Assembly: GCA_963705275.1 (NCBI GenBank)
Contig: OY970063.1
Span: 668,438-732,437 of the forward strand
Direction of reading: 5' to 3'
DNA: 64,000 nucleotides
Source of the DNA: an uncultured delta proteobacterium
GTDB lineage: Bacteria > Desulfobacterota > Syntrophia > Syntrophales > UBA2185
Under the pieces are notes generated by a model that was given only the letters and a program-made list of their open reading frames with translations, was not told the origin of the DNA and ran no database searches. A program made the translations under genes and the position numbers. Of this stretch, positions 1-64,000 are shown piece after piece (position 1 is the first letter of the stretch; every line of letters begins with the position of its first letter).

Positions 1-341
1 TTGAACCCGTTATATTGATCTTTCTTGGCCGTTATCGTTTCAATATACGCTTCCGGATCATAATCGCTCAGGAGAAAATCCTTCACGAGCCACCCGCGCG
101 AGGGGGCGTTCCGCCCGAAAGGGGTTGGTTCACGATAGTTCGTGAGCATAGCGATACTTCCCGTTTTCTTGATGCCCAGCCATGTTCCGCCCCTCTGCAA
201 ATCCCTTCCCGCAATAACGCCTACGGCATCCTCCCACAAAGAGACTGGCGCTGAAGGTCTTTCATAAAACTCATCCCTGTTCGCAGCAAGGATGAGAGGG
301 TATCTCTCATGAGCTTTGTAGGACAAAAATATCATGCACAT
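1..341 (-). CDS. NRDE (TANGO2-like) family protein, N-terminal part; the ORF runs off the left edge
   Basis: My own minus-strand translation gives MCMIFLSYKAHERYPLILAANRDEFYERP...TNYREPTPFGRNAPSRGWLVKDFL...YNGFN, open to position 1. It is absent from the ORF track because it has no stop in the window. The ATG at 341..339 overlaps the GNAT gene end by 10 nt. Confidence 0.75.
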   Translation of the reverse strand, partial: MCMIFLSYKAHERYPLILAANRDEFYERPSAPVSLWEDAVGVIAGRDLQRGGTWLGIKKTGSIAMLTNYREPTPFGRNAPSRGWLVKDFLLSDYDPEAYIETITAKKDQYNGF

Positions 342-868
342 TTCTCAAGCCTCCACAAAAGCCCATTATCCGTTTCTTTATTTATGACCATGCCGACCTT
401 CTCCAGTACTCTGTGCGACGGCAGATTAGACCTCGTGGTTTCCGCAACCAAGGCCGATATATCCGGGCGCTGAAAGATCCATGAGATGCCATTCTTCAGA
501 GCCTCCGTCATATACCCCTCTCTTTGATACTCCGGTCTTATCATATAGCCGATTTGAACCGTACCGTATTCATCAGGATCTCTCTGAAAACAAAATCCTC
601 CTATGATGGCATTTTCCTTCTTTAATATGATGAGGACGCTTTGCCAGTCCGCATACCATTGATCCTGTTTCTTGTTTCTTATTACATCTTCTAGAGAAGC
701 TCTCATCGCTGCTTTTATTTCCCTGTCGATTTTTTCGCCCAGGATCATGCTGGCCAGCTGCAGGCCCAGCTTTTGCTCAATCTTCTGATGGTCGTCCGGA
801 TTTATACTCTCCAGGTCCAGGGGTACCAGCTTCAGTCTCTCCGTTTCTATGGGAATTATATTCGGCAT
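332..868 (-). CDS. GNAT family N-acetyltransferase (RimJ/RimL-like)
   Basis: 178 aa. N-terminal ETERLKLVPL is typical of RimJ-like GNATs. An acetyl-CoA-binding-region-like stretch reads RPEYQREGYMTEAL. Confidence 0.8.
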   Translation of the reverse strand: MPNIIPIETERLKLVPLDLESINPDDHQKIEQKLGLQLASMILGEKIDREIKAAMRASLEDVIRNKKQDQWYADWQSVLIILKKENAIIGGFCFQRDPDEYGTVQIGYMIRPEYQREGYMTEALKNGISWIFQRPDISALVAETTRSNLPSHRVLEKVGMVINKETDNGLLWRLEKCA

Positions 869-876
869 CTTGTGGC

Positions 877-1662
877 TCAGAGCCTCGTCTTGACCTTTTC
901 CATTATCCTCTCCATTGCGACACCGGCAGACTGACGGATAACAACATCTGCGACATCATCGAAGGACGTAGGCGTATTATTGATGATCGCCAGTTTGGCT
1001 CCCCCCTCTTTGGCATACTCGGGCATGTAGGCTGCCGGATAGACAACAAGAGACGAGCCTACGACAATCATGAGATCACATCTTGATGCGTGAGCAGTTG
1101 CATTCTTCAACGTCCATTCGGGAAGGAGTTCTCCAAAGAAAACTACATCGGGCTTCAAAATCCCCTGGCAGCGCTCGCAGCCTGGAACTTGTTCACACGC
1201 ACGGAATTTCTCTATTACATCACCGACAGGATAGCGCTCATCACAGCTCATGCATTTTAACCACCTCATATTGCCGTGCAGCTCATAGATCTTCTCCGGT
1301 GAGTTTCCGGCCTTCTGATGCAGGTTGTCGACATTCTGCGTGATTATACAGTCCAGTTTGCCAATCTCTTCCAGCTCGGCAACGGCAAGGTGGGCCCTGT
1401 TCGGTTTCGCGTCGACGAACAAACCGCCTTCAAGAAGAATCTGCCACTGTTTCTTTCTCGTCTCCGGGCTCGAGAGGAATTTTTGAATGGTAAAATCTTC
1501 CGGATCGAATCTTGTCCATATCCCACCGGGACTGCGAAAATCAGGAATGCCTGATTCCGTGCTGATTCCGGCCCCCGTAAACACAACCACATTTCCAGCA
1601 CGTAATATCAAATCCGCCGCAGCAGCAATCTTACCGCTCAGGTCTTCAATACCCATGATCAT
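877..1662 (-). CDS. cobB: NAD-dependent protein deacylase (Sir2/sirtuin family)
   Basis: GAGISTESGIPDFRSPGGIW NAD-binding motif, catalytic-region HG (ELHGN), and Zn-ribbon cysteines CMSC...CERC. Confidence 0.9.
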   Translation of the reverse strand: MIMGIEDLSGKIAAAADLILRAGNVVVFTGAGISTESGIPDFRSPGGIWTRFDPEDFTIQKFLSSPETRKKQWQILLEGGLFVDAKPNRAHLAVAELEEIGKLDCIITQNVDNLHQKAGNSPEKIYELHGNMRWLKCMSCDERYPVGDVIEKFRACEQVPGCERCQGILKPDVVFFGELLPEWTLKNATAHASRCDLMIVVGSSLVVYPAAYMPEYAKEGGAKLAIINNTPTSFDDVADVVIRQSAGVAMERIMEKVKTRL

Positions 1663-1885
1663 TTCCTATTAATATATGTATAAATTTTTCATTTGCAACA
1701 GAATGCATGCAAGGGCATCCCTGCCGATACTTACTGACGCCTCTAATACACCATCTGCCTGAAAAAAACAAAACGAAAAGGAGATGTTGACACGTCGCCA
1801 CATATCCTCTAAAATCACTTTCCAAAATCTGCATTGACCTTTATTTTATGCACGATTGAGAAGTAATCAACAGGAGGAAATCAAC

Positions 1886-2851
1886 ATGCCGCAGAAGAAT
1901 TGGAAAATAGGAGCATCTATTCTTATATTTCTGTTTTTTTTCGTTGGGATAATGGAGCTGGATGCATTTGCCAGGGCGGGGGGCGGCATGTCGTCCGGAA
2001 GCCGCGGCTCGCGGTCATTCAGCTCTCCCAGCCGATCTTACACACCGCCGTCCCAGTCCCAGCCGTCGATGGCGCCGTCCCAACCGATGACTCCGCAACT
2101 GCCGCGGCAGCAGCCCAGCATGTGGAGGAGTCTGGCCATGGGCGTAGCAGGCGGTTTTCTGGGCAGCTTGCTCTTTAGCGGATTCAGCCATGGTATGGGT
2201 GATGGAGGTTTCGGCGGGAGCGGCATCGGGCTTTTGGATATTATCCTTATTGGCGGTTTGCTTTACATCATATATATGTTCATCAAGAGGCGTAAACAAG
2301 CGGCATCTACGGCCGGTGATTCTTACCAAACGGGCGCTTCCCCGGCGACAGGACAACCTGCGGGCTATTCAGATTCTTCCCGGGACCAGGGCAATGCTGA
2401 AAGCGACGTCCAAACGGGCCTCCGCCATATCCGGCAGATGGACCCGTCTTTTGATGAAGCAAGGTTTCCGGAGATCTGCATGGACAACTTCTTCAAGATT
2501 CAAGGTGCGTGGATCAACCGTGATATGACGGATGTCAAGAATATCCTGACGCAGGAAATGCTTGCTATCCTGCAGAAAGATGTGGACAAGTTGAAGGCGG
2601 AAAAGAAGATCAACAAACTCGACAATATTGCCGTCAGGTCCGTGGAGATAACGGAGGCATGGCAAGAAGGTGGAATGGACTTTATCACCGTCAGATTCCT
2701 CGCCAACCTTCTCGACTATACAGTAAGTGAAAGCGGAGACCTGCTATCCGGCAGCAAGACTGAACCCGTTAAATTCGAAGAATACTGGACATTCACGAGG
2801 CCTGTGGGGAACAACACCTGGCAGCTATCTGCAATTAATCAGGCCAACTAA
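1886..2851 (+). CDS. Tim44-like domain membrane protein with a G/S/P-rich N-terminal region
   Basis: AGGAGG RBS lies 7 nt before ATG 1886 (the track ORF starts at 1856). Signal/TM segment, low-complexity S/P/Q stretch, second TM, and a C-terminal Tim44-like domain (FDEARF...WTFTRP). Confidence 0.7.
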   Translation: MPQKNWKIGASILIFLFFFVGIMELDAFARAGGGMSSGSRGSRSFSSPSRSYTPPSQSQPSMAPSQPMTPQLPRQQPSMWRSLAMGVAGGFLGSLLFSGFSHGMGDGGFGGSGIGLLDIILIGGLLYIIYMFIKRRKQAASTAGDSYQTGASPATGQPAGYSDSSRDQGNAESDVQTGLRHIRQMDPSFDEARFPEICMDNFFKIQGAWINRDMTDVKNILTQEMLAILQKDVDKLKAEKKINKLDNIAVRSVEITEAWQEGGMDFITVRFLANLLDYTVSESGDLLSGSKTEPVKFEEYWTFTRPVGNNTWQLSAINQAN

Positions 2852-3209
2852 GAGTTGTGAAAATTTCTGGCCGGTTCAGAAAGTTTGAACAGTCGGAATA
2901 ATATCATGAATGAGTACTTCCTGAAAGAGAGTATCCAGTAATTTAGGCAGGCGTACATACTTTCACCTGGCAATAGTTGATATTCGGTTATTATTTCATT
3001 GACACAGAAAACCACTTGCCTTGTCTCCGACCATCATGAACCAACTCCTTATCAACATTTAGCCGACCATTTCACACATTTTAGTTTCGCCTCAGGCGAG
3101 GGGTTTCCACCATCCCCATGGAGACACTAAGAATTGACAACCTCTATAAAATGTGGAAAAATATATCTTAATTTATGTGGCATCGGGGTCGGATAAAGGA
3201 GGTAACAAA

Positions 3210-3908
3210 ATGAAAAAGTTGCTTTTTGGAACAATCCTCTTAGCGTTGGTAAGCGCCTTTCCCATCATGACTGTGGCAGAGGTAGGTGTAAGTGTTGGAA
3301 TTTCTATACCACTACCACCACTTATCACATTCGAAGCACCGCCGAATGTAGTCGTATTACCAGACACCAACGGCGTTTACGCTGTTCCTGGTATAAGCGT
3401 AGACCTGTTTTTCTGGGATGGTTTCTGGTGGCGTCCGTGGGAAGGTCGCTGGTATCGCTCACCGTATTATGATCGTGGCTGGGTTTATTACGAAAGTATT
3501 CCAAGATTTTATTTTAACGTAGACCCATATTGGAGAGGATATTATCAGAACCATAATTGGCACGGTCACATTTGGAATTATCAACCGATTCCTCATTCAC
3601 AACTTCAACGAAACTGGAAGAGCTGGCAGAGTAACCGATATTGGGAAAAGAAAAGAACCTGGGGCGTTCAGGGTTATACACCTAAGCCACAACGACAGAG
3701 TCAGGTATTAAGACAGCAGAGACAAACACTATACCAACAAAGACCTGAAGTTCAACAGCATCAGCAATTTCAAAGACAGCAGAGACAAGAACAACAAAGA
3801 CAACCTCAGATGCAGCAACATCAACCTCAGAGACAACAGCAGCATAGAGGTGAATCACACCAGCAGTCTCAGGGACACGAAGGAAAGGGTGAAGAACATA
3901 GAAAGTAG
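3210..3908 (+). CDS. Secreted hypothetical protein, W/Y-rich core with a Q/R-rich tail
   Basis: AAGGAGG-N7-ATG at 3210. Signal peptide MKKLLFGTILLALVSAFPIMTVA. Aromatic-rich core (FFWDGFWWRPWEGRWYRSPYYDRGWVYY). The last ~70 aa are Q/R-rich low complexity. Confidence 0.6.
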   Translation: MKKLLFGTILLALVSAFPIMTVAEVGVSVGISIPLPPLITFEAPPNVVVLPDTNGVYAVPGISVDLFFWDGFWWRPWEGRWYRSPYYDRGWVYYESIPRFYFNVDPYWRGYYQNHNWHGHIWNYQPIPHSQLQRNWKSWQSNRYWEKKRTWGVQGYTPKPQRQSQVLRQQRQTLYQQRPEVQQHQQFQRQQRQEQQRQPQMQQHQPQRQQQHRGESHQQSQGHEGKGEEHRK

Positions 3909-4203
3909 GATGATAAGAAGTTAAGAACCTTACCCTCTACAATATCTGTTGGGTACAATGAATAAACCATAATCGTCAACATTCAGGGCTATTTTGGAAT
4001 AGAGGGTAGCGGGAGATAGAAACTATAACCAAGGGAGAAGAGGCACAACTTCCTTTTTTATAGACTTAGATCCTTCTATTTGTAATTGCTAACTGTCCGA
4101 AAAATCGATTCTGACGAGTCGTAGGTGACATCACCGACTGCTCCGCTTTTTCCTGTAATCGTGCATCAACGCTGCGAGCTTAGCCTGCAAAAAAGGAGTA
4201 ACT

Positions 4204-4968
4204 ATGAAGACGCTATTCCGTATCTTAGTTATTGTCGTTTACTTTGTCGTGACTTCTTCGACACTTCTCTACTCGGCCGATTTCTTTGGAGATGCCTTGA
4301 AAAAGGGACTGCCCCAGTTACCTGAACTCGGCGGCTCTCCCACAGGCCGGGCAGTAGGTGCTGGCCTCGATGACAGCACTATAGCTTCCGGCCTGAAGGA
4401 GGCCCTCTCCATCGGGACCAAGAACGCCGTCAGCCTCGCTTCCAAGTTAAACGGTTATTACGGCAACGAAGCCATCAAGATCCTGCTGCCTGATAAGATT
4501 CAGAAGGCAGCGGAACTGGCCGGAAAGTTGGGTTACCAGAAACAGGTAGATAATTTCATTCTAAGCATGAACCGTGCCGCGGAGAAAGCGGCCCCGAAGG
4601 CGGCCTCTCACTTTGCCGATACCATTAAAGGGATGAGCATCGAAGATGCCCGCAAGATTCTGTCAGGCGGCGATACGGCAGCAACCGAGTATTTCAAATC
4701 AAAAACATTTTCTAAGCTCTACGATGAGTTCAAGCCTAGCGTCTCCAAGAGCATCAACCAGGTCGGAGCGACGCGCGCCTATAATGACATGATGGCTAAG
4801 GTCCCGCCTGTCCCTTTCGCAAAGCCGGAATCGCTCGATCTCAACCACTATGTAACGACGAAGGCCCTAGATGGCCTCTTCTACATGTTGGGACAGGAAG
4901 AGCAGAAGATTAGGACAAACCCCATGGCGCAGACAACTGACCTTTTGAAGAAGGTGTTCGGCAAATAG
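4204..4968 (+). CDS. DUF4197 domain-containing secreted protein
   Basis: Signal peptide, then [14 protein letters not shown]...MNRAAEKA...[17 protein letters not shown], matching my memory of the DUF4197 consensus. RBS AAGGAG upstream. Confidence 0.75.
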
Positions 4969-5061
4969 TCCGGCTTCGTTCATTTTGTTATCCTCCAACA
5001 TGGCATCTTCCCAGAGGCTGCAAAACGACCTGCCATGAAAAATGGAGAAGAAGATGCAACA

Positions 5062-5283
5062 ATGATAGGTTATGTTGGAAACATCGAGAAGCGGACATTG
5101 AAGAACAATTCTTTCAGACAGGCTTTATTCACCGCTAAGAATGCTCGACTGTTTGTAATGTGCCTTCAACGAGGGGAGGAAATCGGAGACGAGGTTCATC
5201 ATGACGTAGACCAGTTCTTATTTGGAAAAGCACACTACCTCGAAAACGTGAAGATGCGATTCAGAGCGCAATGTCTTACTTGA
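5062..5283 (+). CDS. Cupin-domain protein, apparently C-terminally truncated
   Basis: NSFRQALFTAKNARLFVMCLQRGEEIGDEVHHDVDQF resembles the first half of small cupins. The ORF stops about 35-40 aa short of usual cupin length, and its last 8 nt overlap the convergent permease gene. Confidence 0.4.
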   Translation: MIGYVGNIEKRTLKNNSFRQALFTAKNARLFVMCLQRGEEIGDEVHHDVDQFLFGKAHYLENVKMRFRAQCLT

Positions 5284-6112
5284 GTCTTGGGTCAAGGGAG
5301 TCTCGTATACCTTCTCCCAGGAGGTTATAGCCGAGGACGGTAATCAGGATCGCCAAACCCGGATACAGGGAAAGCCACCAGGCAATATCAATATTGTCTT
5401 TACCGGCGGTCAGTATATTACCCCAGCTAGGTGTCGGCGGTTGTACACCGATGCCCAGGAAACTAAGAGCCGACTCGGTGAGAATCGCGCCGGCAACGCC
5501 CAGTGTTGCGGCAACGAGAACCGAGGCCATGGCGTTAGGCAGGATGTGGATAAAGATTATCCTGAAATCGTTCGCGCCTATTGCCCTCGCAGCGAGTACA
5601 AAATCCCTCTCCTTCAGGGACGTGAAGTCGGCCCGTACGAGCCGTGTGATTCCCATCCAGCCTGTTAAGCCGATGATGATCATTATGTTCCAGATGGAAG
5701 GTTCAAGGAGCGCAATCACGGCGAGGATGAGAAAGAAAGTCGGGAAGCAGAGCATTATGTCGACGAATCTCATAATCATGGCATCCGTCCACCTTCCATA
5801 ATACCCTGCCACCGCGCCTAGGATCGCACCGATGACTATGGCGATACCTGTTGCCACAAACCCCACCTTCAATGATATCCTCGATCCCCAGACCATCCGC
5901 GAAAAAACATCCCTGCCCAGCTGATCCGTACCGCAGAGATGGTTTGCAGACGGCGGTGCAAGGACCAGCTTAAGATTAATCTCCTGGGGATCATAAGGCG
6001 CGATCCATGGCGCAAAGATAGATATTACGAAGAGCAGGATGACGACACAGCTCCCGGCCAGGGCTATTTTGTTTTTCTTAAACCTCTTCCAGAAATCCGT
6101 ACCCATACTCAA
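5276..6112 (-). CDS. ABC transporter permease (DppC/OppC type)
   Basis: 278 aa, multi-TM, C-terminal LGEGIRDSLDPRLK typical of peptide/nickel ABC permeases. Confidence 0.9.
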   Translation of the reverse strand: MSMGTDFWKRFKKNKIALAGSCVVILLFVISIFAPWIAPYDPQEINLKLVLAPPSANHLCGTDQLGRDVFSRMVWGSRISLKVGFVATGIAIVIGAILGAVAGYYGRWTDAMIMRFVDIMLCFPTFFLILAVIALLEPSIWNIMIIIGLTGWMGITRLVRADFTSLKERDFVLAARAIGANDFRIIFIHILPNAMASVLVAATLGVAGAILTESALSFLGIGVQPPTPSWGNILTAGKDNIDIAWWLSLYPGLAILITVLGYNLLGEGIRDSLDPRLK

Positions 6113-6115
6113 TAC

Positions 6116-7090
6116 CTATGAAACCCTGATCCTTGGGTCCGCCAGGGCGTAGGAAACATCGGCAATAAGATTTCCCAGTAGCGTCAATACAGCGCCGATC
6201 AAGAGAATTCCCATCACTACAGGGTAATCCCGGGCCATGACAGACATATAAAAGAGCTGCCCCATTCCGGGTATGGCGAAAATGCTTTCGAAGATAACGC
6301 TCCCGCCTATAAGTCCAGGCACAGACAATCCCAGGATGGTTATGACGGGAAGGAGAGCGTTTCTCAAGGCATGCTTATAGATTACCTGGCGCTCGCTCAA
6401 GCCCTTTGCCCTGGCCGTCATGATGTAATCCTGCCTTATCACCTCAAGCATATTGGACCTCATATATCGCGAGAGACCTGCCAGTCCACCGAACGCCGAG
6501 AGCGCAACGGGGAGGATGAGATGCTTCACCATATCCAGAAAGACCATCCCGGGGGGAAGATAATCGTAATTCAATGACCGGATGCCTGATATGGGCAGCC
6601 ATCCCAGGTCAATGCCAAATAAGATCATTAAGAGCAATGCCAGCCAGAAGGTTGGTATGGCGAATCCGACGAACACAAAGACGCTGGTAAACTTATCGAA
6701 AAGGGAATCTTTATGAACTGCGGAAAGGACGCCGATGGGGATAGCGATGACAAAAATCAGCACCATGGAAAGCACGTTGATCAGGATAGTAACGGGCAGG
6801 CGTTCGAGGATCTTTCTCGCCACGGGTCTACGGTCGGGCGAAAATGACTTCCCCAAATCGAGGACGGCAATCTTCCCGACCCAGGACAGGTACTGCTGGT
6901 AAAGCGGCTTGTCAAGATCGTACATCGCATTCAGGCGCTCCCTGTAATCGGCGGATGCCCTGGGGTTCATCTGTGTCTCCATATCGGTGGGAGAGCCAGG
7001 AGCTAGATGCATGACCACAAAGCAGACGATCGTGATGCCGATCAGGAGGGGCACCATGGATATCAATCTCTTAACAATGTACCTGAGCAA
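6116..7090 (-). CDS. ABC transporter permease (DppB/OppB type)
   Basis: [35 protein letters not shown]-terminus and the EAA-loop region [21 protein letters not shown]. Confidence 0.9.
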
Positions 7091-7100
7091 ATGCCGCCTC

Positions 7101-7952
7101 CTAACCCTTCTCTTCCCTACCTCCGAACAGATTTAAGGCCTTGATATTCTCCAGAGTGCGCCAGAGGCTCTTTTCTGAATGAGACTCAAGAGTCATGACA
7201 GGCTTCAGCTTCTTTTGATGGATCATCTCAAAAAATGCCTGGAAAGGGAAGTTGCCCTCACCAACCGGCAGATGTTGATCAAGGAGCCCGTTATTGTCAT
7301 GGATATGGATCTGGCCGATGCGGGGCCCCAAGACGTCCATCCATTCTCCCAAGGGTGTGGTGGAGAATACATTAAAATGACCGGTATCGAAACAAAAGCA
7401 TATATGAGGAGAGGTAAATGTATCAAGGAGCAGGCGCAGATATTGACAATCCGTTTCATAGACATTTTCCAGGGCAATCGTGGTATCCGAATCAATGGCC
7501 TGTGCTAAGAGATGCTTCCAGGTCTCAATGCTGTTCTCCAGCCACTCATTCTCGTTTGACACGTAGTATCTCTTATCGAAGGAAGCGTGGCATACTACGG
7601 AGATGGGCCGAAAGTAAGGAACCAGGTCAAAGACCTGCTGCAGGCGCTCCGTGGTAACTTTACGGATTTTCGGATCTATGGCCCCGGGTCTCAAATCCAT
7701 GAATGGTGCGTGGAAACTGATAGTCAGTTTCGCCTCTAAGAGCTGATCAGCAACCTTCATAAAGTCATCTCTCCGGAAATGGTCGAGCGTGAAATGATTG
7801 AAACTGATCTCGGGATTTATCCCTTCTCTTATGACTGTCGGGAGGAACTGATCGCGGAGAAAGTGGAACGGCATATGAACCTGAACAGATTTTAATATAC
7901 CATGCATATTAAATTTCATCACAGTCAGGAAAGATTTGATGTGGTTCCCCAT
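7101..7952 (-). CDS. Xylose isomerase-like TIM-barrel protein (sugar phosphate isomerase/epimerase family)
   Basis: 283 aa with HAPF...ALEN...DTGH...HIHDN metal-ligand pattern of the AP-endonuclease-2/TIM-barrel fold. Heads the operon with the two permeases. Confidence 0.7.
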
Positions 7953-8103
7953 TTATCATAGGGAATATTATTTCACAACCGCATTCTCGGCAAATACCTT
8001 CGTTGGCAAGGCATCAAATTCTTATTGCTAAAAACAAGCGGACAATTGTAAGATAATAGAAAGTATTGAGGTTGTCTCAAATACGTACATCCGTTTTTAG
8101 GAG

Positions 8104-8505
8104 GTGTTATTGGTAAAAGAAAGCATAGACGGAAAAGAACGGTTACTCCTGTGCATTAATGCTTCTCTTAAGAGAAAAGCTAAAAACTTAACTATACTAA
8201 ACCTCAAAGAGCTGTCTTCCTTCGCTGACTACTTTATCATCTGCAGCGGCACATCTGACCGACAGGTCCAGTCCATAGCAGCATCAATTCGAGAAAATCT
8301 GAAAGAATATGGCATTATACCCCTGGGGATAGAGGGCGAAAGCCTCGGAAAATGGGTTCTTATGGACTACGAAGATGTAATTATCCACGTCTTCTACGAA
8401 CCGATCAGAGAGTTCTACGATATTGAGAGGCTCTGGCCAGACGTACCAAGTATGAAGGTCGGAGATGATGTAGTAGAAATGACAGCCCTCGATAAAGGGA
8501 TGTAA
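8104..8505 (+). CDS. rsfS: Ribosome silencing factor RsfS (iojap)
   Basis: FADYFIICSGTSDRQVQSIA and DYEDVIIHVF motifs. The true start may be TTG 8110 (AGGAGG at 8099-8104). Confidence 0.9.
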   Translation: MLLVKESIDGKERLLLCINASLKRKAKNLTILNLKELSSFADYFIICSGTSDRQVQSIAASIRENLKEYGIIPLGIEGESLGKWVLMDYEDVIIHVFYEPIREFYDIERLWPDVPSMKVGDDVVEMTALDKGM

Positions 8506-8507
8506 TT

Positions 8508-9230
8508 TTGAAACGTCTGCTCGCAGGACTTTCAGATATCGTATTCCCACCCAGATGTTTGACATGCGATACTATCCTTGCGCATCGTGAGAATATCGCC
8601 TTCTGCGGCGCCTGTTTTTCAAAGATATATTTTATACAATCATCTCTCTGTCCCCGCTGCGGTATTCCATTCGCCGGAGCCGACGGAGGCAGTCACCTGT
8701 GCGGTGATTGTATAGTTTCAAAAGCTGCCTATTCTGCTGCGCGGGCAGTCGGCCGCTACGAAAGCACCCTCCTGGAAGCGATCCACCGGTTTAAATACAA
8801 CGGGAGAATTTCTATAGGTGAAATCCTGGGGAAATTAATGGCAGAATTTGCATATCCGTCCTTCAATATCAGGGACTATTCTCTGATCATGCCCGTCCCT
8901 CTTCACCCGAAAAGGTTGAGGGAACGGGGATTCAACCAGTCCGTAATCCTAGCCAGGGAAATATCTAAGCGATTCCACATACCGTTGGACTTCATGACAC
9001 TCAGGAGGCATGTATATACCGATCCGCAGATCAGCCTGGGAAAGAAGGAGAGGGAAGTGAATGTTCATGGCGCTTTTTCCGTCACAGATGCTGCTACAGT
9101 CAAGGGGCAAGAGATCATCCTCGTGGATGATGTGTACACATCCGGGAGTACGGTAAAAGAATGCGCGAGGGTGCTTATGAAGAACATGGCCGAGCGGGTG
9201 GCTGTTTTGACGCTGGCCAGAGCGGTTTAG
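8508..9230 (+). CDS. comF: ComF family protein (phosphoribosyltransferase domain)
   Basis: N-terminal Cys4 zinc-finger pattern (CLTC...CGAC, CPRC...CGDC). PRTase motif ILVDDVYTSGST. Confidence 0.85.
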   Translation: MKRLLAGLSDIVFPPRCLTCDTILAHRENIAFCGACFSKIYFIQSSLCPRCGIPFAGADGGSHLCGDCIVSKAAYSAARAVGRYESTLLEAIHRFKYNGRISIGEILGKLMAEFAYPSFNIRDYSLIMPVPLHPKRLRERGFNQSVILAREISKRFHIPLDFMTLRRHVYTDPQISLGKKEREVNVHGAFSVTDAATVKGQEIILVDDVYTSGSTVKECARVLMKNMAERVAVLTLARAV

Positions 9231-9317
9231 CACAATGATTCCTTTGAATAATTCTCTTCTTGTTATTACTGCCATCGTCATTGTAGACTTATGCAAGTTA
9301 GAGCTCGATACTAACTA

Positions 9318-9827
9318 ATGGAGAGGGAACAAGTGAATAAGATTTACTCCCGAGAAAAACTGAAGAAAAAAATTGACGCACTCCGCGACGAAGGGAAAAA
9401 GATTGTCTTCACAAACGGCTGTTTCGATATCCTTCACGTTGGACATACCCGATATCTTAGAGAGGCGAAAAAGCGAGGCGATATCCTTGTTCTGGGCCTC
9501 AACAGCGACAAATCCGTCAGATCCTTGAAGGGAGAAAAAAGGCCGCTGATGTCGGAGAATGAACGGGCAGATGTTGTCGCCTCACTCGAATCGGTAGATT
9601 ACGTTACAATTTTCCACGAACTGACCCCCCTCGAGTTGATTGAATATATCAAGCCGCACGTGCTCGTGAAAGGAGGAGACTGGAAAGAGAAAGACGTGGT
9701 GGGACGAAAGTCAGTGAAGAAATGGGGTGGCAGGGTAGTTATTATTCCCGAAATAAAGGGGTCGTCCACAACGAACATCATTGAAAAAGTGAAAAAGGCC
9801 TATTGTAAGCCACTGCCGAAGGCATAA
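9318..9827 (+). CDS. D-glycero-beta-D-manno-heptose 1-phosphate adenylyltransferase (RfaE domain II-like cytidylyltransferase)
   Basis: FTNGCFDILHVGHTRYL nucleotidyltransferase HxGH motif. Stand-alone 169 aa. The alternative start GTG 9333 has a better-spaced RBS. Confidence 0.8.
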   Translation: MEREQVNKIYSREKLKKKIDALRDEGKKIVFTNGCFDILHVGHTRYLREAKKRGDILVLGLNSDKSVRSLKGEKRPLMSENERADVVASLESVDYVTIFHELTPLELIEYIKPHVLVKGGDWKEKDVVGRKSVKKWGGRVVIIPEIKGSSTTNIIEKVKKAYCKPLPKA

Positions 9828-9958
9828 CTTATTGTAATTTTAACAATAAATTCAGTTGTCCGACAAATGATTATTTTCCTTTACAAGAAGGCATTCTTTA
9901 TGTATTAACCACTGTTCAAATAAAGACTTCACGTCAAGTTTTTTACAGGATAAGCCAG

Positions 9959-10351
9959 ATGGCCACAAAACCAGACAAACTACAAACCATGAAACCCGAG
10001 AAGCTTCAATTTTTTAGGTACCTGCTGACGCAGAAAACAAATGAACTCCTCGACGAAGCCGAAAGAACAGTTTCCGACATGACGACCGGAAAGGAAAATT
10101 TTCCCGATCCCAATGACAGGGCAACTCTCGAATCGGACAGAAATTTCGAGCTCCGCATCAGGGATAGAGAGAGAAAATTGCTCGTCAAGATTCAGGAAGC
10201 AATTAAGCGTATCGACGACGGTGTCTTTGGTATATGTGAGGTCTGTGGCGGTTACATCTCCGAGAAAAGGCTCATGGCAAGACCTGTAACGACTCTCTGC
10301 ATCGATTGCAAGACCAAACAGGAAAAGATAGAAAGGCTCAAAGGGGAATAA
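9959..10351 (+). CDS. dksA: RNA polymerase-binding transcription factor DksA/TraR family
   Basis: Coiled-coil region with acidic tip, plus C4 zinc finger CEVCGG...CIDC. Confidence 0.85.
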   Translation: MATKPDKLQTMKPEKLQFFRYLLTQKTNELLDEAERTVSDMTTGKENFPDPNDRATLESDRNFELRIRDRERKLLVKIQEAIKRIDDGVFGICEVCGGYISEKRLMARPVTTLCIDCKTKQEKIERLKGE

Positions 10352-10482
10352 ATATCCCGATTGATGGTCCAAGCAATTATAGTCTTTAGAAAACACTTCA
10401 CATTACAAATAAAAATAGAACAACCCCTCGGAACAATACTGATTAGATTTTCCCGCCTTGCCCAAACAGGTAAACAAACACA

Positions 10483-12915
10483 ATGTTTGTAACGATTGCC
10501 GTTAATATCCCCACGGAGAAGACATTCTCATATTCAGTTCCCGAAGCCCTGAAGCAGAAAATCGCCATCGGAAAACGGGTCCTCGTCCCTTTCGGCAAGA
10601 GAAGACTCACCGGTTATATTGTCGAAGTATCTCACCTGACATCTTGCGAAGACATAAAAGAAATAAGAGAAGTATTAGACCCCGAACCTCTCTTCAACGA
10701 GGAAGATCTGAAATTCTACCGCTGGGTATCTCAATACTATATCTACCCTCTTGGCAAGGCGCTATCCGAGATCCTGCCGGGAGGAATCGACCCGAAGAGC
10801 GTCCGGTGGATCTCCAGCATCAGAGAGAGACAGCAAGGAGATGACCTGCAGCTCTCTGCTGCACAGCGATTGATAATAGAGACCCTCGATCATTTCCCGG
10901 CTGGCTTGCCTGTTGATCGACTAAAACAGTTACTCCGAAATAAGGACCTTTATAGAAACTTCGATGCCCTCGTCGATGCAGGAATTATTGCCGTAGAGGA
11001 AAGAACCGGCAAACCGGGAATAATTCCTAAGAAAGAGAAGCTCGTCCATCTCAATAGCTACGATACAGCCACGACAAAACTGACGAGAAAACAGCTCTTG
11101 CTTACTGAATTCCTCCGTTCGCATGGCTCCTGTTCCGTGGCTGTCCTCCGCAAAAGATTCAAGAACATTCTGCCCATGCTAAGAAACCTGGAACAACTGG
11201 GGATTATCCATATAGCCGAAGAGGAAGTTTCCCGTCTGCATGGTCAGAATCATGATGTCGGCGGCAGCGACGCTGTCATCACACCTAACGAAGATCAGGA
11301 ACATGCCCTTTGCGCGATTGTAAAAGGCTTGGAAAGCAATAGTTTCTCTCCTTTCCTTCTCCATGGCGTGACAGGAAGTGGCAAGACAGAAGTCTACCTC
11401 AATGCCATTGCAGAAACTCTTGGAATGAAGGGAGGCGTAATTCTTCTTATCCCGGAAATAGCCCTGACACCGCAACTGCTCACTCGCTTTAACAGAAGAT
11501 TTAGTGAACAAGAAATAGCTGTGCTTCACAGCGGCATCTCAAGGGCCGCCAGATACGATCAATGGAGACGGATACAAAGGGGTGACATCAGTGTCGTCAT
11601 CGGTGCACGCTCGGCTGTCTTCGCGCCTGTTAGGAATCTTAAGCTGATCATCGTGGATGAAGAGCATGACACCTCTTACAAACAGGACGACCGAATGAGA
11701 TACAACGCACGTGACCTCGCAATTATGAAGGCGAGCCTCAACAAAGCGACGGTCATTTTAGGTTCCGCTACGCCTGCAGTTCAGACGTATTTCAATATGA
11801 CAAAAGGGAAATATAAGTACCTCGTTCTGCCCAGCCGCGTGGAAGACAGACCCCTCCCGAAAGTCGATATCATCGATATGAGGCAGGATACAGAAGGAAG
11901 TGGACAGGCTTCAGCGCCTGTTCTATCCCGTGCATTGAAAGGAGCAATCGCTGATACCTTGGAAAAAAAACAGCAGGTTCTCCTTTTCTTGAACAGGCGC
12001 GGTACTTCTACCTTCACGTTCTGTCTCGACTGCGGGCATGTGTTTAAATGTCTGAACTGTACCGTATCCTTGACGTATCATGCAAGTGACAGCAATCTGA
12101 AATGTCACTATTGCGATTATGCCATGAAGTCCGCCGCGTCGTGTCCCACATGCCATGGAAAACGTATACGCGCCTATGGCGTGGGAACGGAAAGACTGGA
12201 AGAGAAAGTCAAAAAGCTCTTTCCGCACGCAAGAATCGACAGAATGGATAGTGATACAACATCGAGAAGAGGAGCTCATGAAAAGATATTGAGGGCCCTT
12301 GGCCGGCGTGATATTGATATCCTCGTCGGAACGCAGATGATCACCAAAGGACACGACTTCCCTTATGTTACGCTGGTTGGCGTGATCTCAGCCGATGCAT
12401 CTCTGAATATACCCGATTTTCGAGCGGCAGAAAGGACATTCCAGATCCTGACCCAGGTCTCCGGCAGGGGAGGCAGAGGGACATCTCCAGGAAAGGTCAT
12501 TATCCAGACATTCAATCCTGGGCATTATGCCATTACGAGGGCAAAAGACCACGACTACATGGGATTTTATGATGATGAGGTTGCACTGCGAAGCGCCCTG
12601 TCCTATCCCCCTTTCACCCGCATTGTAAACCTTCAACTGTCAAGCCTGTCAAGAGATAAGGGCATGGAAGGCCTTAAAGGACTGAAACAGTTCATTCATG
12701 ACTCGTTGACGATAAACAAGTTGAAAGACAAAGTGGAAGTGATCGGCCCGGCAGAGTCCCCCATTGCCAGAATCAAGGGAAGGCACCGCTGGCAATTACT
12801 CTTGAAAGGTAAGGATGCCCGCGCAGTTCATAATGTGGCCAAAGACATCCTCTCAAAAGCTTACGCAAGCGCTTTGGATATCAGAGTAGATGTGGACCCG
12901 CTGACATTTATGTGA
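10483..12915 (+). CDS. priA: Primosomal protein N' (replication restart helicase PriA)
   Basis: 810 aa. Walker A GVTGSGKTEVY, DEEHD box, Cys-rich zinc-binding region (CLDCGHVFKCLNC...CHYC...CPTC). Confidence 0.95.
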   Translation: MFVTIAVNIPTEKTFSYSVPEALKQKIAIGKRVLVPFGKRRLTGYIVEVSHLTSCEDIKEIREVLDPEPLFNEEDLKFYRWVSQYYIYPLGKALSEILPGGIDPKSVRWISSIRERQQGDDLQLSAAQRLIIETLDHFPAGLPVDRLKQLLRNKDLYRNFDALVDAGIIAVEERTGKPGIIPKKEKLVHLNSYDTATTKLTRKQLLLTEFLRSHGSCSVAVLRKRFKNILPMLRNLEQLGIIHIAEEEVSRLHGQNHDVGGSDAVITPNEDQEHALCAIVKGLESNSFSPFLLHGVTGSGKTEVYLNAIAETLGMKGGVILLIPEIALTPQLLTRFNRRFSEQEIAVLHSGISRAARYDQWRRIQRGDISVVIGARSAVFAPVRNLKLIIVDEEHDTSYKQDDRMRYNARDLAIMKASLNKATVILGSATPAVQTYFNMTKGKYKYLVLPSRVEDRPLPKVDIIDMRQDTEGSGQASAPVLSRALKGAIADTLEKKQQVLLFLNRRGTSTFTFCLDCGHVFKCLNCTVSLTYHASDSNLKCHYCDYAMKSAASCPTCHGKRIRAYGVGTERLEEKVKKLFPHARIDRMDSDTTSRRGAHEKILRALGRRDIDILVGTQMITKGHDFPYVTLVGVISADASLNIPDFRAAERTFQILTQVSGRGGRGTSPGKVIIQTFNPGHYAITRAKDHDYMGFYDDEVALRSALSYPPFTRIVNLQLSSLSRDKGMEGLKGLKQFIHDSLTINKLKDKVEVIGPAESPIARIKGRHRWQLLLKGKDARAVHNVAKDILSKAYASALDIRVDVDPLTFM

Positions 12916-12937
12916 CTCTTGAGGGATCACAATTACG

Positions 12938-13645
12938 TCATGATGCCTGCTTCATCATTTGCTCAATTCTGGAGAGCAGTTCCTCCATGGCCCTGTTGAT
13001 GACATGGAAAGTCTTTGGATGAGCCATCAATTGCGATGGGGTCTCTATATAGCGGCTCTTAACCAATTCCCCCGAACAGTTGTCGATAAGTGCCTCAACA
13101 CCTTTCGGAGTGGACTCCATGTGGAATTGCAGCCCAATTACGAGTTCGTTATACACAAATGCCTGATTGAGACACGCCTCGCTCTTCGCAATGTGAACCG
13201 CTCCCCCCGGTAAATCAAACGTATCGCCATGCCAGTGTAACACTCTCATCCGCGCGGGCAGAAACTTGAATAGAAAAGAGTGTTGCCCAGCCTCCGTCAA
13301 CTCAATCGGAAACCAGCCAATTTCCTTAAATCGATTAGGATACACCCTGGACCCAAGAACATCCGCTATCAGTTGTGCACCGAGACATATACCTAAGACA
13401 GCTTTGCCCTGTCTGATAGCCTCCTCAATAAGACGCTTCTCGCTTTTCAGCCAGGGCAATCTATCTTCGTCATGGACTCCCATAGGACCACCCATGATAA
13501 TGAACCAGTCAACGCTATCAATATCCGGCAGGGGGTCATTCCGATAAAGTTTTGTGGCTATCAGGCGATATCCACGGGCACGTACCCACTGTTCAATGGT
13601 CCCTAATCCCTCAAATGGTACGTGCTGGAAAAAATTTATTCGCAT
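12938..13645 (-). CDS. Type 1 glutamine amidotransferase (GMP synthase-like GATase domain protein)
   Basis: GICLGAQL nucleophile-elbow motif and a downstream H/E region (LQFHME). Confidence 0.8.
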   Translation of the reverse strand: MRINFFQHVPFEGLGTIEQWVRARGYRLIATKLYRNDPLPDIDSVDWFIIMGGPMGVHDEDRLPWLKSEKRLIEEAIRQGKAVLGICLGAQLIADVLGSRVYPNRFKEIGWFPIELTEAGQHSFLFKFLPARMRVLHWHGDTFDLPGGAVHIAKSEACLNQAFVYNELVIGLQFHMESTPKGVEALIDNCSGELVKSRYIETPSQLMAHPKTFHVINRAMEELLSRIEQMMKQAS

Positions 13646-13752
13646 GTCTTTGATTTCCTAATTGAGACAGCTGCGCCCCGTCTGCTAAACTGCAGATGAG
13701 CACAGCCGTGTTGCTGCTATACAGGCATTTTCGTGTTTCTGTTGAGCCGCTG

Positions 13753-14220
13753 TTATGAATTTGTAACAATATCAGTCTGCGGTTTTGCTTCTATAATTGA
13801 CATCGCTATTCTTGTTGCTTCTTCAGTATAAACTCTGCATCGCTCCAGCATATTCGTTGCAAAGAATCTCTTCCTGCCTTCTTCTGTCCCCAGATCACAT
13901 CCGGTCAACTGTCTGCAATTCATCGAACCGAAATTGTTTTCAAAGATTTCTATTAATTGTCTTACAGGAACATAGCTCTTATCAATCGGCTCATCCGGCA
14001 AGCTTCGTCCATAATATATGCTTATTACCATAACAGCGCCGCAGACCGCTCCACAAATTCCGCCAGTCCTTGCAATGCCGCCACAGAAGCCGCTGGCGAT
14101 TTTAGGAATCAATTCCGATTGAAAACCCTTGCCTTCTGCCACGGAAAGCAAAACGCTTTCGGCTCAACGAAACCCTGATTTGAAAAGTTCTCCACTTCGT
14201 CGAGATGTCTTCTCAATCAT
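13753..14220 (-). CDS. C_GCAxxG_C_C family protein, candidate selenoprotein (in-frame TGA at 14164..14166)
   Basis: The track ORF 13753..14151 carries GFCGGIARTGGICGAVCGA, MNCRQL and LERCRVY. The same frame continues upstream through one TGA to AAGGAG-N7-ATG (14220), giving MIEKTSRRSGELFKSGFR-U-AESVLLSVAEG. The TGA sits where the family has its first conserved Cys. Confidence 0.6.
14138..14163 (-). promoter_or_regulatory. Candidate SECIS-like hairpin immediately 3' of the in-frame UGA
   Basis: The mRNA folds as GCC-GAAAGC-[GUUUU]-GCUUUC-(CGU)-GGC: a 6-bp upper stem, a 3-bp lower stem, and G as the first loop nucleotide. Confidence 0.4.
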
Positions 14221-14441
14221 TTATATTCTCCTTTATTATTATCAAAGACGTATTTTGTTTCCAGAGGTCAGTGTTGCGAAATTTGTGGATGTATTTCAGA
14301 TTCAACAACTCCATCTCTTGCTACAATACTACATCCCCGGAATATCATAAATATATTTCATAATTCTTATTGTCGTATTCCACACTATTCCTTATAATGT
14401 AAGTTAGTATGATGTCCTCCCGACCATAAGGCTGTGATCCC

Positions 14442-15041
14442 ATGAACAAATTCTGGTTCTGCTTTTTCCCCATATTTATGGCGGTGAATGTCATCGGCGT
14501 ACTGCCCATGTTCATGAACTTCACCGAGGGGCTGGACCGGCCGAAAATCAACCGGATTATTGTGCAATCGGTTGTTACGGCAACAATTGTTGCCTTGATT
14601 TTTCTAGCCGTGGGGAAAGTCATCCTGAATCTCTTAGGTATCACTGTCTCGGATTTTATGATCGCAGGCGGTATCCTCCTCTTCATCATATCACTCGATG
14701 ATTTAATATCCATGGAAAGGAGATGGAGTCAGATAGATCCGGAAAGTCTCGGTGCAGTGCCCTTGGGGGTACCCCTGATCGTCGGTCCTGCGGTCCTCAC
14801 TACGATATTGATTCTCGTCCAGGAGTATGGGCCATTAGCTACCGTGGCGGCCTTGATCGTGAACATGCTGTTAACCGGCATCACATTCTGGCTCTATGCG
14901 CCGATCATACGTCTTCTGGGGAAGTCCGGGGCCAGAACGGTGTCCAAGCTGGCCGCTCTCCTTCTCGCGGCCATTGCCGTTATGATGGTGAGAAAAGGAA
15001 TTGTGCTTCTTCTCGCCGGCGGTCTTAAGGTCACTCAATAA
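14442..15041 (+). CDS. MarC family (UPF0056) integral membrane protein
   Basis: 199 aa, about six TM segments. N-terminus FFPIFMAVNVIGVLPMF is typical of MarC/NAAT family proteins. Confidence 0.8.
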   Translation: MNKFWFCFFPIFMAVNVIGVLPMFMNFTEGLDRPKINRIIVQSVVTATIVALIFLAVGKVILNLLGITVSDFMIAGGILLFIISLDDLISMERRWSQIDPESLGAVPLGVPLIVGPAVLTTILILVQEYGPLATVAALIVNMLLTGITFWLYAPIIRLLGKSGARTVSKLAALLLAAIAVMMVRKGIVLLLAGGLKVTQ

Positions 15042-15055
15042 AACCGCACTATCTC

Positions 15056-16075
15056 TCACAATTGTTCTACAGAATAACCTTTATCCTTCAATAGATGGAT
15101 GATTCCCTTATCGCCCAAGAGATGGGCTGCTCCGACTATAACGAAATAAGTGCCGTTTGTTTTCAAGTAGGCTTCGATTTTTTGTGCCATGCTTCTGTTT
15201 CTCCTATAGACCAGCTTGTCGTAAATAATATAGAACCGTCTATCTTCAGCCAGGCTTCTCGTTATTGTCGCTTCCATCTTCTCCACGGCCCCGGATTTCC
15301 ATGCATCCACAAGTTTATCAACTTCCTCCACGAGTACCTTTAGTTCCCTCAGCGTATATAATAAGAACAGTTCCTGCTCTTCATCGTTTAAGCCCGCAAG
15401 AAGATCTATCTGATAGTCAAGACTCTCCAGTTCTGATATCTTTTTTCTTCCCTCAGCTTTTGAGAGAAAATATTTGTCTACCCCGTAATTGGGATCATAT
15501 CCGGATTTCATGAGTTCTACCGATTCCAGAGTCAATGCCAAAAACCAGGGCTTCTGGTTATACACCAACTCCATCGGCAAACCAACCCTTGCTGTCTCTT
15601 CCTTGATGAGGTTGAAGGTTTTCCCGGAGACATGTTTTTCAATGCTGTCACCGGGCCTGTAGACGGCGCTCTCCATCAACTTCTGGAGGTCCAGCCGGCT
15701 TATGTCATTGATGTCTGCCTCGACTGCCAAGACGTCGGATTTCGCAAAAGCGTCTTCTATTGTTCTGCTAAGGGGATAAACATCCTTCTTCAAAAGATGG
15801 ATGGAACCAAGCATATAGACCGTGTTCTTCTTTGATTGAATGCGCCATAAGAAGCTCTTCTGTGCGTAAGAAAAGGAATATCCAGCGCAGATAAGTATGG
15901 CAGTCAAAAAAATGACGGAAATGGTCTTATTCAGTTTGGCAGCTTTACTTTTCAAAAACACGTCCAATATCGCCTCCTTATTTTCATTCGTAGGGAATAA
16001 TACTGAGGAGACCCACAAAATTCCCGCCATGATAAGCTTGAGAATTGTTGTGGCTGGCATCCAATTGGTTGGCAA
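15056..16075 (-). CDS. TraB/GumN family protein
   Basis: FLWRI...VYMLGSIHLL motif and C-terminal VGAAHL. The likely true start is TTG 15955, which gives a signal peptide MKSKAAKLNKTISVIFLTAILICAGYSFSYA. Confidence 0.8.
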   Translation of the reverse strand: MPTNWMPATTILKLIMAGILWVSSVLFPTNENKEAILDVFLKSKAAKLNKTISVIFLTAILICAGYSFSYAQKSFLWRIQSKKNTVYMLGSIHLLKKDVYPLSRTIEDAFAKSDVLAVEADINDISRLDLQKLMESAVYRPGDSIEKHVSGKTFNLIKEETARVGLPMELVYNQKPWFLALTLESVELMKSGYDPNYGVDKYFLSKAEGRKKISELESLDYQIDLLAGLNDEEQELFLLYTLRELKVLVEEVDKLVDAWKSGAVEKMEATITRSLAEDRRFYIIYDKLVYRRNRSMAQKIEAYLKTNGTYFVIVGAAHLLGDKGIIHLLKDKGYSVEQL

Positions 16076-16177
16076 GGAAGGGTGAGTAATCGCAAAATAT
16101 ATTATATTTCGGCCGTGATCGGGTCGAACCGGTCAGATCTACTACTCATAGGGCTATTTCCCTATCTTGGGAGTCGG

Positions 16178-16212
16178 GAATAGAAGAAGAGCCAAAACAG
16201 CACAAGTTTCGG
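16178..16212 (-). terminator. Possible intrinsic terminator after atpB
   Basis: Minus-strand RNA reads GCCGAAAC-uugugcu-GUUUUGGC (8 bp including one G-U) followed by UCUUCUUCUAUU. It lies 35 nt after the atpB stop. Confidence 0.35.
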
Positions 16213-16246
16213 CCCCTCCTTTTGTTATTATGAGCTTTGGCGTGCT

Positions 16247-16900
16247 TTAGTGTGCTTCCTCCATAGCGCCGGCAATGTACATCATCGAGAGCAGCATGAA
16301 GACGAGGGTCTGGATTACGGAGATGAAAATCTTGAGAAAGAGAATCGGTATGGGTACAAGGAAGGGAGCTAACAGGAATAATACGGCTACAACGATATGC
16401 CCGCCTTCAATGTTTCCGAATAATCGAACTGTAAGGGATACGGGTCGAACCAGGTGACTGACCAGTTCGATGAGAACCATAAGCGGCGTCAACCACCACA
16501 CCGGACCCATAAATTGCTTAACGTATTTGTACCCGTGAACCTTGACCCCCATAACATGCGTCATGCAAAAGACCACAAGTGCCATGGAGAGATTCGTATT
16601 GAGATTGGCCGTGGGCGCTTCAAAACCCGGAACGAGGCCCAGGAGGTTGGATGTGAGAATAAAAAGTCCTATAGTAGCAATGAGGGGAAAGAATTTTCTT
16701 CCATCATGCCCCATCGTATCGGTTATTAAGGCGTCTAAACCGCTGACGACAACCTCCATCACATTTTGAAATCTAGTCGGATAGATATCCAGCTTCCGCG
16801 TTGCCAAAAAAGAGCACAGGGCAAGCAGTACCATGACAAACCAGGTATACATTATGTGCGCCGGGATGTAGTGGTTTTCAAGGAATGAAAGAGAGTGCAT
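16247..16900 (-). CDS. atpB: F0F1 ATP synthase subunit a
   Basis: Multi-TM protein with the conserved Arg motif [11 protein letters not shown]. Confidence 0.9.
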
Positions 16901-16903
16901 CTT

Positions 16904-17299
16904 TTACCTAGCCTCCTCAACACAATTTTTTTTTGTATATAGGGCAATTGTGGTGATTACTATGGCGATCACCACTGTTGAAAGACCGATCAGCAGACCT
17001 ACTATATCAACAATATCCCCGGTAATAATAAAATAGAGGGCAACTGCCGTAACGCCAAACCTGATATAATATTTAAACATCACGGCAGAATTTGACTTTT
17101 CCGAAAGACTTCTGAACGCCTTTCGCAGATCACGGACGAGCCAGTGAAAATTCACGATGCTTATAAACCCGCCTAACATAAGGCCTAAGGCGAACTTGTG
17201 AGGCATGAAGACAAAACTAATCACTGCCAATAGTCCCAGGATGATCCAGTTTGTAAGCTCAAGCCTCTTTTGCAGGGGGTCTTTTTCTGTGCGGTTCAC
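16904..17299 (-). CDS. atpI: ATP synthase subunit I-like membrane protein
   Basis: 131 aa, four predicted TM segments, located directly upstream of atpB. Confidence 0.65.
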   Translation of the reverse strand: MNRTEKDPLQKRLELTNWIILGLLAVISFVFMPHKFALGLMLGGFISIVNFHWLVRDLRKAFRSLSEKSNSAVMFKYYIRFGVTAVALYFIITGDIVDIVGLLIGLSTVVIAIVITTIALYTKKNCVEEAR

Positions 17300-17540
17300 T
17301 TTTCAGATACTTAATTAACGGTTTTTCGTCCGGCATTTTCTTTATTAAGACATATATGTTTCTGAATCCGATAATAATACCCGCCAGCAGAAGGAAGATT
17401 GTAAAAATGTAGCCGGTACCGAATGTCCTGTCCAGAAAAACACCCAAATAAAGACCACCGAAGATCAGCACAACCATGAAGATTCCTATGCTGCTTGCAT
17501 AGGCCATCTGGATGGCCGTCTTCCTCGTATCCTTATCCAT
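17259..17540 (-). CDS. AtpZ/AtpI family small membrane protein
   Basis: The likely start is ATG 17540 (MDKDTRKTAIQMAYASSIG...). Two TM segments. First gene of the atp F0 cluster. It overlaps the next ORF by 41 nt. Confidence 0.6.
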   Translation of the reverse strand: MDKDTRKTAIQMAYASSIGIFMVVLIFGGLYLGVFLDRTFGTGYIFTIFLLLAGIIIGFRNIYVLIKKMPDEKPLIKYLKSEPHRKRPPAKEA

Positions 17541-17711
17541 ATGCGTGGCGCTCCTTAGCACGAACGGCCCGGCATGTCAAACAAAAACTGGCCGTGAGAC
17601 CCGCAATCCGGGAAGTGATCATAACGCAAGACTTTGAAAAGATTATTATATGAATATGAGACGGGCCTGGTGTATTCAACGCGAATGGGTTGATTCGCTG
17701 CAATTCCATTA

Positions 17712-20339
17712 TCACAAGAATTCAAAAAGACGGCGTCTTACAGAATCCAATTCCGCCTTGTTCCCTGTGAGAGTAAATATATTCGCTTCCTTCCTGTCTC
17801 CTCGTTCACTGACCACCGAAACATAGATGATATCTGCATCCTGGAGGAATTGCACGGCACTCTGATAATTCGACTGCGACATGGCCTCCGCCCTCCTAAT
17901 CTCCCCCTTCTTGTACATCTTGGCACCATGTTGCTGAATTTTTTTCAGCCAGTCTTTTTCCGGCATGGCACCCTTTCTAAGATACATGCAGCTCCTTATC
18001 ACTACCCAGTATGACTCCATATAGTTGCTGATTAGGCCTGCGAAGGGTATAAGATTTGTTTTTCCTTTGCCCTTCACCTCGACTAATGCCTGACCATTCT
18101 GCTCCCATGCAGCAATCATGCCCCTGCTGTTCAAATAAGCGAGAACGTCGTTTACTTCATCCAGGTCGTCCTTCCTATCGTCAAAAATGAATTCCTGCCA
18201 GAACAGCCTCTTCAAAAATTGGAAATCTTTCACGATCCGGTTCAAAGGTACCATGTCCTCATGGCTTGTAAACAATGACGCGGCCACAAAGCTGATCGGC
18301 ACGAAAAAGTGCAGGATATTATTCTTGTAATACTCTAAATTCAGCCGGTTATCGTCTTCCAGGGAGTATACAATTTCTTCCATTTCATCCGGTTCCTCTT
18401 CTGCCCCCATCTTGGATATAATTCCTGAATCCTCAAATAGATTGAGGGCATCAAGAAAGGCCTTTTCCTTATTGACCAGGGTTGCGGCAAAATTCACTTT
18501 CTTATAACTTAGATAATCATAGAATGAATTCAGCACCGTCGTGAGATCATCATGAGATATGCCTCTTCTGTCATGGCACAGCAAGACGGATGCAACGAGA
18601 GAAAACGGAGTAACAACTGACACCCGATTGATTTCTAATGTTATTTCGTAACTGATCTTTCTGTACAGGCTCTGCCTTTCTTCCATGTCCATGTCATCGA
18701 AGTTTTTTTCCTGCGAAGCGAGATATGATTTTAAAAAGGTGGGCTCACCGATATTTACGTAGACGCGCCCGTAACGTTTCCTCAGAAATCTGCGACTCTT
18801 GATAACATCAGACGGCTTCTCCCTCTCTTTGGGAACTCCCCCCAGCTCCTTCAGGTAAGATTCTTCTTCAATGACGCGATCGTAGCCGATGTAAACAGGG
18901 ATCATGGCTAGGTCATCTCCAGCCCTCTTTCTGTATGCTTGAATAAGCATTGAAAGGAGGCCGAACTTGGGCATCACCATCTTGCCGCTGCGGCTCCTCC
19001 CCCCTTCAATGAAAAACTCCAGGGGAAGACCCTCTTTTAAAATGACCTCCAGATATTTGGCGAAGACTTCGCCATAAAGTTTATTACCTTTAAATGTGCG
19101 ACGAATAAAGAAGGCCCCCGATTTCCGAAAGATGTATCCCAGAGGCCAGAAAGACAAATTGGTGCCTGCGGCGACAAATGGCATCTGTATATTATGCTTG
19201 TAAAAGACATAGGAAAGGAGAAGATAATCGATGTGGCTTCTGTGACAGGGAATAATAACGAAGGGCATTTTTTTTGATATGTTTCTTATTTTAGCGAGTC
19301 CCTGCTTGTCCACTACTACGCCATCATAGATATTGTTCCACAACCAGGTCAGGAACTTATCCCAGACCTCGATAAACATGTCGTTATAGTCGGCGGCAAT
19401 CTCCCGGATGTATTTTTCCGCGTCCTTAACCAGGGCGCCATGGCTTTTTGCCCCTCGTGCAGCCATATCTTCCATTAGATGATTGAGGTTTCCGTCATTC
19501 AGAACCATGCTGATGATCTCATTCCTCGACTTCAAAACAGGCCCGACGATGCTCATTTTTTCTTCATCAATCCGTTCTATCAGTTCCCGTCTTAAATCAT
19601 GGTATGATGCCTCTATTTTTGTGCCCTCGTTCTTGTTGACAAAGTCCTGGAGGTCTATGGGTTCTGCGGATATGACCGTGGCCTTATTGGAATACCTCAG
19701 AAAGGTGATAAGCTGGCGCAGTCCGCCTGTCTCTTCGGTCTGGCCGAACAGAATATTAATAAAGCTTTCTTTCTCCTTCTCCCTCCTTCGCCCGTAGGTG
19801 ATCATGACGGGAACAATAAAAATAGGGACTTTCAGGTTATTTTGTGCCTCTATCAATTGAACTATCCCGTCATGGGTGGCACGACTTTCAAAGAATTCCG
19901 AACCACCGAGATGGATTATCTCACTTTTCCCTTCGACAATGATTCTCTTCAGATAACTTTTCTTCGCGGCATCGGGAATTGATTTCTTGAAGAGCCAATG
20001 AGATATACTAGAGGAGACAACCCTGGCAGCAGCAGGGAAAGGCTGCCAGAATATCATATTAAAGCCGTGGCAGTAAACTGGTCTCGGTATGCCTTTTCTT
20101 GCGGAAAGCTCTCTAATGATGAGGCTGTTGAGCTGACTTTTATCTTTTATGGCGTAGACGACTATGCCCTTCTTAGACAGGTCTCTTAGCATTTCGGCAT
20201 ATTCATCGGCAAGTTCTACTTTGGATAACACCTTCTTGATGAGCCAGAAAAGTGGGAAATTATCCTCCCGGTAAAGGTGTCCCGCGTAAAAATCTCCTTC
20301 TTTTGCCACCCACGCCTTAATTTTCGACAGAAAAGACAT
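17712..20339 (-). CDS. plsB: Glycerol-3-phosphate 1-O-acyltransferase (PlsB type)
   Basis: 875 aa. Acyltransferase motif I CHRSHIDYLLL, motif FFIRR, motif EGGRSRSGK. Confidence 0.85.
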   Translation of the reverse strand: MSFLSKIKAWVAKEGDFYAGHLYREDNFPLFWLIKKVLSKVELADEYAEMLRDLSKKGIVVYAIKDKSQLNSLIIRELSARKGIPRPVYCHGFNMIFWQPFPAAARVVSSSISHWLFKKSIPDAAKKSYLKRIIVEGKSEIIHLGGSEFFESRATHDGIVQLIEAQNNLKVPIFIVPVMITYGRRREKEKESFINILFGQTEETGGLRQLITFLRYSNKATVISAEPIDLQDFVNKNEGTKIEASYHDLRRELIERIDEEKMSIVGPVLKSRNEIISMVLNDGNLNHLMEDMAARGAKSHGALVKDAEKYIREIAADYNDMFIEVWDKFLTWLWNNIYDGVVVDKQGLAKIRNISKKMPFVIIPCHRSHIDYLLLSYVFYKHNIQMPFVAAGTNLSFWPLGYIFRKSGAFFIRRTFKGNKLYGEVFAKYLEVILKEGLPLEFFIEGGRSRSGKMVMPKFGLLSMLIQAYRKRAGDDLAMIPVYIGYDRVIEEESYLKELGGVPKEREKPSDVIKSRRFLRKRYGRVYVNIGEPTFLKSYLASQEKNFDDMDMEERQSLYRKISYEITLEINRVSVVTPFSLVASVLLCHDRRGISHDDLTTVLNSFYDYLSYKKVNFAATLVNKEKAFLDALNLFEDSGIISKMGAEEEPDEMEEIVYSLEDDNRLNLEYYKNNILHFFVPISFVAASLFTSHEDMVPLNRIVKDFQFLKRLFWQEFIFDDRKDDLDEVNDVLAYLNSRGMIAAWEQNGQALVEVKGKGKTNLIPFAGLISNYMESYWVVIRSCMYLRKGAMPEKDWLKKIQQHGAKMYKKGEIRRAEAMSQSNYQSAVQFLQDADIIYVSVVSERGDRKEANIFTLTGNKAELDSVRRRLFEFL

Positions 20340-20453
20340 TATGATCTCTTAGGAAAGTGATGCTGCCAGCCGTAATTTGTCTAAATGCGGGCGGCAGCAC
20401 GAAAGATAATTACTCAATATTGGAGAAGCCATCCAGAATATATTTTTCGCTAC

Positions 20454-22235
20454 TCAAGCGCCATTTATCTGAAATTCATCCGGGAAACGTTCATGCATAT
20501 AACTGTTGACAAATTCTCTAATCTCAGGAGCCGACGGAAAGGTCATAACTTTATTCAGCAGCGCCTTGGATTCCTCCAGCGTCGATTCCTGTATAACCCT
20601 TTTCACCCTCGGTATTGCCAGAGGATTCATGCTCAGTTCGTCGATCTCAAGCCCTAATAAAATCATGACGTATGACGGTTCACCGGCCATCTCACCGCAC
20701 ATGGCAACGCGAATACCCGTCCTGTGACCGACATCGATGACTTGTTTGATGAGTCTTAACACGGCGGGGTGGAGGGGTTCATATAAATAAGTCACCCTCT
20801 CGTTGATCCTGTCAATAGCCAGGGCATATTGGATGAGATCGTTGGTGCCTATGCTGAAAAAGTCCACTTCTTTAGCCAATTCATCAGCAATAATCACGGC
20901 AGATGGAACCTCTATCATGACTCCAATTTCGATGTCATTACCTACTGGTATGCCTTTTGCGATAAGCTCATCCTTAACCTCGAAAAATATTCTCTTGGCC
21001 TCTCGTATTTCCTCAAGGCCGGATATCATGGGGAACATGATCCTCGTCTTTCCAAAAGCACTGGCACGGGCAATCGCCCGCAGCTGCACCTTAAACATAT
21101 CCACTTCTTTCAAACAAAAGCGGATAGCTCGCAGTCCCATTTGAGGATTCATCTCCTTGGCCAACTTGGGATCGGAGTAAAACTTATCACCGCCAAGATC
21201 AAAGGTTCTGATAGTTGCCCATTTCAAACCCTCTACGCCGACGATGCTCTTGTAGTTTGAAAAGTGCTCTTCCTCCGTGGGCAACCGCTCTTTATTTATA
21301 TAGATAAACTCCGTTCGGTAAAGGCCTATGCCCTCGGCACCATGGGATATGGCAGTGGAAATCTCTTCTATGAACTCGATATTCCCTCCTATGTCGACTT
21401 TATAATTATCTTTCGTTACAGCCGGTAGCCTTGCATATTTCAGAAAATTTTCCTGGGCTATTTCAAAATGCCTTCGCTTATCATCATATACCTTAATCAT
21501 TTCCGGATCCGGATTTACAACAACAAGCCCCGCCGAGCCATCGATAATAATATCATCGTTGGTTCGTACCATCTTGGTGATAGACTCTAAGCCAACGACG
21601 GCGGGAATCTCGACAGCCCTTGCTACAATAGCCGTATGAGAGGTTTTCCCCCCCATATCCGTCGCGAATCCCTGGACCTTATTCATCATCATCTGTGCAG
21701 TGTCTGCAGGTGACAGGTCTATGGCAATGATTATCCCCTTACCGCCAATATCCGGAACGACATCTTTCTTTCCTCCCCCGAGATTTCTCGTAATCATCTG
21801 CCCCACGTATCTAATGTCGCTGATCCGTCCTTTGAGATATTCATCTTCCACTTTTTCAAAGATGTCTCGATACCTGTCGATGGTCATCTTGATGGCCCAT
21901 TCTGCATTGATGCACAAGTCCTTGATATACTGAACGGTATGGTTGACGAACATCTTGTCTCTGAGTATCAACAAGTGGACATCGATGATATATAACGGCT
22001 CCCGTCCGGCCAGTTCACGAAGTCTATTTTTTATTTCCAAGAGTTGTTTTTCTGATTCTTTTAACGCTGCCTTGAACCTTTTAGTTTCTTCAGATACGAG
22101 GCCTTTGTCCCGCAGTCTGTAGAACGAAACCCGGGCGTCAAAACGATCAAAGAGGTGGGCCTTTCCGATGACTATACCCGGTGAGACACCTATACCCTTG
22201 AGCACGAAAGACCTTTTCCCCGCATCATCACCCAT
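20454..22235 (-). CDS. ptsI: Phosphoenolpyruvate-protein phosphotransferase (PTS enzyme I)
   Basis: GGKTSHTAIVARA phosphohistidine motif. C-terminal PEP-utilising TIM barrel (FFSIGTNDLIQY, CGEMAG). Confidence 0.95.
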   Translation of the reverse strand: MGDDAGKRSFVLKGIGVSPGIVIGKAHLFDRFDARVSFYRLRDKGLVSEETKRFKAALKESEKQLLEIKNRLRELAGREPLYIIDVHLLILRDKMFVNHTVQYIKDLCINAEWAIKMTIDRYRDIFEKVEDEYLKGRISDIRYVGQMITRNLGGGKKDVVPDIGGKGIIIAIDLSPADTAQMMMNKVQGFATDMGGKTSHTAIVARAVEIPAVVGLESITKMVRTNDDIIIDGSAGLVVVNPDPEMIKVYDDKRRHFEIAQENFLKYARLPAVTKDNYKVDIGGNIEFIEEISTAISHGAEGIGLYRTEFIYINKERLPTEEEHFSNYKSIVGVEGLKWATIRTFDLGGDKFYSDPKLAKEMNPQMGLRAIRFCLKEVDMFKVQLRAIARASAFGKTRIMFPMISGLEEIREAKRIFFEVKDELIAKGIPVGNDIEIGVMIEVPSAVIIADELAKEVDFFSIGTNDLIQYALAIDRINERVTYLYEPLHPAVLRLIKQVIDVGHRTGIRVAMCGEMAGEPSYVMILLGLEIDELSMNPLAIPRVKRVIQESTLEESKALLNKVMTFPSAPEIREFVNSYMHERFPDEFQINGA

Positions 22236-22504
22236 TAATCTTCTCCAAATTTATCCTCAATCAATTTACCAAGGTCCTCAACAGCCTCGCCGGCGTCCAT
22301 CCCCTCTGCTCTTATCGTCAGTCGACTTCCCAAAGGGCAGGCTAACGTCAAGATACTGAGAAGACTTTTTCCATTTGCAACTTTACCATCCCTCTCAAAA
22401 AATATCTTCGCCTTAAATCGCGTAGACACATTGATGAGCTTTGCCGCAACCCTTGCGTGAAGACCAAGCTTATTTCTAATCTCGAATGTTTTTATCACTA
22501 CCAT
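22235..22504 (-). CDS. ptsH: HPr family phosphocarrier protein
   Basis: GLHARVAAKL (His15 region) and GKSLLSILTL (Ser46 region). The stop overlaps the ptsI start (TAATG). Confidence 0.9.
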   Translation of the reverse strand: MVVIKTFEIRNKLGLHARVAAKLINVSTRFKAKIFFERDGKVANGKSLLSILTLACPLGSRLTIRAEGMDAGEAVEDLGKLIEDKFGED

Positions 22505-22673
22505 GCCGGTCTCAAATACCCTCAGAAGCTTTATGATTATTTTTCTTCACTCTTAGATTCAGTTCCGTCGAAGGTGTTTGCCTAGCACGATTGTAAAACG
22601 AAGTCAATTCATTCGGCACTGCATTCATATTGTTATGATTCCATTATTAGATAGCCGATTCAATACATTTTTC

Positions 22674-22702
22674 CTTGACATTTGAAAAAATATGACTTAT
22701 AA
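22674..22702 (+). promoter_or_regulatory. Sigma70-like promoter for the Cys-rich protein gene
   Basis: TTGACA (22674-22679), a 17-nt spacer, then TATAAG (22697-22702). Confidence 0.5.
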
Positions 22703-22774
22703 GTAGAAGATTTTGTTATGCCACACTGATATTTAGGTTAATTTACAAAATAAATGATAAAGGGGGTGATTCCA

Positions 22775-23056
22775 ATGGTCTGTCAAACCGTCAAGATTGG
22801 GGCTGAGTGTGCCTTCATGACCAAGAAGGGTTGTGGTTTTAATGGAGGCAATTGTTATACAATAGCAGGTAAGTGTGAAGGTTGCATCAAAATCATAGAT
22901 TGCCCGACCGGTCAGTACTGCAAGGTCTATCCTGAGCCTTCCAGCAAATGGCTTGCTGGAAACTGTCCGACCGCATCACACATCAAGCGAGAAATCAAAG
23001 AAGCCACGCAGAAAATCAATCCGCTCAAGGCCTCCAAGAGATCGACCAAACATTAA
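22775..23056 (+). CDS. Small cysteine-rich protein (PxxKW-type motif YPEPSSKW) with a basic tail
   Basis: The RBS AAGGGGG lies 8 nt before ATG 22775 (the track ORF starts at 22754). 9 Cys in the first 62 aa. C-terminal K/R-rich tail. The family name is from memory only. Confidence 0.6.
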   Translation: MVCQTVKIGAECAFMTKKGCGFNGGNCYTIAGKCEGCIKIIDCPTGQYCKVYPEPSSKWLAGNCPTASHIKREIKEATQKINPLKASKRSTKH

Positions 23057-23063
23057 GAACGGT

Positions 23064-23110
23064 GGGGCAGGTAGCTTTCTTCATGGAGAAAAATGCCTGT
23101 CCCTTTTCTC
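23064..23110 (+). terminator. Possible intrinsic terminator between convergent genes
   Basis: GGGGCAGG ... CCTGTCCC (8 bp with one mismatch, 24-nt loop) followed by TTTTCTCTC. Confidence 0.35.
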
Positions 23111-23111
23111 T

Positions 23112-23450
23112 CTAGCCAAGAATTTTTCTTATCTGCAATAATCCTTTTTTAATTTCCCTGAACTTTTCTTGCATACTATCCCGACCCAGTTGGGATTCGC
23201 CACCTTTCATTTTGAGCAATTGTTTCTTAGCACCGCTAATGGTAAACTTGTCAGCGTAAAGCAGATTCTTTATAATAAGCAACTCCTCTAAGTCTTTTCT
23301 CCTATATAGACGTTGATATGTTCTCGTTCGAATTGGCTTTATCGATTTGAATTCAGATTCCCAAAATCTTATTACATATGTATCGACATCGAGGATTTTA
23401 CTGACCTCTCCGATGCGGAAATATTCCTTATCTGGAATTGACGCATTCAT
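23112..23450 (-). CDS. MerR family transcriptional regulator
   Basis: N-terminal HTH YFRIGEVSKILDVDTYVIRFWESEF. 112 aa. Confidence 0.85.
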   Translation of the reverse strand: MNASIPDKEYFRIGEVSKILDVDTYVIRFWESEFKSIKPIRTRTYQRLYRRKDLEELLIIKNLLYADKFTISGAKKQLLKMKGGESQLGRDSMQEKFREIKKGLLQIRKILG

Positions 23451-23803
23451 TTAGAAGTCCTGGCGTCCCAACAAAAAAGAGGTGAAAAATAGATTCTTGA
23501 AACCTTGCGGAAGCGCTTCGAAATGCCATACGCGAATACAGCGAGCGGTCATCTTGGGTCGATTGTATTATGGATTCGTTTAGTACGCAGGTTCAATGGC
23601 TTTATAACAATTTAAAGGCCCGAGGCAGCTTCAACATTCCCCTCAAGCTCATGGTAAATCCCTTGGTGCATGTCTAATTACGTCATCACCCGTTACCCGA
23701 CGGACTTGATACTTCACTTTGCACAGGCGGCCTTTTTAAATACGGATTCTTGACTTTTTGTGAATCATCCGGATTTGATGATCAGATTTTTTTGCATGTC
23801 CCG

Positions 23804-24079
23804 TCAACTATTCAGCGCTTTACGCAACACTTGACTTGACTTAAAGGTAAGCACCTTCCTTGAAGATATTTCTATTTCACTTCCCGTCTGCGGATTTCTT
23901 CCTCTCCGAGACTTCTTATCCTTCACAGAAAAGTTGCCGAAACCGGAAATCTTTATCTTCTCACCGCGAGCAAGGCTGTCTTTCATGATCTCAAAAACCG
24001 ATTCAACAATTTTCGCTGCATCCTTCTTGGAAAACCCCAGCTTTTCATACACGTCCTGAATAATATCAATCTTTGTCAT
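23804..24079 (-). CDS. ihfA: Integration host factor subunit alpha
   Basis: HU/IHF fold with GFGNFSVKDKKSRRGRNPQTGSEI. It sits directly downstream of pheT, as in E. coli. Confidence 0.9.
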   Translation of the reverse strand: MTKIDIIQDVYEKLGFSKKDAAKIVESVFEIMKDSLARGEKIKISGFGNFSVKDKKSRRGRNPQTGSEIEISSRKVLTFKSSQVLRKALNS

Positions 24080-24106
24080 TTCTAACCTCCCCCCGTCTTA
24101 CAGACA

Positions 24107-26524
24107 CTAAATTTCTTCTCCTCTTATCCTTGCCCCAGTCAATTCAACAATTCCTTTTACCATCTCCCCGTGCAGTTGATTTACTTCATCATCCGTCAAC
24201 GTCCTGTCGGATGCACGATATACAAACCTTATCCCGAGACTCTTTTTATCCTGCGGAATATTCTTCCCATAATATACATCAAAAACACTCACTTTTTCAA
24301 GTAATTCTTTATCCATTTCAGTGATAAGTTTAAGCATTTTATCTGCTTCTATATCCTGGCTGATTACAAATGCCACGTCTCTCAAGACTGATGGAAATCT
24401 TGGCAGGTCTTTATAGAGCACTTCGCCAGAAAAGATATTTGAGACAATATCTAAATCTATTTCAGCTACATAGGCCGGATTTCTTAAATCCATTTTGAAA
24501 AGAGTATCCGGATGTACTTCCCCTACGAATCCGATAAATCGACCTTTCGCATATATCCCACATGACTTACCTGGATGGAGGAAGGTCTCGCCGAAACTGG
24601 ACCTGAATTCCAGACCCGCAATGTTGAGACCGTCAAAGATATTTTCTATACACCCTTTTAAATCATAAAAATCAGCATTAATCCTTGAGGACCACATATC
24701 ATCGTAACGCCTGCCCGTGATGAGACAGCCCATCCTGTTCTTCTCGAGCGGAAGTTCGCCTTCCTTTCGATGGAAGAAGACCCTGCCGATCTCAAACATC
24801 TTGAGATCAAGACAGCCAATATGAGCATTTTTTTTCATTGTCTCTAAGAGGTTATTTACGAGCGTCGTTCGCATCACTGATTGATCTTCCGTCAGAGGAT
24901 TCCTTATCTTTACCATTTTTCGGCGATGATCATCCTCTCTGATTCCCAGACGCTCTGCCGAATCAGGGGAAATAAAACTGAACGTAATTATCTCGGAGTA
25001 ACCCGATCCCCTCATGATCTCCCGCATTCTATCAATGACAACTTGCTGATGATCTCTCATCACAGCCGTGACAGACACAGGAGGCAATGTAGCAGGAATC
25101 TGATCATAGCCATAAAGTCTGGCTATCTCTTCGATAAGATCTATCTCTCTCGCAATATCCACCCTGTACGTGGGTGGAGTTACCCGGTAAACGCCGTTCC
25201 TCTCGGCGCGAATCGTCATTTCCAGACTTCCCAGTATTTTAGCGATTTCATTCGCATCAATGTCTGTGCCCAGTATTTCGTTGACCCTTCCTACACGGAG
25301 CTCTATATCCCTAGCAGATGCCACTTTTTGCGGATATTGGTCGATATAACCTCGGCAAACCCGCCCGCCAGAAATTTCTGCAATAACTTGAGCCGCTCTG
25401 TGTAAAGCCCTAATCACGCCCTCAGGATCTATGCCGCGACCGAATCTGAATGCCGCATCCGTACTCATGCCGAGCGCCTTAGCCGATTTTCGAATGGACG
25501 AAGGGGTAAAATAAGCACTTTCCAGAAGTATTGTCTTGGTATCTTCTTTAACTTCGGAGTTAAGCCCGCCCATTATACCGCCAATAGCCACCGGTTTCTT
25601 GCCATCACAAATCATAAGCGTGTCCGGTTCCAGAATGTTTTCCTTACCATCCAGAGAAGTGAATGTCTCTCCACCGCGGGATCTTCTCACCACGACGCGC
25701 CCCTCTTCAAGAAACCGGAAATCAAATGCGTGAAGCGGTTGACCCAATTCCATCATCACATAGTTGGTGACATCAACGATATTGTTAATCGCGCGCAAAC
25801 CTACTGCTTCAAGTCTCTGGCGCATCCAGAGCGGGGAGGGTTTTATGGTAACGTCCTTTATAATTCTGGCGCTATAGCGTGGACACAGATCAGGATCAAG
25901 TATATCTACTGATGTAATATTTCTTATATCCTGCCCGCTTTCGGGAACGGCAGTATCCGGGTAATTAAGCACGGCCCCAGTAATTGCAGCGACTTCACGG
26001 GCAATTCCTATGATGCTTAAACAGTCAGACCTGTTGGGAGTAACCCCTATATCGAGGACCATATCCTTGAGATTGAGTGCTTCCGCGAGGTCAAGGCCTA
26101 TAGCGAGGTCGTCAGGAAGAATCATAATCCCCGATGCGTCGTCGCCTATGCCAAGTTCTTGTTCGGAACATAACATCCCTTCCGATATGCAGCCTCTGAT
26201 CTTGGAACTCTTGATTGTATAGCCTCCCGGTAATGTTGCGCCGATCTTCGCCAGAGGAACCATATCGCCAGGCTTGATATTACGCGCACCGCAGACCACA
26301 GGATAAGTGCCTTCGCCCGCAGCTACGTCGCAGAAGTAATATTTATCTGTTTCAGGATGAGTCTTTACTGAAAGGATCTTTGCAACAACTACATTGGTAA
26401 ATGCAGGGGCGTTCTCCTTTATCTCCTCAACTTCAAGACCCGCCATGGTCAAGCGGTCTGCAAGTTCTCCAAGAGAAATCCCTATATCTACATAATCTCT
26501 GAGCCATCTGAGACTTACCAGCAT
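24107..26524 (-). CDS. pheT: Phenylalanine--tRNA ligase beta subunit
   Basis: 805 aa. N-terminus MLVSLRWLRDYV, tRNA-binding (OB), B3/4, B5 and FDX-ACB regions recognisable. Confidence 0.95.
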   Translation of the reverse strand: MLVSLRWLRDYVDIGISLGELADRLTMAGLEVEEIKENAPAFTNVVVAKILSVKTHPETDKYYFCDVAAGEGTYPVVCGARNIKPGDMVPLAKIGATLPGGYTIKSSKIRGCISEGMLCSEQELGIGDDASGIMILPDDLAIGLDLAEALNLKDMVLDIGVTPNRSDCLSIIGIAREVAAITGAVLNYPDTAVPESGQDIRNITSVDILDPDLCPRYSARIIKDVTIKPSPLWMRQRLEAVGLRAINNIVDVTNYVMMELGQPLHAFDFRFLEEGRVVVRRSRGGETFTSLDGKENILEPDTLMICDGKKPVAIGGIMGGLNSEVKEDTKTILLESAYFTPSSIRKSAKALGMSTDAAFRFGRGIDPEGVIRALHRAAQVIAEISGGRVCRGYIDQYPQKVASARDIELRVGRVNEILGTDIDANEIAKILGSLEMTIRAERNGVYRVTPPTYRVDIAREIDLIEEIARLYGYDQIPATLPPVSVTAVMRDHQQVVIDRMREIMRGSGYSEIITFSFISPDSAERLGIREDDHRRKMVKIRNPLTEDQSVMRTTLVNNLLETMKKNAHIGCLDLKMFEIGRVFFHRKEGELPLEKNRMGCLITGRRYDDMWSSRINADFYDLKGCIENIFDGLNIAGLEFRSSFGETFLHPGKSCGIYAKGRFIGFVGEVHPDTLFKMDLRNPAYVAEIDLDIVSNIFSGEVLYKDLPRFPSVLRDVAFVISQDIEADKMLKLITEMDKELLEKVSVFDVYYGKNIPQDKKSLGIRFVYRASDRTLTDDEVNQLHGEMVKGIVELTGARIRGEEI

Positions 26525-26790
26525 AAATGTAAATCCTAAGTCTGAAATCGTGGCTGGAAATGTTTAGAGTTCATGCGGCACATCTTAAATTCGAAACCAC
26601 GAATGTGGATACGCTAAACAAATGCGAATATCGAAATTCAGATTTTCCGTGTCTGGATAATGCGGTCTTGAACATTCCTGCTTACTTAGTTTTCGTTAGT
26701 CGAGTCGCGATTTGCCCCAGCTTAACTTACTTAACATAGTTGTTTGAATAAAATGTGTAGATCTTAAGTTCAATTAATTGGGCCCGCATA

Positions 26791-27807
26791 TCAGAATTGC
26801 TCTAAGAACCTCCAGTCATTCTCGAAGAACAACCGGATATCCGATATCCTGTACTTCAGCATCGCAATTCTTTCGAGACCCAGGCCGAAAGCAAAGCCGG
26901 AGAATTCTTCCGGGTCGTAATTAACATTTTTAAAGACCTCTGGATCAACCATGCCGGAGCCTAGTATTTCAAGCCAGCCGCTCTGCGAGCATACCTGACA
27001 ACCAGTTCCTCTACACATGACGCATCTAATATCGACCTCAGCAGAGGGCTCCGTAAAAGGGAAGAAACTGGGACGAAATCTGAGTGCCGTTTCTTCGCCA
27101 AACATCTGTTTCAGAAATAATGTGAGAACACCTTTCAAATCACCAAAGGTGATGCCCTTATCAACGAGAAGACCTTCAATCTGATGAAACATGGGAGTAT
27201 GGGAGATGTCGGAATCGGGTCGATATACCCTCCCGGGTGAAAGAATTCTGACCGGTGGCCGCTGCTTTTCCATAACTCTTATTTGGACAGGCGATGTATG
27301 AGTACGCAGCACGATGTTATCTTCTACGTAGAACGTATCCTGCATATCCCTTGCAGGATGCTCTTTGGGAATATTCAGAGCCTCAAAATTGTAGTAGTCG
27401 AGTTCTATCTCCGGGCCCTGGACGGCTGAGAAGCCGAGTCCCGCAAATATGTCGCAAATATCATTACAAACCAATGCTACAGGATGTTCCTTGCCAAAAC
27501 GAACTTTCTTGCCTGGGAGGGTTACGTCGATTCTATCGCGAAGGAGAACCTCCCCCTTCTTGAGGGCGGCTCCGGCTTTGAGAGCATTGTCTATTTCCGC
27601 AGTCAGGGCGGCTTTAATTTCATTACAGCGATTCCCAACCAACGGCCTCTCTTCGGGCTCTATATTTCCTAAGCCTCGGAGAAGCTTTGTTAGAATTCCC
27701 TTTCTCCCCAAATACTTGGTCTTTACTGCGAGGAGTTCCTCTTCAGTTTTTGACTTCTTTAACTCGGATTCTGCCTGTCCCTGAAGCTCCTCAAGTTCTT
27801 TCAGCAT
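26791..27807 (-). CDS. pheS: Phenylalanine--tRNA ligase alpha subunit
   Basis: Class II motifs: [43 protein letters not shown]. Confidence 0.95.
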
Positions 27808-28163
27808 GCTGCCAGCTTACCTTTTGCGATACTGACTATCTCAGAAAATCCTCGAGGGTCATGAACGGCAAGCTCAGCCAAAATCTTTCTGTCAATTTCC
27901 ACACCTGCTTTTTTCATGCCGCATATTAGCCGGCTATATGATATTTCATTAATTCGTGCAGCGGCATTAATCCTCGCAATCCATAGTTTTCTGAAATCCC
28001 TTTTCCTCACTCTTCTGTCCCTGTAGGCATACTTCATTGCCCTTTCGACGGCTTCCGTGGCTGTTCTCAACAAACGGCTCCGCGCACCAAAATAGCCCTT
28101 TGCCATCTTCAGGATTTTTCGTCTTTTTTTCTTTGCGGTCACACTTCTTTTTACTCTCGGCAT
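27801..28163 (-). CDS. rplT: 50S ribosomal protein L20
   Basis: [29 protein letters not shown]. Confidence 0.95.
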
Positions 28164-28253
28164 CTCTCTTCATCTCCCAGCTCATTATAAGAAATCATTG
28201 AACCCTATTGTCAAATCAACATAAATTGTTGTCTCAGTATCCCCTTTCGCTCC

Positions 28254-28451
28254 CTACATATACGGAATTAACATCTTTATTCCCCGGGTGTCTCTCTTGT
28301 TAAGAATAGCAGACTTCCGCAAATTCCTCTTTCTCTTTGTCGTTTTTTTTGTGAGAATGTGGCTGCCGTATGCCTTACTCCTCTTTACCTTGCCAGTTCC
28401 CGTCAGGCTAAACCGTTTAGCCGCTCCCCTGTGTGTTTTTATCTTTGGCAT
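28254..28451 (-). CDS. rpmI: 50S ribosomal protein L35
   Basis: [14 protein letters not shown], 65 aa. Confidence 0.95.
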
Positions 28452-28601
28452 TAAATCACCCCTCTTATATAAAAACCTAACTAATAACTTCTAAATCTTA
28501 AACAATCTCAAGATATAACCGTCGAAATCTTAAATATTCTTTGCAACTGGCTTCCAATATTGTTTGAGATTTCAGATTACAATTCAGTCCTTCGCAAGTC
28601 C

Positions 28602-29108
28602 CTATTTTTTGGGAGATACCATCATAACCATGTTTCTGCCCTCCAGCTTTGGCTGCTGATCTACAACGCTCACATCTGCCAGAGCCTTTTGCACGTCCTC
28701 CATAATCTTCCTGCCCAGGTCGGTATAAGCCATTTCACGACCCCTGAACATCATGGTTATTTTCACCTTATCGTTCTGGCTGAGGAATTTCTTAATATGT
28801 TTAATCTTTACCTGCAGATCATGTCCGTCGGTCTTCGGTCTTATCCTGATCTCTTTTACCTGAATGATACTCTGACTCTTTTTTGCCACCTGTTGCTTCT
28901 TGCTCTGCTGGTATCTGAATTTTCCATAATCCATTATCCGGCAAACCGGCGGTGAAGAATTGGGTGCGACCTCTACCAGGTCCAGCCCTGCCTTGACGGC
29001 AACCTCCAGGGCCTCCGCCAGAGACATAATCCCCAGTTGCTTACCTTCATCAATCACCCTGACTTCAGTTGCCTTAATCTCTTCATTTATGTTTAAGTCC
29101 TTAGCTAT
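28602..29108 (-). CDS. infC: Translation initiation factor IF-3, initiating at a non-canonical AUA codon
   Basis: The track ORF starts at GTG 29057 and would remove the conserved N-terminal INEEIKATEVRVI segment. In frame upstream, after a TAG, lies AGGAGG-N6-ATA (29108..29106). Confidence 0.85.
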   Translation of the reverse strand: MAKDLNINEEIKATEVRVIDEGKQLGIMSLAEALEVAVKAGLDLVEVAPNSSPPVCRIMDYGKFRYQQSKKQQVAKKSQSIIQVKEIRIRPKTDGHDLQVKIKHIKKFLSQNDKVKITMMFRGREMAYTDLGRKIMEDVQKALADVSVVDQQPKLEGRNMVMMVSPKK

Positions 29109-29245
29109 GAGGCACCTCCTCTATAATAAAGTCGAGCAAATATTTTGATCACATTCTAAGGTAAGGGAAGCCAAAGATCCAGGACTTTCGGCTCTCACAA
29201 TTGTCTTGAAGCCGACTTCCCATCCCCGGGTTCGCTTTATGCCAT

Positions 29246-31162
29246 CTACTGGTATTGCGCAGATTTCTCCTTTACCAATCCAATAAATTCATTAACGCCG
29301 ACGGCGCCGAGGTCTTTACCGCTTCGCTCGCGGGGCGACACCCGGTTCGATTCCATCTCCCTATCACCGATTACCAGCATATAGGGTATTTTCTGCATCT
29401 GCGCCTCTCTTATTTTATACCCTAATTTCTCATTTCTGAAATCGCGCTCCACCCGGATTCCTGCTCCGAACAACTCGGTATAAACGCTTTCTCCATAAGG
29501 GATATGCTTATCAGTAACAGTCAGCAGAACTGCCTGCACCGGTGAGAGCCAGACTGGAAACGCACCAGCGTAGTGTTCAATTAACACACCCATAAAACGC
29601 TCTATTGCGCCTAATATAACTCTATGCAGCATTACAGGACGATGTTTTTCTCCGTCTGCCCCGATGTAGCTGAGATCAAATCGATCCGGAAGTGTAAAAT
29701 CGCACTGTATCGTCGCACATTGCCATTTCCGCTTCAAGGCATCTTTTAACTTGAAGTCGATTTTGGGTCCATAAAAGGCGCCATCCCCTTCATTAACCTC
29801 ATAATCAATCTTGTTTATTTTAAGAGCCCCCTCTAATGCCGCTGTCGCCATTTCCCATTCTTCATCGGAGCCTATTGATTTTTCCGGCCTTGTGCTGAGT
29901 TCCACGTCATATTCAAAACCGAAAACTTGCATCGCATAACTGACGAAATCCGCGATGGCTGTGATTTCACCATTTAATTGCTCCGGCGTGCACAGGATAT
30001 GGGCATCATCCTGGGTGAACTGACGCGCTCTCATGAGCCCATGCAGAACCCCTGTTTTCTCATGCCGGTGGACAGTGCCAAGTTCGAAATACCGGAGCGG
30101 CAGATCGCGATAACTACGAATCTTCGATTTGTATATCAGCATGTGTGAAAGGCAGTTCATGGGCTTTATTCCATAAGCTTGATTTTCCACCTCCGTGAAA
30201 TACATATTTTCCCTGTAATGGTCGAAATGCCCGGACCTTTTCCACAGCTCGGCCTTTAGTATCTGGGGTCCTACAACCATCTCGTAGCCGCGTTTAAGGT
30301 GCTCCTTCCTCTCCCAGTCCTCAATGATGTTTCTGAGCCTGGCTCCTTTGGGATGAAAGATGATGAGGCCGGGACCTGCTTCGTCATTCATCTGGAACAG
30401 ATCTAATTCCTTTCCCAGTCTTCGGTGATCCCTTTTCTTTGCCTCTTCAACAATATGCAAATATTCCGCCAGTGCTTCTCGCGTCGCAAAGCCTGTCCCA
30501 TATATGCGCTGGAGCATCTTATTTTTCTCGTCGCCTCGCCAGTATGCCCCCGCCACATTTAATAGCTTAAAAGCCCTGATCATCCCCGTAGACGGGATAT
30601 GGGGTCCTCGACATAGATCTACATAGCCGCCTTGGCTGTACAAACTAATTGTTCTTACGTCCTCCGGTAGGTCGTTGAGAAGTTCGACTTTATACGTCTC
30701 ACCCCTTTCCCTAAAAAAAGAGATGGCATCTTGCCTCAACATCTCCTTGCGATCAAAAGGAAAATCAGCAGCTATAATCTCCTGCATGCGCCTCTCAATT
30801 TTAGCGAGGTCCTCCGGAGTAAAGTTCTCCCTATAATCAAAGTCATAATAGAAACCCTCTTCGATAGAGGGGCCAATCGTAATCTGCACCCCTTCAAATA
30901 AATCTTTTACCGCCTGTGCCATCACATGCGATATGCTGTGGCGCAGAATTTCCAGGCCTTCCTTCGATTCAATATTGATTAAAGAGACCTTGGCGGGTTC
31001 ATCAATTGAATGGCTTAAATCGACAGGCTTATCATTGAGCTTCGCAGCAACTGTTGAAGGAAGCGTCTCCTTCTTCCATGATGCAATAATCTCTTTAACT
31101 GTTTTGTTTTTGTCGCACAGATGTACAGAACCATCCGGCAATACAATCTTGATTTCACTCAT
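29246..31162 (-). CDS. thrS: Threonine--tRNA ligase
   Basis: 638 aa. TGS domain N-terminus, second additional domain (HSISH), class II core ([24 protein letters not shown]). Confidence 0.95.
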
Positions 31163-31224
31163 GGGCCAAAATCCGGTGTATTAAATGTTTCAGTCATTTT
31201 TGTGACGTTGTTAGCCACGCTTCT

Positions 31225-31263
31225 ATAAGAAAGGGCATCACCGCATATTCCCTGCTGATGCCC
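31225..31263 (-). terminator. Intrinsic terminator-like hairpin between tRNA-Val and thrS
   Basis: Minus-strand RNA reads GGGCAUCA-(15-nt loop)-UGAUGCCC followed by UUUCUUAU. Confidence 0.45.
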
Positions 31264-31315
31264 TCACTAATAATTAGATCGTCATATCTTGTTCTTATTT
31301 CTTACTGATAAAAAA

Positions 31316-31390
31316 TGGTAGGCACGCAGGGATTTGAACCCTGGACATCCACCGCGTCAGGATGGCGCTCTCCCCCTGAGCTACGTGCCT
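31316..31390 (-). tRNA. tRNA-Val (anticodon GAC)
   Basis: Hand-folded cloverleaf: acceptor AGGCACG/CGTGCCT, D arm GCTC-AGGGGGA-GAGC, anticodon arm CCATC-CTGACGC-GGTGG, variable loop ATGTC, T arm CAGGG-TTCAAAT-CCCTG, discriminator A, encoded CCA. 75 nt. Confidence 0.9.
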
Positions 31391-31496
31391 ACATCAGGGC
31401 CCTTAAAGAGAAGGGAGAAGTTTTTAGCAGTAAAACTGCGTTATGTCAAGCGAATATTGCGATTTCCGTATCCTTGAAGGCATCCTTCTCACGCAT

Positions 31497-32036
31497 CTAT
31501 GCCGTGTGACTATTTAGTCGAACGCCTCGGAACATATAATTCAGCCCCGAAATAATGGTGAACGCAACTGTAACCCACTGCAAAATCATAAGCCACATAT
31601 TGCCGATCGCGCCTGGAAAAATGCGGGAGACGAGGAAAAATGCCAAAGTGGACAATTGCAGGGTTGTCGTCAGCTTGCCGATAAATGAAGGGCGTATCTC
31701 ATACGGGATGGACATGATTGATAATATGGCAATGCCAACAAGGATGATAAAATCCCTGCTGATCACGATAACTGTAAACCATCCCGGGATTATTCCTTTT
31801 ATAGACAGAGTCACAAAGCAACTTGCAAAGAGGGCCTTATCTGCAATCGGATCCAGATATGAACCGAGTACAGTCTGCTGGTTCAGAATGCGGGCAAAAA
31901 AGCCGTCAAGGGCATCTGTGATTCCGGAAACAACCAACAGTACAAGTGCCTTCGCAAAGGCCCCTTGCATGAGAAAGATCACCGTGATGGGCACGAGAAG
32001 GATCCTCACCAGTGTCAATAAATTGGGCACATTCAT
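31497..32036 (-). CDS. pgsA: CDP-diacylglycerol--glycerol-3-phosphate 3-phosphatidyltransferase
   Basis: CDP-alcohol phosphatidyltransferase motif DALDGFFAR...GSYLDPIADK. Confidence 0.85.
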   Translation of the reverse strand: MNVPNLLTLVRILLVPITVIFLMQGAFAKALVLLVVSGITDALDGFFARILNQQTVLGSYLDPIADKALFASCFVTLSIKGIIPGWFTVIVISRDFIILVGIAILSIMSIPYEIRPSFIGKLTTTLQLSTLAFFLVSRIFPGAIGNMWLMILQWVTVAFTIISGLNYMFRGVRLNSHTA

Positions 32037-32081
32037 TGGTTGCTATATCCGCTTTGCACTTTTAGAACGCATTATATGGTT

Positions 32082-32873
32082 CTAGTCCGATCCCAATTCC
32101 CGGTCTCTCGCTTTGTTCCAGTCAACCCACTGGTCGCGATCTTCCTTCTCAGTAAAGTCCCGTGGCTTTTCCGCTGTTCCGTCGGCGCCAATGCTGATTT
32201 GCTGCATCGAATTGATAATAAAGACCCATTCCTCCATTTTAACTTTCCTTGGCCCGGGAACCGGAGTAGGTCCGGCGATCTTCTGGGGAGGACCGATCAT
32301 CTTGGGCGGCTCCATGGCCGGACCGCCACCCGATACGTGCACGGTTCCATCATATACCCTTACCAAGGCTGATTTGTCTTTCTCCACATTCATACGGTAA
32401 ATCGTACCCCTAACACCGGCTACGGCATTTTCGGACCGAAGTTCAAACTGACTACTTTTCCCCACGGCTTTGCTGACATTGGCCCAAGTTCTTCCTATGG
32501 CCATATGAAACCTCATGCTCCTCGGTATGGTATCGCCACCGGCCTCAACCTGAAGCACCTTAAAATGGGAGTTGCCTGCAAAGCGCACCGCGGAATAGTC
32601 TGGTAAAACGAGTTCCAGTCTCGCTTTCGGTCCTGTATTAACTTCATCGCCGCTCTTTAGCCTATCTCCCAGATTCAACGAACGCCACGGCTTCTTTCCC
32701 GCTTGAAGAAGCTGAGCAGATCCCTCTAAAATGTTTACTTTGGCATCACCTCTGCCAATCTTTAGCTCCATAATTTTCTTAGCCGCGGTCGCCTGAAAAC
32801 CAATCAACACAAATGACAATACGCACGAAAAAATTACTATTTTCTTCATCTGCGTCTCCTCATTCATAGTCAA
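32082..32873 (-). CDS. FecR domain-containing exported protein
   Basis: Likely start M9 ([23 protein letters not shown] signal). FecR-like beta-rich core ([30 protein letters not shown]...AGVRGT). P-rich linker. Confidence 0.65.
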
Positions 32874-32963
32874 ACATGCATATCCCCAAACCCGGAGAAC
32901 TGGAAGAAATCATGCGGAACTTGTCTTAAGCCTTGTCCATTTTCAGTAGGCCGCGGGGCTGCA

Positions 32964-33563
32964 TTATCCTGCAGAATCAGGACCATCGGGCAGAGTCCGC
33001 ATGGCCTTATCTACAACTTCCTGCATAGCTGGTTCATAGACTTGGCACGACTCCATCTCAAGCTCTTCCCGTGAAATACCGTAATTCCTTTTAACGGTTC
33101 TATTTCGGTAACTCCAGAGCGTTTCCCCGGTCTTCGCACTCCGCAGCTCAAAAAATACGGAGACGTGCGTGGGTGCGTAAACAAATGAAAAATCAGTGGA
33201 GCACTCTTCCAAAAAAGCATACAGGACAGCATCCACACCTAGCAAATCACCTATGGCTTTGGGGGAAATATTTTCTCTCCTAAAATCCATATTGCCCTTA
33301 TATATCTTGCCGAGTTTTTCATCTATTACTTGTAATGGGACTTTAGGATAGCCTTTGAAATATAGTTCATTAAGAACCATTTCCCTCAGCATCTGGCCGG
33401 CTCTGGCATCACCTGATTTCATATTCACAGGCAATATGGCGATAAGTCTCGTGCCTTTCTTGCTGAAATCTGGATTTACGCTATAGGGCTGTTTCCATGT
33501 GCAGCCCTGTATAACGATTAATAAGGTTATGACCAAGAAAATTCGATTAAAGCTGGCCATCAA
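32964..33563 (-). CDS. Lipoprotein, DUF799 (GNA1162)-like
   Basis: Lipobox VIQGC. IAILPVNMKSGDARA...GYPKVPL...LGVDAVLYAFLEE fits my memory of the DUF799 pattern. Confidence 0.55.
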   Translation of the reverse strand: MMASFNRIFLVITLLIVIQGCTWKQPYSVNPDFSKKGTRLIAILPVNMKSGDARAGQMLREMVLNELYFKGYPKVPLQVIDEKLGKIYKGNMDFRRENISPKAIGDLLGVDAVLYAFLEECSTDFSFVYAPTHVSVFFELRSAKTGETLWSYRNRTVKRNYGISREELEMESCQVYEPAMQEVVDKAMRTLPDGPDSAG

Positions 33564-33636
33564 TATTTGCGCCTCACCCCTAAATTACTTGAAAGCGATC
33601 AAGCTCTCGCCGGAAGGGATTATATCACCCTCATAT

Positions 33637-34314
33637 CTATTTCAAGAACGTGACCTCAAAATGCTTCTGATCTGCGAGACCAATTATCGGGGAAAAATGC
33701 CCTGCCTTTATTAATTCATCTGTGAATGACTGGACGGTTCCCTGAATATCTAAGCTTAGCCTTGCTGTACCCCATGTGAGCTCGCGCTGATAAACATTCC
33801 TGACGCCTTTCACTCTTGTCTTCAGCAGTTCTTTCGCTCTTGCATAATCGGCGCAACTTGTCAGTCCTCTTACTGTAAACACTATCTCTGTTGCCTGAAC
33901 TCCATTCTTCTCCGCCTTTAGAAGCCCGAGGGTCTGAAGATTATCTCTGATACTATCTATGAAAACTGCTGACCTGACATCAACAGCATAGACCTCTTGA
34001 GCTTGTCTCTCTCGATTAATTCTGTAATCGCGTATATATTGCTCACTTCTTGCGTATATCTGGTCCCTGATGGCCTGAGAGTTCTTATCAAGCATCTGAC
34101 CAGGAGTCAACGCTGCTACCGCCTGTTCTACGGCTTTACGCAAGGCATCACTGATGGCATTGCTTCGTGCACTGGCTACATCATCGTTTGTTATGAGCCC
34201 TTTGCCCTCTGTTTCCACTGTCCATATATTATCATTGTCCTGTGAAAACCCCTCGGCGGTTAAGAGGAATATAAAGGCCGTAAATAGTAATGCTATAAGA
34301 AAACGCCGACTCAT
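33637..34314 (-). CDS. Exported hypothetical protein (LPP20/FlgT_N-like N-terminal domain, tentative)
   Basis: Signal peptide MSRRFLIALLFTAFIFLLTAEGFS. The stretch GKGLITNDDVASARSNAISDALRKAVEQAV resembles LPP20/FlgT N-terminal domains. Confidence 0.5.
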   Translation of the reverse strand: MSRRFLIALLFTAFIFLLTAEGFSQDNDNIWTVETEGKGLITNDDVASARSNAISDALRKAVEQAVAALTPGQMLDKNSQAIRDQIYARSEQYIRDYRINRERQAQEVYAVDVRSAVFIDSIRDNLQTLGLLKAEKNGVQATEIVFTVRGLTSCADYARAKELLKTRVKGVRNVYQRELTWGTARLSLDIQGTVQSFTDELIKAGHFSPIIGLADQKHFEVTFLK

Positions 34315-34724
34315 CTTTTTAACTTGTCAATCTCTTCCCTGATAATTCTCTCGGCAATCTCAGGTACTACTTCCTTTGCGATCCTCTCAGCAATTTCACC
34401 AACCATTTTTATTATTTCGTCATTAAGGCGCGCATCATCAAAAGAGCCGCCGGAACCCTTTTCAATAGTATCCACAAGATCATGAACATCATCACCCGAC
34501 CTGGATACCCTCTCATATACCCGACCATCAATGACGATGATCTCTCGATCCTGTCTGGTTTCAGCACCGGCGTTATCATCTATTACGTCAACGAGGTCGT
34601 AAACCCTGTCATCCGGCTTCAATAAACGACCATCAACAAGGACATCTTCATTTCTAGCCTCTGGGATGTTTTCCTTACTGCCTTCCCGTAACGCCCCAAC
34701 TAAATGTTTTGATATTGTATCCAT
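34311..34724 (-). CDS. Acidic hypothetical protein with an internal repeat and a charged helical C-terminus
   Basis: 137 aa, no signal peptide. Repeated DGR...D(V/D)(Y/H)DLVD(V/T)I units. C-terminus IAERIAKEVVPEIAERIIREEIDKLKR. ATGA stop/start overlap with the next gene. Confidence 0.55.
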   Translation of the reverse strand: MDTISKHLVGALREGSKENIPEARNEDVLVDGRLLKPDDRVYDLVDVIDDNAGAETRQDREIIVIDGRVYERVSRSGDDVHDLVDTIEKGSGGSFDDARLNDEIIKMVGEIAERIAKEVVPEIAERIIREEIDKLKR

Positions 34725-34961
34725 ATGAACTCCCGTCTTGCATACGGCATTTGAACCTTCGCAACTTCATACAAAAAATCTATGTGCGCCTCGGTAGTGA
34801 GCGCTCCCTATCTGCGCACTTTATAGCTTGTGCTTTATAAAGCCTGTTGCCTTTAAGCAACCTTTACGGCTCTTATAAAAAATCTTACTGCCTTATATAG
34901 GCCAGAATGTTAGTGAGTTATCATACATGCGGCAACTGTTCAAGGAAATAGTAGGCCCGTA

Positions 34962-35816
34962 TTATACCCATAAAGTGTGTTTAGCCGCTAACCGGTAGAC
35001 CCTCTTCTTGGGGATTCCTAATTCTCTCGCAAGTTCTTCGATGATGTCTCGCCTGGAAGCACCGGAGCGCTTCCACAGCGTTTTAAATTTCGCCAAGATT
35101 TCATCATCTGAAAACGAAGAAGAATCTTTTCCCTTACCCTCTATGACTAGCGTCACTTCACCTTTGACAACCCTTCCCTGCAGCTGATTGAGAACTTCTC
35201 CGACGGTTCCTCGCATGATTTCTTCAAACACTTTGGTCATTTCCCTCGACACGACAACGTTCCTGTCGCCGAGTACATCCGCGATATCGCGAAGTGACTG
35301 CATCAGCCTCTTAGGGGATTCATAGAACACCAGAGTCTTTTTTTCATCCATGAGAGCGGATAAGAACTGATTTCGTTTTCCCGGTCGTGACGGCAAAAAT
35401 CCATAGAAGGCGAAAGAGTCCATCGGGAGACCGGATACAGAAAGAGCGGTGATCACAGCTGATGTCCCGGGGACCGGGATAATCTTAATTCCCTGGGCAA
35501 TAGCCTTACTGACAAGAACATATCCTGGATCGGATATTCCCGGCGTTCCGGCATCGGATACGATTGCCACATCCATGCCCTCGTTCATTCTAGATATCAG
35601 CATGCCGCTCTTCTTATCCTCAATATGATCGTGAAGGCTGGTCATGGGGGTGCTAATCTGATAGGCACTCAACAGTTTTCTTGTCCTTCTCGTGTCTTCG
35701 GCTGCTATAATCTGGACTGCCTTGAGAATCCGAATAGCTCTGAGAGTTATATCCTCGAGATTCCCGATAGGTGTTGCCACGATGTATAGTGCGCCTTTTC
35801 TGATATTATTGCTCAT
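34962..35816 (-). CDS. rsmI: 16S rRNA (cytidine1402-2'-O)-methyltransferase
   Basis: GALYIVATPIGNLEDITLRA N-terminus. Tetrapyrrole-methylase fold. Confidence 0.9.
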   Translation of the reverse strand: MSNNIRKGALYIVATPIGNLEDITLRAIRILKAVQIIAAEDTRRTRKLLSAYQISTPMTSLHDHIEDKKSGMLISRMNEGMDVAIVSDAGTPGISDPGYVLVSKAIAQGIKIIPVPGTSAVITALSVSGLPMDSFAFYGFLPSRPGKRNQFLSALMDEKKTLVFYESPKRLMQSLRDIADVLGDRNVVVSREMTKVFEEIMRGTVGEVLNQLQGRVVKGEVTLVIEGKGKDSSSFSDDEILAKFKTLWKRSGASRRDIIEELARELGIPKKRVYRLAAKHTLWV

Positions 35817-35877
35817 ACTGAAGTAAGATTAAGTCATGCACGATGAACAATTTAAATGGTCCATAGCTGTTTTCTTG

Positions 35878-35906
35878 TTGACATATTGAAATGGTTTTCG
35901 TTTAAT
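35878..35906 (+). promoter_or_regulatory. Sigma70-like promoter upstream of the UDP-sugar operon
   Basis: TTGACA (35878-35883), a 17-nt spacer, then TTTAAT (35901-35906). Confidence 0.4.
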
Positions 35907-36024
35907 ACCAAACCTGAGAAGAAAAAACCATAAAAACAAGAATTCCGTGCGGCTATGAAGACCGGGCAAAGGGATTCTAAACAGAGATAACGGATATAGG
36001 CAAGTATCCCCATCATGAACTAAT

Positions 36025-36957
36025 ATGAAGCGTATACTGATTACGGGCGGAGCGGGATTTTTGGGCTCTCATCTCTGCGACAAACTCATCAAGCAGGGCA
36101 ATGATGTCCTGTGCCTGGACAATTTTTTTACCGGGACAAAAGATAATATAATCCATCTCCTGGCAAACCCCAAGTTTGAATTAATCAGGCACGACATCAT
36201 CAACCCAGTTTTCCTCGAGATGGATCAAATCTATAACCTCGCCTGTCCGGCTTCGCCGGTACACTACCAGTACAACCCTATCAAGACAGTTAAGACCAAT
36301 GTGATGGGGACCATCAATGCCCTCGGAATGGCAAAGCGTCTCAATGCAAAGATTCTCCAGGCATCGACCTCAGAGGTTTACGGAGATCCCGATGTACATC
36401 CCCAAAAGGAAGACTACTGGGGAAGGGTCAACCCTATAGGACCGAGAAGCTGCTATGACGAGGGAAAAAGAGCGGCGGAATGTCTCATGATGGATTACCA
36501 CCGCCAGAATAATGTTAAAGTGAAAATTGCCAGAATATTCAATACCTATGGTCCGCGCATGGCATTGAATGACGGACGTGTAGTCAGCAACTTCGTGGTA
36601 CAGGCATTGAAAGGCGAAAATATCACCGTATACGGCGATGGTTCTCAGACCAGGTCGTTCTGCTATGTTGATGATATGATAGACGGTCTAATCCGGATGA
36701 TGGAAAGTGACGACGGTTTCCTAGGACCCGTGAACCTGGGAAATCCGGATGAATTCAGAATTCTGGATTTAGCAAAGACCGTAATAAGCATGACGGGAAA
36801 CCGCTCGAAGATTGTTCATGGACCCCTCCCACAGGATGACCCCATGCAGCGCAACCCGGATATTTCGTTAGCCAAGAAAATACTGGGCTGGCAGCCACAT
36901 GTGAATTTGGAGAAAGGTCTCGAACGGACTATTGCATATTTTCGCACAGTAATCTGA
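36025..36957 (+). CDS. UDP-glucuronic acid decarboxylase (UDP-xylose synthase)
   Basis: SDR fold [11 protein letters not shown]. Catalytic YDEGKR. Overall eukaryote-like UXS pattern (EVYGDP...PQ.E.YWG). Confidence 0.85.
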
Positions 36958-36972
36958 AGATTAGAGGCTCCC

Positions 36973-38349
36973 ATGAAATTCAACAAAAAAATCCTGTGTA
37001 TAGGCGCCGGTTATGTAGGCGGCCCGACGATGGCTATTATAGCATACAAATGTCCCCAGTATCGGGTTACAGTCGTGGACATCAATCCGGTCCGCATTGC
37101 AGAATGGAACTCGGATGACCTCCCCGTCTATGAACCGGGACTCGACGACATTGTCAAGGCAACAAGAGACAAGAACCTCTTTTTCAGCACCGATATAGAA
37201 GGCGGCATTAGAGACAACGACATCATCTTTGTCAGTGTGAATACACCCACCAAGACATTCGGAGCCGGTGCAGGCATGGCAGCAGACCTTCAGTACTGGG
37301 AAAAAACGGCCAGACAGATACTACAGTATTCGCAATCGCCGAAGATAGTCATAGAAAAGAGTACACTTCCCGTAAAAACCGCTCTGGCCATGGAAAAAAT
37401 ACTTAACTACACGAAAAGCTCTGTTTCCTTCGATGTGCTCTCCAACCCTGAGTTTATGGCGGAAGGCTCGGCTATTAAGGATCTCGAGAGTCCGGATCGA
37501 GTCCTTATCGGATGCAGAGATACTGAAAGCGGCTTAGCGGCCAGGGAAACCCTCGTGGAAATATATGCCAACTGGGTGCCACGGGAAAAAATCATCACTT
37601 CCAATATCTGGAGCAGCGAACTTTCTAAAATCGTATCGAACGCCTTTCTTGCGCAGAGAATATCATCGATCAATGCCATTTCTGCCCTCTGCGAAAAGAC
37701 AGAAGCCGATATCAACGAGGTATCTAGGGCTGTCGGTATGGACAGCCGCATCGGCAGCAAGTACCTCAGCGCCAGCGTTGGCTTCGGTGGTTCCTGCTTT
37801 AAGAAGGACATCCTCAATTTAGTATATCTCTGCCAACAGTATGGCCTACATGAAGTGGCAGACTACTGGGAGAGTGTTGTCAGAATCAACCAGTATCAGC
37901 AGGAGCGCTTCATGCTGAACATGCTAACCACTATGTTTAACACCCTCGCCGGCAAGAGAATCTGTATTTTCGGCTTTGCGTTTAAAGCCAATACAGGTGA
38001 TACACGAGAAAGTCCTGCCATCTACATTACGAGGAGACTGTTGGAGGAGAAGGCGGAAATCATCATTACCGATCCGAAAGCCCTGAAAAACGCAAAGGCG
38101 GAGCTGGCGGGCGTGAAAGAGAAAATCAGCTTCATAGAAGACCCCTACAAGGCAGTTGAGGGATGTCACGCCATCGCCGTGCTAACCGAGTGGGATGTGT
38201 ACCGGAACCTTGACTTTCTGAAAATCTTCAACACCATGACCAAGCCGGCCTCTATCTTTGACGGAAGGAACATCATTGACCACAAGAGATGCTTTGATAT
38301 CGGCTTCAATGTCTATCCTACCGGCAAACCGGCGTTGACCCATTCTTGA
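36973..38349 (+). CDS. ugd: UDP-glucose 6-dehydrogenase
   Basis: GAGYVGGPT Rossmann motif. Catalytic Cys in GFGGSCFKKD. 458 aa. Confidence 0.9.
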   Translation: MKFNKKILCIGAGYVGGPTMAIIAYKCPQYRVTVVDINPVRIAEWNSDDLPVYEPGLDDIVKATRDKNLFFSTDIEGGIRDNDIIFVSVNTPTKTFGAGAGMAADLQYWEKTARQILQYSQSPKIVIEKSTLPVKTALAMEKILNYTKSSVSFDVLSNPEFMAEGSAIKDLESPDRVLIGCRDTESGLAARETLVEIYANWVPREKIITSNIWSSELSKIVSNAFLAQRISSINAISALCEKTEADINEVSRAVGMDSRIGSKYLSASVGFGGSCFKKDILNLVYLCQQYGLHEVADYWESVVRINQYQQERFMLNMLTTMFNTLAGKRICIFGFAFKANTGDTRESPAIYITRRLLEEKAEIIITDPKALKNAKAELAGVKEKISFIEDPYKAVEGCHAIAVLTEWDVYRNLDFLKIFNTMTKPASIFDGRNIIDHKRCFDIGFNVYPTGKPALTHS

Positions 38350-39476
38350 CGCTAATGGCCCCAACCGATTCTGTGAATATTACTGTTATTGGCGCCGGGG
38401 TGGTCGGTCTGTCCATTGCGGAAGAGCTTTCTGCAGATTATAAACGCGTATTGCTTATTGAAAAAAACGATGGCTTCGGACAGGAGACGAGCAGCCGCAA
38501 CAGCGAGGTAATACACGCCGGTATATACTACCCCCACGGCTTCATGAAGGCTTCGCTATGCATAGAGGGAAACCGGCTCCTCTATGATCTATGCAGGGAT
38601 CGAAACATTCCTCATAAGCGCACAGGGAAGCTCATTGTCGCTACAAACGATGAAGAATGTGAACGCCTGGAAACCATAAAGAAGCATGCCGAGGGAAATG
38701 GCGTATCCGATCTTACCCTGCTGGGGAAAAAGCAAGTCTTGACCCTCGAACCGGAAGTCAACGCCATGGCTGCCATCTATTCCCCATCCACAGGGATCAT
38801 CGATAGTCATAGCCTGATGCGTTCTCTATGCATAAATGCAGAAGGTTCCGGTACTGTGATCGCTTTCCGTTCGAAGGTCACAGCCATTCGTGCTGAGAAT
38901 GACATTTTCGAAGTGGAAACAAACGGAGGAGAATACCGATTTCACACCGGGGCGATTATCAACAGTGCCGGTCTGCATTCAGACAGCATCGCCGCTATGG
39001 CTGGCATTGACATCGATCAGCATGGATACCGCCTGAAGTACTGCAAGGGAAATTATTTTTCTGCCTCCCCTTCCCCGAAACTCCATCATTTAGTTTATCC
39101 CGTTCCTCCGGAGAATACGGAAAGCCTCGGAATCCATGCCACGCTGGACCTGAGCAACCGCGTCAAGTTCGGCCCGGACAGCCAGTACATAGATGATATC
39201 GAATATAGTATAGATGAAGGAAGAAGGGAATCCTTCTATCAATCAATCAGAAATTATCTCCCGAGGATGAAACGGGAATACCTCCATCCGGACATGTGTG
39301 GCATACGCCCGAAACTCCAAGGCCCCGGCGAAGCCTACCGCGACTTCATAATTAAGGACGAGCGCGACATAGGATATCCCGGGCTGATAAATCTGATCGG
39401 CATAGAATCTCCCGGCTTGACCTCCTGCCTTGCTATTGCACGGTACGTAAAGTCTCTCGTGGCCTCGTATACTTGA
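38346..39476 (+). CDS. FAD-dependent oxidoreductase (L-2-hydroxyglutarate oxidase/DAO-like)
   Basis: VIGAGVVGLSIA dinucleotide-binding motif. DAO-family length. The start is either TTG 38346 (4-nt overlap with ugd) or ATG 38355. Confidence 0.75.
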   Translation: MTLMAPTDSVNITVIGAGVVGLSIAEELSADYKRVLLIEKNDGFGQETSSRNSEVIHAGIYYPHGFMKASLCIEGNRLLYDLCRDRNIPHKRTGKLIVATNDEECERLETIKKHAEGNGVSDLTLLGKKQVLTLEPEVNAMAAIYSPSTGIIDSHSLMRSLCINAEGSGTVIAFRSKVTAIRAENDIFEVETNGGEYRFHTGAIINSAGLHSDSIAAMAGIDIDQHGYRLKYCKGNYFSASPSPKLHHLVYPVPPENTESLGIHATLDLSNRVKFGPDSQYIDDIEYSIDEGRRESFYQSIRNYLPRMKREYLHPDMCGIRPKLQGPGEAYRDFIIKDERDIGYPGLINLIGIESPGLTSCLAIARYVKSLVASYT

Positions 39477-39538
39477 GCGCGAGGTTCCGAGGCAACTCTT
39501 AGAGTCTAAGGCAGACATTTAATTAGTTAGGGCAGGGT

Positions 39539-39916
39539 TTAAACGGCAAGTTCAAAGGCGTTTTGTATCAGCTCTATAGTAATCCCGTCAGGCAGCATCT
39601 TTATCGCCACGACATCGAATCTCGCGTTGCATGGATAGAGATGTTTCTCCTTTAGATACGTGAGGGAAATTCGCGAAACTTTTTTTTGCTTTTCCGGTCC
39701 CACGGCAAGCTGGGGATCGCCGAACTCTTCCGATCTTCTGCTCTTAACCTCAACAAAGACAATCGCATCCCCATCTCTTGCTACAATATCAAGCTCTCCC
39801 AAAGGGCATTTGTAATTGCGCTCAACTATCCTGTAGCCTCTTCTCTTCAAATAAGCGCAAGCAATATCCTCTCCTTTCTTTCCCGTCCGCATCCTGCCAG
39901 AACTCTTCATTATCAT
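39539..39916 (-). CDS. YraN family endonuclease-like protein (UPF0102)
   Basis: GEDIACAYLKRRGYRIVERNYKCPLGELDIVARDGDAIVFVEVKSR. Confidence 0.85.
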   Translation of the reverse strand: MIMKSSGRMRTGKKGEDIACAYLKRRGYRIVERNYKCPLGELDIVARDGDAIVFVEVKSRRSEEFGDPQLAVGPEKQKKVSRISLTYLKEKHLYPCNARFDVVAIKMLPDGITIELIQNAFELAV

Positions 39917-39937
39917 TCCCGATGCTGCAAAATATAT

Positions 39938-40561
39938 TCAAAACTCTATTTCGGCATTTACGTGGATGAGGCTTCTGTCTTTGACTACGAATGATCTTCT
40001 ATGAATTTTGCAATGGCCGTGCTTGTTGATCGCCTCCCGGTGCTCCGCTGTAGCATAGCCCTTATTCTTCGAAAAATTATACTGGGGGAATTGGCGATCA
40101 TAGATCTCCATGATCCTGTCTCTCGAGACTTTAGCAATAATGGAGGCTGATGCCACGGAGACGCTCTTTGAGTCACCTTTGACGATCGCTTCCTGGGGTA
40201 TGGAGACAAAAATACGATGTGGACCGTCAATGAGCAGATAATCAGGCGTCAGAGAAAGATTCAGTGCTGCCTCCTTCATGGCCACCAGTGTTGCCTGAAA
40301 TATGTTCACTTCGTCAATAAACGAAGCCTCCACAACGCCAAGTCCGATGGAAAGGGCGTCTTGCCTTATAATGTCGGACAGGTTCTCTCTCTTCTTCGCT
40401 GGGAGCTGCTTCGAATCTTTGATTTCCTTGTTCTTATAATGGGGGGGGAGTATCACGGCGGCGGCGACCAATGGTCCTGCAAGGGGACCTCTACCCGCCT
40501 CATCAATACCAGCTATTGATCTATAACCAAGTTGATGCGCACGCCGTTCGAAACTGTTCAT
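39938..40561 (-). CDS. rnhB: Ribonuclease HII
   Basis: IAGIDEAGRGPLAGP active-site motif. The start is placed at internal M27 (MNSFERR...). The track ORF extends to 40639. Confidence 0.9.
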   Translation of the reverse strand: MNSFERRAHQLGYRSIAGIDEAGRGPLAGPLVAAAVILPPHYKNKEIKDSKQLPAKKRENLSDIIRQDALSIGLGVVEASFIDEVNIFQATLVAMKEAALNLSLTPDYLLIDGPHRIFVSIPQEAIVKGDSKSVSVASASIIAKVSRDRIMEIYDRQFPQYNFSKNKGYATAEHREAINKHGHCKIHRRSFVVKDRSLIHVNAEIEF

Positions 40562-40688
40562 AGCCGGGACAAGAAACTTGTAAGAGTGGTTCTGAGTCAC
40601 TAACCGAAGACAAGAAAGGTCTCTCGCATCCCTGACCAAAAACTCAGAGGTTAGGGATGCTCGTTCTGCACTGGGATTATTTTAGTAT

Positions 40689-41033
40689 CTATTTCCCCAT
40701 TTCTTTGATTCTTGCTTTTTTGCCTCTTAGACCACGCAAGTAATACAGCCGGGAACGCCGCACCTTACCGCGATTAACTATTTCAATCCTGTCTATGACC
40801 GGTGAATGTAGGGGAAATGTCCTTTCGACTCCTACACCATAGGAAACCTTTCTCACTGTAAAGCTCGACCGGCAATCACCCCGTTTTCTGCGGATGACGA
40901 CGCCTTCAAAGGCCTGTATTCTCTGTTTTTGTCCCTCCACAATTCTCACATACACCCTGACCGTATCGCCAGGCTTAAAACTCGGGATGTCCCCTCTCAT
41001 CTGCTCTTTTTCAAGCATTTCCATAACATTCAT
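40689..41033 (-). CDS. rplS: 50S ribosomal protein L19
   Basis: [18 protein letters not shown]...QAFEGVVI. Confidence 0.95.
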
Positions 41034-41060
41034 ATCCTAGATTCCTCCATATCGCGTTGC

Positions 41061-41795
41061 TCATAAATCTCTCTTAATATCTTCGAGCGTTTTTCTGTCT
41101 TCATCAGATAGTTCTATTTTCCCCAGCAAATCCGGCCGCCTCAAGTATGTCCTCTTTAGCGATTCCCTTCTTCGCCATGACTCGATCTCCCGGTGATTAC
41201 CTGACAGCAGGACCTCAGGAACCCGCCAGTCCCTGTAGCTGCCGGGCCGTGTATAATGGGGATACTCCAACAGGCCGGTAGAAAACGAATCGTAAGATGC
41301 GGAGTCATAATTCCCCAGAACGCCCGGAATCAGACGGGTAACAGCGTCGACCACGACCATAGCTGAAAGTTCTCCACCCGTCAAAACAAAATCGCCTATC
41401 GAAATCTCTCTGTCAGCCAGATGGTCCCTTACCCTCTCGTCCATGCCCTCGTAGCGCCCACAAATAAACACAATTTGAAAATAGCGAGACATTTCCTCCG
41501 CTATCTTCTGGTTGAAGGTTTCTCCCTGGGGCGTGAGGAGAACAATCAGGGTATTATCTCTTGTGGGAACGATTGACGCCAGGGCTCTGTCGATTGGTTC
41601 CACCTTCATGACCATGCCGCCGCCGCCGCCGTAAGGGGCGTCATCTGTCATCCTATGCTTATCCTCGGCATAGTCGCGAATGTTGTGGAGATGGATCTCC
41701 ACCATTCCCTTTTCGCGTGCCCTTTTCAAGATACTGTAATTAAGCACGGATTCAAACATTTCGGGGAAGACGGATAAAATATCAAACCTGATCAT
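41061..41795 (-). CDS. trmD: tRNA (guanine37-N1)-methyltransferase
   Basis: [14 protein letters not shown]...[14 protein letters not shown]...[11 protein letters not shown]. Confidence 0.95.
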
Positions 41796-41801
41796 GGCCT
41801 T

Positions 41802-42311
41802 CTATAAACCTTCAAGCAGTCTTACAACCATCATCCCCCGGTCGATATCGATCTCACGTATCACATCGGCAATGCCCGGCAGCAAGACCTCTCTTTCTCC
41901 ACCGCTGCACACATAGACATCATTACTCCCCGTTGGGAAAATAGCCTCAATTACGCCTAGAATGCGGCCTTCCTCAGTAACTACTTTAAGACCTATCATA
42001 TCATGCCAGTAATATTCACCTTCTGGCAATTCTTCCAGTTTGTCCGCGGGAATCAGTACGTCGCAGCCAATAAGGGCATTCGCACTCTGAAGATCTTCGA
42101 CGCCTTCTATTTCAAGGAAAAAACTCTTGCCTCTGCTCCGCACACCCTTTAATTTGAAGGGGCCCTTCCTATCATTTCCGAAGCCTAAATACAATTCGTC
42201 AAGGTATTGAACCTTGTCATTAGACTCAAGGTATGACACCGCTTTCATAAGGCCCTTAAGACCGCATGATTTAACGATCCTGCCAATTTCAAAGAACTGA
42301 GTCGGATTCAT
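41802..42311 (-). CDS. rimM: 16S rRNA processing protein RimM
   Basis: 169 aa. Located between the KH protein and trmD. PRC-barrel C-terminal region. Confidence 0.9.
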
Positions 42312-42538
42312 TCAATAATTTCTAAGACTGCCCTCTTGCGAAGCTTCGTTGACGCCGCGCTTAAAATGGTCCGCATGGCCTTTGCGGTTCTTCCCTGCTT
42401 GCCGATAACTTTACCCAGGTCTTCCTTCGCAACTCTCAGTTCGATCACGGAAGTCTGCTCACCAAGCACCTCGGATACTTCTACCAAATCAGGATTATCC
42501 ACCAAAGACTGCGCTATGTACTTGATCAAATCTTTCAT
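42308..42538 (-). CDS. KH domain-containing RNA-binding protein (YlqC-like)
   Basis: [13 protein letters not shown] GxxG loop. The start is placed at M6 (the RBS GGAGG lies 8 nt upstream). Confidence 0.85.
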
Positions 42539-42645
42539 CGTCACAACCTCCACGGATTACTCATTGAATAAATCCAACAGCAATATCGACTTCTGTCGCA
42601 AAACCGCCAAATTCAAAGGTCAAGACATGGCACCATTTATTTCAA

Positions 42646-42897
42646 TTATGCCCTTTTCGTGATTCCCTTCCTTGCAAACAACTGGGAAACCGTCAAAGTG
42701 GGTACGGCCCCTTTTGAAAGCCAATCAACAACGCGTTCTTCTTTCAGGACAACCTCCGCGGGATTTTTTTGAGGATTATAGCTTCCTACGATCTCGAGAA
42801 ACCTGCCATCTCTCGGAGATTCGGAATCAGCTACGACGATCCTGTAATAGGGCCTGCCTTTTCCGCCAAGCCGCGCCAACCTTATTTTAACTGCCAT
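42646..42897 (-). CDS. rpsP: 30S ribosomal protein S16
   Basis: MAVKIRLARLGGKGRPYYRIVVADS. Confidence 0.95.
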   Translation of the reverse strand: MAVKIRLARLGGKGRPYYRIVVADSESPRDGRFLEIVGSYNPQKNPAEVVLKEERVVDWLSKGAVPTLTVSQLFARKGITKRA

Positions 42898-42994
42898 TCC
42901 TGTTATCTATGACCTCCTGAAAATTATTGTAATTTTATATATATGCATTATATTATAAAGGAAGAACTTTTATTATAGTCCATTTTTAAGTTAA

Positions 42995-44332
42995 TTAAAA
43001 GGGCAAATTGCCCCTGCGTAGCGATTTCATTCCTTCCTTTGATGTAAGCCTTTTCATTATCTTTCTCATCTCGCCATAATTTTTCAGCAGCTTGTTCACA
43101 TCCTGGACCGTCGTTCCGCTTCCCTTCGCTATTCTTTTTCTCCTCTGTCCATCGATTAAGAGATAGTTTGAGCGCTCCTTCCCTGTCATAGAGTCGATTA
43201 TGGCAAGGGTTCTTGTCATTTCCTTTTCATCCGGTGTTGCATGTGCCAGCGCTTTGATCTTCCCCAATCCGGGAATCATCCCCATTATGTCCCCGATAGA
43301 GCCCATCGATTTGATCTGCTTCAATTGGTCACGAAAATCTTCAAGTGTGAATTCATTCTTCCTGATCTTCTTCTCAAGCTCCCGCGCCTGCTTTTCGTCA
43401 ACTGTAGCCTGTGCCTTTTCGACAAAGGTCAGGATATCGCCCATGCCTAAGATCCGTGAAGCCAGGCGTTCAGGATGACAAACCTCCAGAGCATCTATTT
43501 TCTCGCCAACACCGATGAACTTTATGGGCTTGCCGATCACCGCTTTCAAGGATAAAGCCGCGCCGCCCCTGGCGTCACCATCCATCTTGGTCATAATCAC
43601 GCCGTCAATGCCAAGAAGTTCATTGAACTTTCCCGCCACATTCACAGCATCCTGTCCCGTCATGGCATCTGCGACAAGGAGAATTTCCGAAGGATTAATT
43701 GCATCCTTTATCCTTTTGAGTTCATCCATCATTTCACCGTCTATGTGAAGACGGCCTGCCGTATCAACTATAATCACTTCATAGCCGTTGCTCTTCGCCT
43801 CTTCAACAGCCTGCAGACACATCCTGACAGGGTCGCGGACATCCCCGGAAACATAAATCCCCACACCGCTAATCTTTTCACCCAGGACTTTCAACTGTTC
43901 TATCGCTGCCGGCCGGTAAACATCCGACGAAACGAGATATACCCGCCTGCCCTGATTGACCAGATGCTGAGCAAGTTTTACTGCCGTCGTTGTCTTCCCG
44001 CATCCCTGAAGGCCGACCATCATTACGGGAGCAGGAAATCGGCCGGAAAGTCTCAGTTGGCTGCTTTTTCCTCCCAATAACTCTACGAGCCTGTCATGTA
44101 CAATCTTTACGACCTGCTGACCCGGCGTAATACTGTCCAGAACCTCCTGACCTACAGCCCTCAACCTGATGTCCTCTACAAAGTCCTTGACCACCTTAAA
44201 GTTGACATCCGCCTCAAGAAGGGCCATGCGTATCTCTCTCAGCGCGGAAATAATATTATCTTCATCAAGGCGACCTCTCCGCTTGAGTTTCTTAAATACA
44301 TCCTCCAATTTTTCCGTCAGCGCCTCAAACAT
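42995..44332 (-). CDS. ffh: Signal recognition particle protein Ffh
   Basis: MFEALTEKL start (M6 of the track ORF). GLQGCGKTTT P-loop, DTAGR, Met-rich M domain. Confidence 0.95.
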   Translation of the reverse strand: MFEALTEKLEDVFKKLKRRGRLDEDNIISALREIRMALLEADVNFKVVKDFVEDIRLRAVGQEVLDSITPGQQVVKIVHDRLVELLGGKSSQLRLSGRFPAPVMMVGLQGCGKTTTAVKLAQHLVNQGRRVYLVSSDVYRPAAIEQLKVLGEKISGVGIYVSGDVRDPVRMCLQAVEEAKSNGYEVIIVDTAGRLHIDGEMMDELKRIKDAINPSEILLVADAMTGQDAVNVAGKFNELLGIDGVIMTKMDGDARGGAALSLKAVIGKPIKFIGVGEKIDALEVCHPERLASRILGMGDILTFVEKAQATVDEKQARELEKKIRKNEFTLEDFRDQLKQIKSMGSIGDIMGMIPGLGKIKALAHATPDEKEMTRTLAIIDSMTGKERSNYLLIDGQRRKRIAKGSGTTVQDVNKLLKNYGEMRKIMKRLTSKEGMKSLRRGNLPF

Positions 44333-44358
44333 CACCCACCCGCACATATCTGCCGATA

Positions 44359-44988
44359 TTAGTTATTCCTCGCTCCCATTTTTTGAACGACACAATTGAG
44401 GCCCTTGATTTTTCTTTCCACACCATCCGCCTCTTTTTGAGCATCTTCCCGACTGTCAAAACCTTCGAGGGTAATGCGCGTCCACTTCCCTTTCTTCGGC
44501 ACCTGTATCTCTGCAACTCTGGGGGAAAATCCAAGTGCTGTAAGTTTTTTCGATAACTGATCGGCTTTTCCCTTTTCTTTGAAAGAACCAACCTGTACTT
44601 GATATTTCTCCTGCTCGGCAGGCGGCTTCCTTTCCGTCTGAACGGCGGTGGGAAGTGAAGGCCGTCTTTCGTCAGACGCCGCGGGGGCTGCGACAGGCGT
44701 CTTCTTTTCTTCCGGAACAATTTCCTCAACCCCGGCCCTGGCGGCTTCTTTCGTTGTTTCGCTGGCTGCCGCAGCGGTCTCCGGCCTATTCGATGACCAG
44801 CCAAGTTTTTCCATCATCATGCCCCGAAAACCGCGTGAAAACTTTTCCGGGTAGGTGTCAATATTCTTGCCAACAGTAACCCCGAACAAGAAAACAACAA
44901 AAAGCAAACAGGACATGCCTAAGATAAATAGAATCAATGCCCGCTTGCCCAGCTTCAATTCAAATACACGCACATTCTTGGATGTCAT
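44359..44988 (-). CDS. SPOR domain-containing membrane protein
   Basis: N-terminal TM segment, P/A/E-rich linker, C-terminal SPOR repeat (YQVQVGSFKEKGKADQL...). Confidence 0.8.
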   Translation of the reverse strand: MTSKNVRVFELKLGKRALILFILGMSCLLFVVFLFGVTVGKNIDTYPEKFSRGFRGMMMEKLGWSSNRPETAAAASETTKEAARAGVEEIVPEEKKTPVAAPAASDERRPSLPTAVQTERKPPAEQEKYQVQVGSFKEKGKADQLSKKLTALGFSPRVAEIQVPKKGKWTRITLEGFDSREDAQKEADGVERKIKGLNCVVQKMGARNN

Positions 44989-45006
44989 TCCGCTCTTCTA
45001 CTGTCT

Positions 45007-46677
45007 TCACATTCTTTCCGGCGCTGAAACTCCCAGTATCCTTAAGGTATTGCTCAGCACTACCAGAATTGATTTTGTCAAGAAAAGTCTCGCCATGCTG
45101 AGGCCCTCTTCATCAGATAAAACCTTGTGCTTATTATAGTAACTATGGAAGAGTGCCGCAAGATCATTAAGGTAAAACGTCAAGCGGTGCGGCTCCAGGG
45201 ACAGAGCGGCACCTTCAATCACCTCAGGAAGCCGGGCGATTGTCTTAATCAAGTTAATCTCCTCGGGAAGAGTCAGGAAGCTCAAGTCCACTTCATCGTA
45301 AGCAGGAATTCTGTAGCCCCTTTCGTCGGCATTCCTCATGATACTGCAAATTCTCGCATGTGCATACTGCACATAGTAGACGGGATTCTCAGTGGATTGC
45401 TTCTTTGCCAGGTCCAGATCGAAATCTAGGTGACTGTCCGAGCGCCTCATCAGGAAGTTATACCTTGCAGCGTCTTTTCCCACTTCATCAACGACTTCCT
45501 TCATCGTTACGAACTCACCGGCCCGGGTCGACATGGGAACGGGTCTCCCGTCCCGTAGGAGATTCACAAGCTGCACCAGAACAATCTTCAGCGATTCCTT
45601 TTCATGTCCGAGCGCCTCGATACAGGCAGCCATCCGGGGTATATACCCATGATGATCGGCGCCCCACACATCGATAATTGTATCGAATCCGCGCTGGTAT
45701 TTATTCTGATGGTAGGCAATGTCGGCGGCAAAGTAGGTCGGCTCTCCGCTTTTTCTTATAACTACCCTGTCCTTCTCATCGCCAAACGCGGTGGTCCTGA
45801 ACCAAACGGTTTCTCCATCGTTGTAAATGAAATCTCTCTTCTCAAGCTCTGCAAGCAGCTTAGCCACTCCATCATCCTTATAAAGATCCCTCTCGCTGAA
45901 GAAATTATCAAAAACTACACCGAAGGCCTTTAGATCGTCCTTTATGTCGTTTAGTATTGCACTCGCAGCATAATCCGTAAACGTGCGGATGGTTTCTTCT
46001 TGGTTTTTGTTGCGATAGCTCTCACCCTCTCTTACCATTATTTCCTTTGCCAGACCCTTGATGTAGTCTCCCTGATAGCAGCCCTCAGGAAATTCCACAT
46101 TATCGCCCAGAAACTCAAGATAACGAAAGAAAACAGATTTGCCTAGGTTGTTCATCTGGTTGCCTGTATCATTAATGTAATACTCGCGAAAAACCGAAAA
46201 ACCTGATGCACCGAGGATGCTGGCAATGACATCGCCGACGACGGCTCCCCTTGCATGTCCTATATGGAGGGGTCCCGTAGGATTGGCGCTGACAAACTCC
46301 AGATGTATTTTCTTCCCTTTTCCGTAATCGGAGGCGCCATAGCGATCACTCAGCTTATCTACATCGCGAAGCAAGGTAGGCCATACATCACCCCTAATAA
46401 AGAAGTTCATAAAGCCGGGACCCGCAATCTCGACCTTTGACAGCACATCATCGCCACTGCCGATATTCTTTGAGATGATCTCTGCAATCCGTCGGGGCGG
46501 CAATTTCCCCTTCGCACGGGATGCCAGCACCATGGCCACATTCGAGGCATAGTCACCGTGACCGGCATCCTTAGGCATATCAATTTCTATTTCGGGAACA
46601 GCCTCTATATCTATTAGCTTCTTATCAATACAGGCCTTTACGGCGATTCCCAGCAATGTTTGCAGTCTGCGCTTCAT
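45007..46677 (-). CDS. argS: Arginine--tRNA ligase
   Basis: [15 protein letters not shown] (HIGH motif). 556 aa. C-terminal anticodon-binding domain. Confidence 0.95.
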
Positions 46678-46772
46678 TCAACCACACACCGTTTGTCGCA
46701 AAATACCCGCTACCAAAAAACTTACCCGCCTCGGACAATTGCAGTGTACAGGAAACCGCTATTATCCATACT

Positions 46773-46796
46773 AAAAAAGTTGGCCATACGGCCAAC
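46773..46796 (-). terminator. Intrinsic terminator downstream of the prepilin peptidase gene
   Basis: Minus-strand RNA reads GUUGGCC-guau-GGCCAAC followed by UUUUUU. Confidence 0.65.
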
Positions 46797-46950
46797 CTCT
46801 TATTTGTATAACAGGATTCAAAAGCCACACGCAGCAGGTAACGAATTGGCCCCGGCATTTACGCCATTTGATCCCGTTTTCTTGTACTTCCTGGCTCTTT
46901 AGTACGGTATATTTATACAGGTTTTAAGTCAAGAAATTTTGATAAAAACA

Positions 46951-47718
46951 TCAGTAATAGAAGAACAGAAACTTCATTACATCCGCGCCCACAAAGAGAT
47001 AGACAACGGCAGCGATGGACAGAAAAGGGCCGAAAGGCACAGCATACTTCATGTCCTGCCCTTTAATGATCATGGCGGAAACACCGACAACAGCCCCAAG
47101 CAAGGAGCTGACAAACAGGATAAAAAACAGTGACTTCCACCCCAAAAAAGCGCCAAGCATGGCAAGCAGTTTGATATCCCCTCCACCCATGCCCTCTCGT
47201 TTCGTGATGATTTCATATAGGAAAGCAATGGCAAAAAGGCACCCGCCGCCGATCAGAATCCCCAGGACCGCTTCCCACACGGTTAGGTTCATAAAGAAAA
47301 CGGCAAGGAAAAAAAAGACGGGTATCCCGGGCAAACTGATGACGTCGGGGATTATCTGGTGACGGAGGTCGATAAAAGTGATGACAATCAAGGCACAGGT
47401 GAATATGAAAGAAGAGAGATATTTGAAACTCAGACCGAATTTCAAAAATAAAAGGAGCGACATTAACGCCGTAATAGTTTCAACAATGGGGTATTGCATA
47501 GAGATCTTCTCATGGCAGTCCCTGCATCTCCCCCGTAGAATGAGATAACTGATGATGGGAATATTATCGTAAGCCCTTATGGAATGGCCACACTTCGGGC
47601 AATGGGAAGATGGAAGAACGATCGACTGCCCCTCAGGAATCCGCAAGATCAAAACATTGAGAAAGCTACCAACAGCGGCACCCATGAACATAAGAAAGAC
47701 ATATAGAAATGCGCCCAT
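46951..47718 (-). CDS. pilD: Prepilin peptidase (A24 family, PilD-like)
   Basis: N-terminal Cys motifs CPKCGH...CRDC. Catalytic Asp regions (FIDL...IIPD and GGGDIKLLAMLGAFLG). Confidence 0.9.
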   Translation of the reverse strand: MGAFLYVFLMFMGAAVGSFLNVLILRIPEGQSIVLPSSHCPKCGHSIRAYDNIPIISYLILRGRCRDCHEKISMQYPIVETITALMSLLLFLKFGLSFKYLSSFIFTCALIVITFIDLRHQIIPDVISLPGIPVFFFLAVFFMNLTVWEAVLGILIGGGCLFAIAFLYEIITKREGMGGGDIKLLAMLGAFLGWKSLFFILFVSSLLGAVVGVSAMIIKGQDMKYAVPFGPFLSIAAVVYLFVGADVMKFLFFYY

Positions 47719-47843
47719 ATAAACCTTGTCAACGCCTTTCGCCTGATTTTCGCAGTAGAAACGTGCTCCACCCCTTCGGTCGTTTCACTTTCTGCTATAA
47801 CAGTCATCTAATGATTTCTTAAACGGTTTGCCGACTATCGGCA

Positions 47844-48299
47844 TCAGCCGTCTTTCCGGTCCCACTCATAAGGAATATCATTATCATGGGGATGCACTCT
47901 GAATTCATCAGGCTCCCCGTAATCGTATGCCTCTGAGGGCGTATTGACCACGACGGCCTCTCCCTGGGAAATGCATTTGAATCCGTGATAAACGAAAGGC
48001 GGAATATGAATCAGAACAGGATTATGTTCACCCGCAAAGAACTCGTTTATCTCGCCGTATGTTGAAGAATCGCGCCTGCCGTCGTAAAGAACAATTTTCA
48101 TCATACCTTTTACAACGGCCATGTTGTCATACTGCTTCTTATGATAATGCCATCCTTTCACAACTCCCGGGTAGGCAGTAGTCATATATACCTGGCCGAA
48201 TTTCCTGAACATCTCATCATCTGTACGCAGGATCTCCATCAACCTGCCCCGCTCATCCGGTATGACCTTCAGCTTTTTGGTCATCACACCTTCGATCAT
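47844..48299 (-). CDS. dTDP-4-dehydrorhamnose 3,5-epimerase-like cupin protein
   Basis: The start is placed at M31 of the track ORF (MIEGVMTKKLKVIPDERGRLMEIL), 11 nt after the upstream gene. KGWHYHKKQ cupin motif. Confidence 0.75.
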   Translation of the reverse strand: MIEGVMTKKLKVIPDERGRLMEILRTDDEMFRKFGQVYMTTAYPGVVKGWHYHKKQYDNMAVVKGMMKIVLYDGRRDSSTYGEINEFFAGEHNPVLIHIPPFVYHGFKCISQGEAVVVNTPSEAYDYGEPDEFRVHPHDNDIPYEWDRKDG

Positions 48300-48310
48300 A
48301 TTCGATGCCC

Positions 48311-49039
48311 TCACATTTTGTTTGCTCCTGTCTTCGCCACCATATTGCCGGCATATTGCAGGGATTCGAATGTCCCCGCATCGCTCCACCAGCCATCAAG
48401 AATATCCCACTCCATTTTCCCCTCGTTAATATAGAAATTGTTAACGTCCGTAATCTCCAGTTCCCCTCTCTTTGATGGTTTTAGATTCTTGATAAAATCG
48501 AAAACTCTCCTGTCATACATATAAATGCCGATGACGGCATACTGCGATTTCGGCGCTGCCGGCTTTTCTTCAACACGGACGATACGGTCGCCTTCGAAGA
48601 CGGGTACGCCGAACCTCTTGGGGTCAGACACCTCTTTCAGCATGATCCGTGCACCGCCTTTCTGCTTCTCAAAAGCTTGTACTGCCTTTCTAACGTTCTT
48701 CTCAATGATATTATCTCCCAGGACGACAACAATTTTCCCTTCATCGGCAAAAAACTCTGCAAGGCTAAGGGCTGCGGCAATTCCCCCCTCTCCTTCCTGA
48801 TATGTATAATTGAGATGTCTGAGGCCGAAGTCCGCCCCGTTTCCGAGGAGTTTCAGAAATTCACCGGCATTGTTTCCACCTGTAACAATCATGATGTCAT
48901 CAACACCGGCATTCACCAATATCTTTATCGGATAATAAATCATGGGTTCATTGTAAACGGGAAGGAGATGTTTATTAGTGACCTTTGTAAGAGGATACAT
49001 GCGACTGCCCAAACCTCCCGCTAGAACAACACCCTTCAT
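48311..49039 (-). CDS. Sugar-1-phosphate nucleotidyltransferase (short RmlA-like)
   Basis: MKGVVLAGGLGSRMYPLTKVTNKHLLPV signature of glucose-1-phosphate thymidylyl/uridylyltransferases. Confidence 0.85.
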   Translation of the reverse strand: MKGVVLAGGLGSRMYPLTKVTNKHLLPVYNEPMIYYPIKILVNAGVDDIMIVTGGNNAGEFLKLLGNGADFGLRHLNYTYQEGEGGIAAALSLAEFFADEGKIVVVLGDNIIEKNVRKAVQAFEKQKGGARIMLKEVSDPKRFGVPVFEGDRIVRVEEKPAAPKSQYAVIGIYMYDRRVFDFIKNLKPSKRGELEITDVNNFYINEGKMEWDILDGWWSDAGTFESLQYAGNMVAKTGANKM

Positions 49040-49259
49040 AATTTCTTCTCCTTTTCGTCGGGTCGGGGCATCATACCCATCCCCTGCACAAACCCAAGAT
49101 GGCGGATTGATCCAAAACCAATCTCAAGACCGACAATTGCGCTTCCCTATATCATATTAAAACCCCCTCAACAACAGAAACATTCTTTTATTATTCACCC
49201 TTTACATCCGTAACAGGCGTGATATAAGATGCAGCAATCACAAAGAGGAGGACAACATC

Positions 49260-50360
49260 GTGACTGATGAATTCTATATGAAACGGGCCCTCAGGCTTGC
49301 CCTGAAGGGAGAGGCATGGGTGAGTCCTAATCCCATGGTGGGTGCCGTCATTGTGAAGAAGGGCAGCATCATCGGAGAAGGATATCATGAGAAATTCGGG
49401 GGCAATCACGCCGAAATCAACGCCATCAATCATGCCACCGAGCCAATCAAGGGCGCGACCATCTATATTAACCTTGAACCCTGCACCCATTACGGGAAAA
49501 CTCCTCCCTGCATAGAAAGGATTACTGCCGCCAGACCTGCAAGAGTCGTCATCGGGACCACTGATCCCAATCCCGTAGTCGCAGGTAAAGGCATCGAAGC
49601 CCTCAACCGTCACGGCATAAAGACAACGGTGGGCGTTTTGGAAGAACTGTGCAATGAGCTCAATGAACGGTTCTTTAGATTCATGCGGACGGGAATTCCT
49701 TTCGTAACCCTCAAGTTCGCTCAAAGCATCGACGGAAGGATTGCCACCGCTTCTGGTCAATCCCGCTGGATCAGCTCCGAGCAATCGCTTAAATTTGCTC
49801 ATGCATTAAGAAGTCATCATGATGCTGTACTCATTGGCTCTGGCACCTTATCTAAAGATGATCCGGAATTGACTGCCCGCCTAGTCAAAGGCAGAAACCC
49901 CCTGAGGGTTGTTGTCGATTCCCATTTGCATATATCTCTCGATGCACGAATTCTAAAAGATCAGGACGGGGCAAAGACAATAGTCGCAACTACCATCCAT
50001 GCGAGCCGCGATAAACGCGCCCAGCTTATTGATCGTGGTATTGAAGTGATGGCAGTTGACACCGATAAAGACCGCCGTGTCGATCTGACGAGACTTCTTT
50101 TTGAACTCGGAAAGAGAAATATATCATCCGTCCTTGTTGAAGGAGGTGCGGCCATTATCACATCGATGTTAGTGGAACAGATACCTGATAGAGTGGTGAT
50201 AATCATAGCACCGAAAATCATAGGAAAAGGGATTGAGGCTGTCGGCAATCTGGGTACAAGAAACATAGATGAATCGCCGACGCTCCATTATACGAAAATT
50301 CGCAGACTCGGCGATGACCTGATTGTCGACGGAAGAATCAAGAAGAACAGTTCATCTTAA
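49260..50360 (+). CDS. ribD: Bifunctional riboflavin biosynthesis protein RibD (pyrimidine deaminase/uracil reductase)
   Basis: GTG start 7 nt after AGGAGGA. Deaminase zinc motifs HAEINAI and PCTHYGKTPPC. C-terminal reductase domain. Confidence 0.95.
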   Translation: MTDEFYMKRALRLALKGEAWVSPNPMVGAVIVKKGSIIGEGYHEKFGGNHAEINAINHATEPIKGATIYINLEPCTHYGKTPPCIERITAARPARVVIGTTDPNPVVAGKGIEALNRHGIKTTVGVLEELCNELNERFFRFMRTGIPFVTLKFAQSIDGRIATASGQSRWISSEQSLKFAHALRSHHDAVLIGSGTLSKDDPELTARLVKGRNPLRVVVDSHLHISLDARILKDQDGAKTIVATTIHASRDKRAQLIDRGIEVMAVDTDKDRRVDLTRLLFELGKRNISSVLVEGGAAIITSMLVEQIPDRVVIIIAPKIIGKGIEAVGNLGTRNIDESPTLHYTKIRRLGDDLIVDGRIKKNSSS

Positions 50361-50403
50361 GAAATAAGCGGCAAAGCAAAATTCATTTTCCCTATAAGCA
50401 CCG

Positions 50404-52218
50404 TTGACGGAGGAAACCTTGGCGGAAAAATTTGTTAGTGAAAGAAATATCAGATTTTTGCTCTACGAGGTCTTTGACGCAGCCTCGCTTCTGAAATATC
50501 CACGCTATGCCGATCATAGCCGCGACTCTTTCGACATGATCCTTGAGACGGCCCTTAAACTGGGAAAGGACCTCTTCAAACCCACGCTGCAGGAAATGGA
50601 CAAGAATCAGCCGGAATTTGTGGATGGCCGGGTTAAAGTTCATCCGAAGGTGAAAGAGATCATGCAGATCTGCGGCGCAGGCGGCTGGATATCCGCCACG
50701 GCCCCTCAAGAATTAGGCGGGCAAGAGCTGCCGGTGATTTTGGGATTTGTCCCCATGTTCATCTTCTCCGCAGCAAATTATGCAGGGAGCGTGTATCCCT
50801 ACCTCACTGCCGGCGCCGCCCATCTCATCTATTCTTTCGGCAATGAAGAACTCATCAATACCTACATCCCCAGGATGTACGCAGGCGACTGGCAGGGGAC
50901 TATGGCTCTCACTGAGCCCCAGGCAGGAAGTTCTTTGTCTGATATAACTACCCTTGCTGAACCCAGTGACCACGGGTATTACCGGATAAGGGGACAGAAA
51001 ATATTCATATCCGCAGGGGATCATGACGGTGTGCAGAACGTCGTGCACCTTCTTCTTGCGCGGATTGCCGGAGCTACTCCAGGCGTAAGAGGCATTTCTC
51101 TTTTCGTCGTCCCGAAGATGAGACCCGATGATAATGGCCCACTCGTATTTAACGATGTCCACGTCGCGGGTATCTACCATAAGATGGGTTACCGCGGGGC
51201 GCCCATTACCCAGTTGAGCTTCGGCGAGAACGATGACTGCAGGGGCTATCTCGTAGGACAGCCGAATCGGGGACTCTCCCACATGTTTCAGTTGATGAAC
51301 GAGGCGAGAATTGCCGTAGGAATAGCAGCAGCCGGCATTGCGTCCGCCGCCTATTACGCGGCATTGGAATATACGCGGGAACGGCCCCAGGGACGGCCGC
51401 TCGCTGCCAAAGACCCTTCGTCTTCTCAAGTTCAGATCATCGAGCACCCTGATGTCAAGAGGATGCTTCTCTTCCAGCGTGCCGTTGTTGAAGGCTCCCT
51501 TTCACTCCTCATGCAATGCGGCAAATATGTCGATTTGAAAAGGGTTCTCGAAGGGAAGGAGAAAGAAAAATATAATCTTCTTCTGGAAATTCTCACACCC
51601 GTGGCCAAGAGTTATCCTGCGGAGATGGGAATCCTTGCCGTAAGCCAGGCCTTGCAGTGTCTCGGCGGCTATGGATACTGCGATGAGTTTCCCTTGGAAC
51701 AACTCTACCGTGACGCGCGCATCCATCCCATCCATGAAGGAACCACGGGTATTCAAGGCCTCGACCTCCTGGGCCGTAAGGTGCCCATGAAGAACGGAGA
51801 GGCGGCCATGCTGCTTATTCAGGAGATTGAAGAGACCATAGCGATCGCTAAAGAGGAGCCAGAGCTGCAGCCTCGCGCGCGAGAGCTCAAAGAGGCCACG
51901 GATAAACTAAAGAAAGTCACGGCACATCTGGTCAGCCTTGCCATGCAGGGAAAGGTGTACCTATTCTTGGCGGACTCAACACTATATCTGGAATTCTTCG
52001 GCATCATAACTATAGGCTGGCAGTGGCTCCTCCAGGCCATTGCAGCCCGGAAGTCCCTAAGGTTGAATCCCACTGGTATGGAGATGAATTTCTATCAGGG
52101 AAAGCTATATACCTTCGAATATTTCTTCCAGTACGAGCTTCCCAAGATCGAGGGTCTCACCAAGACTTTGCTTGCAGGTACGGGGATAACATTAAATATC
52201 AATAAAGATTTTTTCTGA
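50404..52218 (+). CDS. Acyl-CoA dehydrogenase (long form with an extra C-terminal domain)
   Basis: 604 aa. ACAD middle-domain pattern (ALTEPQAGSSLSDI), catalytic region (YRDARIHPIHEGTTGIQ). Confidence 0.85.
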   Translation: MTEETLAEKFVSERNIRFLLYEVFDAASLLKYPRYADHSRDSFDMILETALKLGKDLFKPTLQEMDKNQPEFVDGRVKVHPKVKEIMQICGAGGWISATAPQELGGQELPVILGFVPMFIFSAANYAGSVYPYLTAGAAHLIYSFGNEELINTYIPRMYAGDWQGTMALTEPQAGSSLSDITTLAEPSDHGYYRIRGQKIFISAGDHDGVQNVVHLLLARIAGATPGVRGISLFVVPKMRPDDNGPLVFNDVHVAGIYHKMGYRGAPITQLSFGENDDCRGYLVGQPNRGLSHMFQLMNEARIAVGIAAAGIASAAYYAALEYTRERPQGRPLAAKDPSSSQVQIIEHPDVKRMLLFQRAVVEGSLSLLMQCGKYVDLKRVLEGKEKEKYNLLLEILTPVAKSYPAEMGILAVSQALQCLGGYGYCDEFPLEQLYRDARIHPIHEGTTGIQGLDLLGRKVPMKNGEAAMLLIQEIEETIAIAKEEPELQPRARELKEATDKLKKVTAHLVSLAMQGKVYLFLADSTLYLEFFGIITIGWQWLLQAIAARKSLRLNPTGMEMNFYQGKLYTFEYFFQYELPKIEGLTKTLLAGTGITLNINKDFF

Positions 52219-52348
52219 GAGGATGACTTGAGAGTTCATATCCGTGTGGGATATTGAAACTATCTGCTCATTGTTTGACCTCCTGGAGGGATCCACTTGT
52301 TCGCCCTTTCCTTTCTGCCAGAATTAGATTGCGCTTGTATATTTCCGG

Positions 52349-52376
52349 ATGAACCGGATAAACGGTTCATTTTATC
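52349..52376 (+). terminator. Intrinsic terminator-like hairpin after the acyl-CoA dehydrogenase gene
   Basis: ATGAACCG-gataaa-CGGTTCAT followed by TTTATCG. Confidence 0.45.
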
Positions 52377-52582
52377 GTCCTCTTGCTGCTTTCATTCATC
52401 CCCAGGATGACCCAAAAATAAGATTTTCCCCCCAAACGAAATCCACCTCACCCTTATGGACTGTCCCCATAATAACCGATAATAAATATCTGATCGGTCT
52501 CTAATAAATACTGATATGTCGCTGGGTGGATGATCATTAATAATTAAGAGAATAGATCAAATCCCCTGCCAAGGATCACGTT

Positions 52583-54514
52583 ATGAAAAAGGAAAGGGCA
52601 TCGGTAAGCGTTCCGCCGGACAAACCTGACATTTGCCCCGCATCCAAAATAGCCGGACTTTCTGCACCTGTCATTTATCGCGCAGCCAACGGTGCCGCAA
52701 TAGACTTCCATTCACCGGAGTTTAATATCACCGACGATCTGAACGACATTTCAGGAGACTACCGATTCTTCGAACCTCTCGATGGCATTGTCACGTCCGA
52801 CATGCGGCATCAAATGGAGCGCCTGCACGCGGAGGAATGTGAAGATGCCCCCGCACATGAGACGCCCGCAGCGAGGAAAAAAGAACGAAAAGCAAAGAGA
52901 GATGAGACTAAAGCCCCTGAAGATACATCGCCTCTCATAGTGATATCCGAAGGGAGAACCCTGATCATAGATACGGATGTTGTACGCGCCGGCAAATGCG
53001 CCGATATCCTCAGTGAAGAGCAGTTGACTTGCACCCTGGTCGTGACAAGAAGGACAGCACAAGACGCGCCTCTTTCCTGGTTCGACAGGCTCACGCTTAT
53101 TGAGGCGGATGACGTATCGATTAGTGGTGCCTTCGGTGGGTTTTCCGCAACGGTGAGCGTGAATGGGGAGCAAAGGCCCCTGGCGGGAGGATTTGACCTT
53201 GTCCTCGATCTCAGGCCTGCTCCATCCTTTGCAGGAACACGTCTTCCTCTCGGGTATTATGCACCCGGGATCAATCAGGAAAGGCTGAATCGAGCGATGG
53301 CGGAGGTTTCGGAGATGAGGGGCCGATTCCGGAAGCCGCATTTCATGACTTTTCTCAGGAGCCGCTGTTTCCACGGCCGGTCGCGCACGCTTGACTGCCG
53401 ACGGTGTGTGGATGTCTGTCCGTTTGGCGCCATCAGATCTGAGGGCAGCAGGATTTCCATTAACCATTATCTCTGTCAGGGCTGCGGCGGCTGCGCCTTG
53501 GTCTGTCCGGCAGATGCGATAACGCAGGTTCACCCCTCCCCGGAAGAATTGCTGAATATCTTAAGAAGAAGACTGGCAGAGCGCGAAACAGGCCCCTCTT
53601 TCCCGATGACCGTAGTCATCTCCGATGGAGGAGCTGCATCTATAGACAGCCTGTCGCGCGAAGGCGGAACTATTGATGGCCTTACAGTAAATTTCAAGGT
53701 GGAAGAAATCGGTCACGTAGGCGTGGAGGCGATCCTCACCGCTTTTTCTCACAGCACCGATAATGTCATAGTTGCGTGCGATAGTGGAAACCCACGGAGC
53801 ATCGCGGATGCAGTTGCCTGGCAGGCGGAGATGGCCTGCGCCATCCTGAAGGGGTTCGATATGCCGGTGGACAAATGCCGCTTTGTCGTCGCTGCCGACG
53901 AGAGTCCATTCGATGAGGAGACTCCAAAGACGGCCGACCTTGACGAAGAGGCGTATGAAGCTCCCGAGCTGAGTCGGGAACCTTCCACCGGACAGGCAAG
54001 GAGTGCACGTATCCGCCAGGCCGTTCAGCATCTTTATGACACATCCGGCTGTCGTAAACCGTGGATTCCCCTGCCGGCGGGCTCTCCGTTCGGCGGAGTG
54101 GCAGTCGACCCCAGCGCTTGCACACTGTGCATGGCTTGCGTGGCTGCGTGCCCCTCTGGCGCTCTCTCTGCGGGCGGCGATGTGCCGCGTCTTCTCTTTG
54201 TCGAATCGCGCTGCCATCAGTGCGGCCTTTGTAGAGAGACTTGCCCCGAGCATGCAGTACAACTGATTCCCCGGATGATGTGCGGCGCAGAGCAAGTCGA
54301 GACGCCGGTCGTTCTCTGTGAGGCCGAAGTGTCACGATGCCTCAAATGTAACGCCCCCTTCGCGACAAGACAGATGGTAAACCGCATGACAGAGAAACTC
54401 AAGAGTCACTGGATGTATGCTAACGAACGGCAATTACAGAGGCTCAAGATGTGTCGTGTCTGTCGCACCCGCGATGCCCTTGCTTCGGAGGATATGAGGC
54501 TATGGAATCGGTAG
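52583..54514 (+). CDS. Large 4Fe-4S cluster-binding protein of the formate dehydrogenase locus
   Basis: 643 aa. Four ferredoxin-type motifs (CRRCVDVCP, CQGCGGCALVCP, CTLCMACVAACP, CHQCGLCRETCP). C-terminal CLKC...CRVC pair. The N-terminal ~250 aa lack cluster motifs. Confidence 0.8.
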   Translation: MKKERASVSVPPDKPDICPASKIAGLSAPVIYRAANGAAIDFHSPEFNITDDLNDISGDYRFFEPLDGIVTSDMRHQMERLHAEECEDAPAHETPAARKKERKAKRDETKAPEDTSPLIVISEGRTLIIDTDVVRAGKCADILSEEQLTCTLVVTRRTAQDAPLSWFDRLTLIEADDVSISGAFGGFSATVSVNGEQRPLAGGFDLVLDLRPAPSFAGTRLPLGYYAPGINQERLNRAMAEVSEMRGRFRKPHFMTFLRSRCFHGRSRTLDCRRCVDVCPFGAIRSEGSRISINHYLCQGCGGCALVCPADAITQVHPSPEELLNILRRRLAERETGPSFPMTVVISDGGAASIDSLSREGGTIDGLTVNFKVEEIGHVGVEAILTAFSHSTDNVIVACDSGNPRSIADAVAWQAEMACAILKGFDMPVDKCRFVVAADESPFDEETPKTADLDEEAYEAPELSREPSTGQARSARIRQAVQHLYDTSGCRKPWIPLPAGSPFGGVAVDPSACTLCMACVAACPSGALSAGGDVPRLLFVESRCHQCGLCRETCPEHAVQLIPRMMCGAEQVETPVVLCEAEVSRCLKCNAPFATRQMVNRMTEKLKSHWMYANERQLQRLKMCRVCRTRDALASEDMRLWNR

Positions 54515-55155
54515 AGCAGAAAAAGACGGCGCCGGCATGGTTCGACCAGTATGCGAGTATCCGCGCGGATGTCTACGTCATACTCGCTTCGCTTATGGTG
54601 GGCCCACCCTCAGAAGACAACCTGAACGTGTTGAAACATATGGAATGGGACGATGATGTCTCTGAAAAGATGCATGAAGTCCTCCTGGCGCTCCGCAGCG
54701 CCAGCCGCGACTACCAGCCTACGGCTGTGAGGGAAGAATACAACAGGCTCTTCGTGGGTCTCGGATGCGGTGAAGTGATTCCATATGCATCGTGGTACAG
54801 GGAAAGGGCGATCCAGTCGCTGCCGCTAGCCTCCCTGCGCTCCGACCTTTTCCGTCTGGGCATTGTGAGGCAAGCGGACAACCATGATTTCGAAGATCAT
54901 GCGGGCGCCCTCTGTGAAATAATGGCCCTCATCTCCCAGAGGCCGAATGGCGAGTCATACGAAATGCAGGCGGGATTCTTCGAACGTCATATAGCATCAT
55001 GGATGACGGCCTTCTTCAAGGACGTAGAGTCTGCCAAAAGCACCGGATTCTACCGGGCGGTTGGCTCACTTGGATGCCGCTTTCTCGAATCCGAAAAAGA
55101 ATATTTTAAGAACGGGTCAAATGTCGATGTACGTACAAAAAAAAGGAGGAGCTGA
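54502..55155 (+). CDS. TorD/DmsD family molecular chaperone
   Basis: The start is placed at MESVEQKK (GGAGGA 9 nt upstream; 13-nt overlap with the Fe-S gene). EYNRLFVG...EDHAGALCEIMA pattern of redox-enzyme maturation proteins. Confidence 0.8.
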   Translation: MESVEQKKTAPAWFDQYASIRADVYVILASLMVGPPSEDNLNVLKHMEWDDDVSEKMHEVLLALRSASRDYQPTAVREEYNRLFVGLGCGEVIPYASWYRERAIQSLPLASLRSDLFRLGIVRQADNHDFEDHAGALCEIMALISQRPNGESYEMQAGFFERHIASWMTAFFKDVESAKSTGFYRAVGSLGCRFLESEKEYFKNGSNVDVRTKKRRS

Positions 55156-55157
55156 AT

Positions 55158-55358
55158 ATGAAGACGGAATTTACGGGCAGCCGGCGGGCATTTATCAAGA
55201 ATGCGGCGATCTTTACGGGTCTTGCAGCATTTCTTGGCCGTGGAAGCCGCTCTGCGGCCGCGACGCCAAGTAAGCCCCCGGAGCGTAAGACTGAATCCAG
55301 TCAGGGGTACCGATTAACAGAGCATGTGAAGAAGTATTACGAGACGGCAAGACTGTAG
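55158..55358 (+). CDS. Small twin-arginine 'formate dehydrogenase region TAT target' protein (FdhX-like)
   Basis: 66 aa. Tat motif SRRAFIKNAA. The C-terminal YRLTEHVKKYY matches, as I recall it, the family motif Y-[HRK]-x-[TS]-x-H-[IV]-x-x-[YF]-Y. Confidence 0.85.
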   Translation: MKTEFTGSRRAFIKNAAIFTGLAAFLGRGSRSAAATPSKPPERKTESSQGYRLTEHVKKYYETARL

Positions 55359-55391
55359 CGCTCCGACTTTCTCGTTATGGAGGTGTGAGAC

Positions 55392-58283
55392 ATGAAACAA
55401 ATAAATAAAAAATGGCTGCAAAAGATATCGTCCGAACCAGCGTCTCCTAAATACATGGGCCGGAGGACGTTCATGAAGGTAAGCGGCGCGGCCCTGGGAA
55501 GCGGAGCCCTGATAGGGCTTCTGCCGTTATCCTGCATGCGGCAGGCAACGGTGGAGGAAAAGAGAAATTTCCCGCGGCCTGAGCTGCAGTCTGAATACAG
55601 GCGAACGATCTGTACCCACTGCTCTGTCGGATGCGGCATCATCGCAGAGCTGCAGAACGGCGTATGGGTCGGCCAGGAGCCGGACTATGAATCACCCTTC
55701 AATCTCGGCGGCCATTGCGCCAAGGGGGCCGCGGCCCGGAGCCACGGGTTCGGCCACAGGCGCGTAAAGTATCCTATGAAACTGGTAAACGGAACCTGGA
55801 CGCGCCTCTCCTGGGATCAGGCTATCAATGAGATCGGCGACAAACTCTTAAAAATCCGGCAGGAATCTGGACCGGACGCCCTTTTCTTTTGCGGGTCTTC
55901 CAAGGCAAGCAATGAGGGGGCCTATCTCCAGGGAAAATTCGCTGCCCTCTGGGGCACGAACAACGTAGACAACCAGGCGCGCATCTGCCATTCCACTACC
56001 GTGGACGGCGTCGCGAACACCTGGGGTTACGGCGCCATGACGAATTCCTACAACGACATGCGAAACAGCAAGGCCATGCTGTTCCTTGGCAGCAATGCGG
56101 CCGAGGCCCACCCGGTGGCTATGCTGCAGATTCTCCGAGCTAAAGAAGGCGGATCAAAGATGATTGTTGTGGACCCCCGTTTCACCCGCACGGCGGCCCA
56201 CGCAGACATTTACGCGAGGATCCGCTCCGGAACCGATATCCCATTCATTTACGGTCTGCTCTGGCACATCTTCAAGAACGGCTGGGAAGACAAGGACTAT
56301 ATCGCCCAGCGGGTTTATGCCATGGACGACATCCGCAAGGAAGTGGAAAAATGGCCCCCCGAAGAGGTTGAAAATGTCTCCGGCATTCCTAAAGACAAGG
56401 TATATGAGATCGCCATGACCATGGCGAAAAACCGGCCGAGCACCATCGTTTGGTGTATGGGTGTTACCCAGCATCATGTAGCAAGTCATACAGTCCGTCT
56501 GTTCTGCATCTTGCAGCTTGCCCTGGGGAACATCGGTATGTCAGGTGGAGGGGCCAATATCTTCCGCGGCCATGACAACGTCCAGGGGGCGACCGACGTG
56601 GGGCCCAATTGCCACACTCTTTCCTGCTACTACGGCCTTGCCGAAGGCTCTTGGAAACACTGGGCCGAAGTCTGGGGCGTCGATTATGAATGGATCAAGT
56701 CCCGCTTCGACATGAGCCGGCAATACGACGCAGGCGGAGGGAAGATGGCATACACCATGAATATTCCGGGCATACCCGTTTCGCGCTGGATTGACGGTGT
56801 GATGGAGGATAAGAACAATCTCTCGCAGAAAGACAACATCCGCGCCGTCTTCTTCCAGGGCCATGCGTGCAATAGCCAGACGCGGGGGGTACACATGAAG
56901 CAGGCTCTCGAAAAGCTGGATATGCTCGTGATTTCCGATCCCCATCCGACCCATATGGCCGTGATGAGTGACCGCAAGAACGACACCTATCTGCTGCCCA
57001 CTGCGACCCAGTATGAGACATATGGCACGGCCACAGCATCGAACCGCGCCCTGCAGTGGCGCGAAAAGATCATCGAACCGCTCTATGAATCCCTGCCGGA
57101 CCATACCATTTTATACAAGCTGGCAAAGAAGCTGGGCTTCGAAAAGGAGATGTTCAAGAACATCAAAGTCGCCAATGACGAGCCGCTCATTGAAGACGTC
57201 TTGCGGGAAATCAACCGCGGAGCCTGGACGATCGGCTATACGGGCCAGAGCCCGGAGCGCCTCAAGCTCCACGCACAACACCGGGGCACCTTCAATCCCC
57301 TCACCCTGAAGGCCGAGGGCGGTCCCTGCAAGGGCGATTATTACGGCCTGCCGTGGCCCTGCTGGGGCAAACCGGAGATGAAGCATCCGGGCACCCCCAT
57401 ATTGTACGACCCCAGCAAACCTGTGGCAGAAGGCGGTCTGGTCTTCAGAGCCGCATGGGGCGCGGACTACAACGGCGTGAGTCTCTTGGCTGCGGACGGC
57501 ATTTATTCAAAAGGCTCGGATATCAAGACAGGTTATCCGGAATTTACCTCTGACATCCTCAAGAAGCTAGGCTGGTGGGATGAGCTGACGCCCGACGAGA
57601 AGAAGGCGGCTGAAGGGAAGAACTGGAAAACGGATCTCTCCGGCGGCATCCAGCGGGTAGTCATCAAACACGGATGCGCTCCTTTCGGCAACGGCAGGGC
57701 CCGCTGCAACGTCTGGACATATCCCGATCCCATTCCCCTCCATCGTGAGCCGCTGTACACGCCCAGATTCGACCTGGTGAAAAAATATCCTACCTACCCG
57801 GACCGCAAGGCATACTGGCGGCTGCCCACCCGCTATCAGTCGATACAGTCGGTAAACCACAGTGCAAAATATCCTCTGATCTTCACAAGCGGCCGTCTGG
57901 TCGAATACGAAGGTGGCGGCGAAGAGGAGCGCTCCGATCCGTGGCTGGCCAAGCTGCGGCCGGAAATGTTCGCGGAAGTGAACCCGAAAGACGCGGCGGA
58001 TGCAGGCATCTTTAACGGCCGCTATATCTGGCTGGAGGGCGCCGAAGGCGGCCGGATTAAGGTGCGCGCCCTAATCACCAAACGTGTGGGTCCAGGCACA
58101 GTCTTCACACCATTCCATTTCGGCGGCTGGTTCCAGGGCAAGGACCTCTATGACCGCTATCCGGAAGGCACTGCACCGTATGTCCGCGGAGAGGCATGCA
58201 ATACAGCGACCACTTACGGATACGATTCCGTGACACAGATGCAGGAAACAAAAGCAACGCTCTGCCGGATATCGCCGGCGTGA
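55392..58283 (+). CDS. fdhA: Formate dehydrogenase alpha subunit (molybdopterin, Tat-exported, Cys-type)
   Basis: Tat motif GRRTFMKV. N-terminal Fe-S motif CTHCSVGCG. The active-site region QARICHSTTV has Cys where FdnG/FdhF carry Sec. 963 aa. Confidence 0.9.
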   Translation: MKQINKKWLQKISSEPASPKYMGRRTFMKVSGAALGSGALIGLLPLSCMRQATVEEKRNFPRPELQSEYRRTICTHCSVGCGIIAELQNGVWVGQEPDYESPFNLGGHCAKGAAARSHGFGHRRVKYPMKLVNGTWTRLSWDQAINEIGDKLLKIRQESGPDALFFCGSSKASNEGAYLQGKFAALWGTNNVDNQARICHSTTVDGVANTWGYGAMTNSYNDMRNSKAMLFLGSNAAEAHPVAMLQILRAKEGGSKMIVVDPRFTRTAAHADIYARIRSGTDIPFIYGLLWHIFKNGWEDKDYIAQRVYAMDDIRKEVEKWPPEEVENVSGIPKDKVYEIAMTMAKNRPSTIVWCMGVTQHHVASHTVRLFCILQLALGNIGMSGGGANIFRGHDNVQGATDVGPNCHTLSCYYGLAEGSWKHWAEVWGVDYEWIKSRFDMSRQYDAGGGKMAYTMNIPGIPVSRWIDGVMEDKNNLSQKDNIRAVFFQGHACNSQTRGVHMKQALEKLDMLVISDPHPTHMAVMSDRKNDTYLLPTATQYETYGTATASNRALQWREKIIEPLYESLPDHTILYKLAKKLGFEKEMFKNIKVANDEPLIEDVLREINRGAWTIGYTGQSPERLKLHAQHRGTFNPLTLKAEGGPCKGDYYGLPWPCWGKPEMKHPGTPILYDPSKPVAEGGLVFRAAWGADYNGVSLLAADGIYSKGSDIKTGYPEFTSDILKKLGWWDELTPDEKKAAEGKNWKTDLSGGIQRVVIKHGCAPFGNGRARCNVWTYPDPIPLHREPLYTPRFDLVKKYPTYPDRKAYWRLPTRYQSIQSVNHSAKYPLIFTSGRLVEYEGGGEEERSDPWLAKLRPEMFAEVNPKDAADAGIFNGRYIWLEGAEGGRIKVRALITKRVGPGTVFTPFHFGGWFQGKDLYDRYPEGTAPYVRGEACNTATTYGYDSVTQMQETKATLCRISPA

Positions 58284-58297
58284 AAAGGAGGTAACTC

Positions 58298-58906
58298 ATG
58301 GCAAGGATGAAATTTCTCTGTGATGCCGAACGATGCATTGATTGCAATGCCTGCGTGACGGCGTGTAATAACGAACACGATGTCCCCTGGGGGATAAACC
58401 GCAGACACGTGGTGACCATGAGTGACGGCGAGTCCGGTGAGAAGTCCATTTCCGTGGCCTGCATGCACTGCACGGACGCACCTTGCGCAGCGGTCTGTCC
58501 CGTCGATTGCTTCTACTTTACCCCCGACGGCATCGTGCTCCACGACAAGGACCTGTGCATAGGCTGCGGCTATTGCTTCTATGCCTGTCCCTTCGGCGCC
58601 CCGCAGTTCCCTGAAGAGAACTCCTTCGCTGCCCGGGGCAAGATGGATAAGTGCACCTTCTGCGCCGGCGGGCCCCTTCCGGACAGGTCTGTTGAAGAAT
58701 ACAAACTGTATGGGCGCAATCGGATAGCCGAGGGCAAACTGCCGCTGTGCGCCGAGATGTGCGCCACAAAGGCCCTACTTGGCGGAGATGGCGATGTCGT
58801 CTCGGACATCTATATCCAGCGCGTGGTCAAACGGGGCGGCAGGCCCGATACCTGGGGATGGAACACAGCTTACAATTTCAAGCCTGAGAAGGAGAAGAAA
58901 CCATGA
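58298..58906 (+). CDS. fdhB: Formate dehydrogenase beta subunit (4Fe-4S ferredoxin type)
   Basis: Four Cys clusters (CIDCNACVTAC, CMHCTDAPCAAVCP, CIGCGYCFYACP, CTFC...C). No signal peptide, so probably co-exported with FdhA. Confidence 0.9.
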   Translation: MARMKFLCDAERCIDCNACVTACNNEHDVPWGINRRHVVTMSDGESGEKSISVACMHCTDAPCAAVCPVDCFYFTPDGIVLHDKDLCIGCGYCFYACPFGAPQFPEENSFAARGKMDKCTFCAGGPLPDRSVEEYKLYGRNRIAEGKLPLCAEMCATKALLGGDGDVVSDIYIQRVVKRGGRPDTWGWNTAYNFKPEKEKKP

Positions 58907-59091
58907 AACGCATATTGTTCATGTTGACTGCATTTGTCGTGCTTGCGGCGATTGTCGGCTGTTCTTCCGAGTCCCGTAACGTAACAATGCACAAGCCCGG
59001 TGTTTACAAGGGCGCGAAGAATCCAGTGCTGGCATTAAAGAATCAGCAGGAGTTGATCGATCGCCTCAAGCTGGTGCAAACGGATCGTTGA
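58903..59091 (+). CDS. Small lipoprotein of unknown function inside the fdh operon
   Basis: 62 aa. Signal peptide plus lipobox AIVGC. ATGA stop/start overlap with fdhB. Ends 15 nt before fdhC. Confidence 0.6.
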   Translation: MKRILFMLTAFVVLAAIVGCSSESRNVTMHKPGVYKGAKNPVLALKNQQELIDRLKLVQTDR

Positions 59092-59106
59092 TCAGAGGAG
59101 GGGTTT

Positions 59107-60096
59107 ATGGCAACTCGAACCGTAAAACGGACCGTCGGCTTATTTGTTCTAGGCACGCTCTTTGTATTCCTGATGAGCGGGATTCTTTACTGGCAGGCCA
59201 TCGGCGCTGATATCAGCAATCCGCGCGCCAGCATGTGGCGCACCGTCAGGGAGGGTTTCCAGGGGTTTACCAAGGTAACAACCGCCGGTCATAAGATATT
59301 GATCGTCAACAGTGGGGAGAACTGGCGGGAGTTTCGCAACAACCTGCTCATGCCGTTCTCCCAGTGGATCATTGCCATCGCGCTGGTCGTCATGGGTGTA
59401 TTTTATATGCGCATCGGTCCCGACAAACTGGAGAAACCGAGGTCAGGAGTGAAAATCCAGCGCTATTATCAGTGGGAGCGGATTCTGCACTGGTATACCG
59501 CGGTGCTCTTCGTAATCATGGCCATCACGGGACTCAGCCTTCTTCTGGGGCGTATCGCTCTGATACCGGTTTTCGGCCATTGGGCTGAGTCGGTTTTTCT
59601 TTCGGCGTCGAAGGTGCTCCACAATTATTGCGGGCCCCTGCTTCTCATAGGCATCTTTTTGGAATTCGTCTTCTGGGTGCGCTACAACATTCCCAGGAAA
59701 ATGGACCTGGATTGGTTTAAGAGCATGGGCGGCCTGCTCGGCAGCGGCCCTCGTCCCCATACGGGTAAGGTCAACGGCGGCGAGAAGGGCTGGTTTTGGC
59801 TCATGGTCATTTTCGGGGCTGCTGTGGGCATAACGGGCGTGCTCCTCGATTTTCCGATCTGGGGGCAGAGCAGGTTCACCATGCAGGTCTCTCACGTTAT
59901 TCATGCTACTGTGGCCGTACTGTTCGTCACAGCCTCTTTCGGCCACATCTATATGGGGAGCCTGGGTGTAGAGGGTGTATTCGAAGGCATGTGGACCGGT
60001 TATGTCGATGAGGTCTGGGCTAAACAGCATTCTGACCTGTGGTATGAAGAACAGATGCATGAGAAAGAAGTGGGACGCGAGACAATGCCATCCTGA
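59107..60096 (+). CDS. fdhC: Formate dehydrogenase gamma subunit (cytochrome b)
   Basis: 329 aa. N-terminal TM segment plus periplasmic segment (NSGENWREFRN). Four further TM helices with conserved His (ILHWYT, HNYCGP, HVIHAT, FGHIYMG). Confidence 0.85.
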   Translation: MATRTVKRTVGLFVLGTLFVFLMSGILYWQAIGADISNPRASMWRTVREGFQGFTKVTTAGHKILIVNSGENWREFRNNLLMPFSQWIIAIALVVMGVFYMRIGPDKLEKPRSGVKIQRYYQWERILHWYTAVLFVIMAITGLSLLLGRIALIPVFGHWAESVFLSASKVLHNYCGPLLLIGIFLEFVFWVRYNIPRKMDLDWFKSMGGLLGSGPRPHTGKVNGGEKGWFWLMVIFGAAVGITGVLLDFPIWGQSRFTMQVSHVIHATVAVLFVTASFGHIYMGSLGVEGVFEGMWTGYVDEVWAKQHSDLWYEEQMHEKEVGRETMPS

Positions 60097-60131
60097 GCAT
60101 AGAGACCGGGGGCCATTTTAGGAGACCTATT

Positions 60132-60797
60132 ATGACCGTGGAATTTGGACTTCTGCTACTCGAATCCGCACTGCTCGTTGCTACCATCATACTTCTGATT
60201 TATGGCATCCACGAGGGAAAACGGAGGGACGACCTGCTCAGGGAGGTCGGGAGGGCTACAAGGGTGCTCACGCGTCAGGAGTATTTCTTCTCCATCATGA
60301 ATGCAATGCTTGATGCGAAACAGGAAATAATCGGATGCATTACCGGTACACCCCCTTCCGACGACGATGTGCAGATGACCAGGCATATTGCAGATGCTAT
60401 CGAGAACATGACCAGGAAAGGTGTGACCATCAAGTATCTTCTGCCAAAGTTCCCTGACCGGTTGCAGATAGGCGTTCAATACACAAAAGCGGGAGCTGAG
60501 ATCCGCTTCAGCAGTTGTCTTATGGTCCATAGTATCCGTTATACCGTTGTCGATGAGAGAATTGTTGTGATTGGCATCCCGGAAAGTATCGGTGAAAGGG
60601 AGGCGACAAAAAAGGGATATACGATACCGTCCGAAGGGCTCGCTGTTGTCCTCAAAGACTACTTTAATGACTGCGAGAAACAGACGAGCTTGAAAGAATA
60701 TATATTGGAGGTTATAGAACAGACCGGTGCTACAGTCGAGCATCTGGCAAGGGAATTTCGCTTGGATGAGAAGGAACTGAGGAAACTTGTTCAATAA
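60132..60797 (+). CDS. Membrane-anchored hypothetical protein (PLD-like/TrmB-C-like core and possible C-terminal winged-helix; tentative)
   Basis: AGGAGA RBS. N-terminal TM helix. Core DAKQEIIGCI...RKGVTIKYLLPK...VVDERIVVIGIPE. C-terminal LKEYILEVIEQTGATVEHLAREFRLDEKELRKLV. Confidence 0.55.
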   Translation: MTVEFGLLLLESALLVATIILLIYGIHEGKRRDDLLREVGRATRVLTRQEYFFSIMNAMLDAKQEIIGCITGTPPSDDDVQMTRHIADAIENMTRKGVTIKYLLPKFPDRLQIGVQYTKAGAEIRFSSCLMVHSIRYTVVDERIVVIGIPESIGEREATKKGYTIPSEGLAVVLKDYFNDCEKQTSLKEYILEVIEQTGATVEHLAREFRLDEKELRKLVQ

Positions 60798-60909
60798 AAT
60801 GAATGGCGTTGCAGCGCGTGGCCTCTTAGATGGAAAAGGTATTCTAATGCTATAGGGCCTTCAATATAAATGAGGGATGGATGCGAGTCCGATCCTCCCA
60901 GGTTAGCAG

Positions 60910-60957
60910 GGGCGACTCAAAAATTGGGTGGGTCGTCGTGGGTCGCCCGTCCTTTTA
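60910..60957 (+). terminator. Possible terminator hairpin between convergent genes
   Basis: GGGCGAC-(25 nt)-GTCGCCC followed by GTCCTTTTA. It overlaps the stop of the minus-strand gene. Confidence 0.3.
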
Positions 60958-61444
60958 CTGCAATTTCTGTACTTCACGAGGGAAGCAGCATTCCCAGGCT
61001 GGCATACCATCTTCTTCATTGCGAAGTTTCATGGTCCACTCACCCTTGCTTATTTCCGTGGCAATAATAGCGGTGCCAACCTTCTTACCTCTGACTTCAA
61101 CCTGGTCGCCAGCCATGAATTTCAACTTCTGATTGTTCATGAACCACTTCGGTCCCATATACACAATATAGTTGTTACCCTGATCCGTCACAAATCTCAT
61201 CTGCAGAGCATCTTTCACGCCAGGCATATTTTCAACTTTCTTCACCTTTCCGGATTCAACTACAATCGCCTCGTTTCCCGTCAATGCCAGTATGGATCGG
61301 ACCCGGAACTCCGAAAGACCATGCACCCACTGAAAAAGTGGACCCTGGCGCCTGCGATTCCTGAGCTAATGATGCTTGTGCAAACATTATGTTCATCGCA
61401 AGAGCCGTCGCAACTACCATAACCCATATTGTCGTTTTTCTCAT
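60955..61444 (-). pseudogene. Exported small protein (MamS/MamX-like or OB-like domain; tentative) split by a +1 frame change
   Basis: Track ORF 61256..61444 encodes only a signal peptide plus 38 aa. Track ORF 60955..61326 (GTG start, no signal) encodes the domain. The two frames overlap across a T5 run (A5 on the + strand, 61333-61337). Confidence 0.5.
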
Positions 61445-61679
61445 ACTCTCCTCCTCATAACTTAATACCTAGATTTATTGAATCGACCCACCCGATTATG
61501 AGCTTAAATACCCAGATAACTATCAATGTTCTCAACGGTGATGACAGCTAGCGCTCTAATGTCCCCAACTCTGTTCACAGAATTAAGAGGCTTTCGCCAT
61601 CGATACCGTGATTTTCACCCTCAGGCGCAGAAATGATTCTGCCTGCAACTCTTTTTACCTAATAGATGCTTCATCATGA

Positions 61680-61791
61680 ATCAATTTGCAATCAGGCATA
61701 GACTGATTTGTCGCTTCAAAAATCCTTAGATAGTCTTCTATTGCTCAGACAATTCGAAACGACAAATGAGGGATTGCCTGATTGAATTGAT
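61680..61791. repeat. 112-nt imperfect palindrome (three helices, 25 bp) in a divergent intergenic region
   Basis: Hand pairing: 61680-61686/61785-61791 (7 bp), 61689-61698/61775-61784 (10 bp), 61706-61713/61760-61767 (8 bp), with a 46-nt centre. Confidence 0.6.
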
Positions 61792-61880
61792 GACAATAGC
61801 TCTATAAATATTTTTGTATATACGATAATGTCGAAATCTCCATTGAACATTATTGCTCAACATTTAAAGGAGGAATAAAA

Positions 61881-62333
61881 ATGATGAGACATCTACAAGG
61901 TAAATCGCGTCTTTTGGTATTATGTATTCTGGTTATCGGCATCATGATCTTCGCTGCCACTATCGAAGGTATCTGCGCGGAAAAGCAGATATCCAAGATG
62001 GCACCCCCTGGTGGTAATTACAAGAAGGTCAGCTCACTCGTTGCCCTGCCGGACTTTATCCCCGGTCTGGGAACTCTTTATGTGGATCCAGGCACGCTGC
62101 CAGCGGGCCCATTTCTCGCATATGACCGTAAAGGTCAGCTGGTGAGCAGCGTCTATATGATTCCTCTCAAGGACATTAATGAACACAAGGAATTCAAGAA
62201 TCTTAAAGTAGCCCAGCTGAAAGTGGATCACGTGGATATGTACTACAATGCCGGACATCCCGGAGTCCCCGATCCTCATTACCATGTCATCCTGTGGTAC
62301 GTCTCACCGGAAAAAGCGGCAGGGATGAAGTAG
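61881..62333 (+). CDS. Exported hypothetical protein
   Basis: AAGGAGG RBS. Signal/TM segment LLVLCILVIGIMIFAATIEGICA. 150 aa. No family recognised. Confidence 0.6.
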   Translation: MMRHLQGKSRLLVLCILVIGIMIFAATIEGICAEKQISKMAPPGGNYKKVSSLVALPDFIPGLGTLYVDPGTLPAGPFLAYDRKGQLVSSVYMIPLKDINEHKEFKNLKVAQLKVDHVDMYYNAGHPGVPDPHYHVILWYVSPEKAAGMK

Positions 62334-62346
62334 GGATAGGTGTATC

Positions 62347-62538
62347 ATGCGGACTCGGAGGGAGTTTATTACGGTGGGCGGCCCAGAAGACATTTCCGAG
62401 CATCGAGCGGATTATGCGAGAGAAGATTGTCCGACGCTGATGGACAAATTGGCGGTGGCGACTTCCGCGTGCAAATTGCTATGCGAACTTGAATATACGA
62501 CCGGAAGAACGTTCGCTTTGAGAATGGGTAAACCATGA
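62347..62538 (+). CDS. Hypothetical 63-aa ORF translationally coupled to the DUF488 gene
   Basis: ATGA stop/start overlap with the next gene. No recognisable motif and a weak RBS. Confidence 0.3.
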   Translation: MRTRREFITVGGPEDISEHRADYAREDCPTLMDKLAVATSACKLLCELEYTTGRTFALRMGKP

Positions 62539-62876
62539 TAAAGATCAAAAGAGCTTATGACCCATTATCTTCGGATGATGGAAAGCGTATCCTTGTAGAT
62601 CGTCTCTGGCCGAGAGGAATCAAGAAAGAAGATGCCGCTATCGACGAATGGCTCAAGGACATCGCACCCAGCACTGAGCTCAGAAAATGGTATTCCCATG
62701 ACCCGGCAAAGTGGGGCGAGTTCAAGAAACGCTACAAGATTGAACTGAAAGACAAAATCGGGATCGTCGACCGGCTCCGTCAGGAATCAAAAAAGCGCAC
62801 GATCACTTTCCTGTTTTCCGCCAAGGTAACTGACCTAAATAACGCGGTCGCTCTTAAGGAATTCATTGAACAGTGA
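62535..62876 (+). CDS. DUF488 domain-containing protein (YeaO-like)
   Basis: IKIKRAYDP...DGKRILVDRLWPRGIKKEDAAIDEWLKDIAPSTELRKWYSHDPAKWGEF. Confidence 0.85.
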   Translation: MIKIKRAYDPLSSDDGKRILVDRLWPRGIKKEDAAIDEWLKDIAPSTELRKWYSHDPAKWGEFKKRYKIELKDKIGIVDRLRQESKKRTITFLFSAKVTDLNNAVALKEFIEQ

Positions 62877-63169
62877 GGCAGGCGGCTGATTCTTATATTA
62901 CTCTCTTTCCATCCGTAATCCTCAATTATGCCATCTGTCGAACAGTAGTTAGTGTAAACCACCGACCGCATTGCCACCCGAAAGCATTTCACATCTTTCT
63001 ACCATATCACTGTAGATTTCCCTTGCAAGTAATGATAGATAAGGTTGAATAGGTAACCGTCAGTAATTGACGGTAGCTAATCCTTAATCCCAGGTAACGT
63101 GCCGAGTTCGTACCGCACCTATTCTCTCTTCTGGGTGAGAAGATAAAATCACATTAGGAGAATCAACAA

Positions 63170-63619
63170 ATGGCAATCAGCGATGAGTATAAAGACCTTG
63201 TCGGTTATCTTGAAAAGGCAATCAAGATCGTTGACAAAATGGGGATGCGTATCCTTGATTTTAAAAAGCATTCCGTAAAAATTATGCTGCCGAAAGAACC
63301 GAACGTCAATCACATCGGCACGGTATATGCCGGGTCTCTCTTTTCGCTGGCCGATTTCGCAGGAGGGGTTCTATTCTATTCCGCCTTCGACGTCAGGAAA
63401 TACTATCCTTTATTGAAACAGGTTACGATCACCTTCAAGAGACCGGCGACAACAGATATTACCATTGAGGTATCGATGACCCCTGAACAGGCTGAAGGAA
63501 TTAGAAAGATCGCTGATGAAACTGGAAAGGCAGATTGGGCATTGGATCTCGAACTGAAGGATGGGCAGGAAAATGTCTGCTGCATTGCCCACGCCACTTT
63601 TCAGATGAGAAGATCGTAA
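63170..63619 (+). CDS. Hotdog-fold thioesterase (PaaI/YiiD C-terminal domain-like)
   Basis: NHIGTVYAGSLFSLADFAGG pattern. 149 aa. Confidence 0.7.
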   Translation: MAISDEYKDLVGYLEKAIKIVDKMGMRILDFKKHSVKIMLPKEPNVNHIGTVYAGSLFSLADFAGGVLFYSAFDVRKYYPLLKQVTITFKRPATTDITIEVSMTPEQAEGIRKIADETGKADWALDLELKDGQENVCCIAHATFQMRRS

Positions 63620-63682
63620 GATGCGCAGCATTGTCATCTTTTACAACAATATTTGTGAAAACAGAATGAAAGAAGGTTTCCC

Positions 63683-64000
63683 ATGAGTATGCCGCATGAA
63701 CTGCAAAAAGAAGAGATCATCGACCTTTTGAATCGGTGCTGGATGACCCATGACGGGATGTGGTTCTATCACTGCTTAAAGAACTTCGGCATAGAAAAGG
63801 CAAATGAGCTGAATAAAGCGGCAATAAAATCATTAGCGCCGATGGAAATTGACAGGATTAAGAAGGCCCTTGGTACGGAGAAACAAATCGATAATTTTCA
63901 AGAGTTAAAAGACTTCTTTATTGCCGTCTCCAATTTATTTATGCCCACTTTTATGAATATCACTATATCTTTCCCTAGGGAAAGCATACTCCACTGGGAA
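63683..64000 (+). CDS. Hypothetical protein, N-terminal part (possibly DUF6125-like); the ORF runs off the right edge
   Basis: My own translation gives MSMPHELQKEEIIDLLNRCWMTHDGMWFYHCLKNFGIEKANELNKAAIKSLAPME..., with no stop through 64000. Absent from the ORF track because it is open-ended. Confidence 0.5.
   Translation, partial: MSMPHELQKEEIIDLLNRCWMTHDGMWFYHCLKNFGIEKANELNKAAIKSLAPMEIDRIKKALGTEKQIDNFQELKDFFIAVSNLFMPTFMNITISFPRESILHWE

Follow-up and report, generated by a model that had tools for sequence, protein, structure and literature searches.

A probable selenocysteine codon in place of the first conserved cysteine in a C-GCAxxG-C-C family gene

The gene at 13753..14220 on the minus strand of the window, i.e., the whole 64-kb stretch of DNA that was analysed, very likely encodes a 155-residue C-GCAxxG-C-C selenoprotein in which UGA replaces the codon for the first conserved cysteine. 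This reading is directly supported by the correspondence of the UGA with Cys codons in orthologues, by coding conservation on both sides of the UGA, by selection on RNA structure that is seen only in the UGA forms, and by the earlier cataloguing of proteins of this kind. Since Sec members of the C-GCAxxG-C-C family have already been catalogued, the finding is not new; the result is an annotation correction rather than a discovery, and the kind of selenoprotein was already known.

Read directly on the minus strand, an AAGGAG Shine–Dalgarno motif (14233..14228) is followed by a 7-nt spacer and then by ATG at 14220..14218. From this ATG run 18 sense codons (MIEKTSRRSGELFKSGFR) and a single TGA at 14166..14164, after which the same frame continues as AESVLLSVAEGKGF... 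and stays open as far as the TAA at 13755..13753. An earlier reading of the letters alone (below, the sequence-only reading) had described this arrangement, i.e., AAGGAG-N7-ATG, sense codons, one TGA and a frame running into the listed ORF, and it was confirmed at these positions. The ORF list puts the start of the gene at TTG 14151, downstream of the TGA; this TTG has no Shine–Dalgarno motif in front of it, whereas ATG 14220 has one. As had been anticipated, a start at TTG 14151 would drop the conserved N-terminal block, leaving a truncated product that lacks helix 1 and the first conserved Cys. The features of the gene are as follows:

13753..14220, minus strand: complete CDS of the proposed 155-residue C-GCAxxG-C-C family selenoprotein, based on HMM matches and alignment, with the stop codon TAA at 13755..13753
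14228..14233, minus strand: Shine–Dalgarno motif AAGGAG, read directly, 7 nt 5′ of the true start codon
14218..14220, minus strand: true start codon ATG, based on sequence reading and orthologue comparison
14167..14220, minus strand: 18 N-terminal codons (MIEKTSRRSGELFKSGFR) missed by the ORF and gene callers, based on codon-position divergence, homologue alignment and the structure model
14164..14166, minus strand: in-frame UGA, proposed selenocysteine codon (residue 19) in the first conserved Cys column, based on orthologue comparison; the predicted peptide spanning it is SGFR-U-AESVLLSVAEGK

When residue 19 is entered as Cys, the 155-aa product matches PF09719 at 5e-27 (94.8 bits against a cut-off of 27) over profile positions 1–117 of 118, and TIGR01909 with 70.9 bits against a curated cut-off of 47.4. 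Both scores lie above the curated cut-offs, which upholds the family call C_GCAxxG_C_C made from the sequence. In an alignment with full-length Cys homologues, the MIEKTSRRSGELFKSGFR peptide aligns with their N-terminus and the TGA sits exactly in the first conserved Cys column. Further conserved Cys occur at residues 46, 56, 102 and 128, and the remaining conserved Cys positions of the family are thus present, as had been claimed; C56 (in ICGAVCG), C102 and C128 are invariant in the alignment, and C46 is an extra invariant Cys of this subfamily. A search of the protein collection returned 499 relatives, and most of the closest of these are 121–135 aa long and start past the TGA. The full-length relatives (145–156 aa) have either C or W where the TGA stands and then share the AESVLL block, and the W entry that was checked at the DNA level (P0054/L081) turned out to be a TGA translated under a TGA=Trp code. 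The gene is very probably a selenocysteine-encoding member of the C-GCAxxG-C-C “putative redox protein” family.

A survey that scanned one genome per species gave 80 related loci. The codon in the column is TGA in 24 of them and TGT or TGC in the other 56, and TGA is also found in one further contig, L081. The proposal that the UGA stands in place of the first conserved Cys is thereby borne out, with orthologues of both the Cys and the TGA type recovered. No recurrent TGA was found at any other Cys column among the 80 loci. The TGA loci belong to Syntrophales/Syntrophaceae, Desulfomonilaceae, Desulfobacterales, Syntrophobacteraceae, Eisenbacteria, Actinomycetota and Chloroflexi/Anaerolineae MAGs. 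On a rough NJ tree built on residues outside the hairpin region, they form about 10 separate clades, and the Fitch minimum is 10 changes. One locus, L026, has additional in-frame stops and a decayed look; the frame is otherwise intact across the TGA loci. The recurrence of the TGA in a single column across these loci goes far beyond what chance would give.

The 18 codons upstream of the TGA were compared pairwise among 16 Sec-type sequences, which gave 684, 499 and 1218 differences at the three codon positions, in contrast to the flat profile without periodicity (1590, 1463 and 1541) of the 54 nt 5′ of the start codon that served as the control. By this measure of divergence, the 18 codons evolve as coding sequence. 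The equivalent start position is ATG or GTG in 15 of the 16 Sec-type sequences displayed, the exception being L018, in which ATG lies one codon later; a purine-rich, Shine–Dalgarno-like motif precedes the start in the majority of the orthologues displayed, with some exceptions. Two independent sequencing runs record the same gene order with the gene called as a truncated protein of 129 or 132 aa, as far as the gene calls go.

The window is a housekeeping region with priA, a class-I glutamine amidotransferase, MarC, TraB/PrgY and ATP synthase a and I; further genes encode a PlsB-like acyltransferase, PtsI, PheST, ThrS, tRNA-Val, Ffh, ArgS and RibD. Pfam/NCBIfam annotation covered about 30 ORFs of the window. 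The same gene order occurs only in the closest Syntrophaceae/Syntrophales MAGs (L001–L004), in which the neighbouring proteins are 62–99% identical; the source is accordingly a Syntrophales-type bacterium. No partner family recurs next to the gene across clades, and thus the gene stands alone. Searches of the 64-kb window and of the sequence flanking the 24 Sec-type loci revealed no selA, selB, selD or tRNA-Sec. In a cultured relative, Syntrophus aciditrophicus, 19 selenoproteins are recorded, SelD among them (PMC1794560, Table 3), so the lineage normally decodes Sec. Of the classical selenoprotein families, the window contains only FdhA (formate dehydrogenase alpha), which is present as the Cys form with Cys at the classical Sec column. 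No second selenoprotein candidate was found in the 64-kb window; other layouts in which a short piece and a TGA precede a long ORF were set aside as adjacent genes, e.g., RNase HII/YraN-like and RimM.

Two mutually exclusive hairpins can be drawn in the mRNA just 3′ of the UGA, and the corresponding features are as follows:

14127..14153, minus strand: proposed SECIS upper stem-loop, based on the MFE fold of +4..+49, the bSECIS criteria and orthologue conservation
14121..14160, minus strand: full predicted hairpin from folding, with a 6-bp lower stem (+7..+12 with +41..+46) and a bulged G13
14138..14163, minus strand: alternative hairpin of the sequence-only reading, with the loop GUUUU at +13..+17, which folds in isolation

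The hairpin at 14153..14127 is the MFE structure of +4..+49 (−15.6 kcal/mol). It consists of a 10-bp stem (+14..+23 with +31..+40) and a 7-nt apical loop, CGUGGCA (+24..+30, i.e., 14143..14137), which holds the Sec-specific invariant G25-U26 at 14142..14141, and its UGA-to-loop spacing is 20 nt. The lower stem is present in the window and is not conserved across clades. The alternative hairpin at 14163..14138 folds at −9.0 kcal/mol with z = −1.87 and has a UGA-to-loop spacing of 9 nt; the two exclude each other because the GCUUUC arm is common to both. The bSECIS criteria given in section 5 of the review PMC13188914 are a loop of 3–9 nt, a stem of 4–16 bp, a UGA-to-loop distance of 16–37 nt and an MFE ≤ −7.5 kcal/mol, together with a G within the first two loop positions that is often followed by G or U. 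The hairpin at 14153..14127 agrees with all of these published criteria, whereas the alternative falls outside them with its 9-nt spacing.

The 56 Cys orthologues are under the same amino-acid constraints and therefore serve as the control for selection on RNA structure. Under a strict bSECIS test that permits no bulges, 12 of 25 Sec sequences pass, as against 3 of 56 Cys sequences. A scan of all hairpin centres located differences in stability between the Sec and Cys forms at two places, around +14 and around +24/25. Synonymous codons were then resampled according to the codon usage of the respective locus. Among the 25 Sec sequences, the mean z was −1.24 at centre +14, −1.05 at +25 and −1.14 for the free fold (p of about 3e-5 to 1e-4), versus +0.14, −0.22 and −0.25, respectively, for the 56 Cys sequences, none of which is significant. 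As only the Sec forms depart significantly, synonymous sites are under selection for RNA structure only where UGA occupies the column.

The loop nucleotides point in the same direction for one of the two hairpins. G25-U26, which belongs to a Val codon, is present in 25/25 Sec versus 22/56 Cys sequences (Fisher p = 4.6e-8, with kinship ignored); the residue encoded there varies among V, I and L in the Cys forms, and GUA also occurs at this codon in several of the nearest Cys relatives. The loop G13 of the alternative hairpin, in contrast, is found in 23/25 Sec and 56/56 Cys sequences and hence carries no Sec-specific signal. With kinship left aside, the sequence contrast between Sec and Cys forms would pin down G25-U26 as a Sec-specific RNA determinant.

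Beyond these two nucleotides, the structure is clade-specific. RNAalifold gave no consensus structure across clades, and no fixed-register helix is common to all of them; fixed-register pair counts show 72–78% paired with weak covariation for both hairpin models. The loops are of the 7-nt CGUGGCN type in Syntrophales, of the GGUC/AGUU tetraloop type in Chloroflexi and of an 11-nt type in Desulfomonilaceae, and the stem register likewise differs between clades. For the window sequence alone, the structural z-scores are modest, between −0.8 and −1.8. Rfam scans of the whole window at gathering thresholds and of 13900..14400 at permissive E-values matched no SECIS or other RNA family, returning only tRNA-Val and chance-level matches. 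A terminator scan independently picked the stem-loop at 14153..14127, because GUUUUC follows it in the window; an intrinsic terminator was rejected in view of a U-run that is not conserved in orthologues and of the position of the hairpin inside a conserved CDS.

If the TGA were a true stop, the gene would start downstream, at TTG 14151 or later, and the 18-codon ORF would be a leader peptide or untranslated. Such a reading agrees with the ORF list and with public gene calls of 121–135 aa, and no Sec machinery lies in the window; it is nevertheless very unlikely, as the product would be without helix 1 and without the first conserved Cys, both of which the 56 Cys orthologues keep in one frame, the TTG has no Shine–Dalgarno motif, and the starts chosen by the gene callers are inconsistent (121, 124, 126, 129 and 132 aa). 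In addition, the evolution of the upstream codons is that of a protein with homology to the N-terminal part of the Cys form, and RNA structure is under selection only when the TGA is present. UGA might instead be read through without selenium, i.e., as Trp or Cys by a near-cognate or suppressor tRNA or under an alternative genetic code, and W does stand at the codon in some database entries. However, the W that was checked (P0054/L081) is an artefact of TGA=Trp calling, and the specific alternation of UGA with Cys codons, together with a hairpin bearing the Sec-specific GU, is a Sec signature. TGA is also the commonest ordinary stop in the window, ending 21 of 46 large ORFs, and hence is not a reassigned codon, in agreement with what had been concluded from other genes in the window. 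We regard readthrough of this kind as highly improbable. A nonsense change from TGT/TGC to TGA in a pseudogene, or a sequencing or assembly error, finds a parallel in locus L026, which looks decayed with its additional in-frame stops, but it is hardly conceivable for a TGA that occupies one and the same column in 24 loci, spread over several phyla and about 10 clades, with an otherwise intact frame, with purifying selection on either side of the codon and with the same arrangement, called as truncated 129/132-aa products, in two independent sequencing runs (gene calls only). Taken together, the recurrence of the TGA, its coding-like flanks and the use of TGA as an ordinary stop exclude a sequencing error, a pseudogene and a reassigned code with high confidence.

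Within the selenocysteine reading, the choice between the two hairpins is a separate matter. The sequence-only reading had taken 14163..14138 as the candidate SECIS and had remarked that its spacing is shorter than in the E. coli fdhF model. That hairpin does fold as described; its role as a SECIS is probably not correct, because the 9-nt spacing lies outside 16–37 nt and G13 is not Sec-specific, and the longer hairpin at 14153..14127 with its 20-nt spacing fits the published bacterial model instead. We consider it rather unlikely that the functional SECIS is the hairpin at 14163..14138, or that both mutually exclusive hairpins matter. In its favour, four orthologues (L002, L005, L018 and L025) have this hairpin as their MFE fold, synonymous-site selection is equally strong at its centre (z14 = −1.24), and 78% of cells are paired, with some double changes at pairs 9:21 and 12:18, in addition to its own −9.0 kcal/mol and z = −1.87. 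These points are set against its short spacing, against a G13 that is present in 56/56 Cys and missing from 2/25 Sec sequences, and against the MFE in the 46-nt context of the window, which is the other hairpin. Moreover, Glu-Ser codons lie on both sides of the Leu-Leu-Ser arm, so selection acting on one of the hairpins would be expected to generate the other as well, and pairing with the upstream Glu-Ser copy may arise as a by-product of the downstream pairing. The +24 hairpin, i.e., 14153..14127, is probably the SelB-binding element.

An AlphaFold2 model was obtained for P0003, the closest natural full-length Cys homologue, which is 75% identical and shares the same numbering. The model is all-alpha with a pLDDT of 91.6 and a pTM of 0.89. 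In it, the MIEKTSRRSGELFKSGFR region forms helix 1, residue 19 opens helix 2, C56 lies just before helix 57–70, and C102 opens helix 102–106. The N-terminus of a helix is a typical place for reactive or metal-binding cysteines. A Foldseek search of the model against the PDB returned nothing at E ≤ 0.001, not even 1H21, the split-Soret cytochrome c of Desulfovibrio desulfuricans. With this cytochrome the protein shares a weak profile similarity that covers the GCAxxG-type motif (GGISDWGTICGALYGA...) and the last Cys, i.e., only residues 47–83 and about 120–148 (E = 7e-4 and 0.011); NCBIfam NF047622 also matches the GGISDWGTICGALYGA stretch. Unlike the cytochrome, the protein here is without haem motifs, and the similarity stops short of the first-Cys/Sec column, so that homology to the split-Soret N-terminal domain (1H21) including this column was not found. 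The iron centre of split-Soret cytochrome c is said to be a cysteine-ligated non-haem site. A 2003 report describes it as “a novel iron centre” (PMID 12589573). Given no Foldseek relative and only the weak profile match to 1H21, the function of the protein stays “putative redox-active”.

Selenocysteine insertion itself, the exact geometry of the SECIS and the biochemical role, as we infer them, would take the following form. Translation would begin at ATG 14220, and the mRNA stem-loop just 3′ of the UGA at 14166..14164 would recruit SelB-GTP-Sec-tRNA(Sec), leading to selenocysteine instead of termination. In the window, this stem-loop would be 14153..14127, displaying G25-U26 in its apical loop 20 nt past the UGA. 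The resulting Sec19, at the N-terminal end of helix 2, would take the place of the first conserved cysteine of the family and would most likely be the reactive residue of a thiol/selenol redox or metal-binding centre with Cys 46, 56, 102 and 128. A more ambitious joint proposal, in which the gene represents a third Sec position, the two hairpins (loops at +13 and +24) form a switch tuning Sec insertion, and Sec19 serves as a selenolate ligand to a non-haem iron centre resembling that of the distantly related split-Soret cytochrome c, is improbable as a whole. If it were true, a widespread small protein would have a selenium-ligated iron site, and such a Se-ligated iron protein would occur in Syntrophales, Desulfomonilaceae, Chloroflexi, Actinomycetota and Eisenbacteria.

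The practical consequence concerns annotation. All of the public gene calls that were recovered, for this gene as for its TGA-type relatives, are incorrect: they give either 121–135 residues or a Trp at the UGA, and the truncated calls lose helix 1 and the reactive residue. Through these miscalls, the number of selenoproteins is underestimated in Syntrophales, Desulfomonilaceae, Chloroflexi and other anaerobes. The set of 25 Sec and 56 Cys sequences also constitutes a natural experiment, in which G25-U26 and local stem stability appear to become constrained once the Cys codon becomes UGA, and this contrast refines the SECIS description for the C-GCAxxG-C-C family. No new biological question is opened, the family having been recognised as a selenoprotein family in 2007 (PMC1976440).

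That 2007 study (Zhang & Gladyshev) reported a Sec-containing “putative redox protein” in the Olavius algarvensis delta-1 symbiont, with three genes, Cys homologues and a predicted SECIS. Reviews of 2022 and 2026 (PMC9312934 and PMC13188914) list the family under PF09719. The family entry in PMC13188914 distinguishes a form 1 and a form 2 (represented by MGD8741185.1 and WP_012158890.1), which differ in Sec position or motif, with the motif given as “-” for both; there is a small possibility that the first-Cys Sec position is absent from the catalogued forms. TIGR01909 carries the NCBIfam name “C-GCAxxG-C-C family (seleno)protein”.

We note several similarities and differences between the gene described here and these known systems. 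Like the catalogued Sec-containing C-GCAxxG-C-C proteins, its product belongs to the same Pfam/TIGRFAM family and shows a Sec/Cys pair at a conserved Cys; it also shares with them a stem-loop 3′ of the UGA and a deltaproteobacterial (Thermodesulfobacteriota) neighbourhood. Unlike those forms, the orthologues found here have been deposited as truncated or W-containing proteins rather than as selenoproteins. Compared with the bSECIS model, of which E. coli fdhF is the archetype, the proposed element likewise lies in the CDS immediately 3′ of the UGA and has a 7-nt loop on a 10-bp stem, a G at the second loop position followed by U, a 20-nt spacing and a folding energy of −15.6 kcal/mol. It shares no sequence similarity with the fdhF SECIS itself, in which the loop G23/U24 is only 2 nt closer to the UGA than G25/U26 is here.

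In some full-length public database versions of the selenoprotein, i.e., the proteins P0030, P0034, P0054 and P0055, Trp occupies the Sec position. The one case checked was P0054, which corresponds to positions 385..843 of the further contig L081; the DNA there reads TGA at the Trp codon, and therefore the gene caller of P0054 had treated TGA as a Trp codon. Alignments and the construction of HMMs could be led astray by entries of this kind. The downstream starts chosen by gene callers are also inconsistent, yielding products of 121, 124, 126, 129, 132 and 135 aa across the public calls for the TGA-type orthologues and two Logan contigs, and this inconsistency offers a simple diagnostic of a missed Sec codon.

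Further Sec-type copies, i.e., with TGA at the first conserved Cys column, were found in a decayed and in a duplicated state:

DASRZZ010000087.1, about 3166..3520: decayed gene copy with extra stops in a Syntrophales MAG (locus L026)
Two contigs of one MAG (CAWJJL01, MFD04492.bin.2.26): paralogous TGA-type copies (loci L012 and L013)

The decayed copy carries an extra TAA two codons 5′ of the TGA and, at codon 101 downstream of that TGA, another TGA in frame, and is probably a pseudogene or the result of poor assembly. The SECIS regions of the two paralogues, which share a genome, are nearly identical.

The proposed SECIS hairpin at 14127..14153 (−) was itself flagged as terminator-like, because GUUUUC (Gly-Phe codons) comes next in this organism. 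The U-run is absent after the hairpin in orthologues, and therefore its presence here is probably incidental. In principle, a ribosome stalled at the UGA could allow some premature termination at this hairpin.

Elsewhere in the window, the ptsI-pheT interval (22236..24106, approximately 1.9 kb) contains no ORF of at least 150 aa, the only ORFs within it being 100 and 112 aa, and gave no Rfam match at the gathering threshold. Another in-frame TGA lies within the following pair, assigned by eye from the translation:

39539..40681, minus strand: RNase HII-like and YraN/UPF0102-like genes, in the same frame

The TGA at 39940..39938 is all that separates the two. A Met-containing N-terminus lies shortly 3′ of the stop. 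The pair look like two ordinary neighbouring genes, not like a gene read through the TGA.

The window also encodes formate dehydrogenase (FDH) subunits:

55392..58283, plus strand: FDH alpha subunit, FdhA (TIGR01591/TIGR01553)
59107..60096, plus strand: FDH gamma subunit, downstream of the FdhA gene

The N-terminus of FdhA carries the twin-arginine motif MGRRTFMK, which we read as Tat-like. Its classical active-site column holds Cys, not Sec (ARI-C-HSTTV, residue 199). Therefore, the organism appears to use Sec in the small C-GCAxxG-C-C protein and Cys in this copy of FdhA.
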